From contig NW_002060949.1 in the NCBI RefSeq assembly GCF_000150275.1, positions 5,203,006-5,267,005 of the forward strand: DNA of 64,000 nt. Reading direction: 5' to 3'. The position numbers and the translations under genes are program-made. Below the pieces are notes generated by a model that saw only the letters and a program-made list of their open reading frames with translations, was not told where the DNA came from and did no database searches. Positions 1-64,000 of the stretch are shown in pieces. How positions within the stretch are numbered: the stretch's first letter is position 1; each line of letters begins with the position of its first letter. This stretch comes from Trichoplax adhaerens (Eukaryota; Animalia; Placozoa).

Positions 1-3000
1 AACTGACAACATTATCTAAGATGGATTCCGAAAATGATCAAGTTATTGAGAAACATATAAAAAAAGTTAGACAAGCTAGTACGAGACCTAAGGTAAATTT
101 CAAAAGTGATCAGCCTAAAGAACAGACAAAACTTGATCATGTAGTTACAAAAGTTAGGATGGATACCGAAAGTGATCAGGTCAAGGGAATGCAAACAGCT
201 TCAGATCAAGTTACTGCTAAGTCTAAGGTGAAATCCGGAAATGATCAAGTTAAGAGTAAACAAACAAAATCCGATCATGTAATTGCAAAATCTAAAGTGG
301 AATGCGAAAATGACCAAGTTAAGAAAAAACTGATAAGATCCGATCAAGCGATCACAAAATCGAAAGTGGAATACGAAAATGACCAAGTTAAGAAAAAAAC
401 AGTAAGATCCGATCAAGCAATCATAAAATCTGAAGCCAATATTGACAAGAATCAAGTTAAGAGAAAATTGGTGAAATTTAAAGCGGATTCCGAAAATGAT
501 CAGATTAAGAAAAAACCGGCAAAATCCCAGCAGACAAATATAAAGTCTAAAGCGGAATCTCAAAGCGATCAAGTTCAGATAAAGCATACGAAATCTGATC
601 AAACAATTGCAAAACCTAAAGTAGACTCTAAAAATGATCAAGTTAAGGGAAAATACGCAAAGCAAGATCAAGTAATTACAAAAACTATAACTGATCCTAA
701 AGATAACAGAGTCAAGGGAAAAAAAGATTTACGTGACGGTGGTTAGTCAACTGATATTTTAATTGAATTTTTTAATTCGGTTATGTTATCTGAAATATCC
801 GAGAACTATTTGTGTAACAAATAATTTAGACGTTATCTAATTGTAGGATTTAACTATAAGTTGTTAAAAATGTACACATATCATACATAATAGGGAGGAA
901 ATCTGTGAAAACTACAGGGGAGCTGCATTACGATAGTCCTGTCAGGGAAAACATCTACAAAGCTTTCCGAGATATTTTGTCAAAGGTTGCGGAAAAAATT
1001 GCTATCCAAATGAGTGTCGTCAGTAAACTGTCGAAAGATATCGAGGAACAATTATTTAATTTGTTTAATGACACTGGGTCTCGCTATAAAAACAAGTATA
1101 GAAGTCTATCGTTTAATTTGAAGGACGAAAAAAATAAGGTAATATTCATTCTGAGTACTATTATCACTTTCGCTGTAATACTTATAACATTAAGTAGAAA
1201 AGTAACTCATATTTTTGGTACAGGCTTTGGTCGAGCGGATTTTGCACGGTGATATATCGCCTTCTAAGCTTGTCAGGATGACCTCTGAAGAACTAGCAAA
1301 TAAAGAACTTGCTCAGTGGAGAGAAAAGGAAACCAAAAAAGTATACATGTAGTCATAAAATGTTTATCAGTGATAACTCTACGATATCAGTACTATATAA
1401 TTCCTGTATTTTATGTTATTATTATTTAGAATATTGAGATGATCAAACTGGCACAAACGGAAAATGTTGTTACCGTACTAAAGAAAAATCATAAGGTAGT
1501 TAGATATTATAAAATTTTACTTGTCACCAGTTTTAAATTTAATTATTTTACGTATATGATAGGGGGAATTCGTCGTAAACGATGAGAAATTTGCTCCATC
1601 TGAGGTAAAGGACGATCATTCCGCTATATGCAGTAATATTTTTAGTACGCGGATGATAGTATTGAGGCAACGTAATGGTTACACATTTCGTAGTATACAT
1701 TGACTATCGTACTTCAGCCCAATTGGAGACTGTTGAATATCCCATACTTAAAGTATATTTGCTATTTTAGCCTACAGAGCCGATAAGAGCTTCATCAAAC
1801 AGTGATAGTGACAATAAAATTGATACTACAGTTAATCACGACAAACATGTCTTCGATGTTGACTGCAAGATATGCATCGGTCGGATAAAACCAAAGCATG
1901 AAGTTCGAATTAATACAGTGAAATCAATAGAATCAGATATTTCTGGCCCATCTTTTAGCGACATGTGAGTGATTTCTTAATTAATTAACAGTGAGTACTG
2001 TAGGCACTTTTAATGATACTTCAAAATTATTTAAACGAAACTATAGGAATCTTACAGCCATGACAGAAATAAATCAAGAACATGATGATAATGACGATAA
2101 TGATATCTTCTACAATGATGGCAATGAAGAATATATGAAACTGTTAGTATTATTCAGTAAATTTAACTGCTACTTTTTCACTTGTAATTAGATGATTTAC
2201 TTTTGGCTCACAGTGATAAACTGGCTATGTTAACATTAGTTTATTGTAAGATTGCCGGTTTCATCTTTTTTATTCCTATATCCTCAACAGGGACGGAAGT
2301 GAAGATCAGTCAATACTAAATAGTGATATTGTATGGTCTGGTATGATTTCCATGCCAGGTATCGCAGAGTTTACGGCTTCGGCATACATTGCTCATGGTT
2401 TAAGTGAAGACGTAATAGAGGTAACCACAAAGAAATGGATGATACATTTAATACATATTTATGGTGTAAATTTGCACCTGTAGTAAGCAAATTCTTAAAA
2501 GATACATGGCTATCACACCTCTGAATGTATGTTTATTGCAAATTTCTAGCTATTACCTTCTACTCTGATGGTTCATGGAAGACTATCTCTGGCTACAATG
2601 TGGAACTACTATGAAGAAATCTCTCAGTTGTATTCTAAAGTATTATTTTATATACTTTTCCTAGTTTTATATCTTTGTCATATCTGTTGTGAATGATTTT
2701 AGTGATTTCGAAATATTTTCTTTCTATAGGATATCTTTGTGTTGCGTATAAAAACTATTAACAGCGATGAGCTTGCTGGCTATATTTCATTGCATTCGTA
2801 TCTAAGTACAAAGAGCCGATGTGCAGTTATTGGTAATTGTCCGAAAATTGTAAAGGATATGTACTTAATTCCTGTTACCTCCAATTGTCCGCTACCAGGA
2901 AGTTTTAAAGGACTTCTAGATTCCAGTAAGTTTGATTTTTCATTCTGATGTAATTATCGTTTCATTACATCTTTATAATCTATTAAACTGAATAACGCTA

Positions 3001-3843
3001 ATTTGTAATGTAGGTATATTGCAATGTGAGCGATGTATGCTTGCCATGATCATTAGTCACAAAAGGGATCCTGTACAGAACATATCTACTTCGCCTACTA
3101 ATATCCAGACAAGTAGTAGGGGCATTTCATCAGTAAATGATGATGCTGATGCTGATGCTGATGATGATGATGATGATGATGAACCTTATGATCCAGGTGC
3201 TGCATTACCATATGACGATGAATACGATGAAATGGCTAACAAGGAAAGGGAACTAGACGATGATGAAGTCGCATCCCCACCACCTATCAGTTACCCATCG
3301 GAAGTGAAAATAAATGTACCTAGCGAAATTGAAAGTCAAAGCTCAAATACTTTTGAACTAAATAGGCCAAGTAGTGATAACGAATTACGTAATTTAGGAA
3401 ATGAGTTAATAAACGAACGAAGTTTGCCTAGCCAAGAAGAAATTTGGAATCGCAATGAACAAACAGATTATACAAGTTATGATGAGGGTGGTATGCGTTC
3501 AGATTTTTCAGATAGAGGACGACAATACATGAATGAAGACTTTAGACCTGTTGATAACGAATATCACCATCCTTCCGATCATTATAGTATGATAGATAAC
3601 AACCAATTTAGACCACCTCATCCACAATGGCGAGAATCCTTTGTTCCACATCGGTATCACGATTTTGTGCCTCATCGTGCTGCACAGCATCCTGAATATC
3701 ATGGTGGAAGGATGGGACCTAATTTTCATCCAAATTTCGATCGTCGTCCTCCCTATCCTGAAATGATCGACCGTAATAGATGGCCTAGAGCTATTGCAAC
3801 ATATCATCGGAGGAATCGTGGTGGCAGAGATAGGCGATTTTAA
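1..3843 (+). CDS. PHF3/DIDO1-like TFIIS-M + SPOC domain protein, multi-exon, probably 5' partial
   Basis: Spliced exons (approx. <1-741, 894-1138, 1224-1340, 1430-1495, ~1563-1604, 1771-1964, 2291-2420, 2550-2639, 2730-2925, ~3014-3843) encode a TFIIS central domain (YKNKYRSLSFNLKDEKNK-ALVERILHGDISPSKLVRMTSEELANKELAQWRE), the KNHKGE and DTTVNHDKHVFDVDCKIC motifs, a SPOC domain (VWSGMISMP...GYISLHSYLSTKSRCAVIGN...KDMYLIP) and a low-complexity P/H/R tail. Confidence 0.9.
60..735 (+). repeat. Coding tandem repeat, ~69-bp / 23-aa unit, about 9-10 degenerate copies
   Basis: Units such as SDHVIAKSKVECENDQVKKKLIR / SDQAITKSKVEYENDQVKKKTVR / SDQTIAKPKVDSKNDQVKGKYAK in ORF 21..746. Confidence 0.85.
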
Positions 3844-5560
3844 TTATATTTGAATAAAGGAATATTAAAAATTGATTGACCATAATTATTATTGCCTTTA
3901 GTTAAAATGTTAATAATACTTTTTCTGTATCATACTTAAAAAATTACGCTATTGTGCGTAGTTAGATTTTAATTTTCGGTAGCCATTTATCGATCTATCT
4001 TGTTGGTAGAGTTGTAGGATGGCAGTCTTAGAGATCTCTTAAGTACACGGATAATACTTTGATTCGGTAATTTTTTAAGCAAGTTATTCAATATAATACT
4101 TGCATTACAATTTTATAGCACTTTTATTATGATGGAGGTATTTTAACATCCAAGAGGGAATTCATTGCTTGAATGAGGGAAACGATTTTCATCCTTATAG
4201 GCTGTTAGTTGAGGCTACAAGCACAGTAGCTGCAATTTACCCTCGTATTTCGAGAATTGCATTGGTTTCGTAGAAAGTAATTCTATCTTCTGTATTTGGT
4301 TGAACGTTCATAAAGTTATTTGCTTAACAATTTTATTTGCTAAACATGATGATAAACTTGTAATAATTAGTAACGATCTTTTATGTACACTCATAATAAT
4401 ATAAACTTAGTACTCGCTTGATTTGGCTATATTGACCGATCTACGAGTTGTAGTACTAACAGTGTTGTAGTGGAAAATCTTTTCCGATAGTACTATCGGT
4501 TACTACTGTATAGTTCACTTTATTGTGCAGTAATAACAGTGCACAAAATTTGACGTAAATCTAAAGCGTATATGCGATAATATTTATATGGACTATATCT
4601 GATTTCTATCTTCGTCATTGTTGGTGTTGTAGCTTGCTCTATAAGATAAACCGGTTTACAGTGCCGTTGTACTAGAGTGAATATATTTCCAACTTATCTC
4701 CTGTTTTAAAAGGCTATAAACTAAGACACTGTCGTGGCAAAACGGTTGCTTATATATAATTATCGGTGCCCGTATACGTTGTAGATAATAAGCAGTGTCT
4801 TAACGTCATTCAATGAGATCCATTTTTTTTATTTGTATCTGTAAAATACAGAAGAATACCGCTATATACGTATACGATATAAAATTTCTTTTAGATGTAT
4901 CGCTATAAGATGAGAAACAGCAATCGCTACTTCATAATTATTTAATGTTGTATTAACTATAAATCCGTTTGGATTTAACGTTGTAATATTCTTCATGAAA
5001 TAAAGAAGAAACTGTATTTAATTTTATCATCTATATTAAAGGTCTGTCATTTCGCGAATGAGTTTAATTTAATCTCTAAGTTTGCATGTATATGTGTATG
5101 TCCTTTTAATCGTAACCATTAATGTATATACAAGAATTACGTATATACGTATTTATCTTTGCCTAGCATATAGCAGTATACCATAACTCAATCGGAAAAT
5201 AATTTCTGCTCTTCGTTTACATTTTATTATGTAGATTTATAATTTGCCCTATTACCCTAATTCTATGTACTTTAATTTAAGTGAAGCACACTTTTATAGT
5301 TTATACATGGCATCTATTGTAATATATGGAGAATAAAGTCCGCTAGGAAATATACTACCAGAAATTAGTCACTTAAAGATAGTTATGAGTGTACTGTATA
5401 AAAGCAGGTGTTTAACATGGCCTTGGAAACGCAAATTTTTATGTATCAAGAAATGCAAAACCATATTTTAGGTAAAATTATAACAGCAATTTTTCTTGTC
5501 ACAAATGAAAATTTTAGCTTTATTGATTCAATACAAATGGATAAGTAGTAATTAGGCATG

Positions 5561-6948
5561 TTATTCCTTCTTGTCTTGAAAGAATCTTCCTAAAAATCCC
5601 TTCTTTTTTTTAGCGATTTTTTCTTGATTTTCTGATTTAATAGAATTAAAGTTTGACAAATAAGAATTAATTATATAATTATACTACCAAAAAAATATAT
5701 ATATATACACATCCATCATTGCCAGTCAGGCAGCACCTATTACTAGCATGTTCTCATAAGCTTCTATTTTGTATATAGCATACTAGCATAGCCAGCATAT
5801 GTGCATGCTATGTAAGTAATAGAATCAGGACGATATGGCAGCGACAACACTCTTTAAACTATGTCAAAGTTCTAGATCGATACTATATACAGTCGATGCA
5901 AAGGTTCTGCTCTAATACATATCTATGAAATTAAAATGAGTTTATTATTGTATACTTCTATGTGCGTCATACCTGTTGATAATAAATATGAATATTCTTT
6001 GGTTAAATTACCGGTGAAACTAGTATTTTTCTTCCTACGATACTAAACATAATCAATATATAACATTAGATCATTTTTTAACTAGACCATTTCCTCAATG
6101 TATATTCGTATGTTAACCTTATTGCTTCAACTATTGTAGTAAATGTTATGAAATAGGTATAAAAATGAGTTCAAATACAAGGAATGTGGTATACGTATAG
6201 TAATAACAATGATAATTACTTTTCTGGAATTAAAAACTCAGTCTTGGTAGTAATACTGGTGAATATTGCCTTAATGTTAACATTGAAACTGATGTAGCTA
6301 TTTATCACGATGCGTTTATATTATATTTAATTGAATTCATACTCATTTTTACCTTTTGATAGTAGTAATTAGAATTTAGACGGGTTAAGTTGTTGATGAC
6401 TTGCAATGGATTTTTCAGCTAAAGAGAAACGGCATATTAGATCAAGTCTATTATTAGGACAATACTGGTAGGACAGGATGTTAATTAAAATTTATTTCAA
6501 TCCCTGCAAATCCATTGCAAACTGCAACAGTACTTCCATCCTGAATGGATTTAAGAAGAGTCGTTTTCTGTACTGAGCTAATCAATAAGATTGCTATGAT
6601 GTTGTAGTAAGTACAATTGATTTTATGCAATTGACAAACCTACTGGAATATCAGCAAACACACTTTCTACGTTGTAATAGGATTAGCAGTTGAAATAGAT
6701 TCATCAGATACAGTATATACTCTTATCTATCAACATACAAATTAATATAACGCGTTTGCATCGCAATAGTCGATCAGTCCAGTAGATCGAGTACGGCGAT
6801 GTTGATTTAGCATTCTAACCTTATCATTTTGCAAATCTTGACCAATACGATCACGTAAAACAACTGCTAAATCTCTACCAGGTTTGGTCTTATCGATCGG
6901 CCATTGTTGCATGATCTGATTAAATTTACGTAATAGTTTAGCAGACAT
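5561..6948 (-). CDS. UQCC2: Ubiquinol-cytochrome c reductase complex assembly factor 2
   Basis: Four exons (6948-6820, 6418-6353, 6042-5973, ~5631-5561) give MSAKLLRKFNQIMQQWPIDKTKPGRDLAVVLRDRI...LTRLNSNYYYQKYRRKKNTSFTG...LLST. These match the UQCC2 WPxDxxKxGRDL and LxRLxSNYY motifs. Confidence 0.9.
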
Positions 6949-7310
6949 GGTAAGCACTGGATCAATCTACAATCTACCGTTCACTAATTATATTATTAAT
7001 GGGGAAGAAATGATCATGCTGCTAGGCTACTAGCACTGCTGTAAAATCATCGCTCTCGATATGTCGGTCTTGATTTTTGCAGCGAGCACACTAGAAGTCA
7101 GAAATTGCCTATCTTCATGGTCATCTCTCTTTGCTTTTTCACTGCAACCATACACCATACTGAACAAAATCAACATGGCAGCTACTGACAAATCTTCCGT
7201 CCATGGTACAATACAGTACAGTACTATAGACTGTAGAGTTTTGTACTGTACGCTACGGTCCACAGATTCAAAGATTCAATTCGGCGGCAAGAAGCATCAA
7301 AACAACCAAA
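6949..7310. promoter_or_regulatory. Putative bidirectional promoter UQCC2/IQCC with inverted ACAGT/ACTGT motifs
   Basis: 362-bp gap between divergent ATGs; tacagtacagtac...gtactgtac at ~7214-7251. Confidence 0.6.
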
Positions 7311-9826
7311 ATGGCTTCGCATATTGATCCATCGAAGGCTGCCATAAGAATCCAGGCAAGCAATCTATTAATGTTATTATACAGTGAAATGACACAGTTG
7401 TCATCTATTACGATAGTAGACTTACATATTAGGAATTGGTTATTTGCAACATGGTTGAAATTGACGTTTAGTAAAATACATAAAACATGCCTAAAGTTCA
7501 ACAAGATGCTGCAAGCAAACTAGGAGAACTAGCGAGCACCGTAGTATTCTATAGCTTATGAACTTGAAACAAACTAAAATGAAACTTTTAGCTAGTAGAT
7601 GTCATCTCCCTTAAATATCACTTTTATAGCCCATGTGTAACCCGTGGATCGAATCATTCTTGTTGATGTTGTACATAACATACTTAGCATATTGACCACG
7701 ATTAAAGGCTATGAACCTATACTGTAGGCGTGAACTAATAAACAGTATCATGATAACACATAGAAGGGGGTCTCATAGGGATAAACTTTAGCTTTACTAA
7801 GCATTGATCGACATTTTGAAATCATAAGACCAACTGCTGTACGACTTTTTGTGAACTGTGCTACTATCTCGGTCAAAGCTAAATCAATACTTTGACAATT
7901 TTTGTAAACATGTATGTGTACGTACGTTTACATTCTATGTAATATTGACACATACTGTACTGTATTAATTATTGAATTAGAAGTGTATATCTCCCTTTTT
8001 ATAGGCTGCTTTTCGTTCATACCGCGTGAGAAAAAAATTACAACATGTTCGCCGCGAATTGGAGGACATAACAACCGATCTTGATTCCGGATATGTTGCT
8101 ATAACTTGGACAAAATCTAACTTACCATGTAATCCATTATTTCATTCCAAAAAATCGACAGATTCGAGGTCAGATAATGAACTACATAAAATTTGAAATA
8201 CTGTTGTTAGTTCTTACTACCAGATTACTTTTACGTATCACTTTACCCTTATCGTATATGTATATGACTGGAAGCAATACAGTGTCTATGTTTATGATTG
8301 TATGCTCGTATATTGCATCTTACATTTCTCCTGCCTTGCAGTAAACTTTTGCCTGTAACCAATAGCCATGACGATAGCAATCTAACAAATAAATTATCAA
8401 CTATTGATAATGATATCACTGGTAAGACTTTTTACATAGCTGTTGCTTAATATAAAAACAGGGGGTAAATAAATATAACATTTCTAATTAATCACTACTG
8501 TCTTAACAGACGATCTTGAAGAGGAAAATGATCTGCTAAACATATACGTAAATTCAAAAGTGAAGGGAGAAAAAGAAAACAATGATACACTATTATCAGA
8601 AGGGTCTAGTCCTGGCAGTTCTCCAGACGATGCTAATTCGGAGAAATTAAAAGATTTTGATGTTATTCCAGAAGCAGATAGCACGACTAAAACTAGTATT
8701 TTAATCAAAGAGTCTTCGAGCAACAATGCAAGTTCCGAGAGTGATACTAAATTGGAGAGCGTTACCCTATCTAACATAAAAGAAAAGGAACATAAAGATG
8801 GAGATAACAACGATGAAACAATGACAACAAATATCCTATACACGGAATCCAAAGAACGTGGTGAGCTCACACCTGAAACATCGCTTGATTCAGCGAATGA
8901 TGAGGAGCCGAAAGAAGATGATGTTGCAAATAATAATAATAATAATGGTAACAAAGAGATATTATCCAACACCGAAAGTCAGATTTCATCCGATTGTCAT
9001 CCATGCGATAATTCAATCCCTAAAGGTATAGTAAGGCTTTTACTTAAATGACTTTGAATTTTTAATGTACTGCAATTATTTTCCATTTGTAAGGAAAAAT
9101 TTTTGTAAATTTCGTTCAAAATTCCTATAGGTAGAAATGAAGATGACGCACCCCAAGCGATGGAAGATCAAGATAGGATTCCTAATGTTGAAAATGAAAA
9201 GGCATATAACAACGATGCTAATCATAACAGAAATGTGGTCAACAATCCAGATCTAGAGAGTAATGATCCGATGATAAATCCTAACAATGACTTTAAAGTA
9301 CCAACTCCAACGTTGGTGCCAACACAAGATAATAAAATAAATATTGCTTCTATTAACGATTCCTGGGATATGATTGGTAATATGTCATATATAAATCGAA
9401 GGGAAAATGTGGAGTATGGTTAGTAAGGAATAATGCTGTTTTCGAAAATTTAAGCAGCGCTTATTGATAATAGACTGCACGGTTGACAGTATTTGAAACT
9501 ATTTTTATACTAGATAAGTATCCGAAAGATATGAATAGCCTTCTAAAGTTACGTCGTGAACTAGCTACAGAATTACTCTGGATAGAACAAGCGATTTTTA
9601 GTAGAAAAAATGTGAGTATACCTAAGTCACCTCTTCAGTTTAGCTATTAGGAAGATGTACAGTACTTCAACGAAATGTATGTACAAATTTTTTAAATCTC
9701 TATAAGAATTGTGCATCGTTCTTTAGACCATACATGATCTCTTCAAATATCATAATGATGCTTTTTCTTTATCAGTGCTTAAAAATTAAAGCTCGATGTC
9801 GAAATGACGAGATATTTCCAGAATAA
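7311..9826 (+). CDS. IQCC: IQ domain-containing protein C
   Basis: Exon 1 7311-7355 (GC donor) joins exon 2 at 8005 to give the IQ motif AAIRIQAAFRSYRVRKK...TWTKSNLPCNPLF. Acidic middle exons follow, then C-terminal LRRELATELLWIEQAIFSRKN, matching the IQCC LAMELLWLQQAINSRK motif. Last exon 9776-9826. Confidence 0.85.
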
Positions 9827-9848
9827 ATTAAAGATTAGAATCATTGGA

Positions 9849-10929
9849 TCATACCCTACCAACGGACCAACCATTCAACCTATAAAGAAATTTCTACTCA
9901 TGATCAATTTTTGAGCCTGGCTTATATATCCACAAATTTTTGTATTTTCTGTATATACTGTACATACTGTATGCCAACGATGTTGATCGGTTGACAGTAG
10001 GATTGATACTGTAAAATTATGCGTGCAATGAACATTTTTGTACTTTTGTTCTATATGTGAAATTGCTGATTTTGCTGCTGATCTTACTGCTCCTTCATCC
10101 AAGTTTCCGAGTAGGGATGATAACCCTTCAGGCTGTAGGGTATTTATAAGCTTGCTTGAATAGCTGATCTACCCAACTCAAAGTAGTTTTACTTTAGTGG
10201 CAATACGTGATATTCATGGTACATATTAAATGCTCCATTTTTAGGTCACTAGATACACCATGATTTTATATATGATATAATATATGTCACGATATCATGT
10301 TGTACTGTAGAGCATAATTTATATAACATATACAGTATACTGCCGGCAATATTTCTATGTTATATTGATTTTGATTTATTTATTTATGATGTCAATGTGT
10401 CATCTTTGATATATGTTTAATGATTTTATATATAATATTATAGTATCTCTAGATCTGTATATAGTATAAATGGATATTGTCAATATATCATCGATGCATC
10501 TTTAATAACATTTTTCGACAATATTGTACAGTATGCGTACTATACAGAGTATCATTTTATGATGTACACCTTTGGTGTTTTCTGTCAGTAATTAATTCAT
10601 TAAAATAATTAATAAAACAATTTTATATACGCTATACGCTATAGCATGATTGAAACATGGCCGAGTGATCGTCTCATTTCACCGATAGAATACCTTATCA
10701 CAATAAAAAATGAGAATTATTTCAGCTTGTGTTATGATAATTACAAGATTATTCCATAGTAATGCCGATTCCATGATGGGCACATATTTTATCAAATAGA
10801 TGCTATATCAACGGAATATTTTACCAATATTAATTGATTTATTATGGCATGCAAATGTTATTGATCACATACGAAATGCAATCTCGCAAGACGATAGCAC
10901 ACATCATGGAACGATCGCCGTGCTGCCAT
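9849..10929 (-). CDS. Putative small orphan protein (62 aa), 4 coding exons including a 12-nt micro-exon
   Basis: Exons 10929-10873, 10581-10570, 10132-10044 and 9879-9849 are bounded by GT/AG and phase-compatible: MAARRSFHDVCYRLARLHF-KTPK-PEGLSSLLGNLDEGAVRSAAKSAISHIEQK-LNGWSVGRV*. No homolog recognised. Confidence 0.45.
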
Positions 10930-11129
10930 GAAGCAGCTAAACATAATAATATCATATAGACATTTTTGTAACACGATTGCATTAGTACGATCACTCTAGA
11001 CTCGGTAGCCACTGTCAATTTAAACTGCTATCCTAATTAATACCATCAATTTTGAATAAATTGCATGGAAAAGTTGGATGAATACCTTCAATTCTGTAGT
11101 ATAGTAGAGTACTTTTAGTACCTCTATGG

Positions 11130-11400
11130 CCGTACAGTACTATGGTAATTCGTAAAGGCTTCCAGTAGTAGTCAGTACAGTACTGTACAGTACAGTGCAG
11201 TAACGGACCACTGGAAGGAAACCGGTTTTCTTCCGACTACAGTGTACAATACATTCACACAACTCCGTCGAACTGTACACTGTACACTGTACGGTACTGT
11301 ACCATTGATACCGTTACAGTTTTCCAGTACTGTACTGTACTGTACCATAGCTGTAGTCAGTGTACCGTATCAGGTGGTACTACCACCAGTCAAGTCCCAC
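11130..11400. promoter_or_regulatory. ACAGT/ACTGT pentamer array around a 22-bp palindrome, upstream of TMEM241
   Basis: CAGTA-rich run at 11162-11202, palindrome ggaaggaaaccggttttcttcc at 11213-11234, TACTG-rich run at 11272-11345. Confidence 0.6.
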
Positions 11401-11515
11401 CTGTCGCCATTCACCATACTGCAAATGGCTTATAGCAATGTATCTTCAAAATATGGCGCAATGCTTGAAGATTCTAACCTGAAATAGATGAAGTTTATTG
11501 CTTTAAGACTTCAAA

Positions 11516-14500
11516 ATGGGCAAGGAAGAAATTGGCGAGAAAAGAAAGTCATGGAAATTAGTTTTACTCTTTGTTAATTATTGCATTTTTAGTGTTGCAA
11601 CAACATTCGTCAATAAGGTAAAGTAGAGTAGGCTAGACAAGAAACGTTTCGCTTTAGTTTCGCTCTTGGTATCCAAGCCAACATCAACTTGACGACCTGA
11701 GCCTGTAAAATTTCTCAATTTATTCTTCATGAATTGATTCATGACATGTCTGTTATGATAGAATACTTTAATGTATGGATATATTGATACTATAGAAGAA
11801 TGCGTGTAGCGAACTCAAAAATAACCTACTGTCATTGAGTAAGAAAAGCACTTCGCTGCATCACTCACTCTAATACCATTCATTTATATCTACAGTATAT
11901 AACATCAACAACAAGGGTTAAAACCACTATGGCAAACCATTTTAGGCTACGTAGTTGCCTGCCATTTTATAAATTGGCTTAGGATTGATAATCTTCTATG
12001 TATGGTACCGAAAATAATCTTGCATCCATAGAATGTCGTCCATTCGTTGTTGACCTTACGCTTCTTATACTCTACAGTAGTTGTATACCATTCAACCGCT
12101 TATTGAAATACTGTCGAATAAATAACATCAAACTTTAAGATACGCTACTGTACAGTAAACTTGAATTATGTGGTGATATCGTCATACGGATACCTTAAAT
12201 TTCCATACTATAAAATCTATGAATACCATTTTCTGTTATAAACTGGGTACAATTTTACACAGTAGTCGAGTCCACAACATTCCTACAACGTTTACTCTGT
12301 ACTATTCGTTACATCAACTCTTGCAAATAAAAGATGATTTTTTGATGTTGATAGACGTAATATATGTACGTATTGGAATGTATGTGAAAGTTAGTTTACA
12401 GAAATTGCACGATGGTGTAGTTCTGTAAGTTCTTCCATATGCGAGAAAATATGGACCATTACCAGCATTATTACAACAGTTTATAACCATTACTGTTCTA
12501 TGGGTACAATTCGAATTCAGTTATCGATGATTGCTAAACTGAATAAATGATTCCTTTGTGATAATGATTGCCTAATTGGATAGCTTTACGAGTAATAAAT
12601 TATAAGAATGATCATCTAATACATAGCAGCGCAATAATTAAGATAAACTTATCTACATTTAACGATAAAATTAAATTGACAATGTGCGTGCTTAAAAATA
12701 ACAAATTCTGCTATGCCTTCAATATCTGATTTGACTATTTGCAATCCAATCACCTCTTTCTTGCCTTTCTCTATTTTAGTATGTTCTATCCGTGATTGGA
12801 TTTACTTTTCCAACCATATTCTTAAGGTATAGTAGTCCTAGCATCCTAAAGTAAAATGATCAAAATAAGAAGTTCGATATACTGTAACATAAATGATCCC
12901 AGATAAACTGGTTAGTATCTACACTGAAATTATAGACACAATATCTTGCCATACAGTATAGATTACTTCTTGTTACCAATTGTATACCATAGACCATCAC
13001 GAGTAAGCTAAATTGCTTGTAAATAACCAATAACTGAGAGTCAGTTTTACTGAAATAATCACAAGCATATCACTGTAGATTTTAGTTACAGACGATGTAT
13101 TCTAGACATCCTACTTTATGATTAATTGTTTTAACATATTGCCGAATGGGAATAACAGAGATAAATGTCGCCAAAACTATTATTTATTGATAGATACGTA
13201 TGCTTTTTGTTAAATATATCAAACATATCTTAATATAGAAATTATTTAAAAGTATTTATTGCTTCCCAATTTCTGATTCTTTCTATGTCGCATCGAATTG
13301 TTTTACTATATAATTATATTCAACTATTAGCTGGCAAACGGCAGTCGGTGTCTGTCTTTTCAAACTACTTGCAAGAATGGGTTATATAGACCTTGGCAAT
13401 ATTGATAGGTATGCTGGATGGCTATTACAAATACTATAACTTTCTCTTGTATACTACCTTTGTTACAATACGCATATAATGTCATATGTAAAATTTTCTT
13501 GCATACCCTACATGGGAACCCATAAAACAGTATCATTCTGATAGTCATATGCAATATTTGAATGGTTCTATTCACTTTGTTCCTAGGAGTTTGCTATTTT
13601 ACTCAGAAATAATACGGCTCTCAAACCGCATTTAATAACAGTACTAGACTAAGTGTAACAATTTCGTAAAAGTACATTTACGATAGCGCCAATATTCAAA
13701 TAAATTCTCTTAAGAGATATTATATCCATCACTGGCAGATTTTTATTATACTACTATTAACAAATATCACATTGGATGATGGTAGAATTTATTAAAACGA
13801 TATTGTACGCATTATTATATCTTTTAAATGATATATAAATTTCATTGGAATCAATTTTACTGTTAAGCAAGGAAATCTATATATCTTATTGCACAAACGA
13901 TGTATTTCTTGTGGCATGATTTACTTAGGAAAGCAGTTATTCAATGGCTACCTGCTATGATTTTATTTGTGTGTATGGCGTATTCTGGTTCAAGATCACT
14001 TTCAATGACTGTATGCATTAATAGATATGATTAATGTCTTTAAGAATAGGACTTATCAAATATTGTCAACTCAATATTATCTTATCGTGCTGTTGAAACT
14101 GTTGACTGATTTTATATAGATCCTTCCTGTATGGATAATTGTATATAATGTTGTATACGTATTAATAGCTTGCGGAGATTGGGTAATCCATAAAAAGGTA
14201 CAAATTTATTGGCCTTTCAATTTAAGTTTTCACCTCAATCTCGAACGATTAACACTGCAATGCAATCTTATCTATAGGTTCCAACGTTTGCCACTCAAGT
14301 TTGGTAATACTTTGTAATCTGGCTTACTAATCATCGTTAATTGTTTCAAGTAAAATTACTAAATAACTTTAATTTTATAGTGCAATTATAGTAGTATTTT
14401 CAGCTGTAATGGTTGGACACACTGATTCTCAGGTAAGTGATAATATGATCCACACCTTTGAGAGGCATTAAAGTTTTTAGTAGTTACCAAATCTTTAAAT

Positions 14501-15557
14501 AAACACACTACTATTAATTGAACAATAAATTCTATAAATCGATGTATCCTTTAATAAATGCTACAAATAATTAAACTGGGCGACAGTGTTTCACAATAGT
14601 GACCTTTGGGCTTTTACAGTTTGATGACATGGGATATGCATGGATGGAGTTTCACTGCTTTTGCGCTGGATTGTATACTTTATATGCACAGGCCAAGCAA
14701 GATGAGATCAAATTGAATGAATTTGCCAAATTATTTTTAAATTTTGTATTTACGTAAGAATTGCTTATGTGATGTTTCAATTTTTACCCTAGCCGCTAGA
14801 TTTCATATTTTTAATGACTTTCCTTGCTTAACCCTAACAGTGTTGCAGTTCTTCTCCCTTCAAGCTTTATAACAGGTTCACAAATACTACTGTAAAGGTT
14901 GAATTCGTGAGCGACATACAGAGATCTAATCAAATTCTGTTCAATTTTTTGATATTAACCGTATTGTAGGACAAATATATGAAGTTATTAAATTTCCTGC
15001 TATTTATTTTGGTAGATTTTATTTTGGCTGCTTTCTTAGGTAAACCAGTGCAGTTAGCTAATACAATTGACTAAAAATTTTTCACTACATAGCTTTAAAG
15101 AATCCACTTAGTTAATCCTACTTACATTTACCGTTTATTTTTCAAATCTAGTGGGATATTTGGGACAATGCTGAGCGTAACAAGTATATGGGTATTAAAT
15201 GAAACAAATACAACTACAGTTGGCATTATCAGCACTATAAATAAGGTTAAAAATATCTAGCAAATGAATCAAATTACCCATACTTAATAATATTCTCCTT
15301 AACTCTTCATATGAACTACCAGGTCCCAATGACTCTTTTGTCGGTAGTGCTTTTCAAAATGACTCATAATACAGAAAACATTGTTTGGTAATATGCCTTG
15401 GGTATACGATTATCATTCCAACATTAATTGTTCTAATATGGCTAATTTCTCATTTAATTCATTTAGCATCGCGTTTGGATTAGCTAGTGGATTTGCTTTC
15501 TTTGTTACTAAGTACCAAGATGTTAGCAGAGTTGCTCCCATGGTTTCAGTTACATAA
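11516..15557 (+). CDS. TMEM241: TMEM241 / SLC35D4-type nucleotide-sugar transporter
   Basis: About 13 short exons: ...FVNK-YVLSVIGFTFPTIFLS-WQTAVG...WLPAMILFVCMAYSGSRSLS...GYAWMEFHCFCAGLYTLY...FPAIYFGRFYFGCFLSGIFG..., collinear with TMEM241 (NKYVLSVLKFTYPTLFQGWQT; WLPASVLFVGIIYAGSRALS). Stop TAA at 15555-15557. Confidence 0.9.
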
Positions 15558-16885
15558 ATAGCCATGTAAAATTTATATCAAGCTACCGGATATAGCCCAA
15601 ACAATTCATGCACCTCGGAAACTTAAATCTAGTATATATGCTATTCTCTATTTCATAAGTATTAATATTGATTTTATTTCAAAAAGATGTCATTCCAAAA
15701 ATGTAACTAGATGCCAATTAATCTTGCCAATACAATCGCTGTAAAATGTTTAAATTAATCATTATTATAATTAACCAAAGTTATGGACGACTTGGTGGTA
15801 AATAAGAAAATATCTGGATTGAGTGCATATTGCCTCAGGCTTACCTCTAAGATTTAGTTTAGAATATTGTAATATATCAATTTTCTATTGATATTAGTGA
15901 TGCTTGGAGAATGTTAACCATTGGATACGAAATTATAGCAAATGTACAGTTTGTCCATTCCGTAGTACGATACCGTACATGTACTACTGCATCTTGTTGC
16001 ATTTAAGTAACATATAGTAAGCTTATAAGCAAATCTTACGCCGTACAAAACCTATAACAACAAAACGTATTGCTATACTTGCTTCAGTGAAGAGATTAGT
16101 GATCTGAAATGTACATATTAATGTTATTACAAATGATTACATGTGATGTAATTAATACACTCACCTATGTTTATATCATTAATATTAGCTCCTCGCATGA
16201 AGTATGTTTTCAGTTATACTTTACTTTAAATATCAATTACGAAGCGGTAAATTGGTAAAGGAATAAAATTGTGGTATTGTATAAATCAATGCCTATATCA
16301 TAATTCTATAACTCAGACATAAATTCTCTGTCTTACGGTACTATTACGATAAAATTAATTAATATCAAATATAGCATAAATTATCTAAATTAGTAGAATT
16401 GAAGGTATTAATATTGTACGTGTACGCCTATAAGTTGAATTGCATTTTTATTTAATCAGAAAATTCATTATGATATGCAAATAAAATATGAATAAGAAAA
16501 TTAATATTAGGTATTAAATATTGCAAACTTGATATCGATAATTTCTTGTATCCATCATTATCATGCAACTTAAAGTCAGTTAGTTTTGAATTGAAATTAA
16601 AATTTGCTCGGTTTTTGGTTTTTTATGTGAATATAATTAGTATCCTCATCTGATATACCATAAACAGAACCCAATAATTAGATTAATTATCTATTAGACT
16701 TTAATAAAAGTAAAGCTGCTATAGAATTACTACAAATATAACATATTATCAGAAAGGGCTTCATAAGTACGCAAAAATATTTCTCCATTTTTGGTTAATG
16801 TTAACTTGTATATAATTTTGGTTTATATAATTATAAATAATTACAGCAGCGATCGATATGACTTTTAAATTGTCATCATGTTGAA

Positions 16886-19800
16886 TCAATAACCTTTTTG
16901 CTGGAATTCCTTGATAGCTGCGATAAGAGCAGAGGCCAATGGAATATCATTAATAGTATGTCCTGCGTTACGGATAATTCGTAAATCTGCCTCTGGCCAA
17001 TTCTGGAAAAAATCATGTTATTATAGTTAAAAGATATTATGTTATTTGACGCTTTACAACAAATTTGAACATCTCAGATAACAGTAAGTTAAAATGTGTA
17101 AATTATGTATCGATTCTACTTAATATAGATACAACCTTGTGCAAATCCCAAGCTCGCTGAACTGGACATATGACATCATACCGTCCATGGACAATGATGC
17201 AAGGTATATGACGAATTTTATGGATATGCTTTAGCACATAATTCTCCTTGTCAGGGCTAAAAAATCCTCGGTTGGCAGCAAAGTGACTATAATAATTTTT
17301 TTAAACTTAGGTTATTGCCTGCTATTTTTGATACCACGAATACGTAATACTCATGTTAGTCCTCATATGATGATTCCATTAATTATAATAGTAATGGTGT
17401 TATCACAACGTATACATCGTTTATTGTTAATTCCAGTAATAACAAAAAGACGTAAAAAACTGTATTATTTTACTATCACTGCATTATATTCATTATAATC
17501 CTTAACCATAAAGTTATCATACTTGTCATGTCTTGCTGATAAGTAGATTACTTCATCGTCGAGACCCATACTAAGATCAACTTCGTGATCGTGTATTATG
17601 GAAAGTGCACAGCCCCAATGCGTCCACAGTTTCGCATATTTAATTCTAGTCTAATGTATATTCAAAAAGCAGTTACTCCAATAAATGTAGTACTTTACTG
17701 AGATATATAATTTATCGTATCAGATATACAGTAGAGATAGTGTTGCAATCTTATTACAAATTCTTTTAAAGCATAAGCATTAACCGCAACTGATCGTATT
17801 ACAAATATAAGCGATCTAAAGGCTACCTCTTTATCATCACTGTTTATTCGCCGCCAGTAAGCCATTACTATATCATCTCTCTCTGCCTACATTACCATAA
17901 TATAAAAGGCACCATGTTTAAAAACAATCGTGCAATAATGAATAGATCTGCTCTTAAGATGTATGAATGCCGTAAGATTATATCGTTATTAGACAAAACT
18001 AAGATGTTAACAACTAAAGGTTACATATATTTCATTATGACTTAATTCGTTGTAGGACCCATTTGATAGTACGACAAGTCATTTTATGTAAGTTAAGAAT
18101 AGTTGTGTTTGTAGTACCTCTGGAATTGCATTCGCGTAAGTCTCGAAGAATTCTGGAAGAATATTAGAGGCTCCAGCGTGGTAGATCCACTGGAGGTCTT
18201 TTCTTTGTACAGTAATTAAAATTAAAGCATAAAATAATCAATTGTATTCGCCAATCATTTCCCGTGCTATCTACTACAAACAATATCGCTTAACTAAATT
18301 TTTGATTACACAAGAAAAGACGAACTAGGAATAAAGTTAGATGCTTTGTACCCTTGTCCTAAAGTTACACCGCGTAGAATTAGACCAGTTACTCTATCTG
18401 GATAAAGTTCGCTGTAAATCATTGTAAGCGTTGAACCCCAACTGCCACCGAAAATTAACCACTTTTCGATTTCTACACCATAAGATACAGAATAAATTAC
18501 TTCTTACTCGAGGTTGCTTTTATTACTATCACTTTATTCGTATCTGTAGATAGCAATTGTAGTACTATATAGCCAAATCTAGACACCTTAATAAGTTATA
18601 CCTAAGAATTTTCTCAGTTTTTCATAATCTTCGACAACTTTCCAAGTGTCATTATCCTTCATTAAATAAGTAAAAAAATGTAATCGGAAGCAACAATGTT
18701 AGATGTTTACAAATACTGTCCCTTACCTTAATTTCACCGAAAGGTTTGGATCGGCCTAAGGCTCTTCTGTCTACCAAAATTGCTCGATAATACGAAGGAT
18801 CGAAAAATCTACGTTCTTTATCACAACATCCATTGGTACCTCCGCCGCCGTGACTACACGATAATTCAAGAGTGTAGATGTTGTCAGTAAGCGGTGCAGT
18901 GCATAAATTTTAAGTATACTACTATTATCGCAAATTTTAATATTGTTAAGAACAGCATATAAGTTGAATGTCTTTGCTGAAATTTTAATTACTTTAAACC
19001 TTTGTGAGGATAATGGATTAAATAGTTGTATATGGCTAAGCCATTTCGATACAGCTGTAGCCTTTAGGTACTAAATGATACTAAATAGAGCTTTATACAA
19101 TCGTCGTATTTTGTTTTTAGCTAAGTCAGTGTTATAATGTTGCTCACCTTGAAGATACTGTAATATTTGAGTCATACTTCAGCTACCAAAGAACTACAGA
19201 GGCCATAGCAGAGACTAAGTTATATGCATCTATCCATCATTGAAGTTATCTGTACTGTCATAACCTGTATATTAAAATCCGACTGTTATTGGTTGATCTG
19301 CTTTATACTATTTAATTCTAGATTAATGATAGCGATGGTGGGCCGTTTAATTGTATTCTTAAGCGGAATATAGCCGAAGCCATCATTCATTAACCCAAAT
19401 ATGTTTACATTAAATCGATAGTAAATTTGGGCATGAAATTATATCTGATGCCTTTATCCTATCCCCCAATTTCTTCTTTCCGAGTTAATTCATTCTGAAA
19501 TAATTTCATGCTATCAACTTGGAATGAATATTAACTGAATAAAACGATTGATTGTCCCAAAACTGTAGCTCAATAAATACTTATACTTGGCATCAGGCCT
19601 ACTTCTTCCATTACAAATTACAGTAATTGTAAATTAATCAATTTTTCCCTGGCCTGCTTGACATATCTGAGTACAGTATCTGAAGATAGGTACATGCGTA
19701 TGTAGTAGAATCATCAGCTAGAGAAATAGTCGATATTCTCGCGTATGCTCCTTTTCGATACAGTAGAATCGTGAACTAGAGAACTATTGGTATTCCTATG

Positions 19801-20150
19801 TGTGTTCTTTTGACTGTAGCATTTATTTCGATTCCCGTGTGTGTTCTTTTGATTGTGGTATTTATGTCCCTTACCGCACTTTACATTAATACTTGAACAA
19901 TCACACAGTACTGGCAAAGGACGGTAATACAGTCGAAGCTTAATTTGAAGTTTATTTTATAGGTATTTGTAAAATTCATGGATGAGATACAATAGTTAGG
20001 CCTAGCTTATGAATATACGTACACATATAAGATTGGTCTACCATTAGGATTTCCGATTTGCTCGTAGTAGATTTGATGAACATCAGATACTTTTAGATAG
20101 CCATTATTGTATGGCTCAATTTCAGGATAGAACGAATGCAATTGTGACAT
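16886..20150 (-). CDS. pip: Proline iminopeptidase (prolyl aminopeptidase, peptidase family S33, alpha/beta hydrolase)
   Basis: About 9 exons: FYPEIEPYNNGYLKVSDVHQIYYEQIGNPNGRPILYVHGGGG...RRFFDPSYYR...GRSKP...IEKWLIFGGSWGSTL...YPDRVTGLILRG...IVHGRYDVICP...AWDLHKNWPEADLRIIRNAGH. The Ser-Asp-His triad is present. Confidence 0.92.
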
Positions 20151-20518
20151 GATGATTATTGTCGTTTGCACTATCGTAGCTTTATTATTCAACACGTCTA
20201 CTCTTGCCAAGTTGATAGAATCGAGTACTATGTAAGTGTAATGGATGGATTGAAAAAAAAACTTGACAATGGTGAAACGCTACGATGATGATTTATAATA
20301 CTCGCAGTCCTCAGGTGGCGCCGTTTAGTCACTTTGAAATGACCTAGATGTTCTTAACCGCAATGCACTGAACTTGATGTGGGACAAAGTGTAATTTTGA
20401 TTGCAGCCAGATTCCTTGAAGATTTGTCTGCCTCGATGCAAGTGGAAAGGTCCCTGCTGTGAGGCTAATACTAAAAGAAAGAGGGGATCTTTTGCTGTTT
20501 TAGTACTGTAGTCCCTCT

Positions 20519-21400
20519 AAGGTACAGTAATGCGACCTTAACATATACAGTATACCGTATACCATATACAATCTATTAATTATCATGATCATTGATATTA
20601 GTAGGTGTATACGCGTATACTATACATCTACATCTTTATAGAGTGCATACTGTAGGTTATACATCTATTGCACATCTACATCTACGTAGAGTGCATACTG
20701 CAGCTTATACACACATCTACATTTACATCTGCATAGAGTTCATCCTGTAGGTTATGCATCTACATCTATATCTACATATAGTAGAGTGCATAGGTTATAC
20801 ATCTACAAATCTGTAAAGTAATGCAACCTTAACATATGCAGTATACCGTATAACATATACCACGTATTATCATTATCATTATATATATATATACGCGTAT
20901 GCTATACATCTACATCTGCATAGAGCGTATACTGCAGGTTATACATCTACATAGAGTGCATACTGTAGGTTGTACATCTACATTTATGTCTACATACAGT
21001 AGAGTGCATAGGTTATACATCTACAAATCTGTAAAGTAATGTAACCTTAACATATACAGTATACCGTATACTATAGTACAGTATATACCACGTATTATCA
21101 TTATCATTGATATAAGTAGATGCATACGCGTATGCTATACATCTACTTCTACATTTACATCTACATAGAGTGCATATTGTAGGTTATACTGTACATCTAC
21201 ACTTATATCTACATGGAGTGCATAGGTTATACATCTATAAATCTGTAAAGTAATGCAACCTTAGCATATTCATTATACAGTATACCGTATACCATATACT
21301 ACGTAGAGTATTATCATTATCATTACTATAAGTAGATGTATACGCGGATGCTATACATCTACGTCTACATCTACATAGAAATGGATAGGTTATACAGTAC
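20519..21400. repeat. Degenerate tandem repeat, 4 units of ~215-295 bp with internal (TACATC)n tracts
   Basis: The anchor aaagtaatgcaaccttaacatatacagtataccgtat recurs at ~20525, 20815, 21033 and 21247; catagagtgcatactgtaggttatacatctac sub-repeats. Confidence 0.85.
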
Positions 21401-22282
21401 GTCTAGTTCAAGTTGTAACTAGAGGTCCAAGATACAGCCACATACGATGTGCAGAACTACGCATTGTATGATTGTGTTGGATATTTGTGTAAATAACTCT
21501 TCTACAGAACTGTATACAATGCAAATTATGTCATTTGCAATTGCTGTACATTGAATTGAAGGTTGGTTCAATTAATTGATTCACTAATTTCTCATTCAAT
21601 TGGTTCAAGACCAATGAGTGGCAAATAGAGTAGGATGCTATCAATACCGTAGTCTAGTAGCAGTCTGTGATGACTGTAGCATGACTTGAAGGATTTCCTC
21701 TTGATTATTGCATACTAGAAGAAAATGCGCCTTTTTTTTTCTAGTCCAGTAGGCCATGCAATGCTGTGTTGACAAGAGTGCTAGGACTGCAGTTTGTGCC
21801 CTACCACTGGGCATAATTATCAGCCACTAGCTTAATTAATTAATTTAATTTTATGCAAGACGGTGTTGGATTGCAATAGTACACTACGCCATTAATATTT
21901 GCAACATGTTACTCGTCAATAGTAGATCAACTCATGAATGAGTCATAATACAGTAGTATTAAACAAGCGAAAGTCGATTCCACTCCGCATCTGCAGAGCA
22001 GACCAATCAGGGTGATTCAACTTTCTCCATACGGATCATACTATACCGTACAACGTAGAGTACTGTACAAGAGGTAAAAATTGTAGAGCATGCTAAAATT
22101 GTCCTGTAGTACGATTCCACATACCACTTTGAAGACCATTGGTTGCATGCTGGACAATTTTTCTTTTCCTGGTCTATGATATAAAAAGGGTAAAAAAAGA
22201 TACTCCACGTTGGAGAGTTAGCCTTTCTGTTGGTCGTAGTCGTCTGAATTATTCTCTTGATATCTAATATAGTGGACTGTAG

Positions 22283-23985
22283 ATGTATAGTATGTCGGAA
22301 AGAAAGGATAGGAGAAATCGTGACCACGATCGTGATCGATATCATCGAAATCGTGATGATGATCGAAACAGCTATGACCGCCAGCGTAGGAGACCGATGG
22401 ATAGGGACCGCGATAGAGCGCGAGATCAGGATACTAATCGTGATCGAGATTATGAACGCAATCAAAGCAATACGAGGGAATGGGATCGGGGTAAAGATCG
22501 TTTTCCAAATAGAAGGTAAGCGTAATGCCGATCATACACTATCTCTAGAATGATCAAGAACAGTTACCATGCACACCTTGATTGGAGCAAAAGATCGATC
22601 GACCATTGTATTGTAGATGAAGGCTACTTTGTTACCTTTTACTCTTTCAATAACATCGATGATGATGATCGACTACTAATAGAATAGGCTTACCGCTTAC
22701 CAGCTCTGTAAATCAAAAAAAAAAACAATCAATCAATAACGTCGACTTGATGAAAAGTATCCATTTGTAATTCGAGCGTATTGACTTGTGTTTGCTAATT
22801 TTCCAACTATACGTAGTAATTACGGATCAAGAGGCAACGACGAACATCAATATTCCAACAGGAGAAACTTTGATGATAGAAGAAGCAACTACCAAAGAAG
22901 GGATCGTCCTTTTGGACGTGGTCGCGGCCGTCGCTATGACGGTTTTCACGCTGGTCAAGAAGATAATAGACGCAATAGATTCAATGATGGCGATCGGCCG
23001 AGATTAGATAATAATAGAGGTAGTAACTTTAGAGGTGCTACTGGAAATCGCCGAGGCAACGATCGTCGAAGACAAGATTTTGTAGCTGATCCTACAGACG
23101 TACCTAGAGGCAGACAATATTTTGAGGTACAGTAAATTATCTTGGATCGATAGACTATTGTTTCCACAATATTCGATAGCCACTGTACAGTCAAATAACC
23201 AAAAACAGCAACTTGGCTATACATTGATCATGTTAACAGTGGAATAGGATAAGGCCTCATCGGCTGCTTGCTTTTTCAACATGAATCTATCCTTCTTATT
23301 TATGATCGTCTTGCTAGAGATTTTAATCTCTGATTGTATTATTGTCCATTAATTAGCAACGCTTGCAGTAGAGATTCCGTACAAGAATCTCATGTTTGCA
23401 TTGCAACGCAATCACTCTATCTAATTCTTAAATACTGTTCATATACCCTGATGGGATACAACATTATCGCTTTTCAATACAGTTGTAATAACTAGCTCCT
23501 TACTATCCAATCAAGAAATCAAATACCTTCTCCTAGTAGTAGTAGGCTAGTAGCTACGTTGGTGATTTAGCAGGTTTATTCTAAAGACCTACAGTCTACA
23601 GTAGCAGAGTTTGGATAGGATGTAACTTGTCGGTCTCTTCTTGTACATTATTTTACTTCTAATACGGTAATTTGTATACACGTCCTTCGTATATAGCATG
23701 ATAATCGATATGATAATCGTTTCAATCGTCGATCCAACAATTATCGAGAGGAAGACAACAAATGGCAGCATGACAAGTTCACTACTGAGGATCATCATGA
23801 TGATACTAAGGTATTGTGAATTCATTTGTTTTCAATTTTTGCATACTACATCATTTACTAGCGCAGCTTAATATCAGTTATGATATGATGAATAACAATT
23901 TCTTTAATAATTATAATTAATACACTTATAGACCGATAAAATGGAAGATGTCGAAATGAAAGATGTGGAAGTAAAGTCTGACTGA
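22283..23985 (+). CDS. Small RD/RG-rich protein with Btz (CASC3)/THRAP3-BCLAF1-type C-terminal motif
   Basis: Exons 22283(or 22292)-22515, 22817-23126, 23697-23810, 23932-23985; RD dipeptide and RGRGR regions followed by DPTDVPRGRQYFEHDNR...KWQHDKF. Confidence 0.75.
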
Positions 23986-24254
23986 AAAGGATGCAGATAG
24001 GCAAAGTTATACCTTGGAATTTTCATTAAATTTATTACTCCAAAAAACTATTGTACAGGATAATCAAATAAACAGTAACTTATATAACAAGACAACAATA
24101 AAACTAAGTGAAGCCTTAATGCTAAAAATATTGGTTGCTCCTTTGGTGAGCACAATTTAATTTAAAATCACATTTTGTTTAGTTCCTAGCTCCGGAGAAA
24201 TCAGATTCTTTTAGATTATTGTTAATTACAGTTCTATCGAAGCGTTCATTGCTG

Positions 24255-27200
24255 TTAAGTATTTATATGTAGTCGTTTTACACCACATTCGCAGCAAAAT
24301 TTTGCATTTTGAACTGGATATTTTGTACCACATTCGTGACAGAATTTAGGTTTGGCTTGTGAAAGAGCGCTACTAGTCGAAGTATCATAAGTATCTTTAT
24401 TTTGTCGACTTCCATTAAATGTACCTTTCGGAATTGTTCTGTTTTGGCTGAAAGATAAATATCTTTGTTTATTCCTGTTTACTTGAATACCTCCCTTATT
24501 ACTGAAACTATTGTATACGTGTATATCCAAAATAAAAGCGCAAATTGAAACTCCGTCCATACCTGATCTTGCTTGCAGAGTTGCCAGATCTTGAATTTTC
24601 GTCTCCACTAGTTGTACGATGATAACCTTATGAAGATGGATTAAATTAAATTATGAATTGCGATCATCTTAAAATACACTATTTTGAGTACTAAGCCTAA
24701 TGGATATCTACATGCGTGATAAGCTACTTCTACGGATGGAAAATGAAATAGAAATTTATTTTTGAAGAAATGATACAAATACGTAAACATCCACCAGCGT
24801 GCGTTGTATATTCCAGCTCGCACATTAACCACAAAGAAACACTTTATCTACTACGGAAGAATGATAGACTCACCATATGATGGCTTTTTAATACCAGTAG
24901 AAGGAGCTTTTAGCCCGTATGATCCAGTTGACTTTCCTCCTATCGTCATAGTTTTCTTGGAAGGTATCGAACTACTTGCAAATTGATCATGATTCTTAGC
25001 AGATCCGGATGAAGGCTTACGATCAACTTGATCTATATTCGCCCTTGAGGTAAGTGCATTTCTACTCGTAGCAGATATTGGAGTTGACATCTGCTTACTT
25101 GAAGATCCTTTCGGCATAGGTGGTTTATACTAAATTGATTGAAACGAAATATTGAATTGCAAAGAAAAATTTCAACATTATTGGCTTTACGCAATTAGTT
25201 ACCTGAGTCCTCTTATTTAACTGCTGTTTTGCACTATTACGGGGTACTCTTTGAGATTGTTCTTTACAAAATTTAATATGGCGTTCAGCTGAGTCAGGAT
25301 TAAAGCGCCGTTGACAATAAGGGCATTGAACAAGACTAGGATCAATTTTCGATGGGGGTGGAGGCGGTAATGGCTTGCCTTCCTTGACTGCTTGAGTTAC
25401 TTTCCTTGCACTACGAATGGTACTAAGAAAGTCCTCATGTTTTTGTTTCCAGTTTCCTCCCTTTGGTTTATCCTGAATTATTCAGAATACGCGATAGCGA
25501 TACTAACATTATACGATTTCATCTTATGCTGTATCCAAATTTTAGTCTTAAGGTCTAAATATCATTACAAAAATTGCTCTATTTCAAGTGTTATACTTTT
25601 TATTATTAGCTTATAAATAGATAATAATTTGGATTGATCTTGGCTAAACAGTATTAATTATCTTTTAATCGTAGCAACTTGCGCAATTATTGGAAGGTAT
25701 ATAAAATAAGCTCATTCCAGACCACAGGAATGTTAAATCGTGTTTTATTTACTGCTAAATGTATTATTTCAATTCAACCATGCAATTTCACATATCTACT
25801 GTACAGTATAAGCCACTTCGGCAAAGTCTGAAATGATGAAATTCTATCATGGTATAAAATAGATATTGCTATTTACTACCTTCTTATCCGTTTCTTTTAA
25901 AGCTTTCAACGCTTGAGTTTTGTTTATATCCGTTCCAAGCATGCGTTGATTAAAAGAATTAAATACTTTCCTCTTCTTATTGGCAGATTTTTGGCAAATT
26001 TTCTCATGTCGAGCCTAAAAACGTTACGCATTACATTTCTAATTTAGTATGCGCTTGTCAATCTCAAATTTGAATGTCTGTAATATATCGATATGAAGTG
26101 GTTTGTAATGTATACTATTGTAGATTTTCGATAATACATGATTATATCTACTCACCATAAAACTCTACAAATAAAAGTCATACAATCTTTTAACAAATGC
26201 TCATATCATACTAAAATATCGTAAAGCATTATGTATACAATTATTATTCTAGGATAGGGTCGTATGAAGGATAATTAACATTTTACATATATAAAAATTA
26301 TTAAATTGTTATAATATAGTAAGACACAAGGATTAGTTTTCACTGATCAAAATTAGGCTACTTTGTACAATTTCTGTAACTTTTAATAGATAAGACTAAC
26401 TCAGTTTCCTGCTATACCTATCCTAATGCCTTTTCCGTCGATAATAAACTTATCAAATAAAGTGTACCCACACGGCCATAATTTTATTAATAGCTACTTT
26501 AATAAATTCTACCTATTTGCTATTCATTATGCTACGTATCAATAATATTTGATTATAATCAGAACTGTATGAAATGCTTATCTTTCCAATATAACATCTT
26601 ATGAACGGTTGTAGTTATTAAATCTTACTATAGTAAATAAAAAGTAATAGAGATACTACAACCAATAGTAGCGCAAGCTATAAGAAATGTAAGCTCAGAC
26701 TGGGTATCATTTCTGCACTCTAATTTTTACTTAATGGATTGAGTATACTCTGCATAGTAAATAAATTAACCAAATAAAACGAGAGAAGCATAATTCAAAA
26801 GTTGAATCGGTCAAGAAACGGAAGCTAGAATAGTGATTATTCTATCTAATTATTAGTGTGAGTGCGTTACTGGGGCTATTTATTTGAAAACACTTTTTGA
26901 GAATGTATTTGGGTCATTAATGTGAGAAAATTGAGTAACAATGTTATACAGGGGATATAGTATGTGTTTACTACAATCTACTATCATCAAGCAGGTCCAT
27001 CTACGGGTATAGCAACTTATATTTACGCGTGCCGTTTCTTTTACTTACCAAGACATCGGGATTAAAGGTGCGTCCGCAATGACTACAAGGAGCGAATTCA
27101 CTTGGATCGTAATCTGTAACAATCAATTTATGTATTCAAATAATATCAAGGCAATCTTATCATTTCTATTCATATCTCTATCAAAATATGGCCGAACTAG

Positions 27201-27398
27201 CAATCGATTATTTCATTCACATCTCTATACCGTGATCTCTATGAAACGAGTTAGTTATAGTGGATTAAAGTGTACATCGTTAATTGAATTGCAAAACTCA
27301 GAGTTGATTAATTTTTCATTGAACCCCCTGATCCGGGTTGTGTTTATAATAACACGGAGAAAGATAAAATTTAGCCTACCTTCTATTTCTTCATCCAT
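24255..27398 (-). CDS. ZC2HC1A: Zinc finger C2HC domain-containing protein 1A (FAM164A)
   Basis: Exons give MDEEIE...PCSHCGRTFNPDVL-ARHEKICQKSANKKRKVFNSFNQR...NWKQKHEDFLSTIRSARK...GKPLPPPPPSKIDPSLVQCPYCQRRFNPDSAERHIKFCKEQ...KFCHECGTKYPVQNAKFCCECGVKR. Confidence 0.93.
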
Positions 27399-28728
27399 CT
27401 TGAAGGGATCAGTATCAAAAGTTTGTGATCGATTAAGAAACTATATGAGACTATAGTAGTGCACGCTAGTGCTGCTTTTATGAGTATACGCGTATATATA
27501 CTACACATTGTACATGGCCAGTAGTACGAGGTGGTATACTGTGCTAAGTGCATACGTACTATAGAATATCAACGTACAGAATTCAAATTCCATTGATGAC
27601 AACGCCTCCAATAACTGTCAGTACGTTATTAATTGACTACGATTTTTAGTACTATGGTTGCATACTGCACAAGACAAGGCATACAAGTAACATTATATTA
27701 TCTACTCCCGTAATACTAATTTATATCCAATGTTCGGTTTGAACTACAGGTTGATAACAGTATAGACTTTATCAAAAATCTTTACGTATTCAAGTTGTAT
27801 CCTAATATTGAGGGTACTGTGAACGTAAATTGGCGTAAAATAATTCAATATCTTTGCTATTTTATCGTCATGATCTGCTATCTCAGTTTATGTCAAGCAC
27901 AAGCAGACATTAAATTCCCTGAAAGTTTCATGAAATTGGACTATATGAGGCTCTTTGCCGCAATTCTATCTATTGTATAATACTGTACTGTATATTAATG
28001 ATTCTTGACTCAACTATAATAATACGACTACAATATCAATCATATAATATTCGCATCAGAAGAAGTGAATCATATTTCTTGACCAGGAGAGATCTTGGCA
28101 ATAAAACACACATGTACAGGCTTCAATCATTAATGTGTATATGACCAGAGCTTGACTAATGGTTGACTTTCTTTTAACTTCGAGCTAAGGCCATAAAGTA
28201 CTCGTTTTAAGCGTATTTATGATCATGTAAACAATCAATGCGAGCTCTTTTCTATTTACAGTTAGAAAAGGACTTGGCAACGAAATAAGATTTTACTTAT
28301 ATTGATAACGATTGCTATGGTACTTTAGTAAAATATCCATCCATTGCTATAGAATTGGCCTTAGTTATTACATTATTATTTTCCTCTACTGTACATAATA
28401 CAATCTAGAGTACAGTAGGAATGTTTCGTTCTGGAAAAGGCCTTGGCAACGATTTACGAGCAACATTACTCCAATCACTACAGCGTATATCATCTACGAT
28501 GGTATTCCGGACGGTATGTTACGTAGCAGTCTTCTGCATTTGACGAAAAGCTATACCCTATTCAAAGTTCTAGCGCCAATTTATAGGCCGTTGGCTGGTA
28601 GTTTCAAAACTGACTTGACATGGCCTAGCTGGTAGTATGGTTGTTAACAAACTTGCAATCAGATTGCTATAGCAACGGAAGGTCTGGTCATGCGCACTTC
28701 TACAAGTAACTCGATGACGGTATTGGAT

Positions 28729-29217
28729 CAGTTATTTTAACTGTATTTAAGCTCTCTTTTACCGTCCAGTGTACTCCAGTATACACTGCAGTACTATGTA
28801 TGATTACAGAGATAGCGTACAGTAAAATGACCAGCCCCAAATTCTTACCAGCATTATCAGTCTTTCCGTCTCATCCATCCTCGATTGGCCACGGATATTC
28901 CTAGCAGTAACCTGACTACTGTATTTTACAAGTCATTTTAACTGTACTTTACCTCTGTAACCGAACGGTGTACAGTAAGTGTGCATCACTCCTTGGCTAG
29001 CTGACAGTCCCGTGTATGGTTACAGAGACAGCGTACATTAAAATGACTAGTCAAAAAGTTGCTTATGCCAATGGGGTCCGGCACGGCGCGATACGGCACG
29101 GTACCGGTTATGTTTTAGTCTTGTCTGTCCTGTCCATGGATTGGCCATATTTCTATTAGGAAGCGGATTCCTTTACCAGTCATTTTAAGTGTAGTTACCT
29201 CTGTATCCATACACTAT
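28729..29217. repeat. Degenerate tandem units, each containing an imperfect ~35-bp-arm inverted repeat (MITE-like)
   Basis: At 28931-29048 the left arm agtcattttaactgtactttacctctgtaacc pairs with the right arm ggttacagagacagcgtacattaaaatgact. A related copy lies at 28729-28833 and a left arm only at 29178-29217. Confidence 0.6.
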
Positions 29218-29566
29218 ACTGCGTACAACTCTTTTCCTATTTTTTGGTACAAGAAACCTTTGTTCTTTGATCTGATCTCCACTCGAATAAAAGGTCGCCA
29301 GATCTCTAGGAAAATGGTGGGGATCAGGCTAATGAGCATACCTTTCTTGGCATCCTATAACATGAACCATTTGACCTTGTAGAAAGAGTGATTGTCCATT
29401 TCATCGTATGCCTTGTGTTAAGGCCATTCGCCCTCTCTGTAACGTCCACGGCACTGTACAAAGTTACTACAAACATGGCTGACCTCGTCGGCTCGTCCGT
29501 CCATCCCGTCTCTCCTTTTCAAAAGTGATCCTTGAATGACTAGAATAGGATTGATCGATCAGGTGA

Positions 29567-29804
29567 GAAGGTAACACAATGGAACCTTGTTCGATATCAA
29601 CAAGTCTTTTGTAAGAATAACAATAGGAATAAATTGGGCAACCAATGAGAGAAGAAATGGAATAGCGTGGGCGTAATTCATCAACGAAGGCAACACAATA
29701 GAACCTGGTTCGATATCAATAAGTCTTTTGTAAGAATAACAATAGGAACAAATTGGGCAACCAATGAGAGAAGAAATGGAATAGCGTGGGCGTCATTCAT
29801 CAAC
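29567..29804. repeat. 119-bp direct tandem duplication upstream of FDFT1
   Basis: 29567-29685 and 29686-29804 are near-identical (gaagg(t/c)aacacaat...gtgggcgt(a/c)attcatcaac). Confidence 0.92.
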
Positions 29805-30258
29805 ATATGGGCATTGTGTAGTAAAGCAAATGTAGGCCACGGGGAGTGGGTTCGACACCGATTAGACCTACTCTGTACTCTATTTTGATACAGTATACAG
29901 GCGTTGGCTGGCGCTTCAACCCTATGCCCGTTGATCTTATGGTCATGGTCATTTCAAGCTGTACACTGTATCGTACTTTGTACTCATAGAATTGACCCGG
30001 CACTGAGGAATGTTTGATACAGTCTACTGTCCGTATGGATACCCAGTCATCCCTTGGCTATTCACAATAACCCCCTCTACCACTTGTATTGCCCACTGAC
30101 TCATGGATGATACACTACACTAGGCGTTGGCATCACCGACTCGCCAACACTCATCGTCGTTTTTTTTTTGGCTCCTCCTTTTTCTTCCTCGACCTTTCCA
30201 ACCAAGTTGACGACGACTTGCTGCAAATTGAAATTCATCTTATACCACTTCTGCCAAG

Positions 30259-33200
30259 ATGGAATTAGTCAAATCGATCACTCGTCCTAGCGAATTTCTT
30301 GCATTGATCCAATTCCAGTTTGGAGCGATGAAAACTGTGCAAATCCAGGATTGGGTAAGAGAGCATGAGCAGATATCCAAATGATCATCATCAATTCATA
30401 GCATTTGCTCCTTTCTAGTAGCGAATGCATCGTGTTCTTCTTGGATCTCATCCAGATAGGGGTATAGAATCAATCGTCTGTCTATTGCTTATTGCTTACT
30501 GTGCAAATCCAGCATTGGGTAAGAGAGCGAGAACGGATATCCAATCGATGATGATGATGATCAATTCATAGGATAGTTCCTTTCCGATCATCATCGTCAT
30601 CCATTCATAGGATTTGCTCCATTCTAGTAGCGAATACATCGTGTTCTTCTTGGATCTCATCCAACTAGGAGTATAGAATCAATCGTCTGTCTATTGCTTA
30701 TTGCTTACTGTGCAAATCCAGCATTGGGTAAGAGAGCAAGAACAGATATCCAATCGATGATGATGATGATCATCATCATCGTCATCAATTCATAGAATTG
30801 CCCCTTTCTAGTAGCGAATGCATCGTGTTCTTCTTGGATCTCATCCAAATAGGAGTATAGAATCAATCGTCTGTCTATTGCTTATTGCTTACTGTGTAAA
30901 TCCAGCATTAGGTAAGAGAGCAAGAGCGGATATCCAATCGATGATGATCATCATCAATTCATAGGATTGCCCCTTTCTAGTAGCGAATGCATCGTGTTCT
31001 TCTTGGATCTCATCCAAGTAGGAGCATAGAATCAATCGTCTATCTATTGCTTATTGCTTACGGTGCAAATCCAGCATTGGGTAAGAGAGCAAGAACAGAT
31101 ACCTAATCGATGATGATGATGATCAATTCATAGGATTGCCCCTTTCCGATCATCATCGTCATCAATTCATAGAATTGCCCCTTTCTAGTAGCGAATGCAT
31201 CGTGGTCTTTTTGGATCTCATCCAAATAGGAGCATAGAATCAATCGCCTATCTATTGCTTATTGCTTATGGTGCAAATCCAGCATTGGGTAAGAGAGCAA
31301 GAACGGATATCCAATCGATGATGATGGTGATCAATTCATAGGATTGCCCCTTTCCGATCATCATCGTCATCAATTCATAGAATTGCCCCTTTCTAGTAGC
31401 GAGTGCATCGTGCTCTTCTTGGATCTCATCCAAATAGGAGTATAGAATCAATCATCTATAGCTTATTGAAACATATTCTCCACAAGAATGTCAAAATGCA
31501 GTGATGGTATACACACACAATACAATATTGGATATGGTGCTAGCATGATCCATAGATAAAAAAAATTATCTATCGTGCAGTGCTGTATTTGTGCTTGCGC
31601 TCATCGTTGCCTCTTTTCATTGCTTGAACACCATTAGACCAGTGTTCAAAGACGTAACGGTAAACTGCTGTGGGAAGACTAAGCTGCTCGGTAGTGTTAC
31701 ATGACTACAAGCATAAAAACAGTATAAATTAGATGAGAAAATGGCTAAAGATATCAACAAGAGTTTTTGGGATTAACTTACCCTTGTCCATGCGTTCCAT
31801 GATGCTATGAAATCGATCTATTATTAGAATAAATTTTTCAAATTATTTGTTGTCTTAAAGAATGATCGAAACGCTTCATTTGTTTAGAATACCACTTCAG
31901 TACAAATTATTCCAACCCAATGCTCCATGAATGAGTTACTTTACAAATCTGCCGATATACTATTGCCGATGACTGCTATACCACGTTAATATTGCACATC
32001 AATTAAGTTTATTTTACCAACAGCTTATTCAGTAAACCGCTATCAATTATATAATATAATCTATTCCACGTGTTCTGAATGATATGCATACAGGATAGCG
32101 CTTGCCAGAATCAATCTCAACCATGATAATATCATCAGGCAATGATGAAATGGCAATTCTCTTACTTTTATTTACTTCGATAACCATTTTTTACCCATTT
32201 TAAAAAATCTTTCCTACACCCACTTTATACACAGCTCCAATTCTACCTAGAACGTTGAGGTGTCTAGTATACATAAATTAGATAATCACAATATTTTCAA
32301 GCTAAACAATCCTCCACCATCATCCTCACTAAAATTGAACCCTCTCTACTTACAAAGTATAGTCAACGCTTGTACTTTGTCTTTTTATTAACACAAGATT
32401 GTATCGCCTTGAAAATTAGATTCACTATCCATCTCCGTTTTGTACTCGCATACAGTTGTTTCTATCATACTCTTATACGTACAATTGGTAATATTAAATG
32501 ATCGACTAGAAATGTATACAGCTAGGGTTGACTCTCACAATATCAAGAAAATGCAATATTGACTACCAAATGAGCCATTTATATCACATTTCGCCACTAC
32601 AGATCGAATTAAAAGTTATGCAATCAATTCAATATACTGTATGCGCACCACTTCCATGATCAAATCATGTCATTCCCTGACTGTACGAGTAAGTATGCCG
32701 TCAAATCAATATTCTACCGATGCTGAATAGGTCATCGTAACTTCAGTTGGACCTTTTAATGCATTGCTACTACATTCCCTTTAGTGTAGGAATAAATTGA
32801 ATTCAATTTATTTAATTTACATGGTGTTGAATAATTAAAACGCTTTTTCCAATCACAATTTTAGACTATAGATCAGGATTGCCCTGAAAGTACCTACTGT
32901 ACTATAGAATAGATTCGGTTTTACAAGGCTGCAATTATAATCAATTTCATGATTCCATCATTGAAAGTATTTCCTATCAGAGTACAAGTAGATACAGCGC
33001 TGGAAAAAAATACCCCTACAAAATTTTATTTCTCGCTGTTGCTTTAAAATGAGTTTGGTGTTCTTATACCAAAAACGATTCTGATATATAACCTTCTCAA
33101 TATTTATCAATCTTGCAAACGGTATAATATAGACAACTACAATTGTAGCAGGACATACTACAACTTATGCTAGTGGTATAGTCTACATGTGTTTAGTTAA

Positions 33201-36200
33201 AAGGCCTTTTATCAACCATTTTAATTGTTTATTCTACATTTATATTATACCAGTATTTTATCAAGTAACAATCTATTCGAATTTTATTTCGATTTCGTAT
33301 ATTGATCTACAATTGAAAATTGATTCGGCCATATTATAGTATCCTTTTATTTGTAGTACGAATCGGTGATGGTTAACCATTTCTACGGCATTTAATTCAT
33401 TCAATTATGCGAGTATCAACTAGTTTGTGCGGCGTTATCACCCTACCAATTCATTTATAAGTATTTATTAATTGACAGTCATCAAGTACTGTACTGTATT
33501 TGTTTATGCTATGACGACTATCGCTGATAGAGATGGATATTTTTGTATATTGCAACTATGGATTGTACCCAGACTTTGACAGACTGTCAATGCAATCAAT
33601 GCAGTACATTCTTCCTTTGCATTATTAATTCAATATTGCAATAGGAATGTGCATATGACTGCGATTATAGATATTTACTGTGGTCCCTAGTCACTTACGA
33701 TTGATACAGTTTGCATCCTTTTCTATAATAATTATCATTAATACTCGTATACTATATATTACAATACAATATTTAAAAGTGAGGCTTTAGCTATCATTTT
33801 TATGCCACTTAAAGAGTATTACAATATCATTTGTAGAACTACACATTTAAAGCCACCATTATGATTTTTGATGACTTTCGTTTTATAAGTACATAATATT
33901 CATTCATAAATTACTATCAACGTTATTTATCATCTATAGCATACACTTGTGTCACTATTGGTTATGAATACCTTATGAAAACTTTATGGAAATTGATAAC
34001 CAAATAATGACAGGATACCCTTAAAAACATCATTCAGGCCAATCGTGTAGATATTAACATCATTTGCTCATATTTGTGTCTTGTAATGTATCTATCTAAT
34101 GTTGTAGCAAGCTTCCTGCTAACATTATACCGAACATGAATATGTAATTATTAGTTGACGATACATCTACATAGTGCATTTAATAATGTATTATAACTCT
34201 GCTATCATTTCTTACCTCCTTTCATATGTTGTAGACAAAATTGTCCCCAACTCTTAAGAGGTGTTACCAATTTCTGGTTATGACAAGTCGTAGTTTTGCT
34301 TCTGTCATACAAGCCCTTGATGGGGAACTAAGGTTAGTATTGCTAATTATCATATTTTTCATCGTACATACTTTAAAGATACACATGGTAAAAATAGATA
34401 TTTCAATGAAAAAGTATACGTAATCATTTTAAGGATACTTTATCACATATATACGTACCAGTATATATATTTAAGATTATGACGTAAAGAGTTATGGTAC
34501 AATTAACTCCTTTACTATAATTAATTATCAACTAAAAACGATGCAGTTTATGACTGTAATTGCCCATATTTTACACCGGAAACTCAAATACTACAGTATC
34601 TATCGCAAAATTGGAAGGACACACAAACCTACTTTCGTCAACATTACAATACTTTTGTGCTATTACAATATACATACAGTGGATTAGTAATAAATTAATT
34701 CAAATTGTAGCTACAAATCTACAACGTTACAGAACCAGTTATTGCTAGTCAATGGCTGATGAAGTGCATTTGCACATTATATTGAGATTTCAAATGTAAT
34801 TATAGGGATGCTATATGTATATTTTATTTGGTCTTACGTGCCTTGGATACACTCGAGGACGATATGACGATTCCAGTTGAAGAAAAAACGGCCTTAATGA
34901 AAGAGTTACACGAAAATTTATACAACCCAGAGTGGAAATATAGGAGAAGTCAAGAAGTTGACAAAATTGTCTTAGAAGAGTTTCCAGTTGTAAGTAAATA
35001 ACTTGTCACCCATCCAATTGGCTACGTAAAATTGACCAATTAACCATTCTATTTCGTTGGTAGATTTCTGCGGAATTTCGAAATTTAGATAAATCTTATA
35101 GAGATGTTATACAAGAAATTACAAAAAGAATGGCCGACGGCATGTGCAAGTACTTAGATTGTGCTGACGTTAACTCTTTTGAAGACTGGAACGAGGTAAT
35201 TGTATACAACTGAATATTATAATTAATCGTAATTTGGTATAACTCACTCACTAAGTACAAGTTTACTGAATCTAAATTTTTTTTTTCAATGGATTATTTT
35301 AGTACTGCCATTATGTAGCTGGTCTAGTTGGCATAGGACTTTCCAGAATATTTAGTGCGTCAAAGTTGGAAGATGAAATTGTCGGAGAAGATGAACCATT
35401 ATCTAATTCAATGGGTCTGTTTTTACAAAAGACCAACATTATTCGCGATTATTTAGCTGATATCCAAGAAGGGAGAAAATTTTGGCCAAAAGAAGTAATC
35501 TATTAAGATTGTTCTAAATTGAAATACTCAAAGTTAAAATAATTTGGATATAATTAAGTTAGAAATAATAAAGCGATAACTATTTCCGTATCGAAATTTA
35601 CAAATGTTTTATAGGCCTGGTCAAAATTTGCAAAGCGACTGGAAGATTTTCAAGATGCTAGTAATAGGGATGAAGCCGTTCGTTGTCTAAATTTTTTAAT
35701 TACTAACGCGTTACATCATGTACCGGATGCCATCAAATACTTATCCAGATTAAGAAATCAGTCTGTTTTTAATTTTTGTGCTATTCCTCAGGTACTCAAT
35801 GAGTCTGTATTTTATCCAACGATGGAAACATACGAACTTGACATTAATATGGTAATAACTACATATTTCTTCTCCAGGTTATGGCTATTGGTACATTAGC
35901 AGTGTGCTATAACAATCCTGATGTTTTCACGACTGTGGTTAAGCTACGCAAAGGTCAAGCTGTTTATATGATGAAGCGTGCAGTGAGTTTAAATGCTGCT
36001 AAAATAATTTTTCACGACTTTGCAGCTGAGGTAACTATTATTGTTCGTGATTAACTTACCTTACTTAATACACTACTACTATACTGTATACATAAGTAGA
36101 ATAAAAACGGAATCATTATTAAATTTTTGTAATTATTTTCATTGTGTATACCTTTACTTTTAATTTTAATTGCGCTCTCACATTTTAAATTTAGATTGCG

Positions 36201-36389
36201 AAAATTGCACCAAAAAATGATCCAACTAAAGATAAAACTCTCCAAATCTGTGAAACAATCTTGATGTTGACTCATGTAAAAGATTCCGGTTCATCCTACT
36301 TGCCAGTATTATCAGCCAGTAGTGTTGTTCTATTTACGGCTCTTTGGTACTATTATAACGGAACCGAACAGGTCTATCGCTTTTCTTAA
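30259..36389 (+). CDS. FDFT1: Squalene synthase (farnesyl-diphosphate farnesyltransferase)
   Basis: Exon 1 30259-30354 [19 protein letters not shown]; exon 2 from 34235 [24 protein letters not shown]; then [78 protein letters not shown] and a C-terminal TM segment. Stop at 36387-36389. Confidence 0.97.
30334..31458 (+). repeat. Tandem repeat (6 units, 164-209 bp) starting inside FDFT1 exon 1 and copying its splice donor
   Basis: actgtgcaaatccag(g/c)att(g/a)g|gtaagagagc recurs with donor GT at 30355, 30519, 30728, 30912, 31081 and 31289. Length variation comes from (GAT)n(CAT)n tracts and an internal sub-duplication. Confidence 0.95.
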
Positions 36390-37024
36390 CACCGCTGCTG
36401 TATCATACTAAACTACCTTTCGAATGAACGCTACACCTTATAGATATTGTAGCTTAATGAAAGTACAGAATCATGTTTTTGGTATTGTTAAGATCAACAT
36501 TTTCACTAACGTCTAACTACGCTTATATCTGAGAATTATTCACTATTTTGACATGTTGTAGCTTGCAAGGTTTATGCTACGGTATCACAACAGTGACGTG
36601 CACGGCAATAATAAGTATTTTAATGCCTATCTTGATTTGTGAAAGATGTAAATAGCCTTTGTATGCTTTTAGTCACTTACAGCTTACAGCTACAATCCGT
36701 TCAGCGAATGATTAAAATGGTAAGCATTAGTTATTGCGTGAAAAGTATTCTCTTCCGTACCGTACATATGGCATCCCTATCGCCTTTACAAATTTTACCA
36801 GTTGAAATATGTAGCATTGTTTCTAGCGGTTTATTGTCTTATGCATACCTATAGATGCTAATTGGAATATAAAACTGATTACTTTGCCATGTTTGTTTCA
36901 CCTAAACTCGAAAATGCAAATATATAATTCATGATAGGAAAATGATATATGGCCAAATAAAAAATTGACAACTTTAATTTATTTTCAATTGAAGTGATGA
37001 GTCCATCACGTTGTATACACATAG

Positions 37025-37165
37025 ACACTTGATGAGCAGGATTCATAGGTAGCAGTTCTAAACATTCCGTCAATTCCAGGATCTAGCATGCGCATACACT
37101 TGGCGAGCAGGATTCATAAACATACGTAATTCTAAATATTCTATCGATTCCTAGAGTCTATCATG
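37025..37165. repeat. Degenerate ~71-bp direct duplication
   Basis: acacttgatgagcaggattcata...ttctaaacattc and acacttggcgagcaggattcata...ttctaaatattc. Confidence 0.65.
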
Positions 37166-39046
37166 AACCAGTTGTGTAGGTAAAGACTGAGATTTTTATT
37201 AAAGTAGAGGTAAAAATTAATAGATTGCTAAAAGTAAGAAATATAGAAAAATTTAATCGATGAATAATTAATATATAAATTAATACATAACAAACGTACA
37301 ATTTTAATATATGAGTATTGGCTATTCTACAACCCAACAAGAAGCCATCTGATATTTGTTTATTAAAGCTACTTCAATAAAGTTCAAGCCTAAAATGTTT
37401 CAGTTTTATACGTTCTTAAAATGTTCGGAAATAGAATATCTAAGCCATTTAAATTCTCATGTATCAACCGTACTCAACTGAAGTTGATATTACGTAGTAT
37501 TAAATGGTTAAGAATGTAATATCACATATGTAATCTTATTTAACTTGATTTTGATATTCCAGAACATACAGATATCACTCATTTATTGATGCTATAGAAG
37601 CAAGTAAAGCTATTTACTATTTCTCGATCTAGATGATCTTAATAAAACTGATACTGCAATAATTGAATTTAAATCTAACTGGTTTGAGGTTACTAGTAGA
37701 CATGGATAAATTGTTTAGAAATAAAACATTATGCACTCTTTAAAATTACATCGACACGAATTATTCCGATTCCATTGATCTTGATATTATAGAGTGAGTA
37801 GTTTATCGATACTACATAGGTAAGAGAGGGTACTTCATATTTTCCTAATCTATGAAGTTTCAATATTTAAATTTAAAGTCAAGTAAAGTCTGAATTTAAA
37901 CTATTAAAAACTCATATACCGTTAAATCGTTAAGAATAAAGATATCCTGAACTGTCCTAAATCCAACGTATTAGTATGCGTAAACGGACCTCAATATTGC
38001 AAACATGTACCCATCATTTGTCGATATATAAGATGGAGATACTACAAAGTTTATTCTCTTTAATCTTGAATTGTTTAAGTCACATTTTGAGAATAGATGA
38101 AAAGTAACGCATGATATAAATCCGATCTAACTTATCACGGTAGAATGGTATCTTTTTTATTCATTATCGTTGAAGAAACTATTTTAAAAGAAAGCAAAAG
38201 TTTCCAAATAAGTGTTCAATTATCCCTTATTCCGCATTGTATTATTTAACCTTCACCATCCAGTTTAGCGATCTTATTAGTATAGTATATTAACTGATGT
38301 ATTTAAACAGTATAATATTATTACATATGGGTAATGAGCAAAGCGAGATTAAACTGTAGAACGCTACCGCATATGGTAATAAGCAAAGCAAGAGAGGCTA
38401 GAAATAAAATCTCACTTCATGATAGATGGACGTCTGGATCAATCAATCTATCCATCAATTTTCCTTTGCGACTAAAAGTCATTATGCAACAGCTAGTGTG
38501 TTCAGTACTGACAACAATTGAAATTGAGGAAAATTGTCTACCAGTTAAGATGATTAGTTATCATTGTTAATGCTTTTAAGAAGATTTTTCTTGGTAATAA
38601 ATATAAATTTACAATCAAGCACAAACTTTGATGTCGGCAACAACGTCGATCGACAATAGACGCTATTGTCCGATTAGACAAATCAAGTTAATATCCACTG
38701 TGCAATTAATTCACTTTCTTTCTCACCTGCAGCGATTGATTTTAAATGATAATAGTTACAATAGTTTTAGAAAAATAACAGTTGACTAAATAGGACAAGA
38801 TGATGGGATTAATCTACTTTTCAGCGACAACAAAGATGAGGCTTATTAAGAATAGCCTATATAGGGAACGAGATTCTTATGCGTCTGTATGAAGCTGAGA
38901 GAACATTACTTGGCTCACGTCTACGTAAATATTAAAAAAAACAATTATAATGCAATAGATTCTATACGGATATAAAAGATCAAAATATTTCATCGATATG
39001 TAATACTATCAAGTTGGAGATCAAAGTAACGAGGTGAAAATAACCG

Positions 39047-41762
39047 ATGATGATGAAGGCAAATTTCAACCCAGTATTCCTAATCTTTATGATATTTATT
39101 ACCTTGATTTTAACAACGCTTTCTTATCAACATGATATTTCCGATAAGATTTCAAATCATCAAATCAGCAGTAATGATGACGAATTCAATACGAACTTAG
39201 ACCGATTAACATCGCCGAATCAACTCTCTGACCGATTGCAACAAAATCAATTTCAATCGATGCCGCAATTTATGCAAGATATGTACCAAAATCCTAATAC
39301 CGCTTACGATTATAAAGCGTTAGATCCTAAAAGTGATAAAAATTCCATGTCGCGGATAATTTTCGCCCCACACATTGGTAAGGAAGTAGAAATGTTCGCT
39401 ATACAATAGGTTAACAAGATAGAATGGTTAATCATCAAGGTTGATAAAAACTTCGTACTACCAATAAATACTTGAGTAATTTTATATTCTATACATTGGC
39501 GTAAAAAGTACAAACGCTACCTGATATGTTTACTTCTCTTTTTATTTATATATGTCAAATCCAATGTCATTTTAAGAAGTTTTTCATTAATTGCGATGAT
39601 CCTTTCAAACCTGTTGATATTTACTGAAATCCAATAGAAAAGTTATACTAAATAACAATCAAAGTTATATTCATGTTACAATTTTTAAGAAACTGATTAG
39701 TTCTAAACCTTACTATATATTTTTAATAAGTTAATTCCATATACCATTCTATCTCTCCCTGTCGCTGTCTTCACTAATAATATTCTAAATGCGTAAAATC
39801 GAATAAGAACAAAATAAGTAGTTACTTAAATAATGGCTACTCAAGCAGTTTACTACATATAATTAAGACCCCAATATTAAATCTATTAATAGCGATTAAA
39901 TTTTACCGGTAATGGTCGACAATTGCGCTTACTCATTATTACCCTGAATTTATCGGTAAATAAGGAATAGTTATGCCCAGTAAGGTTGATGGAACTGAAG
40001 TAGATTAAAGAAAGTGGGGATTAGGGAAAACGTTGTTCTCACATTCTTGCCTCCATCTTGTTAATAAATTAGTCATCTTATAATAGTGAAGTTGACTGAA
40101 CATCTATTTCCGCTTATATTGATACATTATATATTCGCCAATCATGAGTTTATACCTTACCTTACGCATTTTATCCATTTTTTATCGTTGCAAAAATGTA
40201 AAATTTTCAAAACTTTTAACCTGTAAAGGACATCATAGTTAATATGCGCTATATTCAGAATAACCTTAATAAAAGATCTTTACTAATTTTAACCCTTTGG
40301 ATTAATTTAGAATCTTGAGATTTACCTCGCACATTTCAATCACACACCTTTTCACTAAATTAGCAAGAAAACCGTAGTAACCAACATTAAATTCGAAATG
40401 AATCATCTTAATCAGTAGTAGTTCAGTCATTTTACCAAGAATAAATTTACAAATCCTATTGATCGTAAAAGCCGTAAATTGCTATCTTTATGATAGAGAA
40501 TTAACAGCATATTAATTTTAGTACTTATTGCATCTAGTATATCAGTAAATTATTTCCGGGTTTTAAGGTGCACTAATAGAGGATAGCATAGAAGGAACTG
40601 GATATGACATAAAGAAATATGCAGTATATGCTGTAAAAATGATCTGATGTGACTGTTAACTACACTATTACCACGATGGATTAAATATAGTAAGCTAAAC
40701 TACCTATACAGTCTGTGGTAAATTTTACCAATGTACCGTAGTAACTTTGCTAGAGTTCTCATCGAATTTACAAGACTCGGTGTATATTTTGGTAATCGTC
40801 TACCGTTGATTAAAATTGAAAATTTGAACATAATTTTTTTATTAATTAATATCTAGATGGATACCTTACTAAGTTAACCTCTTGTCTTATATCTTCATGA
40901 TATAAGGCGTTTCTATCGAATAGTAATTAGTATTTATAATGTATCATTTGCTATTTTAGAATCATTCAGCAAAACCAGTTTCAGTAAAGATGAAGTATTA
41001 TTATTTCGGCCATCAGTTAATCTTAAAAGCAATGAAGTGATGGGTATGGATTTAAGAGTATTCAGAGATCAAGAAATTATAAAATCAATGCCAGACAATA
41101 ATACTTATCAAGTGACTATATACCAAATTATTGATCATAACGAAATTATGGTTTGCCAATTGGAATTAAAACGCAAAGGCAATGGTTGGATAACTTTTCA
41201 ATTACATGATCTTGTCCTACAACAATCTTATCAAAATCTTTCCGGGATATTACATTTTAAGCTATCCGTTAGAAATACGGAAATGGAGGTTATACCATCA
41301 TCGCAAATTGGTCTATTAACATCTACAACATCACCAGCTTACTTACTTATTTATAGCAAATCGAGTGATCAGCGGTTCACTAAGCCTATCTATTCACATA
41401 TTAAACGTCATTTAAGGGCCAAGAAAAGTGTTCTTAGCAAATTGAAAAAAAGGCGCTGCCAATTGGTTGTTGATGAGGTTAACTTAAAAATGATTTATGG
41501 AAAAACGATTTTAGCTCCACAAAATTTCGAATACAATTTTTGTGTTGGTCGATGTAAATTTCCTTTAACCGGTCGTATGAACGCTACTAATCATGCTATT
41601 GTTCAGACATTGATGTTTGTTAAAAAAGCTGGCAATGTTCCAAATGCTTGTTGTGCTCCTATTTCCTTTTCAAAATTACGAGTTATCAGTCGTAATGAGG
41701 ATGGTACCTTTGAAATGCGACATATGCGAGATATTGTTGCTGAAAGTTGCGGTTGTCAATAA
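39047..41762 (+). CDS. TGF-beta superfamily ligand, divergent BMP5-8-like, two exons
   Basis: Exon 1 39047-39377 has a signal peptide and the PQFMQDMYQ prodomain motif; a phase-1 intron leads to 40960. Exon 2 has GWITF, basic cleavage sites RHLR and KKRR, and a 7-Cys knot with FPLTGRMNATNHAIVQTL, CCAP and CGC. Confidence 0.93.
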
Positions 41763-42591
41763 CATGTTGGTTAAAGCTGATTTAATAATAAAATAATTTA
41801 AAGCTATTAATTTAGTTATATAAGTTACCGGGTGTTTCAATCGAGTCATAATTTGATAATATTTAAGTCAATATCTATAAGTATAGTACTAGTAAATCGA
41901 AAGTGATGGAATTGATATTATACGAATTTCAGTATGCCATATGTAGACGACTGTAAACGACAATCTTTCTCATATGTAAGGACTATAGTTGCGCATAACT
42001 GATTGCAATAGAATACTAGGGCGGAGATTTGCTTGTGACAGTAATCTAACGCTAATTTGTCCTTTAAGCTTTGATTGTCAACATAGCCCAAACGCTACAA
42101 GCATATAAAAGCAACGATTACGGATTACTGTTACGTTTAAAGACCGTTGACACATAGTACTACATGCAATGGATTGTAGTATTTTACCTAACTCGTACTT
42201 CATTATGAATAAAACAAACAACCAACAAGAATAATGTTACCAAAAGGGATATGTTGTTGATTATATCAATGCCTTCTATGTCGATTTATTTACCTTGATG
42301 GTAAATTATTAGTAATTTAGGTGATTATTAATTATAAATAGAACGTGGTATATGAATAAATACTGTATGTACCACATCATATATATTTTATATCTTAAAA
42401 AATTGAGAAATAAAAAATAAAAAAAAATCTACTAAAGTGAAATACAATTCAATTTTATAATTACAATAAAATTTATGGCCGTGTATAAATTTAGTGCTAT
42501 TCCTTGCGATTGACCTTCTTACGAATCAGTTAGTAGTTCTTTAACATTATACATTAATTATCTGAGGTAATTTGAATGAATTTATATTAAT

Positions 42592-45500
42592 CTATAATTC
42601 CTCATGAGATTTATCTGCAGTTTGATCGTTTTGCTTCAAAGTAGAAGCCTTAATAGAATCAACAAATGTCTTTAGACTCTCTAGATTTCTTTCTCCTTGA
42701 TAATTCTGAATTTCTTTAGAGCCAGTATAGATTGTCATAGTAGGATAAGATTTTACCTTAATAAAGCCACGTAAATATAACAGGGTTAGTATTTGGTGTG
42801 AACAAAGCTTGTATTAATCTACGGTTCTCAAGTTCTATGAAAATATGGGTGAACAAATATATTCTATGAATATTAACCTGTTCCGCTCTACACGTTTCAA
42901 TATGCGTAACACAATTTACCTATGAATATAAATTGACAATCTTTATTTTAATATACTAAGAGCAATTTTAGTTTATTAAGTTTTCAAATAAAATTTTGCA
43001 TTAGTTTCAATAAGGATATCAGACGATGCCCATCTAGATAAACTTACACTCCCAATAAAAACGTTTTTATCGTGTTTATAGTGTTCCATCAATTCTTTCC
43101 AAGTTGGAGCGAGAACTTTACAGTGACTGCACCTTAGTAAATCAATTGATAAATAGCATGCATTCGATCAGCATTAAAGCGGAAGAAAAATGTACCATAC
43201 AGTATTTAGTACGTCATACTTCATAAAATAATCATGCATTGTATACATAAAAATGATTATAATTTAGATTCTATATAATTCTAAATAGGTAATTCTAGAT
43301 ATCGCAGTACTACCAATTATTTCTTACCACGGGGCATAAAATTTTATAAATGCAATCTTAAAGGTTGAAATCACTTTTTTTAACTGTACACCAGTCAGTT
43401 CGGATCCAATTTGCTATGATACATATACAAATTTTAGAGAGTGGAGAGTATAAAAATTAAGCATCCTTAGGATAAACAAAGCTATCATAATTGCTTCAAG
43501 AAGGTAGACTGATTTAGATTAGCTGAATACATTATTAGGGGGTAAAAGCTCAATACATAAATGTTATTTTACTCACGTATAAACATTGCAACTAAAGCTA
43601 TACTAATTTCTTACTTTTAAAGAGATTTCATCGTCATCGACTTGCGGATTATTTAATGAAATTTTAATAAATTCTGCAAAGGATTGGACGCTTCTTTTAC
43701 CAGTAAATCTCTTAACTAATTTACCGATATATATTTTTATCCTGGTTCATATTTGCATGCAAGGAAAGTTATTTAGTATGTTATAAAAATATTTATTTAT
43801 GTTCTCTGTCAAGTATTCTAAGCGTACTTACGTAGGATAATGTAGAACATTTTCATCGGAACAAAGAGGTGTATCTTGTGTACAATCCACCTGTAATTTA
43901 AAAATGAATACTGTACACTCTAGATATTATTATCTTCATATCATATCATATTTAAGGCTTTTTGTGAATTTATACTTTAATATTGTTGTATAGTAAGTCT
44001 TTCTTGTACATCATGTTGTTATTTAATCATTACATGCGTTGTTAACTAGTAATACCTTAGCGATATGGATGACTTTAATTGCATCGGAATTATATTTGTT
44101 TGATAGGACATCCCACATAGGTAATAATCTCTGGCAATGTCCACACCTACAGCATTGAAGTAATATTGTACCTAACTTTACTGGAAATCTAATTTGCTTC
44201 TATATCTTGACTTGATGAACAGTGTGTGTTTATTATACTAGTTACTTCTATAAGTTTCTAACATGTGAGTGTCAATATTTATTAACAGTTACGTATACGA
44301 GTGTATACAGGTATAGTAGAGAACGTCTCTGAATTGCTAGACCTTCATTTTCCTGCACTATACTCAGTAGTAAGCGTAATCCATTCTAACTTTTAGCAAC
44401 ACGACGATATTTCTACGGTACGTGATGTAGTCATATTGACACCTTAAATAACCTCGCTGTGGTAGAATACATAGTTCATATTTAATATACCCTTTAATAG
44501 GTGTACAATATAATAATTAATTAATTAATGTGCGCAAGTATAGTTGAGGTACAAGGATTAGAAATTGATGATTCTGTATCTGAAACTCTTGCAAAGCTCT
44601 TCAGCGCATAATAAGGGTACAAATATTATATCCTCCCATATGTACTGTAAGTTTAATATACGTGTAATTCTACATAATTTGTACGTGTATAATTCTGTTA
44701 GTATTTAGTAAATTTATAGTTCGAAAAAAACAACGTCCTTAGCATAAATAGTAAGCCAGTTGACGAGACTATCAGTATATTTTAAACCAAGCTATGGGCT
44801 AGGCCGGTATAAATACAGCATAAAGATACAGAATTAGAGGTCACTACTTTACTCGTATAAGTGTTGCTTATATATTTATACTAAATTATTAATATGATAA
44901 TGTACAGCAGTAAGCAATCACTTTCAGGGTTATGTTTTAATGAAGATGATTTTCATGAATCACCGTTGAAATTCTGCTCCAGTTCCTACAAGATTCGTAG
45001 AGGATCGTGGTAATCGCTATACTGAGTAATCGATGATACGATAGGAAAATTGTGATAATTGTAATTGCAATAGAATAACCCGGCTACTAAGTAAAAGCAG
45101 TACTATATGTTCGTACAGACTTGTTACTACTATGGTCAAAAAAGTATATACGCTCATATGTTTAGACATTTATCATCATCCTGATAAAAATTCTCCAATC
45201 CAAAGTACTAACGCTTTTACATAGGAGGATTAAGGCGTCCAAATAGGTCTTACATGAGTATGGAATGATAATCAGCACTTTACGAAGTAGAAGAGTCTAT
45301 AAGAGTGAGGATACCTTTTGAGATACGTAATGAGCAATATTTGCTATGGGCGAAGGTATTATTGTAACACGTTTGTATCCGGTTGATGTAGTGTAATAGT
45401 CATTGCATAAATTGTAGTGTCATAGAATTCATTCGTAATTATGCTTCGAGCATTATACAACTATCCATATGTATTGACTGATCATAATGTAAAAAAATAT

Positions 45501-46301
45501 TTACTGTTGGCAATCATTGTACTATGAATTAGGTAAATATCAGGTAGCCATCGCCTTAATAGTAAAGTCCAAAAAACGTTGTAGTCTAGCCGTGGTTGAC
45601 TACAGTTAGCTCTAATTCATTGTCATATGAACACTGAGATTTTCGTTTCATAGATTCATTGGCAAATCTGAGCTCTATTATTCACTGTCAATATTGCTAT
45701 CATCAATAGAATAGTCATGTAGTCGTTTGGGCTACAAGTAAAACTGTTGGCCTTTTGCTTTAGTGCTAGACAATTTGTCATAAATCAGATTTCGATCAAA
45801 AATGAAAGAGCAACGCCGAGTTGCGTCGAGACTATTTTATAAATCCTTTATGTTGCTATAATGAACTAGATTATCAATAAACTGCAGATTTGATAGTACA
45901 GTATAATGTAATACAACGACCAGGTCGGGGTTGATGTAACTCGTGTAAAAGAATTGTATCCTTTTGGATTGAAATTACACTGTGAACTAGAAAGAGAAAC
46001 TGTATCACTACTGTGAACCAATATGAAATCACTCTTTCATAATATTATAATCCATGTTTCATCTTGACTTTAGTCCTTCGTTGTAATATTTGGTTGATTT
46101 CTAATTTTTACACTGACTATGAACAATCACTTTTACTTTTTACAACCCTTACCAAGGCGCATAGAACATGACCAAGTGAGGTACCTCAAGAATACTAGTA
46201 GCGAAAGTTGCACTAGTTAACATGGTTGGCTTATAAGCTTCATAACAGTGTAAATAAGTAACCATTAAAAGGAGCAGCAAAGGAGAGAAAATGGCGGCCA
46301 T
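42592..46301 (-). CDS. TXNDC5: TXNDC5/ERp46-like protein disulfide isomerase with two thioredoxin domains
   Basis: Signal peptide; [28 protein letters not shown]...IAK-VDCTQDTPLCS...YPT; [22 protein letters not shown]...VNC...YPT...YQGERNLESLKTFV; C-terminal HEEL ER-retention-type signal. Confidence 0.85.
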
Positions 46302-46468
46302 AACTTGGCTGGTAATTTCTTCAATGAAAGACAGCGTTGGAGCTTCAACTATTGAGTTCACTCTACTAGCGAGAACGTACGAGTGGGTGCGTGAGACCTT
46401 GACTGACGTCAGTTTTGTCACACAGTAATACGTACGCTAAGTCAAGGTTGGCTATTGAATTACACATA

Positions 46469-47135
46469 GTAAACTTCAATACCGTACCGTGCTAATAACA
46501 AGGTATGCAGGTCATGGCGAAGACCTGCGTCGATCTTTCTTCTATCCCCAAATCTTTTTTGACTTCTTATGGTCCAAGAAGATGAAGGAGGAGGGAAATT
46601 AGTGTTAAGTAGTCTGCAGCTTGCATAATAAACTCGAAGGCAGTGTTGCAACTTCCCTGCTAGTAAAGATTGAAAGCTACTGCTTCTGCTACTGTAAACT
46701 TCAGTTACCGTACCGTGCTAATAACAAGGTATGCAGGTCATGGCGAAGACCTGCGTCGATCTTTCTTCTATCCCCAAATCTTTTTTGACTTCTTATGGTC
46801 CAAGAAGATGAAGGAGGAGGGGAATTAGTGTTAAGTAGTCTGCAGCTTGCATAATAAACTCGAAGGCAGTGTTGCAACTTCCCTGCTAGTAAAGATTGAA
46901 AGCTACTGCTTCTGCTACTGTAAGCCTCAGTTACCGTACCGTGCTAATAACAAGGTATGCAGGTCATGGCGAAGACCTGCGTCGATCTTTCTTCTATCCC
47001 CAAATCTTTTTTGACTTCTTATGGTCTAAGAAGATGAAGGAGGAGGGGAATTAGTGTTAAGTAGTCTGCAGTTTGCATAATAAACTCGAAGGCAGTGTTG
47101 CAACTTCCCTGCTAGTAAAGATTGAAAGCTACTGC
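46469..47135. repeat. 226-bp near-identical tandem repeat, ~3 copies
   Basis: accgtaccgtgctaataacaagg at 46481, 46707 and 46933, with only a few substitutions between copies. Confidence 0.97.
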
Positions 47136-49025
47136 AGGCCTCACAGTTTTACTGTGAGCTGGTAAAGGAAAAAAATGATTTTATCCATATAAAGACTTGC
47201 ATACAATGCAGTCTTTCCTTCTTGTCAGTTACTGATTAGACATTATAGTAGACAGTTCATTCAAGATGTCATAATTCCCGAGAGGAGAAGAAAGAGGGGA
47301 AAATAAAAGAAAAATTGGTTGAGTAATCCTGGCTATGTACAAGTCTATAACTTCGAAGATGAATTTGAATGCTTAAAGGCAATATTTCCATTTTCCTGCT
47401 GCTAAATCTGCACGACTTAGAATATTACTAAAAGTACCTAATCAGAGGAGGATCTATTAGCCTATATACCTTAAGCAGTATCAAGTTTAGAAATAAAATA
47501 AACACACAATTGCATTGCAGTATTCCCTCCTTTTCATGTTATTGATAAAGTATGATCACTATGACACAGAACAGGATAGTTCGATTTAGGTGTTAGAATT
47601 CAGGAAAGTAAGGGGAGAAAAATAAATTGATTGTGTAATCCCTGGCTATGTACAAGCTTACAATGTAAGCACATTTATTGTCAGACGACTACTAAATTGT
47701 GATGTCTAACGTTATATGCCTTGAATAGTATGTTATACACGTACAATAAACGGATACACTACTACAATATTTTCTCATTTTAATATTAATGACAAGGCAG
47801 GATATGTGATAGTCCTATGTTGAGATCTTTTAATATCTTGCTGTTACTGATATCACTTTGTACGCTTAGTAAATGAAATATCCTTAAATTGATTAGCTAT
47901 AGAAATTTGTACAAGTTAAACTTACGACTTACTCTGTAATAATGTAGTTATCGATTAATTTCTCAATGCTAGCTACAATGTTAAATGGATAACTCCAACT
48001 TTTAGCTCAATTTCTACAATTTAGACGACTGTATTAGCAATACAGTAAGTACATTCATCGATTAACAAGCTTGTCAAAATTATTTCTATAAGGTACGTAC
48101 TATTTCTATATTTACAAATGATATTTCGTTAGATTTACCAATGTGTAAAGATATACTGTATGCTTTTATCTACGTTCAGTTCTGCCGTCTAAACGTAGGT
48201 GTAACCCTAGTAAGTCAAAAATATATTCTTCAAGATGGTTCTGAGAAATTATCATCGATCGATCGATCGATGTTGGAGACAGTGTACTACGTATAATAAA
48301 TTATAGCCTCAGAAATGCCAATACAATATTATAAGTTATTACGTATTGTTAGCATCATGTATCATTGCAGCTACCTATTTATAACATCGGAAGAATATAA
48401 TTTCATTCTTAATATCAAACATTTATTCCTAAATGTGTAATAATTATAGACGTAATTCATAGGATAAGAAAACAACAATCACGCCTAATGCTGAATACCA
48501 AGTGTTCATTAACAGCTGTAGTAGTTCAGAGGAAGGTTTCATACACAAAGTACATTCTCAATATGATGAAATGATGAAAATTTTAACAATAATTTTTCAA
48601 ATGCCTAGACTATCTAATGAAATGAATTATATGATAAATGTACACACAGTAGTCGTTATGTCAATATAAATTGATATGTACGTTCTTGATCTGTATGCAT
48701 TTTACAGAATAGGATATACACCTCCTTAACTATGAAGACAGTTTAAAAATATGATCACATACTAACCTGATTTCAGACCAACATAGCTCAATTACAATAA
48801 AATAATATAGTAATTGATAGTTCTTGATATAAATTTGACATTTAATTTTAACAAATTGATGGTTGATGAGGCAGATACTGTTAACCTGTTACATCTCACT
48901 TGCACAATTGAATAGTAATAACAATAAAACTTTGACATCGTTTCCATGCGATAGTTAATAAAAGTATAGGATCAAAATATTATAGCACAACTATTTATAC
49001 AATTCAGTAAATTGTTTCCAGATGC

Positions 49026-51083
49026 TTAGTCACCTTTTTGGTTCATTTTTGTAGCAAGACGCTTCGATTTTCCTTTCTGTAGCTTTTTGGCTTCTAATTC
49101 TTGTTTTTTCCTCTGATTTTCTATCATTCTCTTCTCGCGTAGGGCTTTTTTATTACCTTTTACAGCAGATTCTACAATTGAATCGAACTCTTCTGCATCA
49201 TCCTCCCAACCAGCCCCTTTCTCGTCCCATACACCAAGTCCACTATCCTATATTGAGAAAAATAAACTGAAGTGAATACACGATCGGAGTCTAGCATTTT
49301 AATTAACAATGATCTACTTTTTATTTTAAAGTTTATTATTGGCATATACAATAATTTTAAATATGAATGGAATCCTTTAAGTTGGCAGAAAAAATCTGGC
49401 TAACCTCGGGTAACAACATCTTATCATTTATGACAAATTTGTTCTCAATTTTATTGGTTACCACGGGCGGGTTTTCATTCTTTGCTATGATATACTGTAA
49501 CATGTTTCAAATAATAATAAGACGATAGAAGCCTGTAGATTATACATTTCTTGCATACCTTGGCTTGCTTTTGAATAACTGGTTCCAAGTCTTCGAAAAA
49601 ATTGGGGGCGTTATTCATCTCTTCATTTACATCAGCTACATTATTCTGTACGGTATCATGAGGTAACTCTTCCGCTTCAGTTTTTGGAAGCGTTTCCAAG
49701 TTTGTGTCTTGATTGGGAAGAACAGTTACACCAAAGCTATTATTCCAACTGTCCCACGTATCACCTTCAATATCGTCCTCATCCTCTTTTAAGTCGGTGA
49801 TATTCTAAGTATAAACAGAACAGTTTTTAGGGTATTTTTTATCAGATTGACGAGAAATAAACATTCCAATGATTGGGCCCAACGAAATTCGAGGACAGTC
49901 GATCTAGAATGAACCCTTCATACTAGGATATGTGTACGATATTATTCGATTCAAACGATTTTGTTGCTTCCTGTCGTGCGATACTACAGTATATCCGGCA
50001 GTAAAAGATGTTTCACGCGTATTCTTCAATTACAAATCCTCTAGCAAAGACTCGAATGAAGTTGTCAATATCATTTTTAATTAGGACTAAAGGAGCTGTA
50101 GGATGTTAACGAATAACCAACTTTTTATTTAGCTTATTGTGCACAATGATAGTGAGTACTAATCTTAAATACTACACTTTACTTCTACATGATTCGGTTA
50201 CATACACTTAGTATTTATTTCTATCACATGAGATAATTAACAGAATGATAAGAACTTTAGGTAAAATACGGGTAGATGAACACGAGGGTATAAGTTCTTA
50301 TGTAAATATGGCCAAAGGTCTAAAGGGTCTAACTACTCGTAATTGCAATGTTATGGTGTACGGATAGTTACGATTATAATTTTATGTACAGTACAGTAGG
50401 TTTCAGAGTGCTCCAGCTGGAGTGTAATCACATTTTTAATGATATAATATCTATGATTATAGCTTATGGCTATTATATATTAATGTACTGTATCTCGATA
50501 ATTTCTAGTTTAGCAAGTATTTACAGTTCATCGTCTGGCGTATAAAGCAGATTGATGGTTGTTTACAGATTTATTATTATCGTTGGCTATCACCATTGTA
50601 ATCAGTGAGGCTTACAGCACACTGCACTTTACGATGATCCACAGTTTGATATTCAGTACAAACAATTATCATGATGTAGCTAAGATGGAACACTTAAGCG
50701 AGAAGAGTTAACGCATAAATTGGCTCGGATTCTCGATGTATTTTCTAGTAGGATTGTTTATTTGTAAAGTGAGCAAGATGCACAAGTGGAAGGGAGCTTG
50801 GACACATTAGCGGATATTACTGCACATTATCTACAGATTACGATATACTGTAAGCCTGCATCGATTGCATTTTAGAACTACTGAGATAGGCATCATTGGG
50901 TCAAACTTTGTTGATTGTACTTACTGGTGTTGTCGGAGTTACTTTCACATCAAGTAATAGGCTCTCTTCGCTGCTAGTCTTCTTCTTCCAGAGCCGCCTT
51001 AAGCCTAATTTTATTCCGATCCATTGCAGCATCCATTTAATGATCGAACAACAAAAGCAAATCCTACTCAAGCTTAACTTCAT
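49026..51083 (-). CDS. EBAG9: EBAG9 / RCAS1 homolog
   Basis: Exons 51083-50925, 49804-49559 and 49247-49026: N-terminal Cys-containing hydrophobic segment, DTWDSW, PNFFEDLEPVIQKQAK, LGVWDEKGAGWEDD and C-terminal coiled coil REKRMIENQRKKQE. Confidence 0.85.
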
Positions 51084-51299
51084 CGTTTATTGGGTTTCAT
51101 GCATTCTAAAATTGATAGTAACGCATACGTCGATAGGACTACGGCTAACTATGTATCACGCAATGGTTACATATTTTAGAATAGATGACCGAGGTTAGAA
51201 TGGACCCTTTCCCCTCTCGAGTTAAGCCCAAAAGATGAAAAGTGCAAGTGCATTAAATATGGAGCAGCAACATGGACTTATTGTACCTGATGCTTTCAA

Positions 51300-51600
51300 G
51301 GTAGGCTACAGTTCTGTACTGTAGGCTACAAGGCTATCCATTGTAGAAAGTACTGTAGCTGTCCTGTGATCATTACCCCTATCACTAGAAGAAGACCGGC
51401 TTAAAGCCTGTACTGTATTCTTAGGGTACTGTACTGTACACTGTACAGTCGTACTGTTCTGTATCTTTGAAATCTATTCTGCAGACCACGGTCTGGACTA
51501 GTCCGGACCGAATCGGACCAGACCAGAAGACATCTACAGTACGCTGTACTGTAGTAGAAGTTTCTGACTATAAACTGTGCACTGTAAGTAATACTGTACG
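51300..51600. promoter_or_regulatory. EBAG9/MED30 bidirectional promoter: ACTGT/ACAGT arrays around a 20-bp palindrome
   Basis: The palindrome ggtctggactagtccggacc at 51490-51509 is flanked by tactgtactgtacactgtacag and tacagtacgctgtactgtag; the divergent ATGs are 555 bp apart. Confidence 0.6.
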
Positions 51601-51638
51601 AAGGATCTGTGAGGTCAACTGACAAAGGAATATTTAAA

Positions 51639-52941
51639 ATGGCTGCTACTGAAGGCTGTCGTATTGTTAAGAGAATTTGCGATGAAAGCTTTAACCTTTT
51701 CAAATGGCTACATGAAGCAGATATTGGGGTGTATAAGGAGTCACAATATCACCTAGAGCAAACTGAAACGTTGAAGCAGAAATTAGATTCGATCAAAGCT
51801 TTATTTCGAAGTTTGCGCCTAGTCTATGAAGACTGCAATAGGAATGGAAAAATCGATGATCAAGAGGTACACAAGCGGCATGATGAAGTACTATACATGT
51901 CTAAATGATAAAATATTTCGCCTTTCTATACCTTCAAGGTTTAATCTCCAGATTTTTCATTCATTCAGATTAAGGAATTATTATTTAGTGACAACAACGA
52001 GGCCAAATCAACACAACGTGACAGCGATAAAGATGGATTGACAATGGAACGTCAGGAGCTAGAGGAGGTATTACTGTACTCTATGTAATGCCATGTTTTG
52101 GATACTTACATTCTACTTGCAATGTCATAATTTTTATAGCAATGACGGCAGTTTAGAACATTTTTACTACATGATGTATCTTAATATCCTAAAGTAAAAT
52201 ATAATAACTTATGCGTTGACGATTACGTGTTGCTTGAAATTATTACAATTACAACGTCGTTTCACTAGGCAGCCCTCGCAGTGACATTGAATGGATTGTT
52301 ACATGAATAATAATGATACATAATATACGTAATGCGATTGTATCCTAGCGTAATAAGCATAGATACGAAACAGTTTTTCGTTTACGCGATTATAAATCTG
52401 TTGCGTCAGTATAGTTAGAGAACAAATGTCACATACAGTAAAATATCGATGTTCATGTATATAAGTGGCTTGCAGATTAGTAATCGCAGATTCCAAGGAC
52501 GATATGAGCAGTAAAGCGTATAAGATATCGTATAGACTGCAGTATTCTCATGTAGATCGTAATCGTTAAGCATAGATTGTACTGCACACTACGGTATTAT
52601 TACAGTTAGTATTTTACCACGGCATAGACGGTGCAGTATAATAGGAAGATATCATTAACAGAAATGCGCAAATGAAATCGAAATCGTGATGGTGTAGTAC
52701 ATTAAATTTCGTAATCCACGAGTAGTATAGTATTTGCTTTTGTCATGTATCTTCCAGTATCTTCCTGTTACCTTAATGCATTTATTATAGTTGACACTCT
52801 GTCATACATCTTGGTATTTATGTAAACTCATTAACAAATTCTACTTTTTTGCAGCGAATAAAGGAAAAGAATCAGCAATTGAAGATTGTAATAGATCAAT
52901 TAAGGGAAACAGTATGGCAGATCAATGCCTTTACGACCTAA
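51639..52941 (+). CDS. MED30: Mediator complex subunit 30
   Basis: Exons 51639-51866, 51970-~52066 and 52855-52941: LFRSLRLVYEDCN and RIKEKNQQLKIVIDQLRETVWQINA match MED30 (LFRKLRLVYDKCN; KNQQLKQIMDQLRNLIWDINAM). Confidence 0.9.
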
Positions 52942-54422
52942 CTGTAACGTTATATGTTTTCACATTCTTAGAAAGTATTATTATAATTATTGCCCATTCT
53001 TGATTAGATTGCTGTACTTTACCAGATTTTTTTTGCGATTGAAGATGCGAATAGTACGGCGGACATGTGCGAAGTTTGTATATTTCATTATAATGAAAAT
53101 TATGTTTGACACGACAACTGATACATAAATAAGTAGCATAAATTGAAGTTAACTAATATCCATGATTCTATCGCATAGCTGTTATGAATTACTGAGCTAC
53201 ATATTTAAAATTGTATCATATTTAAGTTGTAATGCTTAAAGTTTTAAATTTCATCAATTGTATAAATTACTGTTTCATATAGCTTGCAAGAACAAAATAC
53301 TGTATACGTTCTTGTAGTTTGGGTGTAACATTTTAATATTATATTTAATATTTTATGTAGCTCTAACGGTAGAGAAAGTATTAATTATTATATGTATGGA
53401 AGCACGATATGTTTTATAAAAGTATTCAACATCTAACAAACTTTCAACTGCACATTCGTACAAAAATATTTTCATCATATACGTGATGATGGCTTACTTG
53501 ATTTTTGAAGCAAAATATCTATTCAAGTTAGTGTTACTTCAATTCCTTGTTAAAATTTTTGCATGTTCGACTCTCGTATAGACTAATAACAGCAATAGTA
53601 ACATGTTTATATTTCATACAAGTACCTGCAATGTTATCATCCTATCGCATAGCGATTTCTTATGCAGTAAAAGTTGCAATGATTAATGGCTACTTATACA
53701 TCATCCCAAATTCTGCATTTATTTTATTACAAGTTATTACAAATACATACTATTGATACTGTCAAAATAAAGGCAACTTAGCAAGCATTGTCATAATATT
53801 GTTAATTTAAAATCAGGTATAAAAACATTATAAGATTCGATCAAAGTTCAGATCATACGGATATTTACAGCATTAACATTATTTAATTATTTTAGGATTA
53901 ATTTCATAAAAGATGGCACTTAATAGCATATATCTATTAGTTATTTAATAATCTATAATACAATGGCATTTTGTATCACGAATTAAATGCATTAATATTA
54001 AGCTAACAGAGCGCAAGGACACTTACTGCAGACCGTGAGTTATGTTGAATAAAACACTATGCAAATAGACTATTAAATTTAAGTAGAAATTCAAATAGGA
54101 TTTCAATAGGACAGTATATAAGACTAAACTCACTTAAGGCATAAATAGCAAATTTAAGATGATTATGTCTGCTTGCAGTTTTCAGGACCAGTAAATACAG
54201 GCTACAATTACTGTCTATATACGCTAGTGTATCTACGAGAGCACATTATAATCAACGTTTCAGATACTAAATAAATAGCGTGCATTAACTACCTTGGGTA
54301 ATACCTATCTGTCGGCAATTACACTTGCAGTAACGTAGCAAACTAATGTAATGCTAAGACTTGGTATAGTTTTGGGAACCCGCTAAAATTCAAAAGTGCA
54401 ATAGGTAATAAAGAGATATTGT

Positions 54423-55064
54423 TTAGTTTTCCAGGGATTTGAGGTATTTCCTAACGCTGAATAATTTCTTTTTAAGAATCTTAAAACTTTCGTTATTACA
54501 ATCACAGTTCTTTAAGAGTAAATCGATGGAGTCATTGTCGTTAACTGTCTGATTAGTAAAAAAATCGAATAACGCTTCTTTTAAATTGCTGTTCTTGGCA
54601 TTCTGTTGTTCCAGATTTTCTGTTGTACTGTCCATTTCTGACCGAATTCTAGCCATCTCCTTCATTAATACACAACAAGATTGACTGTATTCTTCCACTT
54701 GATAAGTTAGTTGTTTCTTGATATTTAATGTGTCATTAAGTCTTCCCTTTAAATCTTCAGTCTCTTCTTTTAAATTTTCGATTTCTAATTGCCAGTCATT
54801 TGTTGTTACTTTGATATTATTTAATTTTGATGCATTTTGTGATAATAAATCAGTTAAGTGATCGTTTTTCTGTTTTAGTTCTCTTTGCGATATTGTAACA
54901 TCTTCAAGTTCGGTCCTTAATTTCTTGACTTCATCATTGCGCTCCTTCAGTAAATTATCCGATTCGCGCAAGGCATTTTCCAGGTTTATTACAGTCTTGT
55001 GCAATAACGAGTCGAGAGGTACGTCTTCGTCATCAGTTATTTCGTTGATTTCACTGTTAGACAT
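54423..55064 (-). CDS. Uncharacterised coiled-coil protein (213-aa uninterrupted ORF)
   Basis: Long open frame in AT-rich DNA with heptad-like E/K/L/N composition; no family recognised. Additional exons cannot be excluded. Confidence 0.65.
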   Translation of the reverse strand: MSNSEINEITDDEDVPLDSLLHKTVINLENALRESDNLLKERNDEVKKLRTELEDVTISQRELKQKNDHLTDLLSQNASKLNNIKVTTNDWQLEIENLKEETEDLKGRLNDTLNIKKQLTYQVEEYSQSCCVLMKEMARIRSEMDSTTENLEQQNAKNSNLKEALFDFFTNQTVNDNDSIDLLLKNCDCNNESFKILKKKLFSVRKYLKSLEN

Positions 55065-55439
55065 ACTGCTGTGAAGTGGCTAAATTAATATCATCAGCAT
55101 TACTAGTCATTCATGTTATAGTTATGTTATCTACTTTAGCTCAATACGGATGACGGACTAAGTAAACTGTGGTTGTAGATTGGATTTTATGCGATTAATT
55201 TTCTTTAATTCGATCCTCTCTCTATCATTGATAATTCGTATAGCCAAGTTGTCAGGATTTCTGGGATACAAAGGTGTATTTAAAGAAGACGTCCTACTAT
55301 TTTTAACTGTTGTTACAGAAATTGCCCAATTTTATTTTCAATTTTATCTTATTTATTAATTAATTAATTAAAGAACTGTTGCTATAACGATATTCCGTTC
55401 CGTTCCGCTTTCTTCTGGAATTAGTATGGGCGTTTCGAC

Positions 55440-55775
55440 GTACAGTACAAACAAAGCTTCATACTGTATCAACCAGTATCAAGTACTGTACTGTAGAGTA
55501 CTGTACTGTACTGTACAGTACTATCAACTCTGTGGGGTAACAAAATTGGAACGGGTTCAGTACGTAGTACAGTACTGTACTGTACTGTACTGCGACAGCA
55601 GCTGCTTAATACAGTATTTTGTATAGTGAAGTGAACGGTTTCAGATGTACTGTACTGTACATTACAGTACAGTACACTACAGTACAGTTGTACTGTACAT
55701 TATACACTGTACACTGTACAGTACACTGTAAAGCACAGCATACTGTACAGTACAGTGTACAGTACAGTACTGTAG
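55440..55775. repeat. Dense (ACTGT)n/(ACAGT)n pentamer array in the divergent promoter region (coiled-coil gene / RPLP1)
   Basis: For example gtactgtactgtactgtacagtac and tacagtacagtgtacagtacagtactgtag, in mixed orientation. Confidence 0.9.
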
Positions 55776-56204
55776 AATGATCGCGAGAACGATTAGCCTC
55801 CACATTTTTTTGCAGAGTCTCTACTATTTTAAGAGAAAAAAAGGAAGAGAAAATGTCCCTGATTATACTGCACCATAATTTGATAGGAGGACATAATGCG
55901 CCTACAAAGCAGTTTTATGCCCCAGTATTTAAACCCCATACCACGAGGATCTGAGTGTCTGACGGTGACGCCAAAAAGTACAAGAATATACCAAGGAAGT
56001 CCTTGATGCTCTTAGCTATACTGACCTTAGTACTGGATAGTAAGTACTATTGTACCAGTGACGCAGAGTGACTGTACTTGGCCAGCGCACTACTACGTGC
56101 AGCGTGTTGCAAGCTGTCCTAGTACGCAAGCGTAGCATCAGACTCCCAGACTACAAGACAATCGGAAAAATTGGCTCTTTTATATTGCTCCACGCATGTG
56201 ACAA

Positions 56205-56225
56205 TCCTTCTTTTCAGCTTCTCTG
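56205..56225 (+). promoter_or_regulatory. Polypyrimidine TCT/5'TOP-type initiator of RPLP1
   Basis: tccttcttttcagcttctct lies ~130 nt upstream of the ATG, with an AT-rich tttata ~28 nt further upstream. This is typical of ribosomal protein genes. Confidence 0.55.
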
Positions 56226-56345
56226 AGATATCGTTCTTGCGCCATTTTAGAGAAGGTGTATCGTTCTCTTGTAGCTAAGGCCATCCGGCGACGTACACCA
56301 TTTAAAGTTGTTGTGAAGAAAAGTTAAAGTGTTCATAAAGTACAA

Positions 56346-57252
56346 ATGGCATCAACATCTGAACTAGCGTGTGTATATAGTGCACTTATCTTAAGTGATG
56401 ATGAGGTCGAGATCACGGTAAGGAATTGGTATTTTTTTTCCTTGTCGACTTTGAATAGCCTTGCAGGGATGTCGATTTATACAGTACAGTGTGGCATACA
56501 GTCTGGAATCTTGGATGTGGTAGCTGATTTTGTATTTGAATGTATTGGTATCATTTAGGCGGATAAAATTACAGCATTACTGAAAGCTGCTAAAGTAGAC
56601 TACGAACCTTACTGGCCTAATCTTTTCGCCAAAGCACTCGCTGGTCGTAATATTAAGGATTTGATTACCAATGTCGGTTCCGGCGCTGCCGCAGCACCCG
56701 CTGCCGCTGCAGCTGGAGGTGGCGATGCTACTGATGCTCCTGCAGCAGAGAAGGAAGCTGAGAAGGAAGTAGAAGAAGAAGAATCTGACGATGATATGGG
56801 CTTTGGTAAGTTGATAAGACGCTCACGATGGCGTTAATAGGGTTACTTGTAATTGTACAGAATTTTAGACTACGAGTGCAATATTGCTAGGGGTTGTGTA
56901 GCAGTGAAAGCTGTGATATGATTACCGCCATACTGTACTATAGTTGATAATACACTGTACCCTAATGTACAGTATAGCGCCGTCAGTAGTCGCAGACTTG
57001 CCGAACTATTCAATATGAATAATGTTGATTGATATCCTTATTACTGATAAAATACAGTATGTGAGCATGATATGCAGTACGATTGATTACCCGTACGAAT
57101 ATAGTTAAGGTTAAGATGGACAGTATTTAGTGTCATGAGATTGTTACAATTTCCAAATAGTTACTTTGGTATTAAAACTTACTTTCTTCAATTGTCTTCG
57201 ATTGATTTAACTAATGTCTTATGCATTTGTGTTTTCAGGTTTATTCGATTAA
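56346..57252 (+). CDS. RPLP1: 60S acidic ribosomal protein P1
   Basis: Exons 56346-56417, 56559-56805 and 57239-57252: [51 protein letters not shown]...[15 protein letters not shown]. Confidence 0.98.
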
Positions 57253-57822
57253 ACATATACCTTAAGCAAGGATGATGTGAGAATCATTTGGCTATCAATA
57301 AAGTAAACGACTTTTAAGACAAAATTGGTCTTTGATTCTTTTTGAATATAAAACTCAAAACAATTTCGCAACTTCGATGCAGAATCGCAGTATTATATTG
57401 CAGTTATTACTTTATACCTATCTAAGTATCTATACTTTTCGTCGGTGCAGTCTCTACAGTATGTTAACGAAACATAAAATGAAAATAAGAGAAATTTGCG
57501 TAATGTATCATTGCATAAGGAAAGCTAGATAATCATCGCCTTTTAATAGTAAACGAGATGATTCAAAGAGCAAAGGATTATATTTTGAGGTACATCCAGC
57601 CTCGGATTTCGTAGTACATATTTTACTTTAGTTTATATATAATTTACTGTACAGCACATAGTATTATTTTTATTTCAGTTTTTTGATTGTACAGTATTCG
57701 AAAATGCAGTTGTGATTACAGTTATCACACGAATGCTTTATGTACAAGATATAATAACAGTTTTAAATTATTAGATTCTTACGGAAATATTCCAGAGTAA
57801 TGCAATAGTTCGATTCAAATCC

Positions 57823-58077
57823 ATTGACAAATTATGATTACAGTATATTCTCTTCAACTGAAATATACAGTGGCTTGACACCACGTGAACTTTTAATACT
57901 GTATTGTATCATTAGGAGATCAAGAAATGACAAAATTTCCCACATTAATGATTGACAAATTATGATTACAGTATATTATCTTAAATTAAAATATACAGTA
58001 GCGTAACAGCACGTAAACTTTATTACCGTACTATAACACCAGAGATCAAGAAATGATAAAATTTCCCGCACCAATGG
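57823..58077. repeat. Degenerate ~128-bp direct duplication between convergent RPLP1 and GTF3C2
   Basis: attgacaaattatgattacagtatatt at 57823 and 57951; both copies end gagatcaagaaatga.aaaatttccc. Confidence 0.85.
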
Positions 58078-58319
58078 CATGGGCAGTAATATGGAAAAAA
58101 CTTTTTAAGATACAATCGTATATACAGTATTTTTTATGGCAATCATTGATTTGTAGTTGTCCAAGTGATTATGTAGTATGATATTTATAATATAGCTAAT
58201 AAATATAGATATATAGTAAGTTTCGATCTGTTTTACATAACAGTATCGTAGTGAAATAATTTCATTAACACTTACAGTATAATGAATAATACTCTCAAAA
58301 TACATTCAAACAAATATTT

Positions 58320-61300
58320 TCAAGTATTGATATCTCCGAGAGCTGAAATATTGTGAAGACGTACCATACCACTTTTACTACCTGATAGCAACCAAGTATG
58401 ACAGTCGCGATTTGGGTTCCAAGAAACCTGTTAAACGAATCCAATTAAGAATATATAATTATTAGCAATTTTAATGACGTTACGTTTATGCGAAAATGCT
58501 CTAGTAGGAAACAAGAGAGTAATCAGTGTGATTTAATTTCTATGGTATCATAAACTGAGATTACCGCTTGAATAGCTTCATGTAAAGGTTTTTGCGAAGA
58601 CGCTGCTACAGGGTTATATTTAGAAGGTTTTGCTATTGAATAATCGCTTTTTGACCAGGATGTTTTATCCTTAGAAATATAGATTATATTAGTTTAATTT
58701 TATTACGTTTCAGTGCGATTCTCTAACGACTTTGTATGATTAATTTTACGGGCTTTAACATACTAAACCATATTCTTTATAAGTTATTATGTAGTCTTGA
58801 TCATTTGAGACGTTAGATTGGGTATTGTTTTCTATCTTTGATTCATATACGATCTAAGCCAAAATTTGAAAATAACAAATTAACTTTCCGACAAAATGTA
58901 TTTGGTAGTTTCTTCATAAAATAAGTCAACCACAAACTGACCCAGAAATATTTACTTCTTTGATTGAATTTTGTTGATATCGTTCCGCTAGTCAAAACTT
59001 GTGCAGTATTAAAACCGTATAGCTCCCCACACTCACTACCGCTTACGATATTAGTTGACCACTCTGAAAAGCTCTGAGCCTACCAAATGAAGAAGGATTT
59101 AATCTTGTTAGTCACCTAACAACTTATGTTGTTATTGAAGTAACATGTTAAGCTATTAATATAACATTTACTAACCAGGGAAGCGCCGCTATGTTTAATC
59201 AAATTCACAATTTGGGCGTCATTTCGGCTACTAATGTCTGTATAATTGGCGGTTCCGTATCTATTTTAAATTATAAGAAATGAAACCGTATTCTAAACTT
59301 ACTTCTTAAAACAAAAATATGAAAGTACCCAGAAGTAGAATCTTCTTCGGTGAGAAAAAGAAAACGTCGATGACGGGGCCAGACAATACTTGTAAACCAC
59401 CCTTGATAAAAAAATAGATATATTACGAAAGGTATAACAAATAGAGCCTGAGCTGATTTTAAAGGTTATATTGAAACCTTTCTTCCAAGACCGTATCGGC
59501 TTATTTAAATCACTAAAGTCCCATACTTTAATGCATCTGTCGTGTCCAGCTATGGTAAGTAAAAAATACGCGTACATAGGATATAGGAGATTCTGTACTA
59601 TTACATAAGAAATAGTATGTATGAAGATAAATTCATCTTTAAGTACCTGTTGCAAAGTAATCTCCATTCGATGGACACCATGCAATGCTACGGATAACAC
59701 TGTCATGTCCAGCAATAATGCGAAATGGAAAGTAGTCTATTCAATAATAATAATAATTAGATCCTTAAGGTAAACAAAAAAGGATTAAAATACAAGGCCA
59801 TCTTATTGCATAATGTACACGTACATCGAGTCATCTGAGATTCATTAAAATGATTACAAAGCAATAGCCGTGATTCCGTCATCAGATCCCATATTGCGAT
59901 TGTACCTAGGGTTTACATTTATATAGTTTTAATATAACTAAAATTTACGACATATAAAGTTTCAATGAAACTATTCCTATCAAAAATTTTAGTGCGTTAA
60001 CCATCTGCGAAGCCAGCAGCAAGGAAGCGATGTTGATTGCTTGACATCCATGCCAGGCATATTGCTTGGCCACTATTAGTAATGTCATCGTATTTAGGTA
60101 TTAAGATGGCATGTGGAATGATATTAAAGATCACTACATTTTGGTTAAAAAAAATATTTAAAAGGGTCAAACATTTTGATGCTTCTGAAACTTTTCTGCT
60201 GGTGCGGTATAGACTAACCTTCTTTGGTCTTTTGCTGTTGACGGAGACTTGCGGGCTGAGGTACACTGTATTAGGTACATGAATAATAAAAGTTACGTAA
60301 GATTAATGTTATTATCATCGTAATTGATGTATAATACTCGCCTTAATACGCGAACTTTGCCATCCCCACATGCCATTGCTAAAAGTCCAAGTCTGGATGA
60401 CTAGTTTTTAGTTTACAGTAGTATATTAATTCTTAATACCAAATAATATTAGTTTTTTACAAGTTCAGAATTTAACTTAACTTACTAAATCGGATTTTTC
60501 GTAAGTCTGTTGCTGCCAGCACCCCGATGGGCACCATTTCATGTCCCAAATAGGTCCATAGTCGTACGTAATACCGAGGGCTAGATAGGGTACTATTTTG
60601 TCTTGCCTGTAAGAGGTGATAGTAAATTACGTGGAGATTTATCAATTGTTAGAGATATGCATATTTTAATGTGGCACAGACCTTTTCTGTAATTTACCAC
60701 AATTCCAAAGTTGTATAATCCCGCGTGTCGTTTCACATTTGTAAATATTATGAGCCTTACAAGATAAAAACGGTACCACGTTTAAATGAAGCTTAGTTGT
60801 ACAGACGTGTCGATTAATTTATATCGAAGTATAATATTTACACACATGGGTCTGTGCTTTGTTAGTGCTAATCGCAACGTACTGTTCTGTCAGTTCTGCA
60901 TCATCTGTTAGAAACAAGGTTATGAGAAGTCCCTTCAAAAAAGGTATTAATTTAATTTAAATCTACATACCCGGAATAGGGCACCAAGCTACTGTCCAAA
61001 CAGGATCTCCAACAAATAACGCCGCCGAATTTGCTGCATATGCAAAATTAGATAAAACAATTTCATTTAGAATGGAAGTAATCAAAAATTGATTAAAAAA
61101 ATCTCGACATAATTAGGCATAAGATAAACAATCATCTTAAATTACCATCAGAATATACATATTTTGATTCGAATAATTTCAACTTTGTAAGATCCTCCAC
61201 ACATGACCTTTGGCAATTCAATTTGAAATACGGAGATTCTTTAGTGTCCGGAAGAAAGCCTACAAATTCACTATTTCATCGGATCATAAGTATTGATATA

Positions 61301-61675
61301 TCGGAAGTTAATACGTATCCAGTACAAGTTTAAATTTTATAAATTCAAATATTAGCGGAATCTAACTTTTCAGTAAGAGGTCGAACATGATTTGTAGTAG
61401 GTTTCCAGCCAGTAAATGTAATTTGACAATGTGTAGTTTGCCGACTAAAGCAAGAACAGAAGGTATGAGCGGAAGAAAATAAGTGGGTAATAATTACACT
61501 TTTTTCCTAACCTCTCTTTGATCCAATTAACGTTATTGTGAATAAAAGCTCTTAGAGGAAGAGATAATTTCATTGCTTGCTTTAATTTTATTTTACTGGT
61601 ACTCTTTCTCGCACCACTGACCAAGTAACTACTTTTATCACGATCTGAGGCAACATCCATTGCATAATCTGAGTC
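58320..61675 (-). CDS. GTF3C2: TFIIIC110 / general transcription factor 3C polypeptide 2, WD40 region
   Basis: Many short exons: FTGWKPT, FLPDTKESPYF, LFVGDPVWTVAWCPIP, QYVAIS, IIQLWNCGKL, LALGITYDYGPIWDMKWCPSGCW, RLGLLAMACGDGKVRVLSVPQP, CLAWM...FLAAGFADG, AGHDRCIKVWD, VSWNPNRDCHTWLLSGSKSGMVRLH. Stop TGA at 58322-58320. Confidence 0.9.
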
Positions 61676-61762
61676 CTTATGAAATCCCAAATTTTACTGC
61701 GATTATTCTTTAAGTTTAGATTTTAAATCTAAGGTTCTTGTTTATGGTGACGATACTATTAA

Positions 61763-63568
61763 CTTGCCTTATGAACAGTTTTAGAGTGATGCTTTAAGCC
61801 TGCCTCGGATTTGTATGTCATGTCACATTTATTGCATTGAAATCTGATTAAATCCTATACGATTTAAACATAATAACTAGCTGAGGATAGCGTAATTTTT
61901 CATATAATTCACAAAAATGTAGGGCTCATTTGCTTGGTATTAAATATTAAACTATATTCCAGGTTTGATATTTACCGATCCACACTTCTGTAGGTGATAT
62001 TTAAGCCCAGGAATTGTAGTAAAGACCGCGTTACACTCCTAACATCGATACATTGTGTAAAATTACGCTATCAATATTAATCTAAACTCACCGAAGCAGT
62101 TCTAAAATACAAGATTCTTAAATTACAATAATTAAAGCGAACGAGGATTGGAAACCTTATTAAGGCACTTAATAGCACCATTCTTCTTTAAGGCAACGCG
62201 AGCAGTCTTTATCGTGTTTTTATTTAATGCTACATCCTATTCCAGAATTAACAACAAGCAGTATTGAAGATTTCATTTTCTGAGATTTCAAAAATATATC
62301 GTTCGTTCTCAAAATTTTCTTAAATCGCCATAATTTTGAATTCCGTAAAATTGTAAACATGTTTATAGCCCAATGACCGTAGTGTATTAATGCATAATAT
62401 GTATACCTTATTGTTTCCACCTAGCTGGGTACTTTCAATTTCCACTTCATCGTCGTCAGCATTAGCTGTTGAAATTATTAATTCCGCGGCCCTAGCACGT
62501 TCAAAATTTTTCAAAAGCATAAAATGAATACGTGCAATTTAGACTTATTATTACGAAGTGTGATTACCATCTGATTTAGAATCGGATATTACTACAATGT
62601 TATGACGTGTATTTCGACTTGTATACGCATAATATCATCATATATACTATCAATTGATGTCGTATTATTCTTAATTACTTATCTTATAGTGTTATAAATT
62701 GATTAGGTGATATACAGTACATCACAAAAATATTGATCATCGTTCAGTAATCTGAATGGAATTGGTATTACACAGTAAATGACATTTATGTAGAATTGCA
62801 ACGATATTAACATGGCTATTGTTAGGCATAGTTAATATCATCAAGTAGTGATCGTTTACACTACAGCATCAGAAAGACTCGATGGCAGCACTGTAAGACA
62901 AGAGTATACAGGTAGATACATTACATGCCTATTTATGTATTAAATGCAAAATTGACTTGCTTTTACTGCATTTTATCAACTCCAAAGGCAATATCATATA
63001 AAGCATAAAAATATAACCAATAATTATTTGTAATAAAGCATACCTTACAGCAGACTTTCTCTTTTTATTTCCTATAACAACAGCAGAAGATTCTGCTTCT
63101 AAATCTTCTAGTCCGGTTGAGGACTGAAACATTTGCATATTTAAAGAGTTAACGAGAGATTAAGATTAAATGGTAAAATTGACAAATTAATTTGTTAATT
63201 TATAAAAACGACAATAAAGGTATTTCGACAAATCCACTGTACCTTATCAGTGCCATGAGAAACCTTCAGATGATACTGTAAACCGGCTTCTGAGGTATAG
63301 GTTTTATCACATAGTGTACATGTAATGATAGGTTTCTCCTAAATTAAAAAATTATTTTGTTGTTAATTTTTACGATTTTATATCAAGTATAAAATTGTTA
63401 TTGAGAGCTGATACAGTAATGTAAGTAATGACTTCATACCTGACCACAACGTTGCTGATGATAAATGTATCCACTAACTGTCTTGAAAAGAATAGAACAT
63501 TTCGGACATTCCAATTTTTTATTTTTTTTTAGTTGATCTTGCAACGATTTTCGATCCAAACTGATACT
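61763..63568 (-). CDS. ZNF512/ZNF512B-type paired CCHC+C2H2 zinc-finger exons (5' partial), apparently the N-terminal part of the GTF3C2 gene
   Basis: QLKKNKKLECPKCSILFKTVSGYIYHQQRCGQ-EKPIITCTLCDKTYTSEAGLQYHLKVSH...KRKSAVR...LKKNGAIKCLNK-ECNAVFTTIPGLKYHLQKCGS-DLIRFQCNKCDMTYKSEAGLKHHSKTVH. Confidence 0.8.
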
Positions 63569-64000
63569 CTAGTGAATTTAATTATGTCTGCAATTAATAG
63601 TTATTCCTTATTGTATTCCGATTAGCTTTATGCTATTCATTCTGACAATCAATTGTAATGAAATTTGCAAATAAGTTATAGAAACTATCAATGGGTTGTA
63701 TAGCATCTAAATCCGATTTCGTATGTACGTGAGGCACATTCTTAGATTATAATAGCTCAAAATGATTGATATATTCCATACTCTAATGGGTAATGACCTG
63801 CCAACGGAAAATAATGTACGCAGCGGTACTATGAAACTTCTCTTAATTTTCTACGTTTGCTGCTAACAGCGATGGAAATTATGTAACACGAAGTAACGTT
63901 GAAGTTACGTATAATAACTCGTTATATCTATCATAATTGTAACGTACAATCAATATCTCGTGAACGTTATATAAATCAAGTAGATCTTTCTGAAGTGATT

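What the first reader, a model, noticed from the sequence alone, without database searches (positions are those of the whole stretch)
58320..63568. Apparent in-frame fusion of ZNF512-type zinc-finger pairs to TFIIIC110 (GTF3C2)
Seen: minus-strand exons encode two widely spaced CCHC+C2H2 finger pairs. They end (...HHSKTVHK) only ~90 nt upstream of the first exon running into the GTF3C2 region. Two splice solutions keep the frame: GC donor 61767 to AAG acceptor 61676 (phase 0), or GT donor 61763 to a CAG acceptor at ~61669 (phase 1). The gap leaves little room for a 3'UTR plus promoter, and lacks the ACAGT array seen before other genes here. Known: the GYxYHQxRCG...CxxCxKTYxSxAGxxYH pattern is characteristic of ZNF512/ZNF512B, chromatin proteins linked to repeat heterochromatin and NuRD. 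Human and yeast TFIIIC110/Tfc6 lack such fingers, and human ZNF512 and GTF3C2 are separate genes in the same band (2p23.3). Inference: one ancestral polypeptide may have coupled the Pol III/insulator factor to a repeat-reading finger array and later split; alternatively this is a lineage-specific fusion.
Basis: partly seen in the sequence, partly recalled or inferred. Interest (0 to 1): 0.85.

Follow-up and report, generated by a model that had tools for sequence, protein, structure and literature searches.

The report
Zinc-fingered TFIIIC110 gene of Trichoplax
In the placozoan Trichoplax, RNA shows that the ZNF512-type zinc fingers and the RNA polymerase III factor TFIIIC110 (GTF3C2) are one gene and one reading frame. 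Invertebrates from insects to amphioxus have the same build, so the separate vertebrate genes ZNF512 and GTF3C2 look like the halves of an old single protein.

Summary
Transcript contigs from three independent studies run from the finger exons into the GTF3C2 exons. This intron removes the TAA and keeps the frame.

My 26-exon model reproduces the longest contig to the base (2656 nt). It gives 794 codons in the window, and about 856 with four inferred 5' exons beyond the window end. The public annotation of Trichoplax adhaerens (TRIADDRAFT_58397, 512 aa, "uncharacterized") starts at the internal ATG at 61660 and misses exons.

The C-terminal part matches GTF3C2 exon by exon and is single-copy. 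The N-terminal part holds two C2HC+C2H2 pairs, and their best Pfam family is ZNF512_C2HC.

The fusion is not lineage-specific. Every named non-vertebrate animal GTF3C2 homologue retrieved with an N-terminal region carries such pairs (amphioxus, Ciona, octopod, annelid, two insects). None of about 18 vertebrate ones does. The amphioxus fingers hit only ZNF512 and ZNF512B among solved zinc fingers.

Best reading: this is an ancestral animal TFIIIC110 with a ZNF512-type DNA-binding module, and the two parts became separate genes in vertebrates. No paper was found describing this.

The parts
63440..63568 (-). First exon inside the window (129 nt, phase 0). It encodes C2HC finger 1 (CPKC...YHQQRCG).
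   Evidence: Covered by contigs X7, X9 and X14. Best Pfam family is PF21276 ZNF512_C2HC, E 2.2e-4. 44% identical to amphioxus P0023 residues 363-403. Top hit of the finger-pair profile, E 1.3e-6.
63243..63338 (-). Exon 2 (96 nt). It encodes the classical C2H2 finger that completes pair 1.
   Evidence: Pfam zf-met and zf-C2H2, E 8e-6 and 3e-5. Collinear with P0023 residues 407-434. Finger-pair profile E 4.5e-6.
63044..63123 (-). Exon 3 (80 nt). Linker with a basic KKRK patch.
   Evidence: Exon lengths B-E sum to 342 nt, which equals contig positions 547-888.
62407..62491 (-). Exon 4 (85 nt). Acidic linker.
   Evidence: canonical GT-AG borders.
62156..62236 (-). Exon 5 (81 nt). Its end carries the first Cys of the second C2HC finger (KCLNK|EC).
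   Evidence: Joint 62037->62155 in three runs. It splices exon 5 directly to exon 6.
61976..62038 (-). Exon 6 (63 nt). The rest of C2HC finger 3 (Cx4C type, ...YHLQKCG).
   Evidence: PF21276, E 2e-4, is the best Pfam family. This is the only PF21276 match reported in the six-frame scan of the whole genome.
61768..61854 (-). Exon 7 (87 nt). C2H2 finger 4, ending ...HHSKTVHK.
   Evidence: Pfam zf-C2H2, E 2.9e-5. 52% identical to P0023 residues 411-437. Joints.
61676..61767 (-). Junction intron, 92 nt, GC-AG (AAG|GCAAGT ... CATAAG|G), phase 0. It contains the TAA at 61761-61759 that would end a finger-only protein.
   Evidence: Joint 61674->61767 in X7, X9 and X14, with no unspliced contig there. 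Borders shown. No ACAGT/ACTGT pentamer.
61512..61675 (-). Exon 8 (164 nt). Linker. It holds the internal ATG at 61660 that the public model TRIADDRAFT_58397 uses as its start.
   Evidence: No Pfam match.
61367..61444 (-). Exon 9 (78 nt). Missing from the public model.
   Evidence: Joints 61270->61367 and 61444->61512. Absent from P0001.
61146..61270 (-). Exon 10 (125 nt). GTF3C2 homology starts here, weakly.
   Evidence: GTF3C2 profile positions 162-196, E 0.19.
58565..61033 (-). Exons 11-25, the GTF3C2 WD40 propeller region: 61033-60971, 60904-60846, 60755-60682, 60606-60486, 60400-60342, 60265-60219, 60133-60002, 59905-59825, 59736-59647, 59549-59478, 59401-59329, 59260-59176, 59079-58942, 58853-58764, 58669-58565.
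   Evidence: Joints and model. Collinear profile matches for exons 11-20 and 23, best 1e-15 for exon 14. Exon 14 matches human GTF3C2 residues 473-497, E 1.2e-6. Exon 17 matches residues 564-589. One further GC-AG intron at 60341..60266.
58320..58427 (-). Coding part of the last exon (exon 26), with the TGA stop at 58322-58320. Last WD40 blade.
   Evidence: GTF3C2 profile positions 630-660, E 5.7e-10. Translation.
58050..58319 (-). 3' untranslated region. The contigs run on below 58050.
   Evidence: X14 record 1 and X9 record 18 cover 58050-58425 and continue.

Best explanation
Region 58320-63568 is most of one Trichoplax adhaerens gene, not two.

What it encodes: the only TFIIIC110 (GTF3C2, the tau-B subunit of the RNA polymerase III factor TFIIIC) in this genome. 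Its N-terminal third carries two ZNF512-type finger pairs, each an atypical C2HC finger followed by a classical C2H2 finger. Its C-terminal two thirds are the GTF3C2 WD40 propeller.

Shown:
- a single spliced mRNA;
- an open frame of 794 codons in the window;
- the identity of both halves;
- the same architecture in several other animal phyla.

Inferred:
- Transcription starts about 2.9 kb beyond the window end, next to an ACAGT-rich stretch. Four small 5' exons add 62 codons, giving about 856 aa.
- By analogy with human TFIIIC, the propeller pairs with TFIIIC90, holds a winged-helix domain of TFIIIC220 and touches DNA just downstream of the B-box. The finger pairs, on a flexible linker of about 100-140 residues, add DNA contacts beside tRNA genes or at TFIIIC-only sites.
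- This is the ancestral animal build. In the vertebrate stem the finger module and the propeller became separate genes: ZNF512 and ZNF512B on one side, GTF3C2 on the other. Human ZNF512 and GTF3C2 still lie within 417 kb.
For: RNA
- Contigs from X7, X9 and X14 (three studies, two organism labels) span the fingers and GTF3C2, joined by the GC-AG joint 61767..61676. No unspliced contig is present there.
- The exon model sums to 2656 nt, exactly the X14 contig span between its anchors.
- All introns are GT-AG or GC-AG.

GTF3C2 half
- PDB hits.
- Named homologues at 2e-47.
- Collinear exon-by-exon profile hits.
- Single locus in the genome.

Finger half
- PF21276 is the best Pfam family for both C2HC exons.
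- It is the only such locus reported genome-wide.
- tblastn matches to amphioxus fingers.
- Finger-pair profile test.

Other taxa
- Amphioxus P0023, P0024 and P0037 pass Pfam's cut-off for PF21276 (30.9-45.4 bits), with the fingers N-terminal of the WD40 region.
- C2HC+C2H2 pairs are also present in the Ciona, Argonauta, Paralvinella, Thrips and Lycorma homologues and in two unnamed ones. They are absent from about 18 vertebrate homologues and 2 fungal ones.
- Against the PDB, P0023 hits human GTF3C2 (2e-77). Among zinc fingers it hits only ZNF512B (2gqj, 2e-8) and ZNF512 (2ctd, 3e-6).
- Its finger region's four nearest Atlas clusters are all named 'Zinc finger protein 512'.

Literature
- ZNF512B is built of C2HC+C2H2 pairs (PMC11602157).
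- Human GTF3C2 and ZNF512 share a 417-kb interval (PMC2570409).
- Role of the TFIIIC110 propeller (PMC11811891).

Promoter
- No ACAGT repeat lies in the gap. An ACAGT-rich stretch sits where the contig's 5' end falls by arithmetic.
Against: - The RNA evidence is assembled contigs, not raw reads. Contigs drop rare forms, so a minor finger-only mRNA (ending at the TAA) or a GTF3C2-only mRNA from an internal start cannot be excluded. No isoform ratio can be given.
- There is no protein-level evidence.
- The 5' exons and the start codon lie outside the window. They rest on a loose-end match, fitting frames and length arithmetic only.
- On single Trichoplax exons PF21276 scores 21 bits, below Pfam's cut-off of 27.
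- The other animals' proteins are gene predictions.
- Cnidarians, sponges, ctenophores and echinoderms were not sampled. The Saccoglossus model is N-terminally short.
- It was not shown that invertebrates lack a stand-alone ZNF512 gene.
Confidence: 0.85

Rival explanations
1. These are two separate genes, a ZNF512-like gene ending at the TAA and GTF3C2 starting at ATG 61660. The spliced joint is a read-through or conjoined by-product.
For: The public annotation starts a 512-aa protein at ATG 61660. An in-frame TAA follows the last finger exon if the intron is kept. Contigs cannot show minor isoforms or transcript ends.
Against: Three studies show only the spliced form, and no contig covers the 92-nt gap, although X7 holds intron-retaining contigs elsewhere. 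The gap has no room for a 3' UTR plus a promoter and no ACAGT repeat. The same fused build is predicted in at least six other animal lineages. The public model is plainly faulty: it lacks exons 9, 20 and 24 and reads into introns.
Confidence: 0.07
2. The fusion is real but arose only in placozoans.
For: Human and fungal GTF3C2 relatives lack the fingers.
Against: Finger pairs sit N-terminal of the GTF3C2 propeller in amphioxus (above the Pfam cut-off), Ciona, Argonauta, Paralvinella, Thrips and Lycorma. They share the layout of a Cx2C pair followed by a Cx4C pair.
Confidence: 0.03
3. The joint is an artefact: template switching by reverse transcriptase, or mis-assembly at the 9-nt direct repeat TTCATAAGG.
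For: A 9-nt repeat flanks the skipped stretch, which is the classic signature of template switching.
Against: The same joint appears in three studies at the full depth of the contig. One placement gives a textbook GC donor (AAG|GCAAGT) and an AG acceptor. The gene has a second GC-AG intron. The joint keeps the frame, and the architecture is conserved elsewhere.
Confidence: 0.02
4. The fused gene is ancestral, but vertebrate ZNF512/ZNF512B do not descend from it by fission. They would come from an older stand-alone finger gene or a partial duplicate, and vertebrate GTF3C2 simply lost its fingers.
For: Only similarity and loose linkage support fission. Human ZNF512 and GTF3C2 are separated by 10 genes. 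Invertebrate stand-alone ZNF512 genes were not excluded, because the search was limited by length.
Against: No other PF21276 locus was reported in Trichoplax. ZNF512B conservation is described among vertebrates only. Among solved zinc fingers the amphioxus fingers match only ZNF512 and ZNF512B.
Confidence: 0.2

Closest known systems
Human GTF3C2 (TFIIIC110; PDB 8CLI chain C) and its yeast counterparts Tfc6 / Sfc6
   Same: Homologous WD40 propeller, collinear over exons 11-26. [quoted passage not shown]
   Different: The vertebrate proteins retrieved have no C2HC+C2H2 pairs. The Trichoplax protein has two pairs in its N-terminal ~200 residues. From my own knowledge, not tested here: the fungal proteins carry other small N-terminal DNA-binding elements such as AT-hooks. 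An AT-hook was seen here in the Lycorma homologue.
Human ZNF512 and ZNF512B (PDB 2CTD, 2GQJ; Pfam PF21276)
   Same: The defining unit is shared: an atypical C2HC finger followed by a classical C2H2 finger, in widely spaced pairs (PMC11602157). PF21276 is the best Pfam family for both Trichoplax C2HC exons.
   Different: ZNF512 and ZNF512B are stand-alone finger proteins (ZNF512B has four pairs) without a propeller. ZNF512B has an internal NuRD-binding motif RK(x)xxPxK/R, which is absent from the Trichoplax in-window model. They are reported to bind satellite repeats and recruit SUV39H (PMC13537249). Nothing of that is known for the fused protein.
Amphioxus 'GTF3C2' (P0023 Branchiostoma lanceolatum, 1494 aa; P0024, P0037)
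   Same: Same order: ZNF512-type pairs first, then the GTF3C2 propeller. Trichoplax pair 1 aligns with P0023 residues 363-434 at 43-44% identity.
   Different: Amphioxus has three pairs and long extra regions (1107-1561 aa against about 856 aa). It is a database prediction, with no discussion found in the papers searched.
TRIADDRAFT_58397 (XP_002114505.1, B3S1Z9), the public model of this locus
   Same: Same locus, same reading frame from ATG 61660 onward.
   Different: Truncated and faulty. It has no finger exons, lacks exons 9, 20 and 24, translates intron sequence and has a wrong C-terminus. It is named 'uncharacterized protein'.

Membership tests
GTF3C2 / TFIIIC110 | C-terminal WD40 propeller specifically homologous to GTF3C2 rather than to generic WD40 proteins | tested here: met
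   Exon 14 hits only human GTF3C2 in the PDB (E 1.2e-6). P0001 matches GTF3C2-like proteins at 2e-47. A profile made without Trichoplax matches 12 exons in order.
GTF3C2 / TFIIIC110 | The orthologue in its genome (single copy) | tested here: met
   The six-frame search of the whole genome with P0001 finds only this locus.
GTF3C2 / TFIIIC110 | Assembles with TFIIIC90 and TFIIIC220 into tau-B and supports Pol III transcription | not testable with these tools
   Known for the human protein (PMC11811891). Inferred here.
ZNF512 / ZNF512B | Pairs of an atypical C2HC finger followed by a classical C2H2 finger | tested here: met
   Two pairs are read directly from the spliced exons. The family definition is from PMC11602157. 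Aligned with other GTF3C2-borne pairs.
ZNF512 / ZNF512B | Match to Pfam PF21276 (ZNF512_C2HC) above the curated cut-off of 27 bits | tested here: inconclusive
   Scores of 21.2 and 21.4 bits on single exons. It is the best family for both, but below the cut-off. The second finger is split by an intron and the joined protein was not searched. The amphioxus counterparts pass at 30.9-45.4 bits.
ZNF512 / ZNF512B | Stand-alone finger protein without other domains | tested here: not met
   The fingers are spliced in frame to the GTF3C2 propeller. The gene should therefore be filed as GTF3C2 carrying a ZNF512-type module, not as a ZNF512 orthologue.
ZNF512 / ZNF512B | Internal NuRD interaction motif RK(x)xxPxK/R (ZNF512B) | tested here: not met
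   No match in the 794 in-window residues. Motif taken from PMC11602157.
ZNF512 / ZNF512B | Binds satellite or repeat DNA and recruits SUV39H | not testable with these tools
   Reported for the human proteins (PMC13537249).

The most novel reading that the evidence does not exclude
The vertebrate heterochromatin factors ZNF512 and ZNF512B are the detached N-terminal DNA-binding module of the ancestral animal TFIIIC110. The fused invertebrate gene would then act as a 'Rosetta stone', predicting that ZNF512-family proteins still act with TFIIIC at tRNA genes, tRNA-derived repeats or TFIIIC-only boundary sites.
Probability: 0.35. Interest if true: 0.8.

Novelty: new variant of a known kind. Interest (0 to 1): 0.66.

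Why it matters
TFIIIC is both the factor that recruits Pol III to tRNA genes and a genome organiser at repeat and boundary sites. ZNF512 and ZNF512B have recently emerged as repeat-binding factors linked to heterochromatin and NuRD, and their origin is unexplained.

A conserved invertebrate gene that joins the two gives several things:
- a correct model for a mis-annotated core transcription factor in a key early-branching animal;
- a dated gene-split hypothesis, after the tunicate-vertebrate divergence;
- a directly testable prediction of a functional link between ZNF512-family proteins and TFIIIC in human cells.

No paper in the searched library makes this link.

Tried and rejected
- A candidate 10-nt exon (AACTGCTTCG) between exons 5 and 6 is skipped by the real joint.
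- Single-exon PDB searches were not diagnostic. Exon 1 gave ZNF512B at E 0.16 and ZNF512 at 1.2 among generic fingers. Exon 7 gave generic C2H2 hits, with ZNF512B in 7th place. Exon 10 gave no GTF3C2 hit. Exon 19 gave generic WD40 hits.
- The Atlas search with exon 1 alone returned only generic short zinc-finger clusters.
- The search of the 1.84-billion library with exon 8 found only the public Trichoplax model.
- The region search with the amphioxus fingers found only amphioxus proteins and one ordinary C2H2 protein. It did not reach vertebrate ZNF512B and does not test for stand-alone invertebrate ZNF512.
- Two exhaustive exon-chain scripts timed out. Exon ends were then set by hand and checked against contig lengths.
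- There is no NuRD motif in the model.
- CTACAGTA is enriched beyond the window end but scattered, so it did not locate a start site by itself.
- The joined, spliced protein was never sent to a search tool. Exons were searched one by one by reference. The join was made only inside scripts, to check frame and length.

Full report
**Where and what.** The window is G000 contig C1408:5203006-5267005 of a 105.6-Mb genome. An exact protein match identifies the organism as Trichoplax adhaerens. All features of the finding lie on the minus strand.

**The observation.** These are the two finger pairs, the ...HHSKTVHK end, the GC at 61767-61766, the GT at 61763-61762, the TAA at 61761-61759, the AAG ending at 61676, the CAG at 61671-61669 and the ATG at 61660.

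**RNA evidence.**
- One search found 19 public runs that hold the stretch. Three hold nearly all of it and are presumably DNA. Many hold about a quarter to a third of it, which is the exon share.
- I laid four runs from four studies on 58050-64000. In X7 (recorded as RNA-Seq), X9 and X14, single contigs run from the first finger exon (63569) to beyond 58050. The X14 contig is 3444 nt long.
- They show a joint 61674->61767 that skips 92 nt.
- TTCATAAGG occurs on both sides, so the cut can be placed in ten ways. Only one placement has canonical ends: a GC-AG intron at 61767..61676 with donor AAG|GCAAGT. It is in phase 0 and removes the TAA.
- The gene has a second GC-AG intron (60341..60266), so GC donors are used here.
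- The depth in bin 61632-61830 equals contig depth times the exonic fraction (107/199) in all three runs. No other contig covers the gap. X7 does contain intron-retaining contigs for other introns, for example 59522-59676.
- X4 gave only short unspliced pieces. One of them ends exactly at 61675.
- The limit is that these are contigs, so minor isoforms and true transcript ends cannot be seen.

**Gene model.**
- From the listed joints and hand-set borders I built 26 exons, from 63568 to 58320.
- Their summed length between the contig anchors is 2656 nt, exactly the span of X14 record positions 416-3071.
- All introns are GT-AG apart from the two GC-AG ones.
- The frame is open for 794 codons and ends at the TGA at 58322-58320.

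**Upstream of the window (inferred).**
- The contigs continue 415 nt upstream of 63569 with sequence that is not in 63570-64000. I fetched the next 9 kb.
- The loose end matches a 19-nt micro-exon at window-equivalent 64489-64471 and an exon ending at 64825.
- Two further exons (66211-66121 and 66272-66236, the latter with an ATG) fit in frame and have canonical sites. Together these give 856 codons.
- By length arithmetic the contig would begin near 66501, at the edge of an ACAGT/ACTGT-rich stretch (66500-67300).
- The 92-nt gap has no such pentamer.
- Earlier notes of this scan say these arrays are the published Trichoplax promoter repeat.

**Public annotation.** Exon 8 finds one protein in 1.84 billion: TRIADDRAFT_58397 (XP_002114505.1, B3S1Z9), 512 aa, 'uncharacterized'. 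It starts at ATG 61660. Compared with the RNA-supported model, it lacks exons 9, 20 and 24, translates intron sequence and has a wrong C-terminus.

**The C-terminal half is GTF3C2.**
- Exon 14 hits only human GTF3C2 (8CLI chain C, residues 473-497, E 1.2e-6).
- Exon 17 has GTF3C2 as its top hit.
- P0001 matches GTF3C2-like proteins of Saccoglossus (2e-47) and Ciona.
- A profile of seven homologues without the Trichoplax row matches exons 10-20, 23 and 26 in strict order, with a best E of 1e-15.
- The genome has no second copy.

**The N-terminal part is ZNF512-type.**
- PF21276 (ZNF512_C2HC) is the best Pfam family for exon 1 (E 2.2e-4) and for exon 6 (E 2e-4). Both score below the 27-bit cut-off as single exons.
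- Exons 2 and 7 are classical C2H2 fingers.
- A whole-genome six-frame scan for PF21276 reports only this locus.
- The published definition of ZNF512B is pairs of one atypical C2HC finger followed by one C2H2 finger (PMC11602157). That is what is seen here, twice.
- The NuRD motif of ZNF512B is absent.

**Other animals.**
- A profile search of the GTF3C2 family returned amphioxus proteins that carry both PF21276 and WD40.
- Pfam scans place the fingers N-terminal of the propeller (for example P0023: 410-585 against 850-1040). PF21276 is above its cut-off, at 30.9-45.4 bits.
- Motif and profile scans find one to three C2HC+C2H2 pairs in all named non-vertebrate homologues that have an N-terminal region. 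These are three amphioxus proteins, Ciona, Argonauta, Paralvinella, Thrips and Lycorma, plus two unnamed sequences.
- No pairs are found in about 18 vertebrate proteins (including a hagfish model) or in two fungal ones.
- Thrips, Lycorma, one unnamed protein and Trichoplax share the order of a Cx2C pair followed by a Cx4C pair.
- tblastn aligns amphioxus residues 363-403 and 407-434 with Trichoplax exons 1 and 2 at 43-44% identity.
- A profile of the foreign pairs ranks exons 1, 2, 7 and 6 first among 3338 six-frame peptides.
- Amphioxus P0023 hits human GTF3C2 (2e-77) in the PDB. Among all solved zinc fingers it hits only ZNF512B (2e-8) and ZNF512 (3e-6).
- Its finger region's four nearest named Atlas clusters are all 'Zinc finger protein 512'.

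**Interpretation.**
- Shown: one gene, one mRNA and one frame. Both halves are identified, and the architecture is shared across Placozoa, protostomes, cephalochordates and tunicates.
- Inferred by parsimony: the fused form is ancestral at least to the placozoan-bilaterian ancestor. The separate state arose in the vertebrate stem, after the split from tunicates.
- Human GTF3C2 and ZNF512 lie in one 417-kb interval with ten genes between them (PMC2570409).
[quoted passage not shown] The tethered finger pairs would add DNA contacts nearby.
- Human ZNF512 and ZNF512B bind repeats and recruit SUV39H (PMC13537249). Whether that activity existed in the fused ancestor is unknown.

**Novelty.** The architecture sits unremarked in databases: amphioxus 'GTF3C2' carries PF21276. 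Four literature searches found no paper linking ZNF512 with TFIIIC or GTF3C2 beyond shared human GWAS intervals.

**Limits of procedure.**
- The joined protein was never sent to a search tool. Exons were searched singly by reference.

Noticed in passing
window 61768-61776 and 61676-61684 (minus strand): The junction intron is flanked by a 9-nt direct repeat, TTCATAAGG: the exon 7 end plus the first intron base, and the intron end plus the first base of exon 8. Part of it is splice consensus. The rest (TTCATA) may be chance or a trace of how the intron arose.
   Followed up: partly
L002:1471-1489 (window-equivalent 64471-64489), outside the window: A 19-nt micro-exon (AAAACAAGAAAAAAACACG) lies between two long introns. 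It is supported by the loose ends of three contigs.
   Followed up: partly
window 55400-55850, and L002:3500-4300 (window-equivalent 66500-67300): Dense ACAGT/ACTGT pentamer arrays, with up to 13 per 150 nt at 55600. The first lies upstream of a plus-strand gene with ORFs at 56346-56837 that look like an acidic ribosomal stalk protein (an alanine-rich stretch followed by a ...[10 protein letters not shown]... motif). The second lies where the fused gene's transcript seems to start.
   Followed up: partly
window 62461, 63340, 63439 (run X7 only): Loose ends join plus-strand sequence to minus-sense exon 1/2 junction sequence. This is a strand-switch chimera, most likely a library or assembly artefact.
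   Followed up: no
window 52212-52381 and 25128-25481 (minus strand): Weak matches (E 0.04-0.5) to the finger-pair profile. They may be other zinc-finger genes in the window.
   Followed up: no
window 58050 and below: The X14 contig runs on 373 nt beyond 58050. Either the 3' UTR is over 600 nt long or the contig merges with a neighbouring transcript.
   Followed up: no
P0029 residues 155-166 (Lycorma GTF3C2 homologue): An AT-hook lies upstream of the finger pairs. This suggests that N-terminal accessory DNA-binding elements on this subunit vary between lineages.
   Followed up: no
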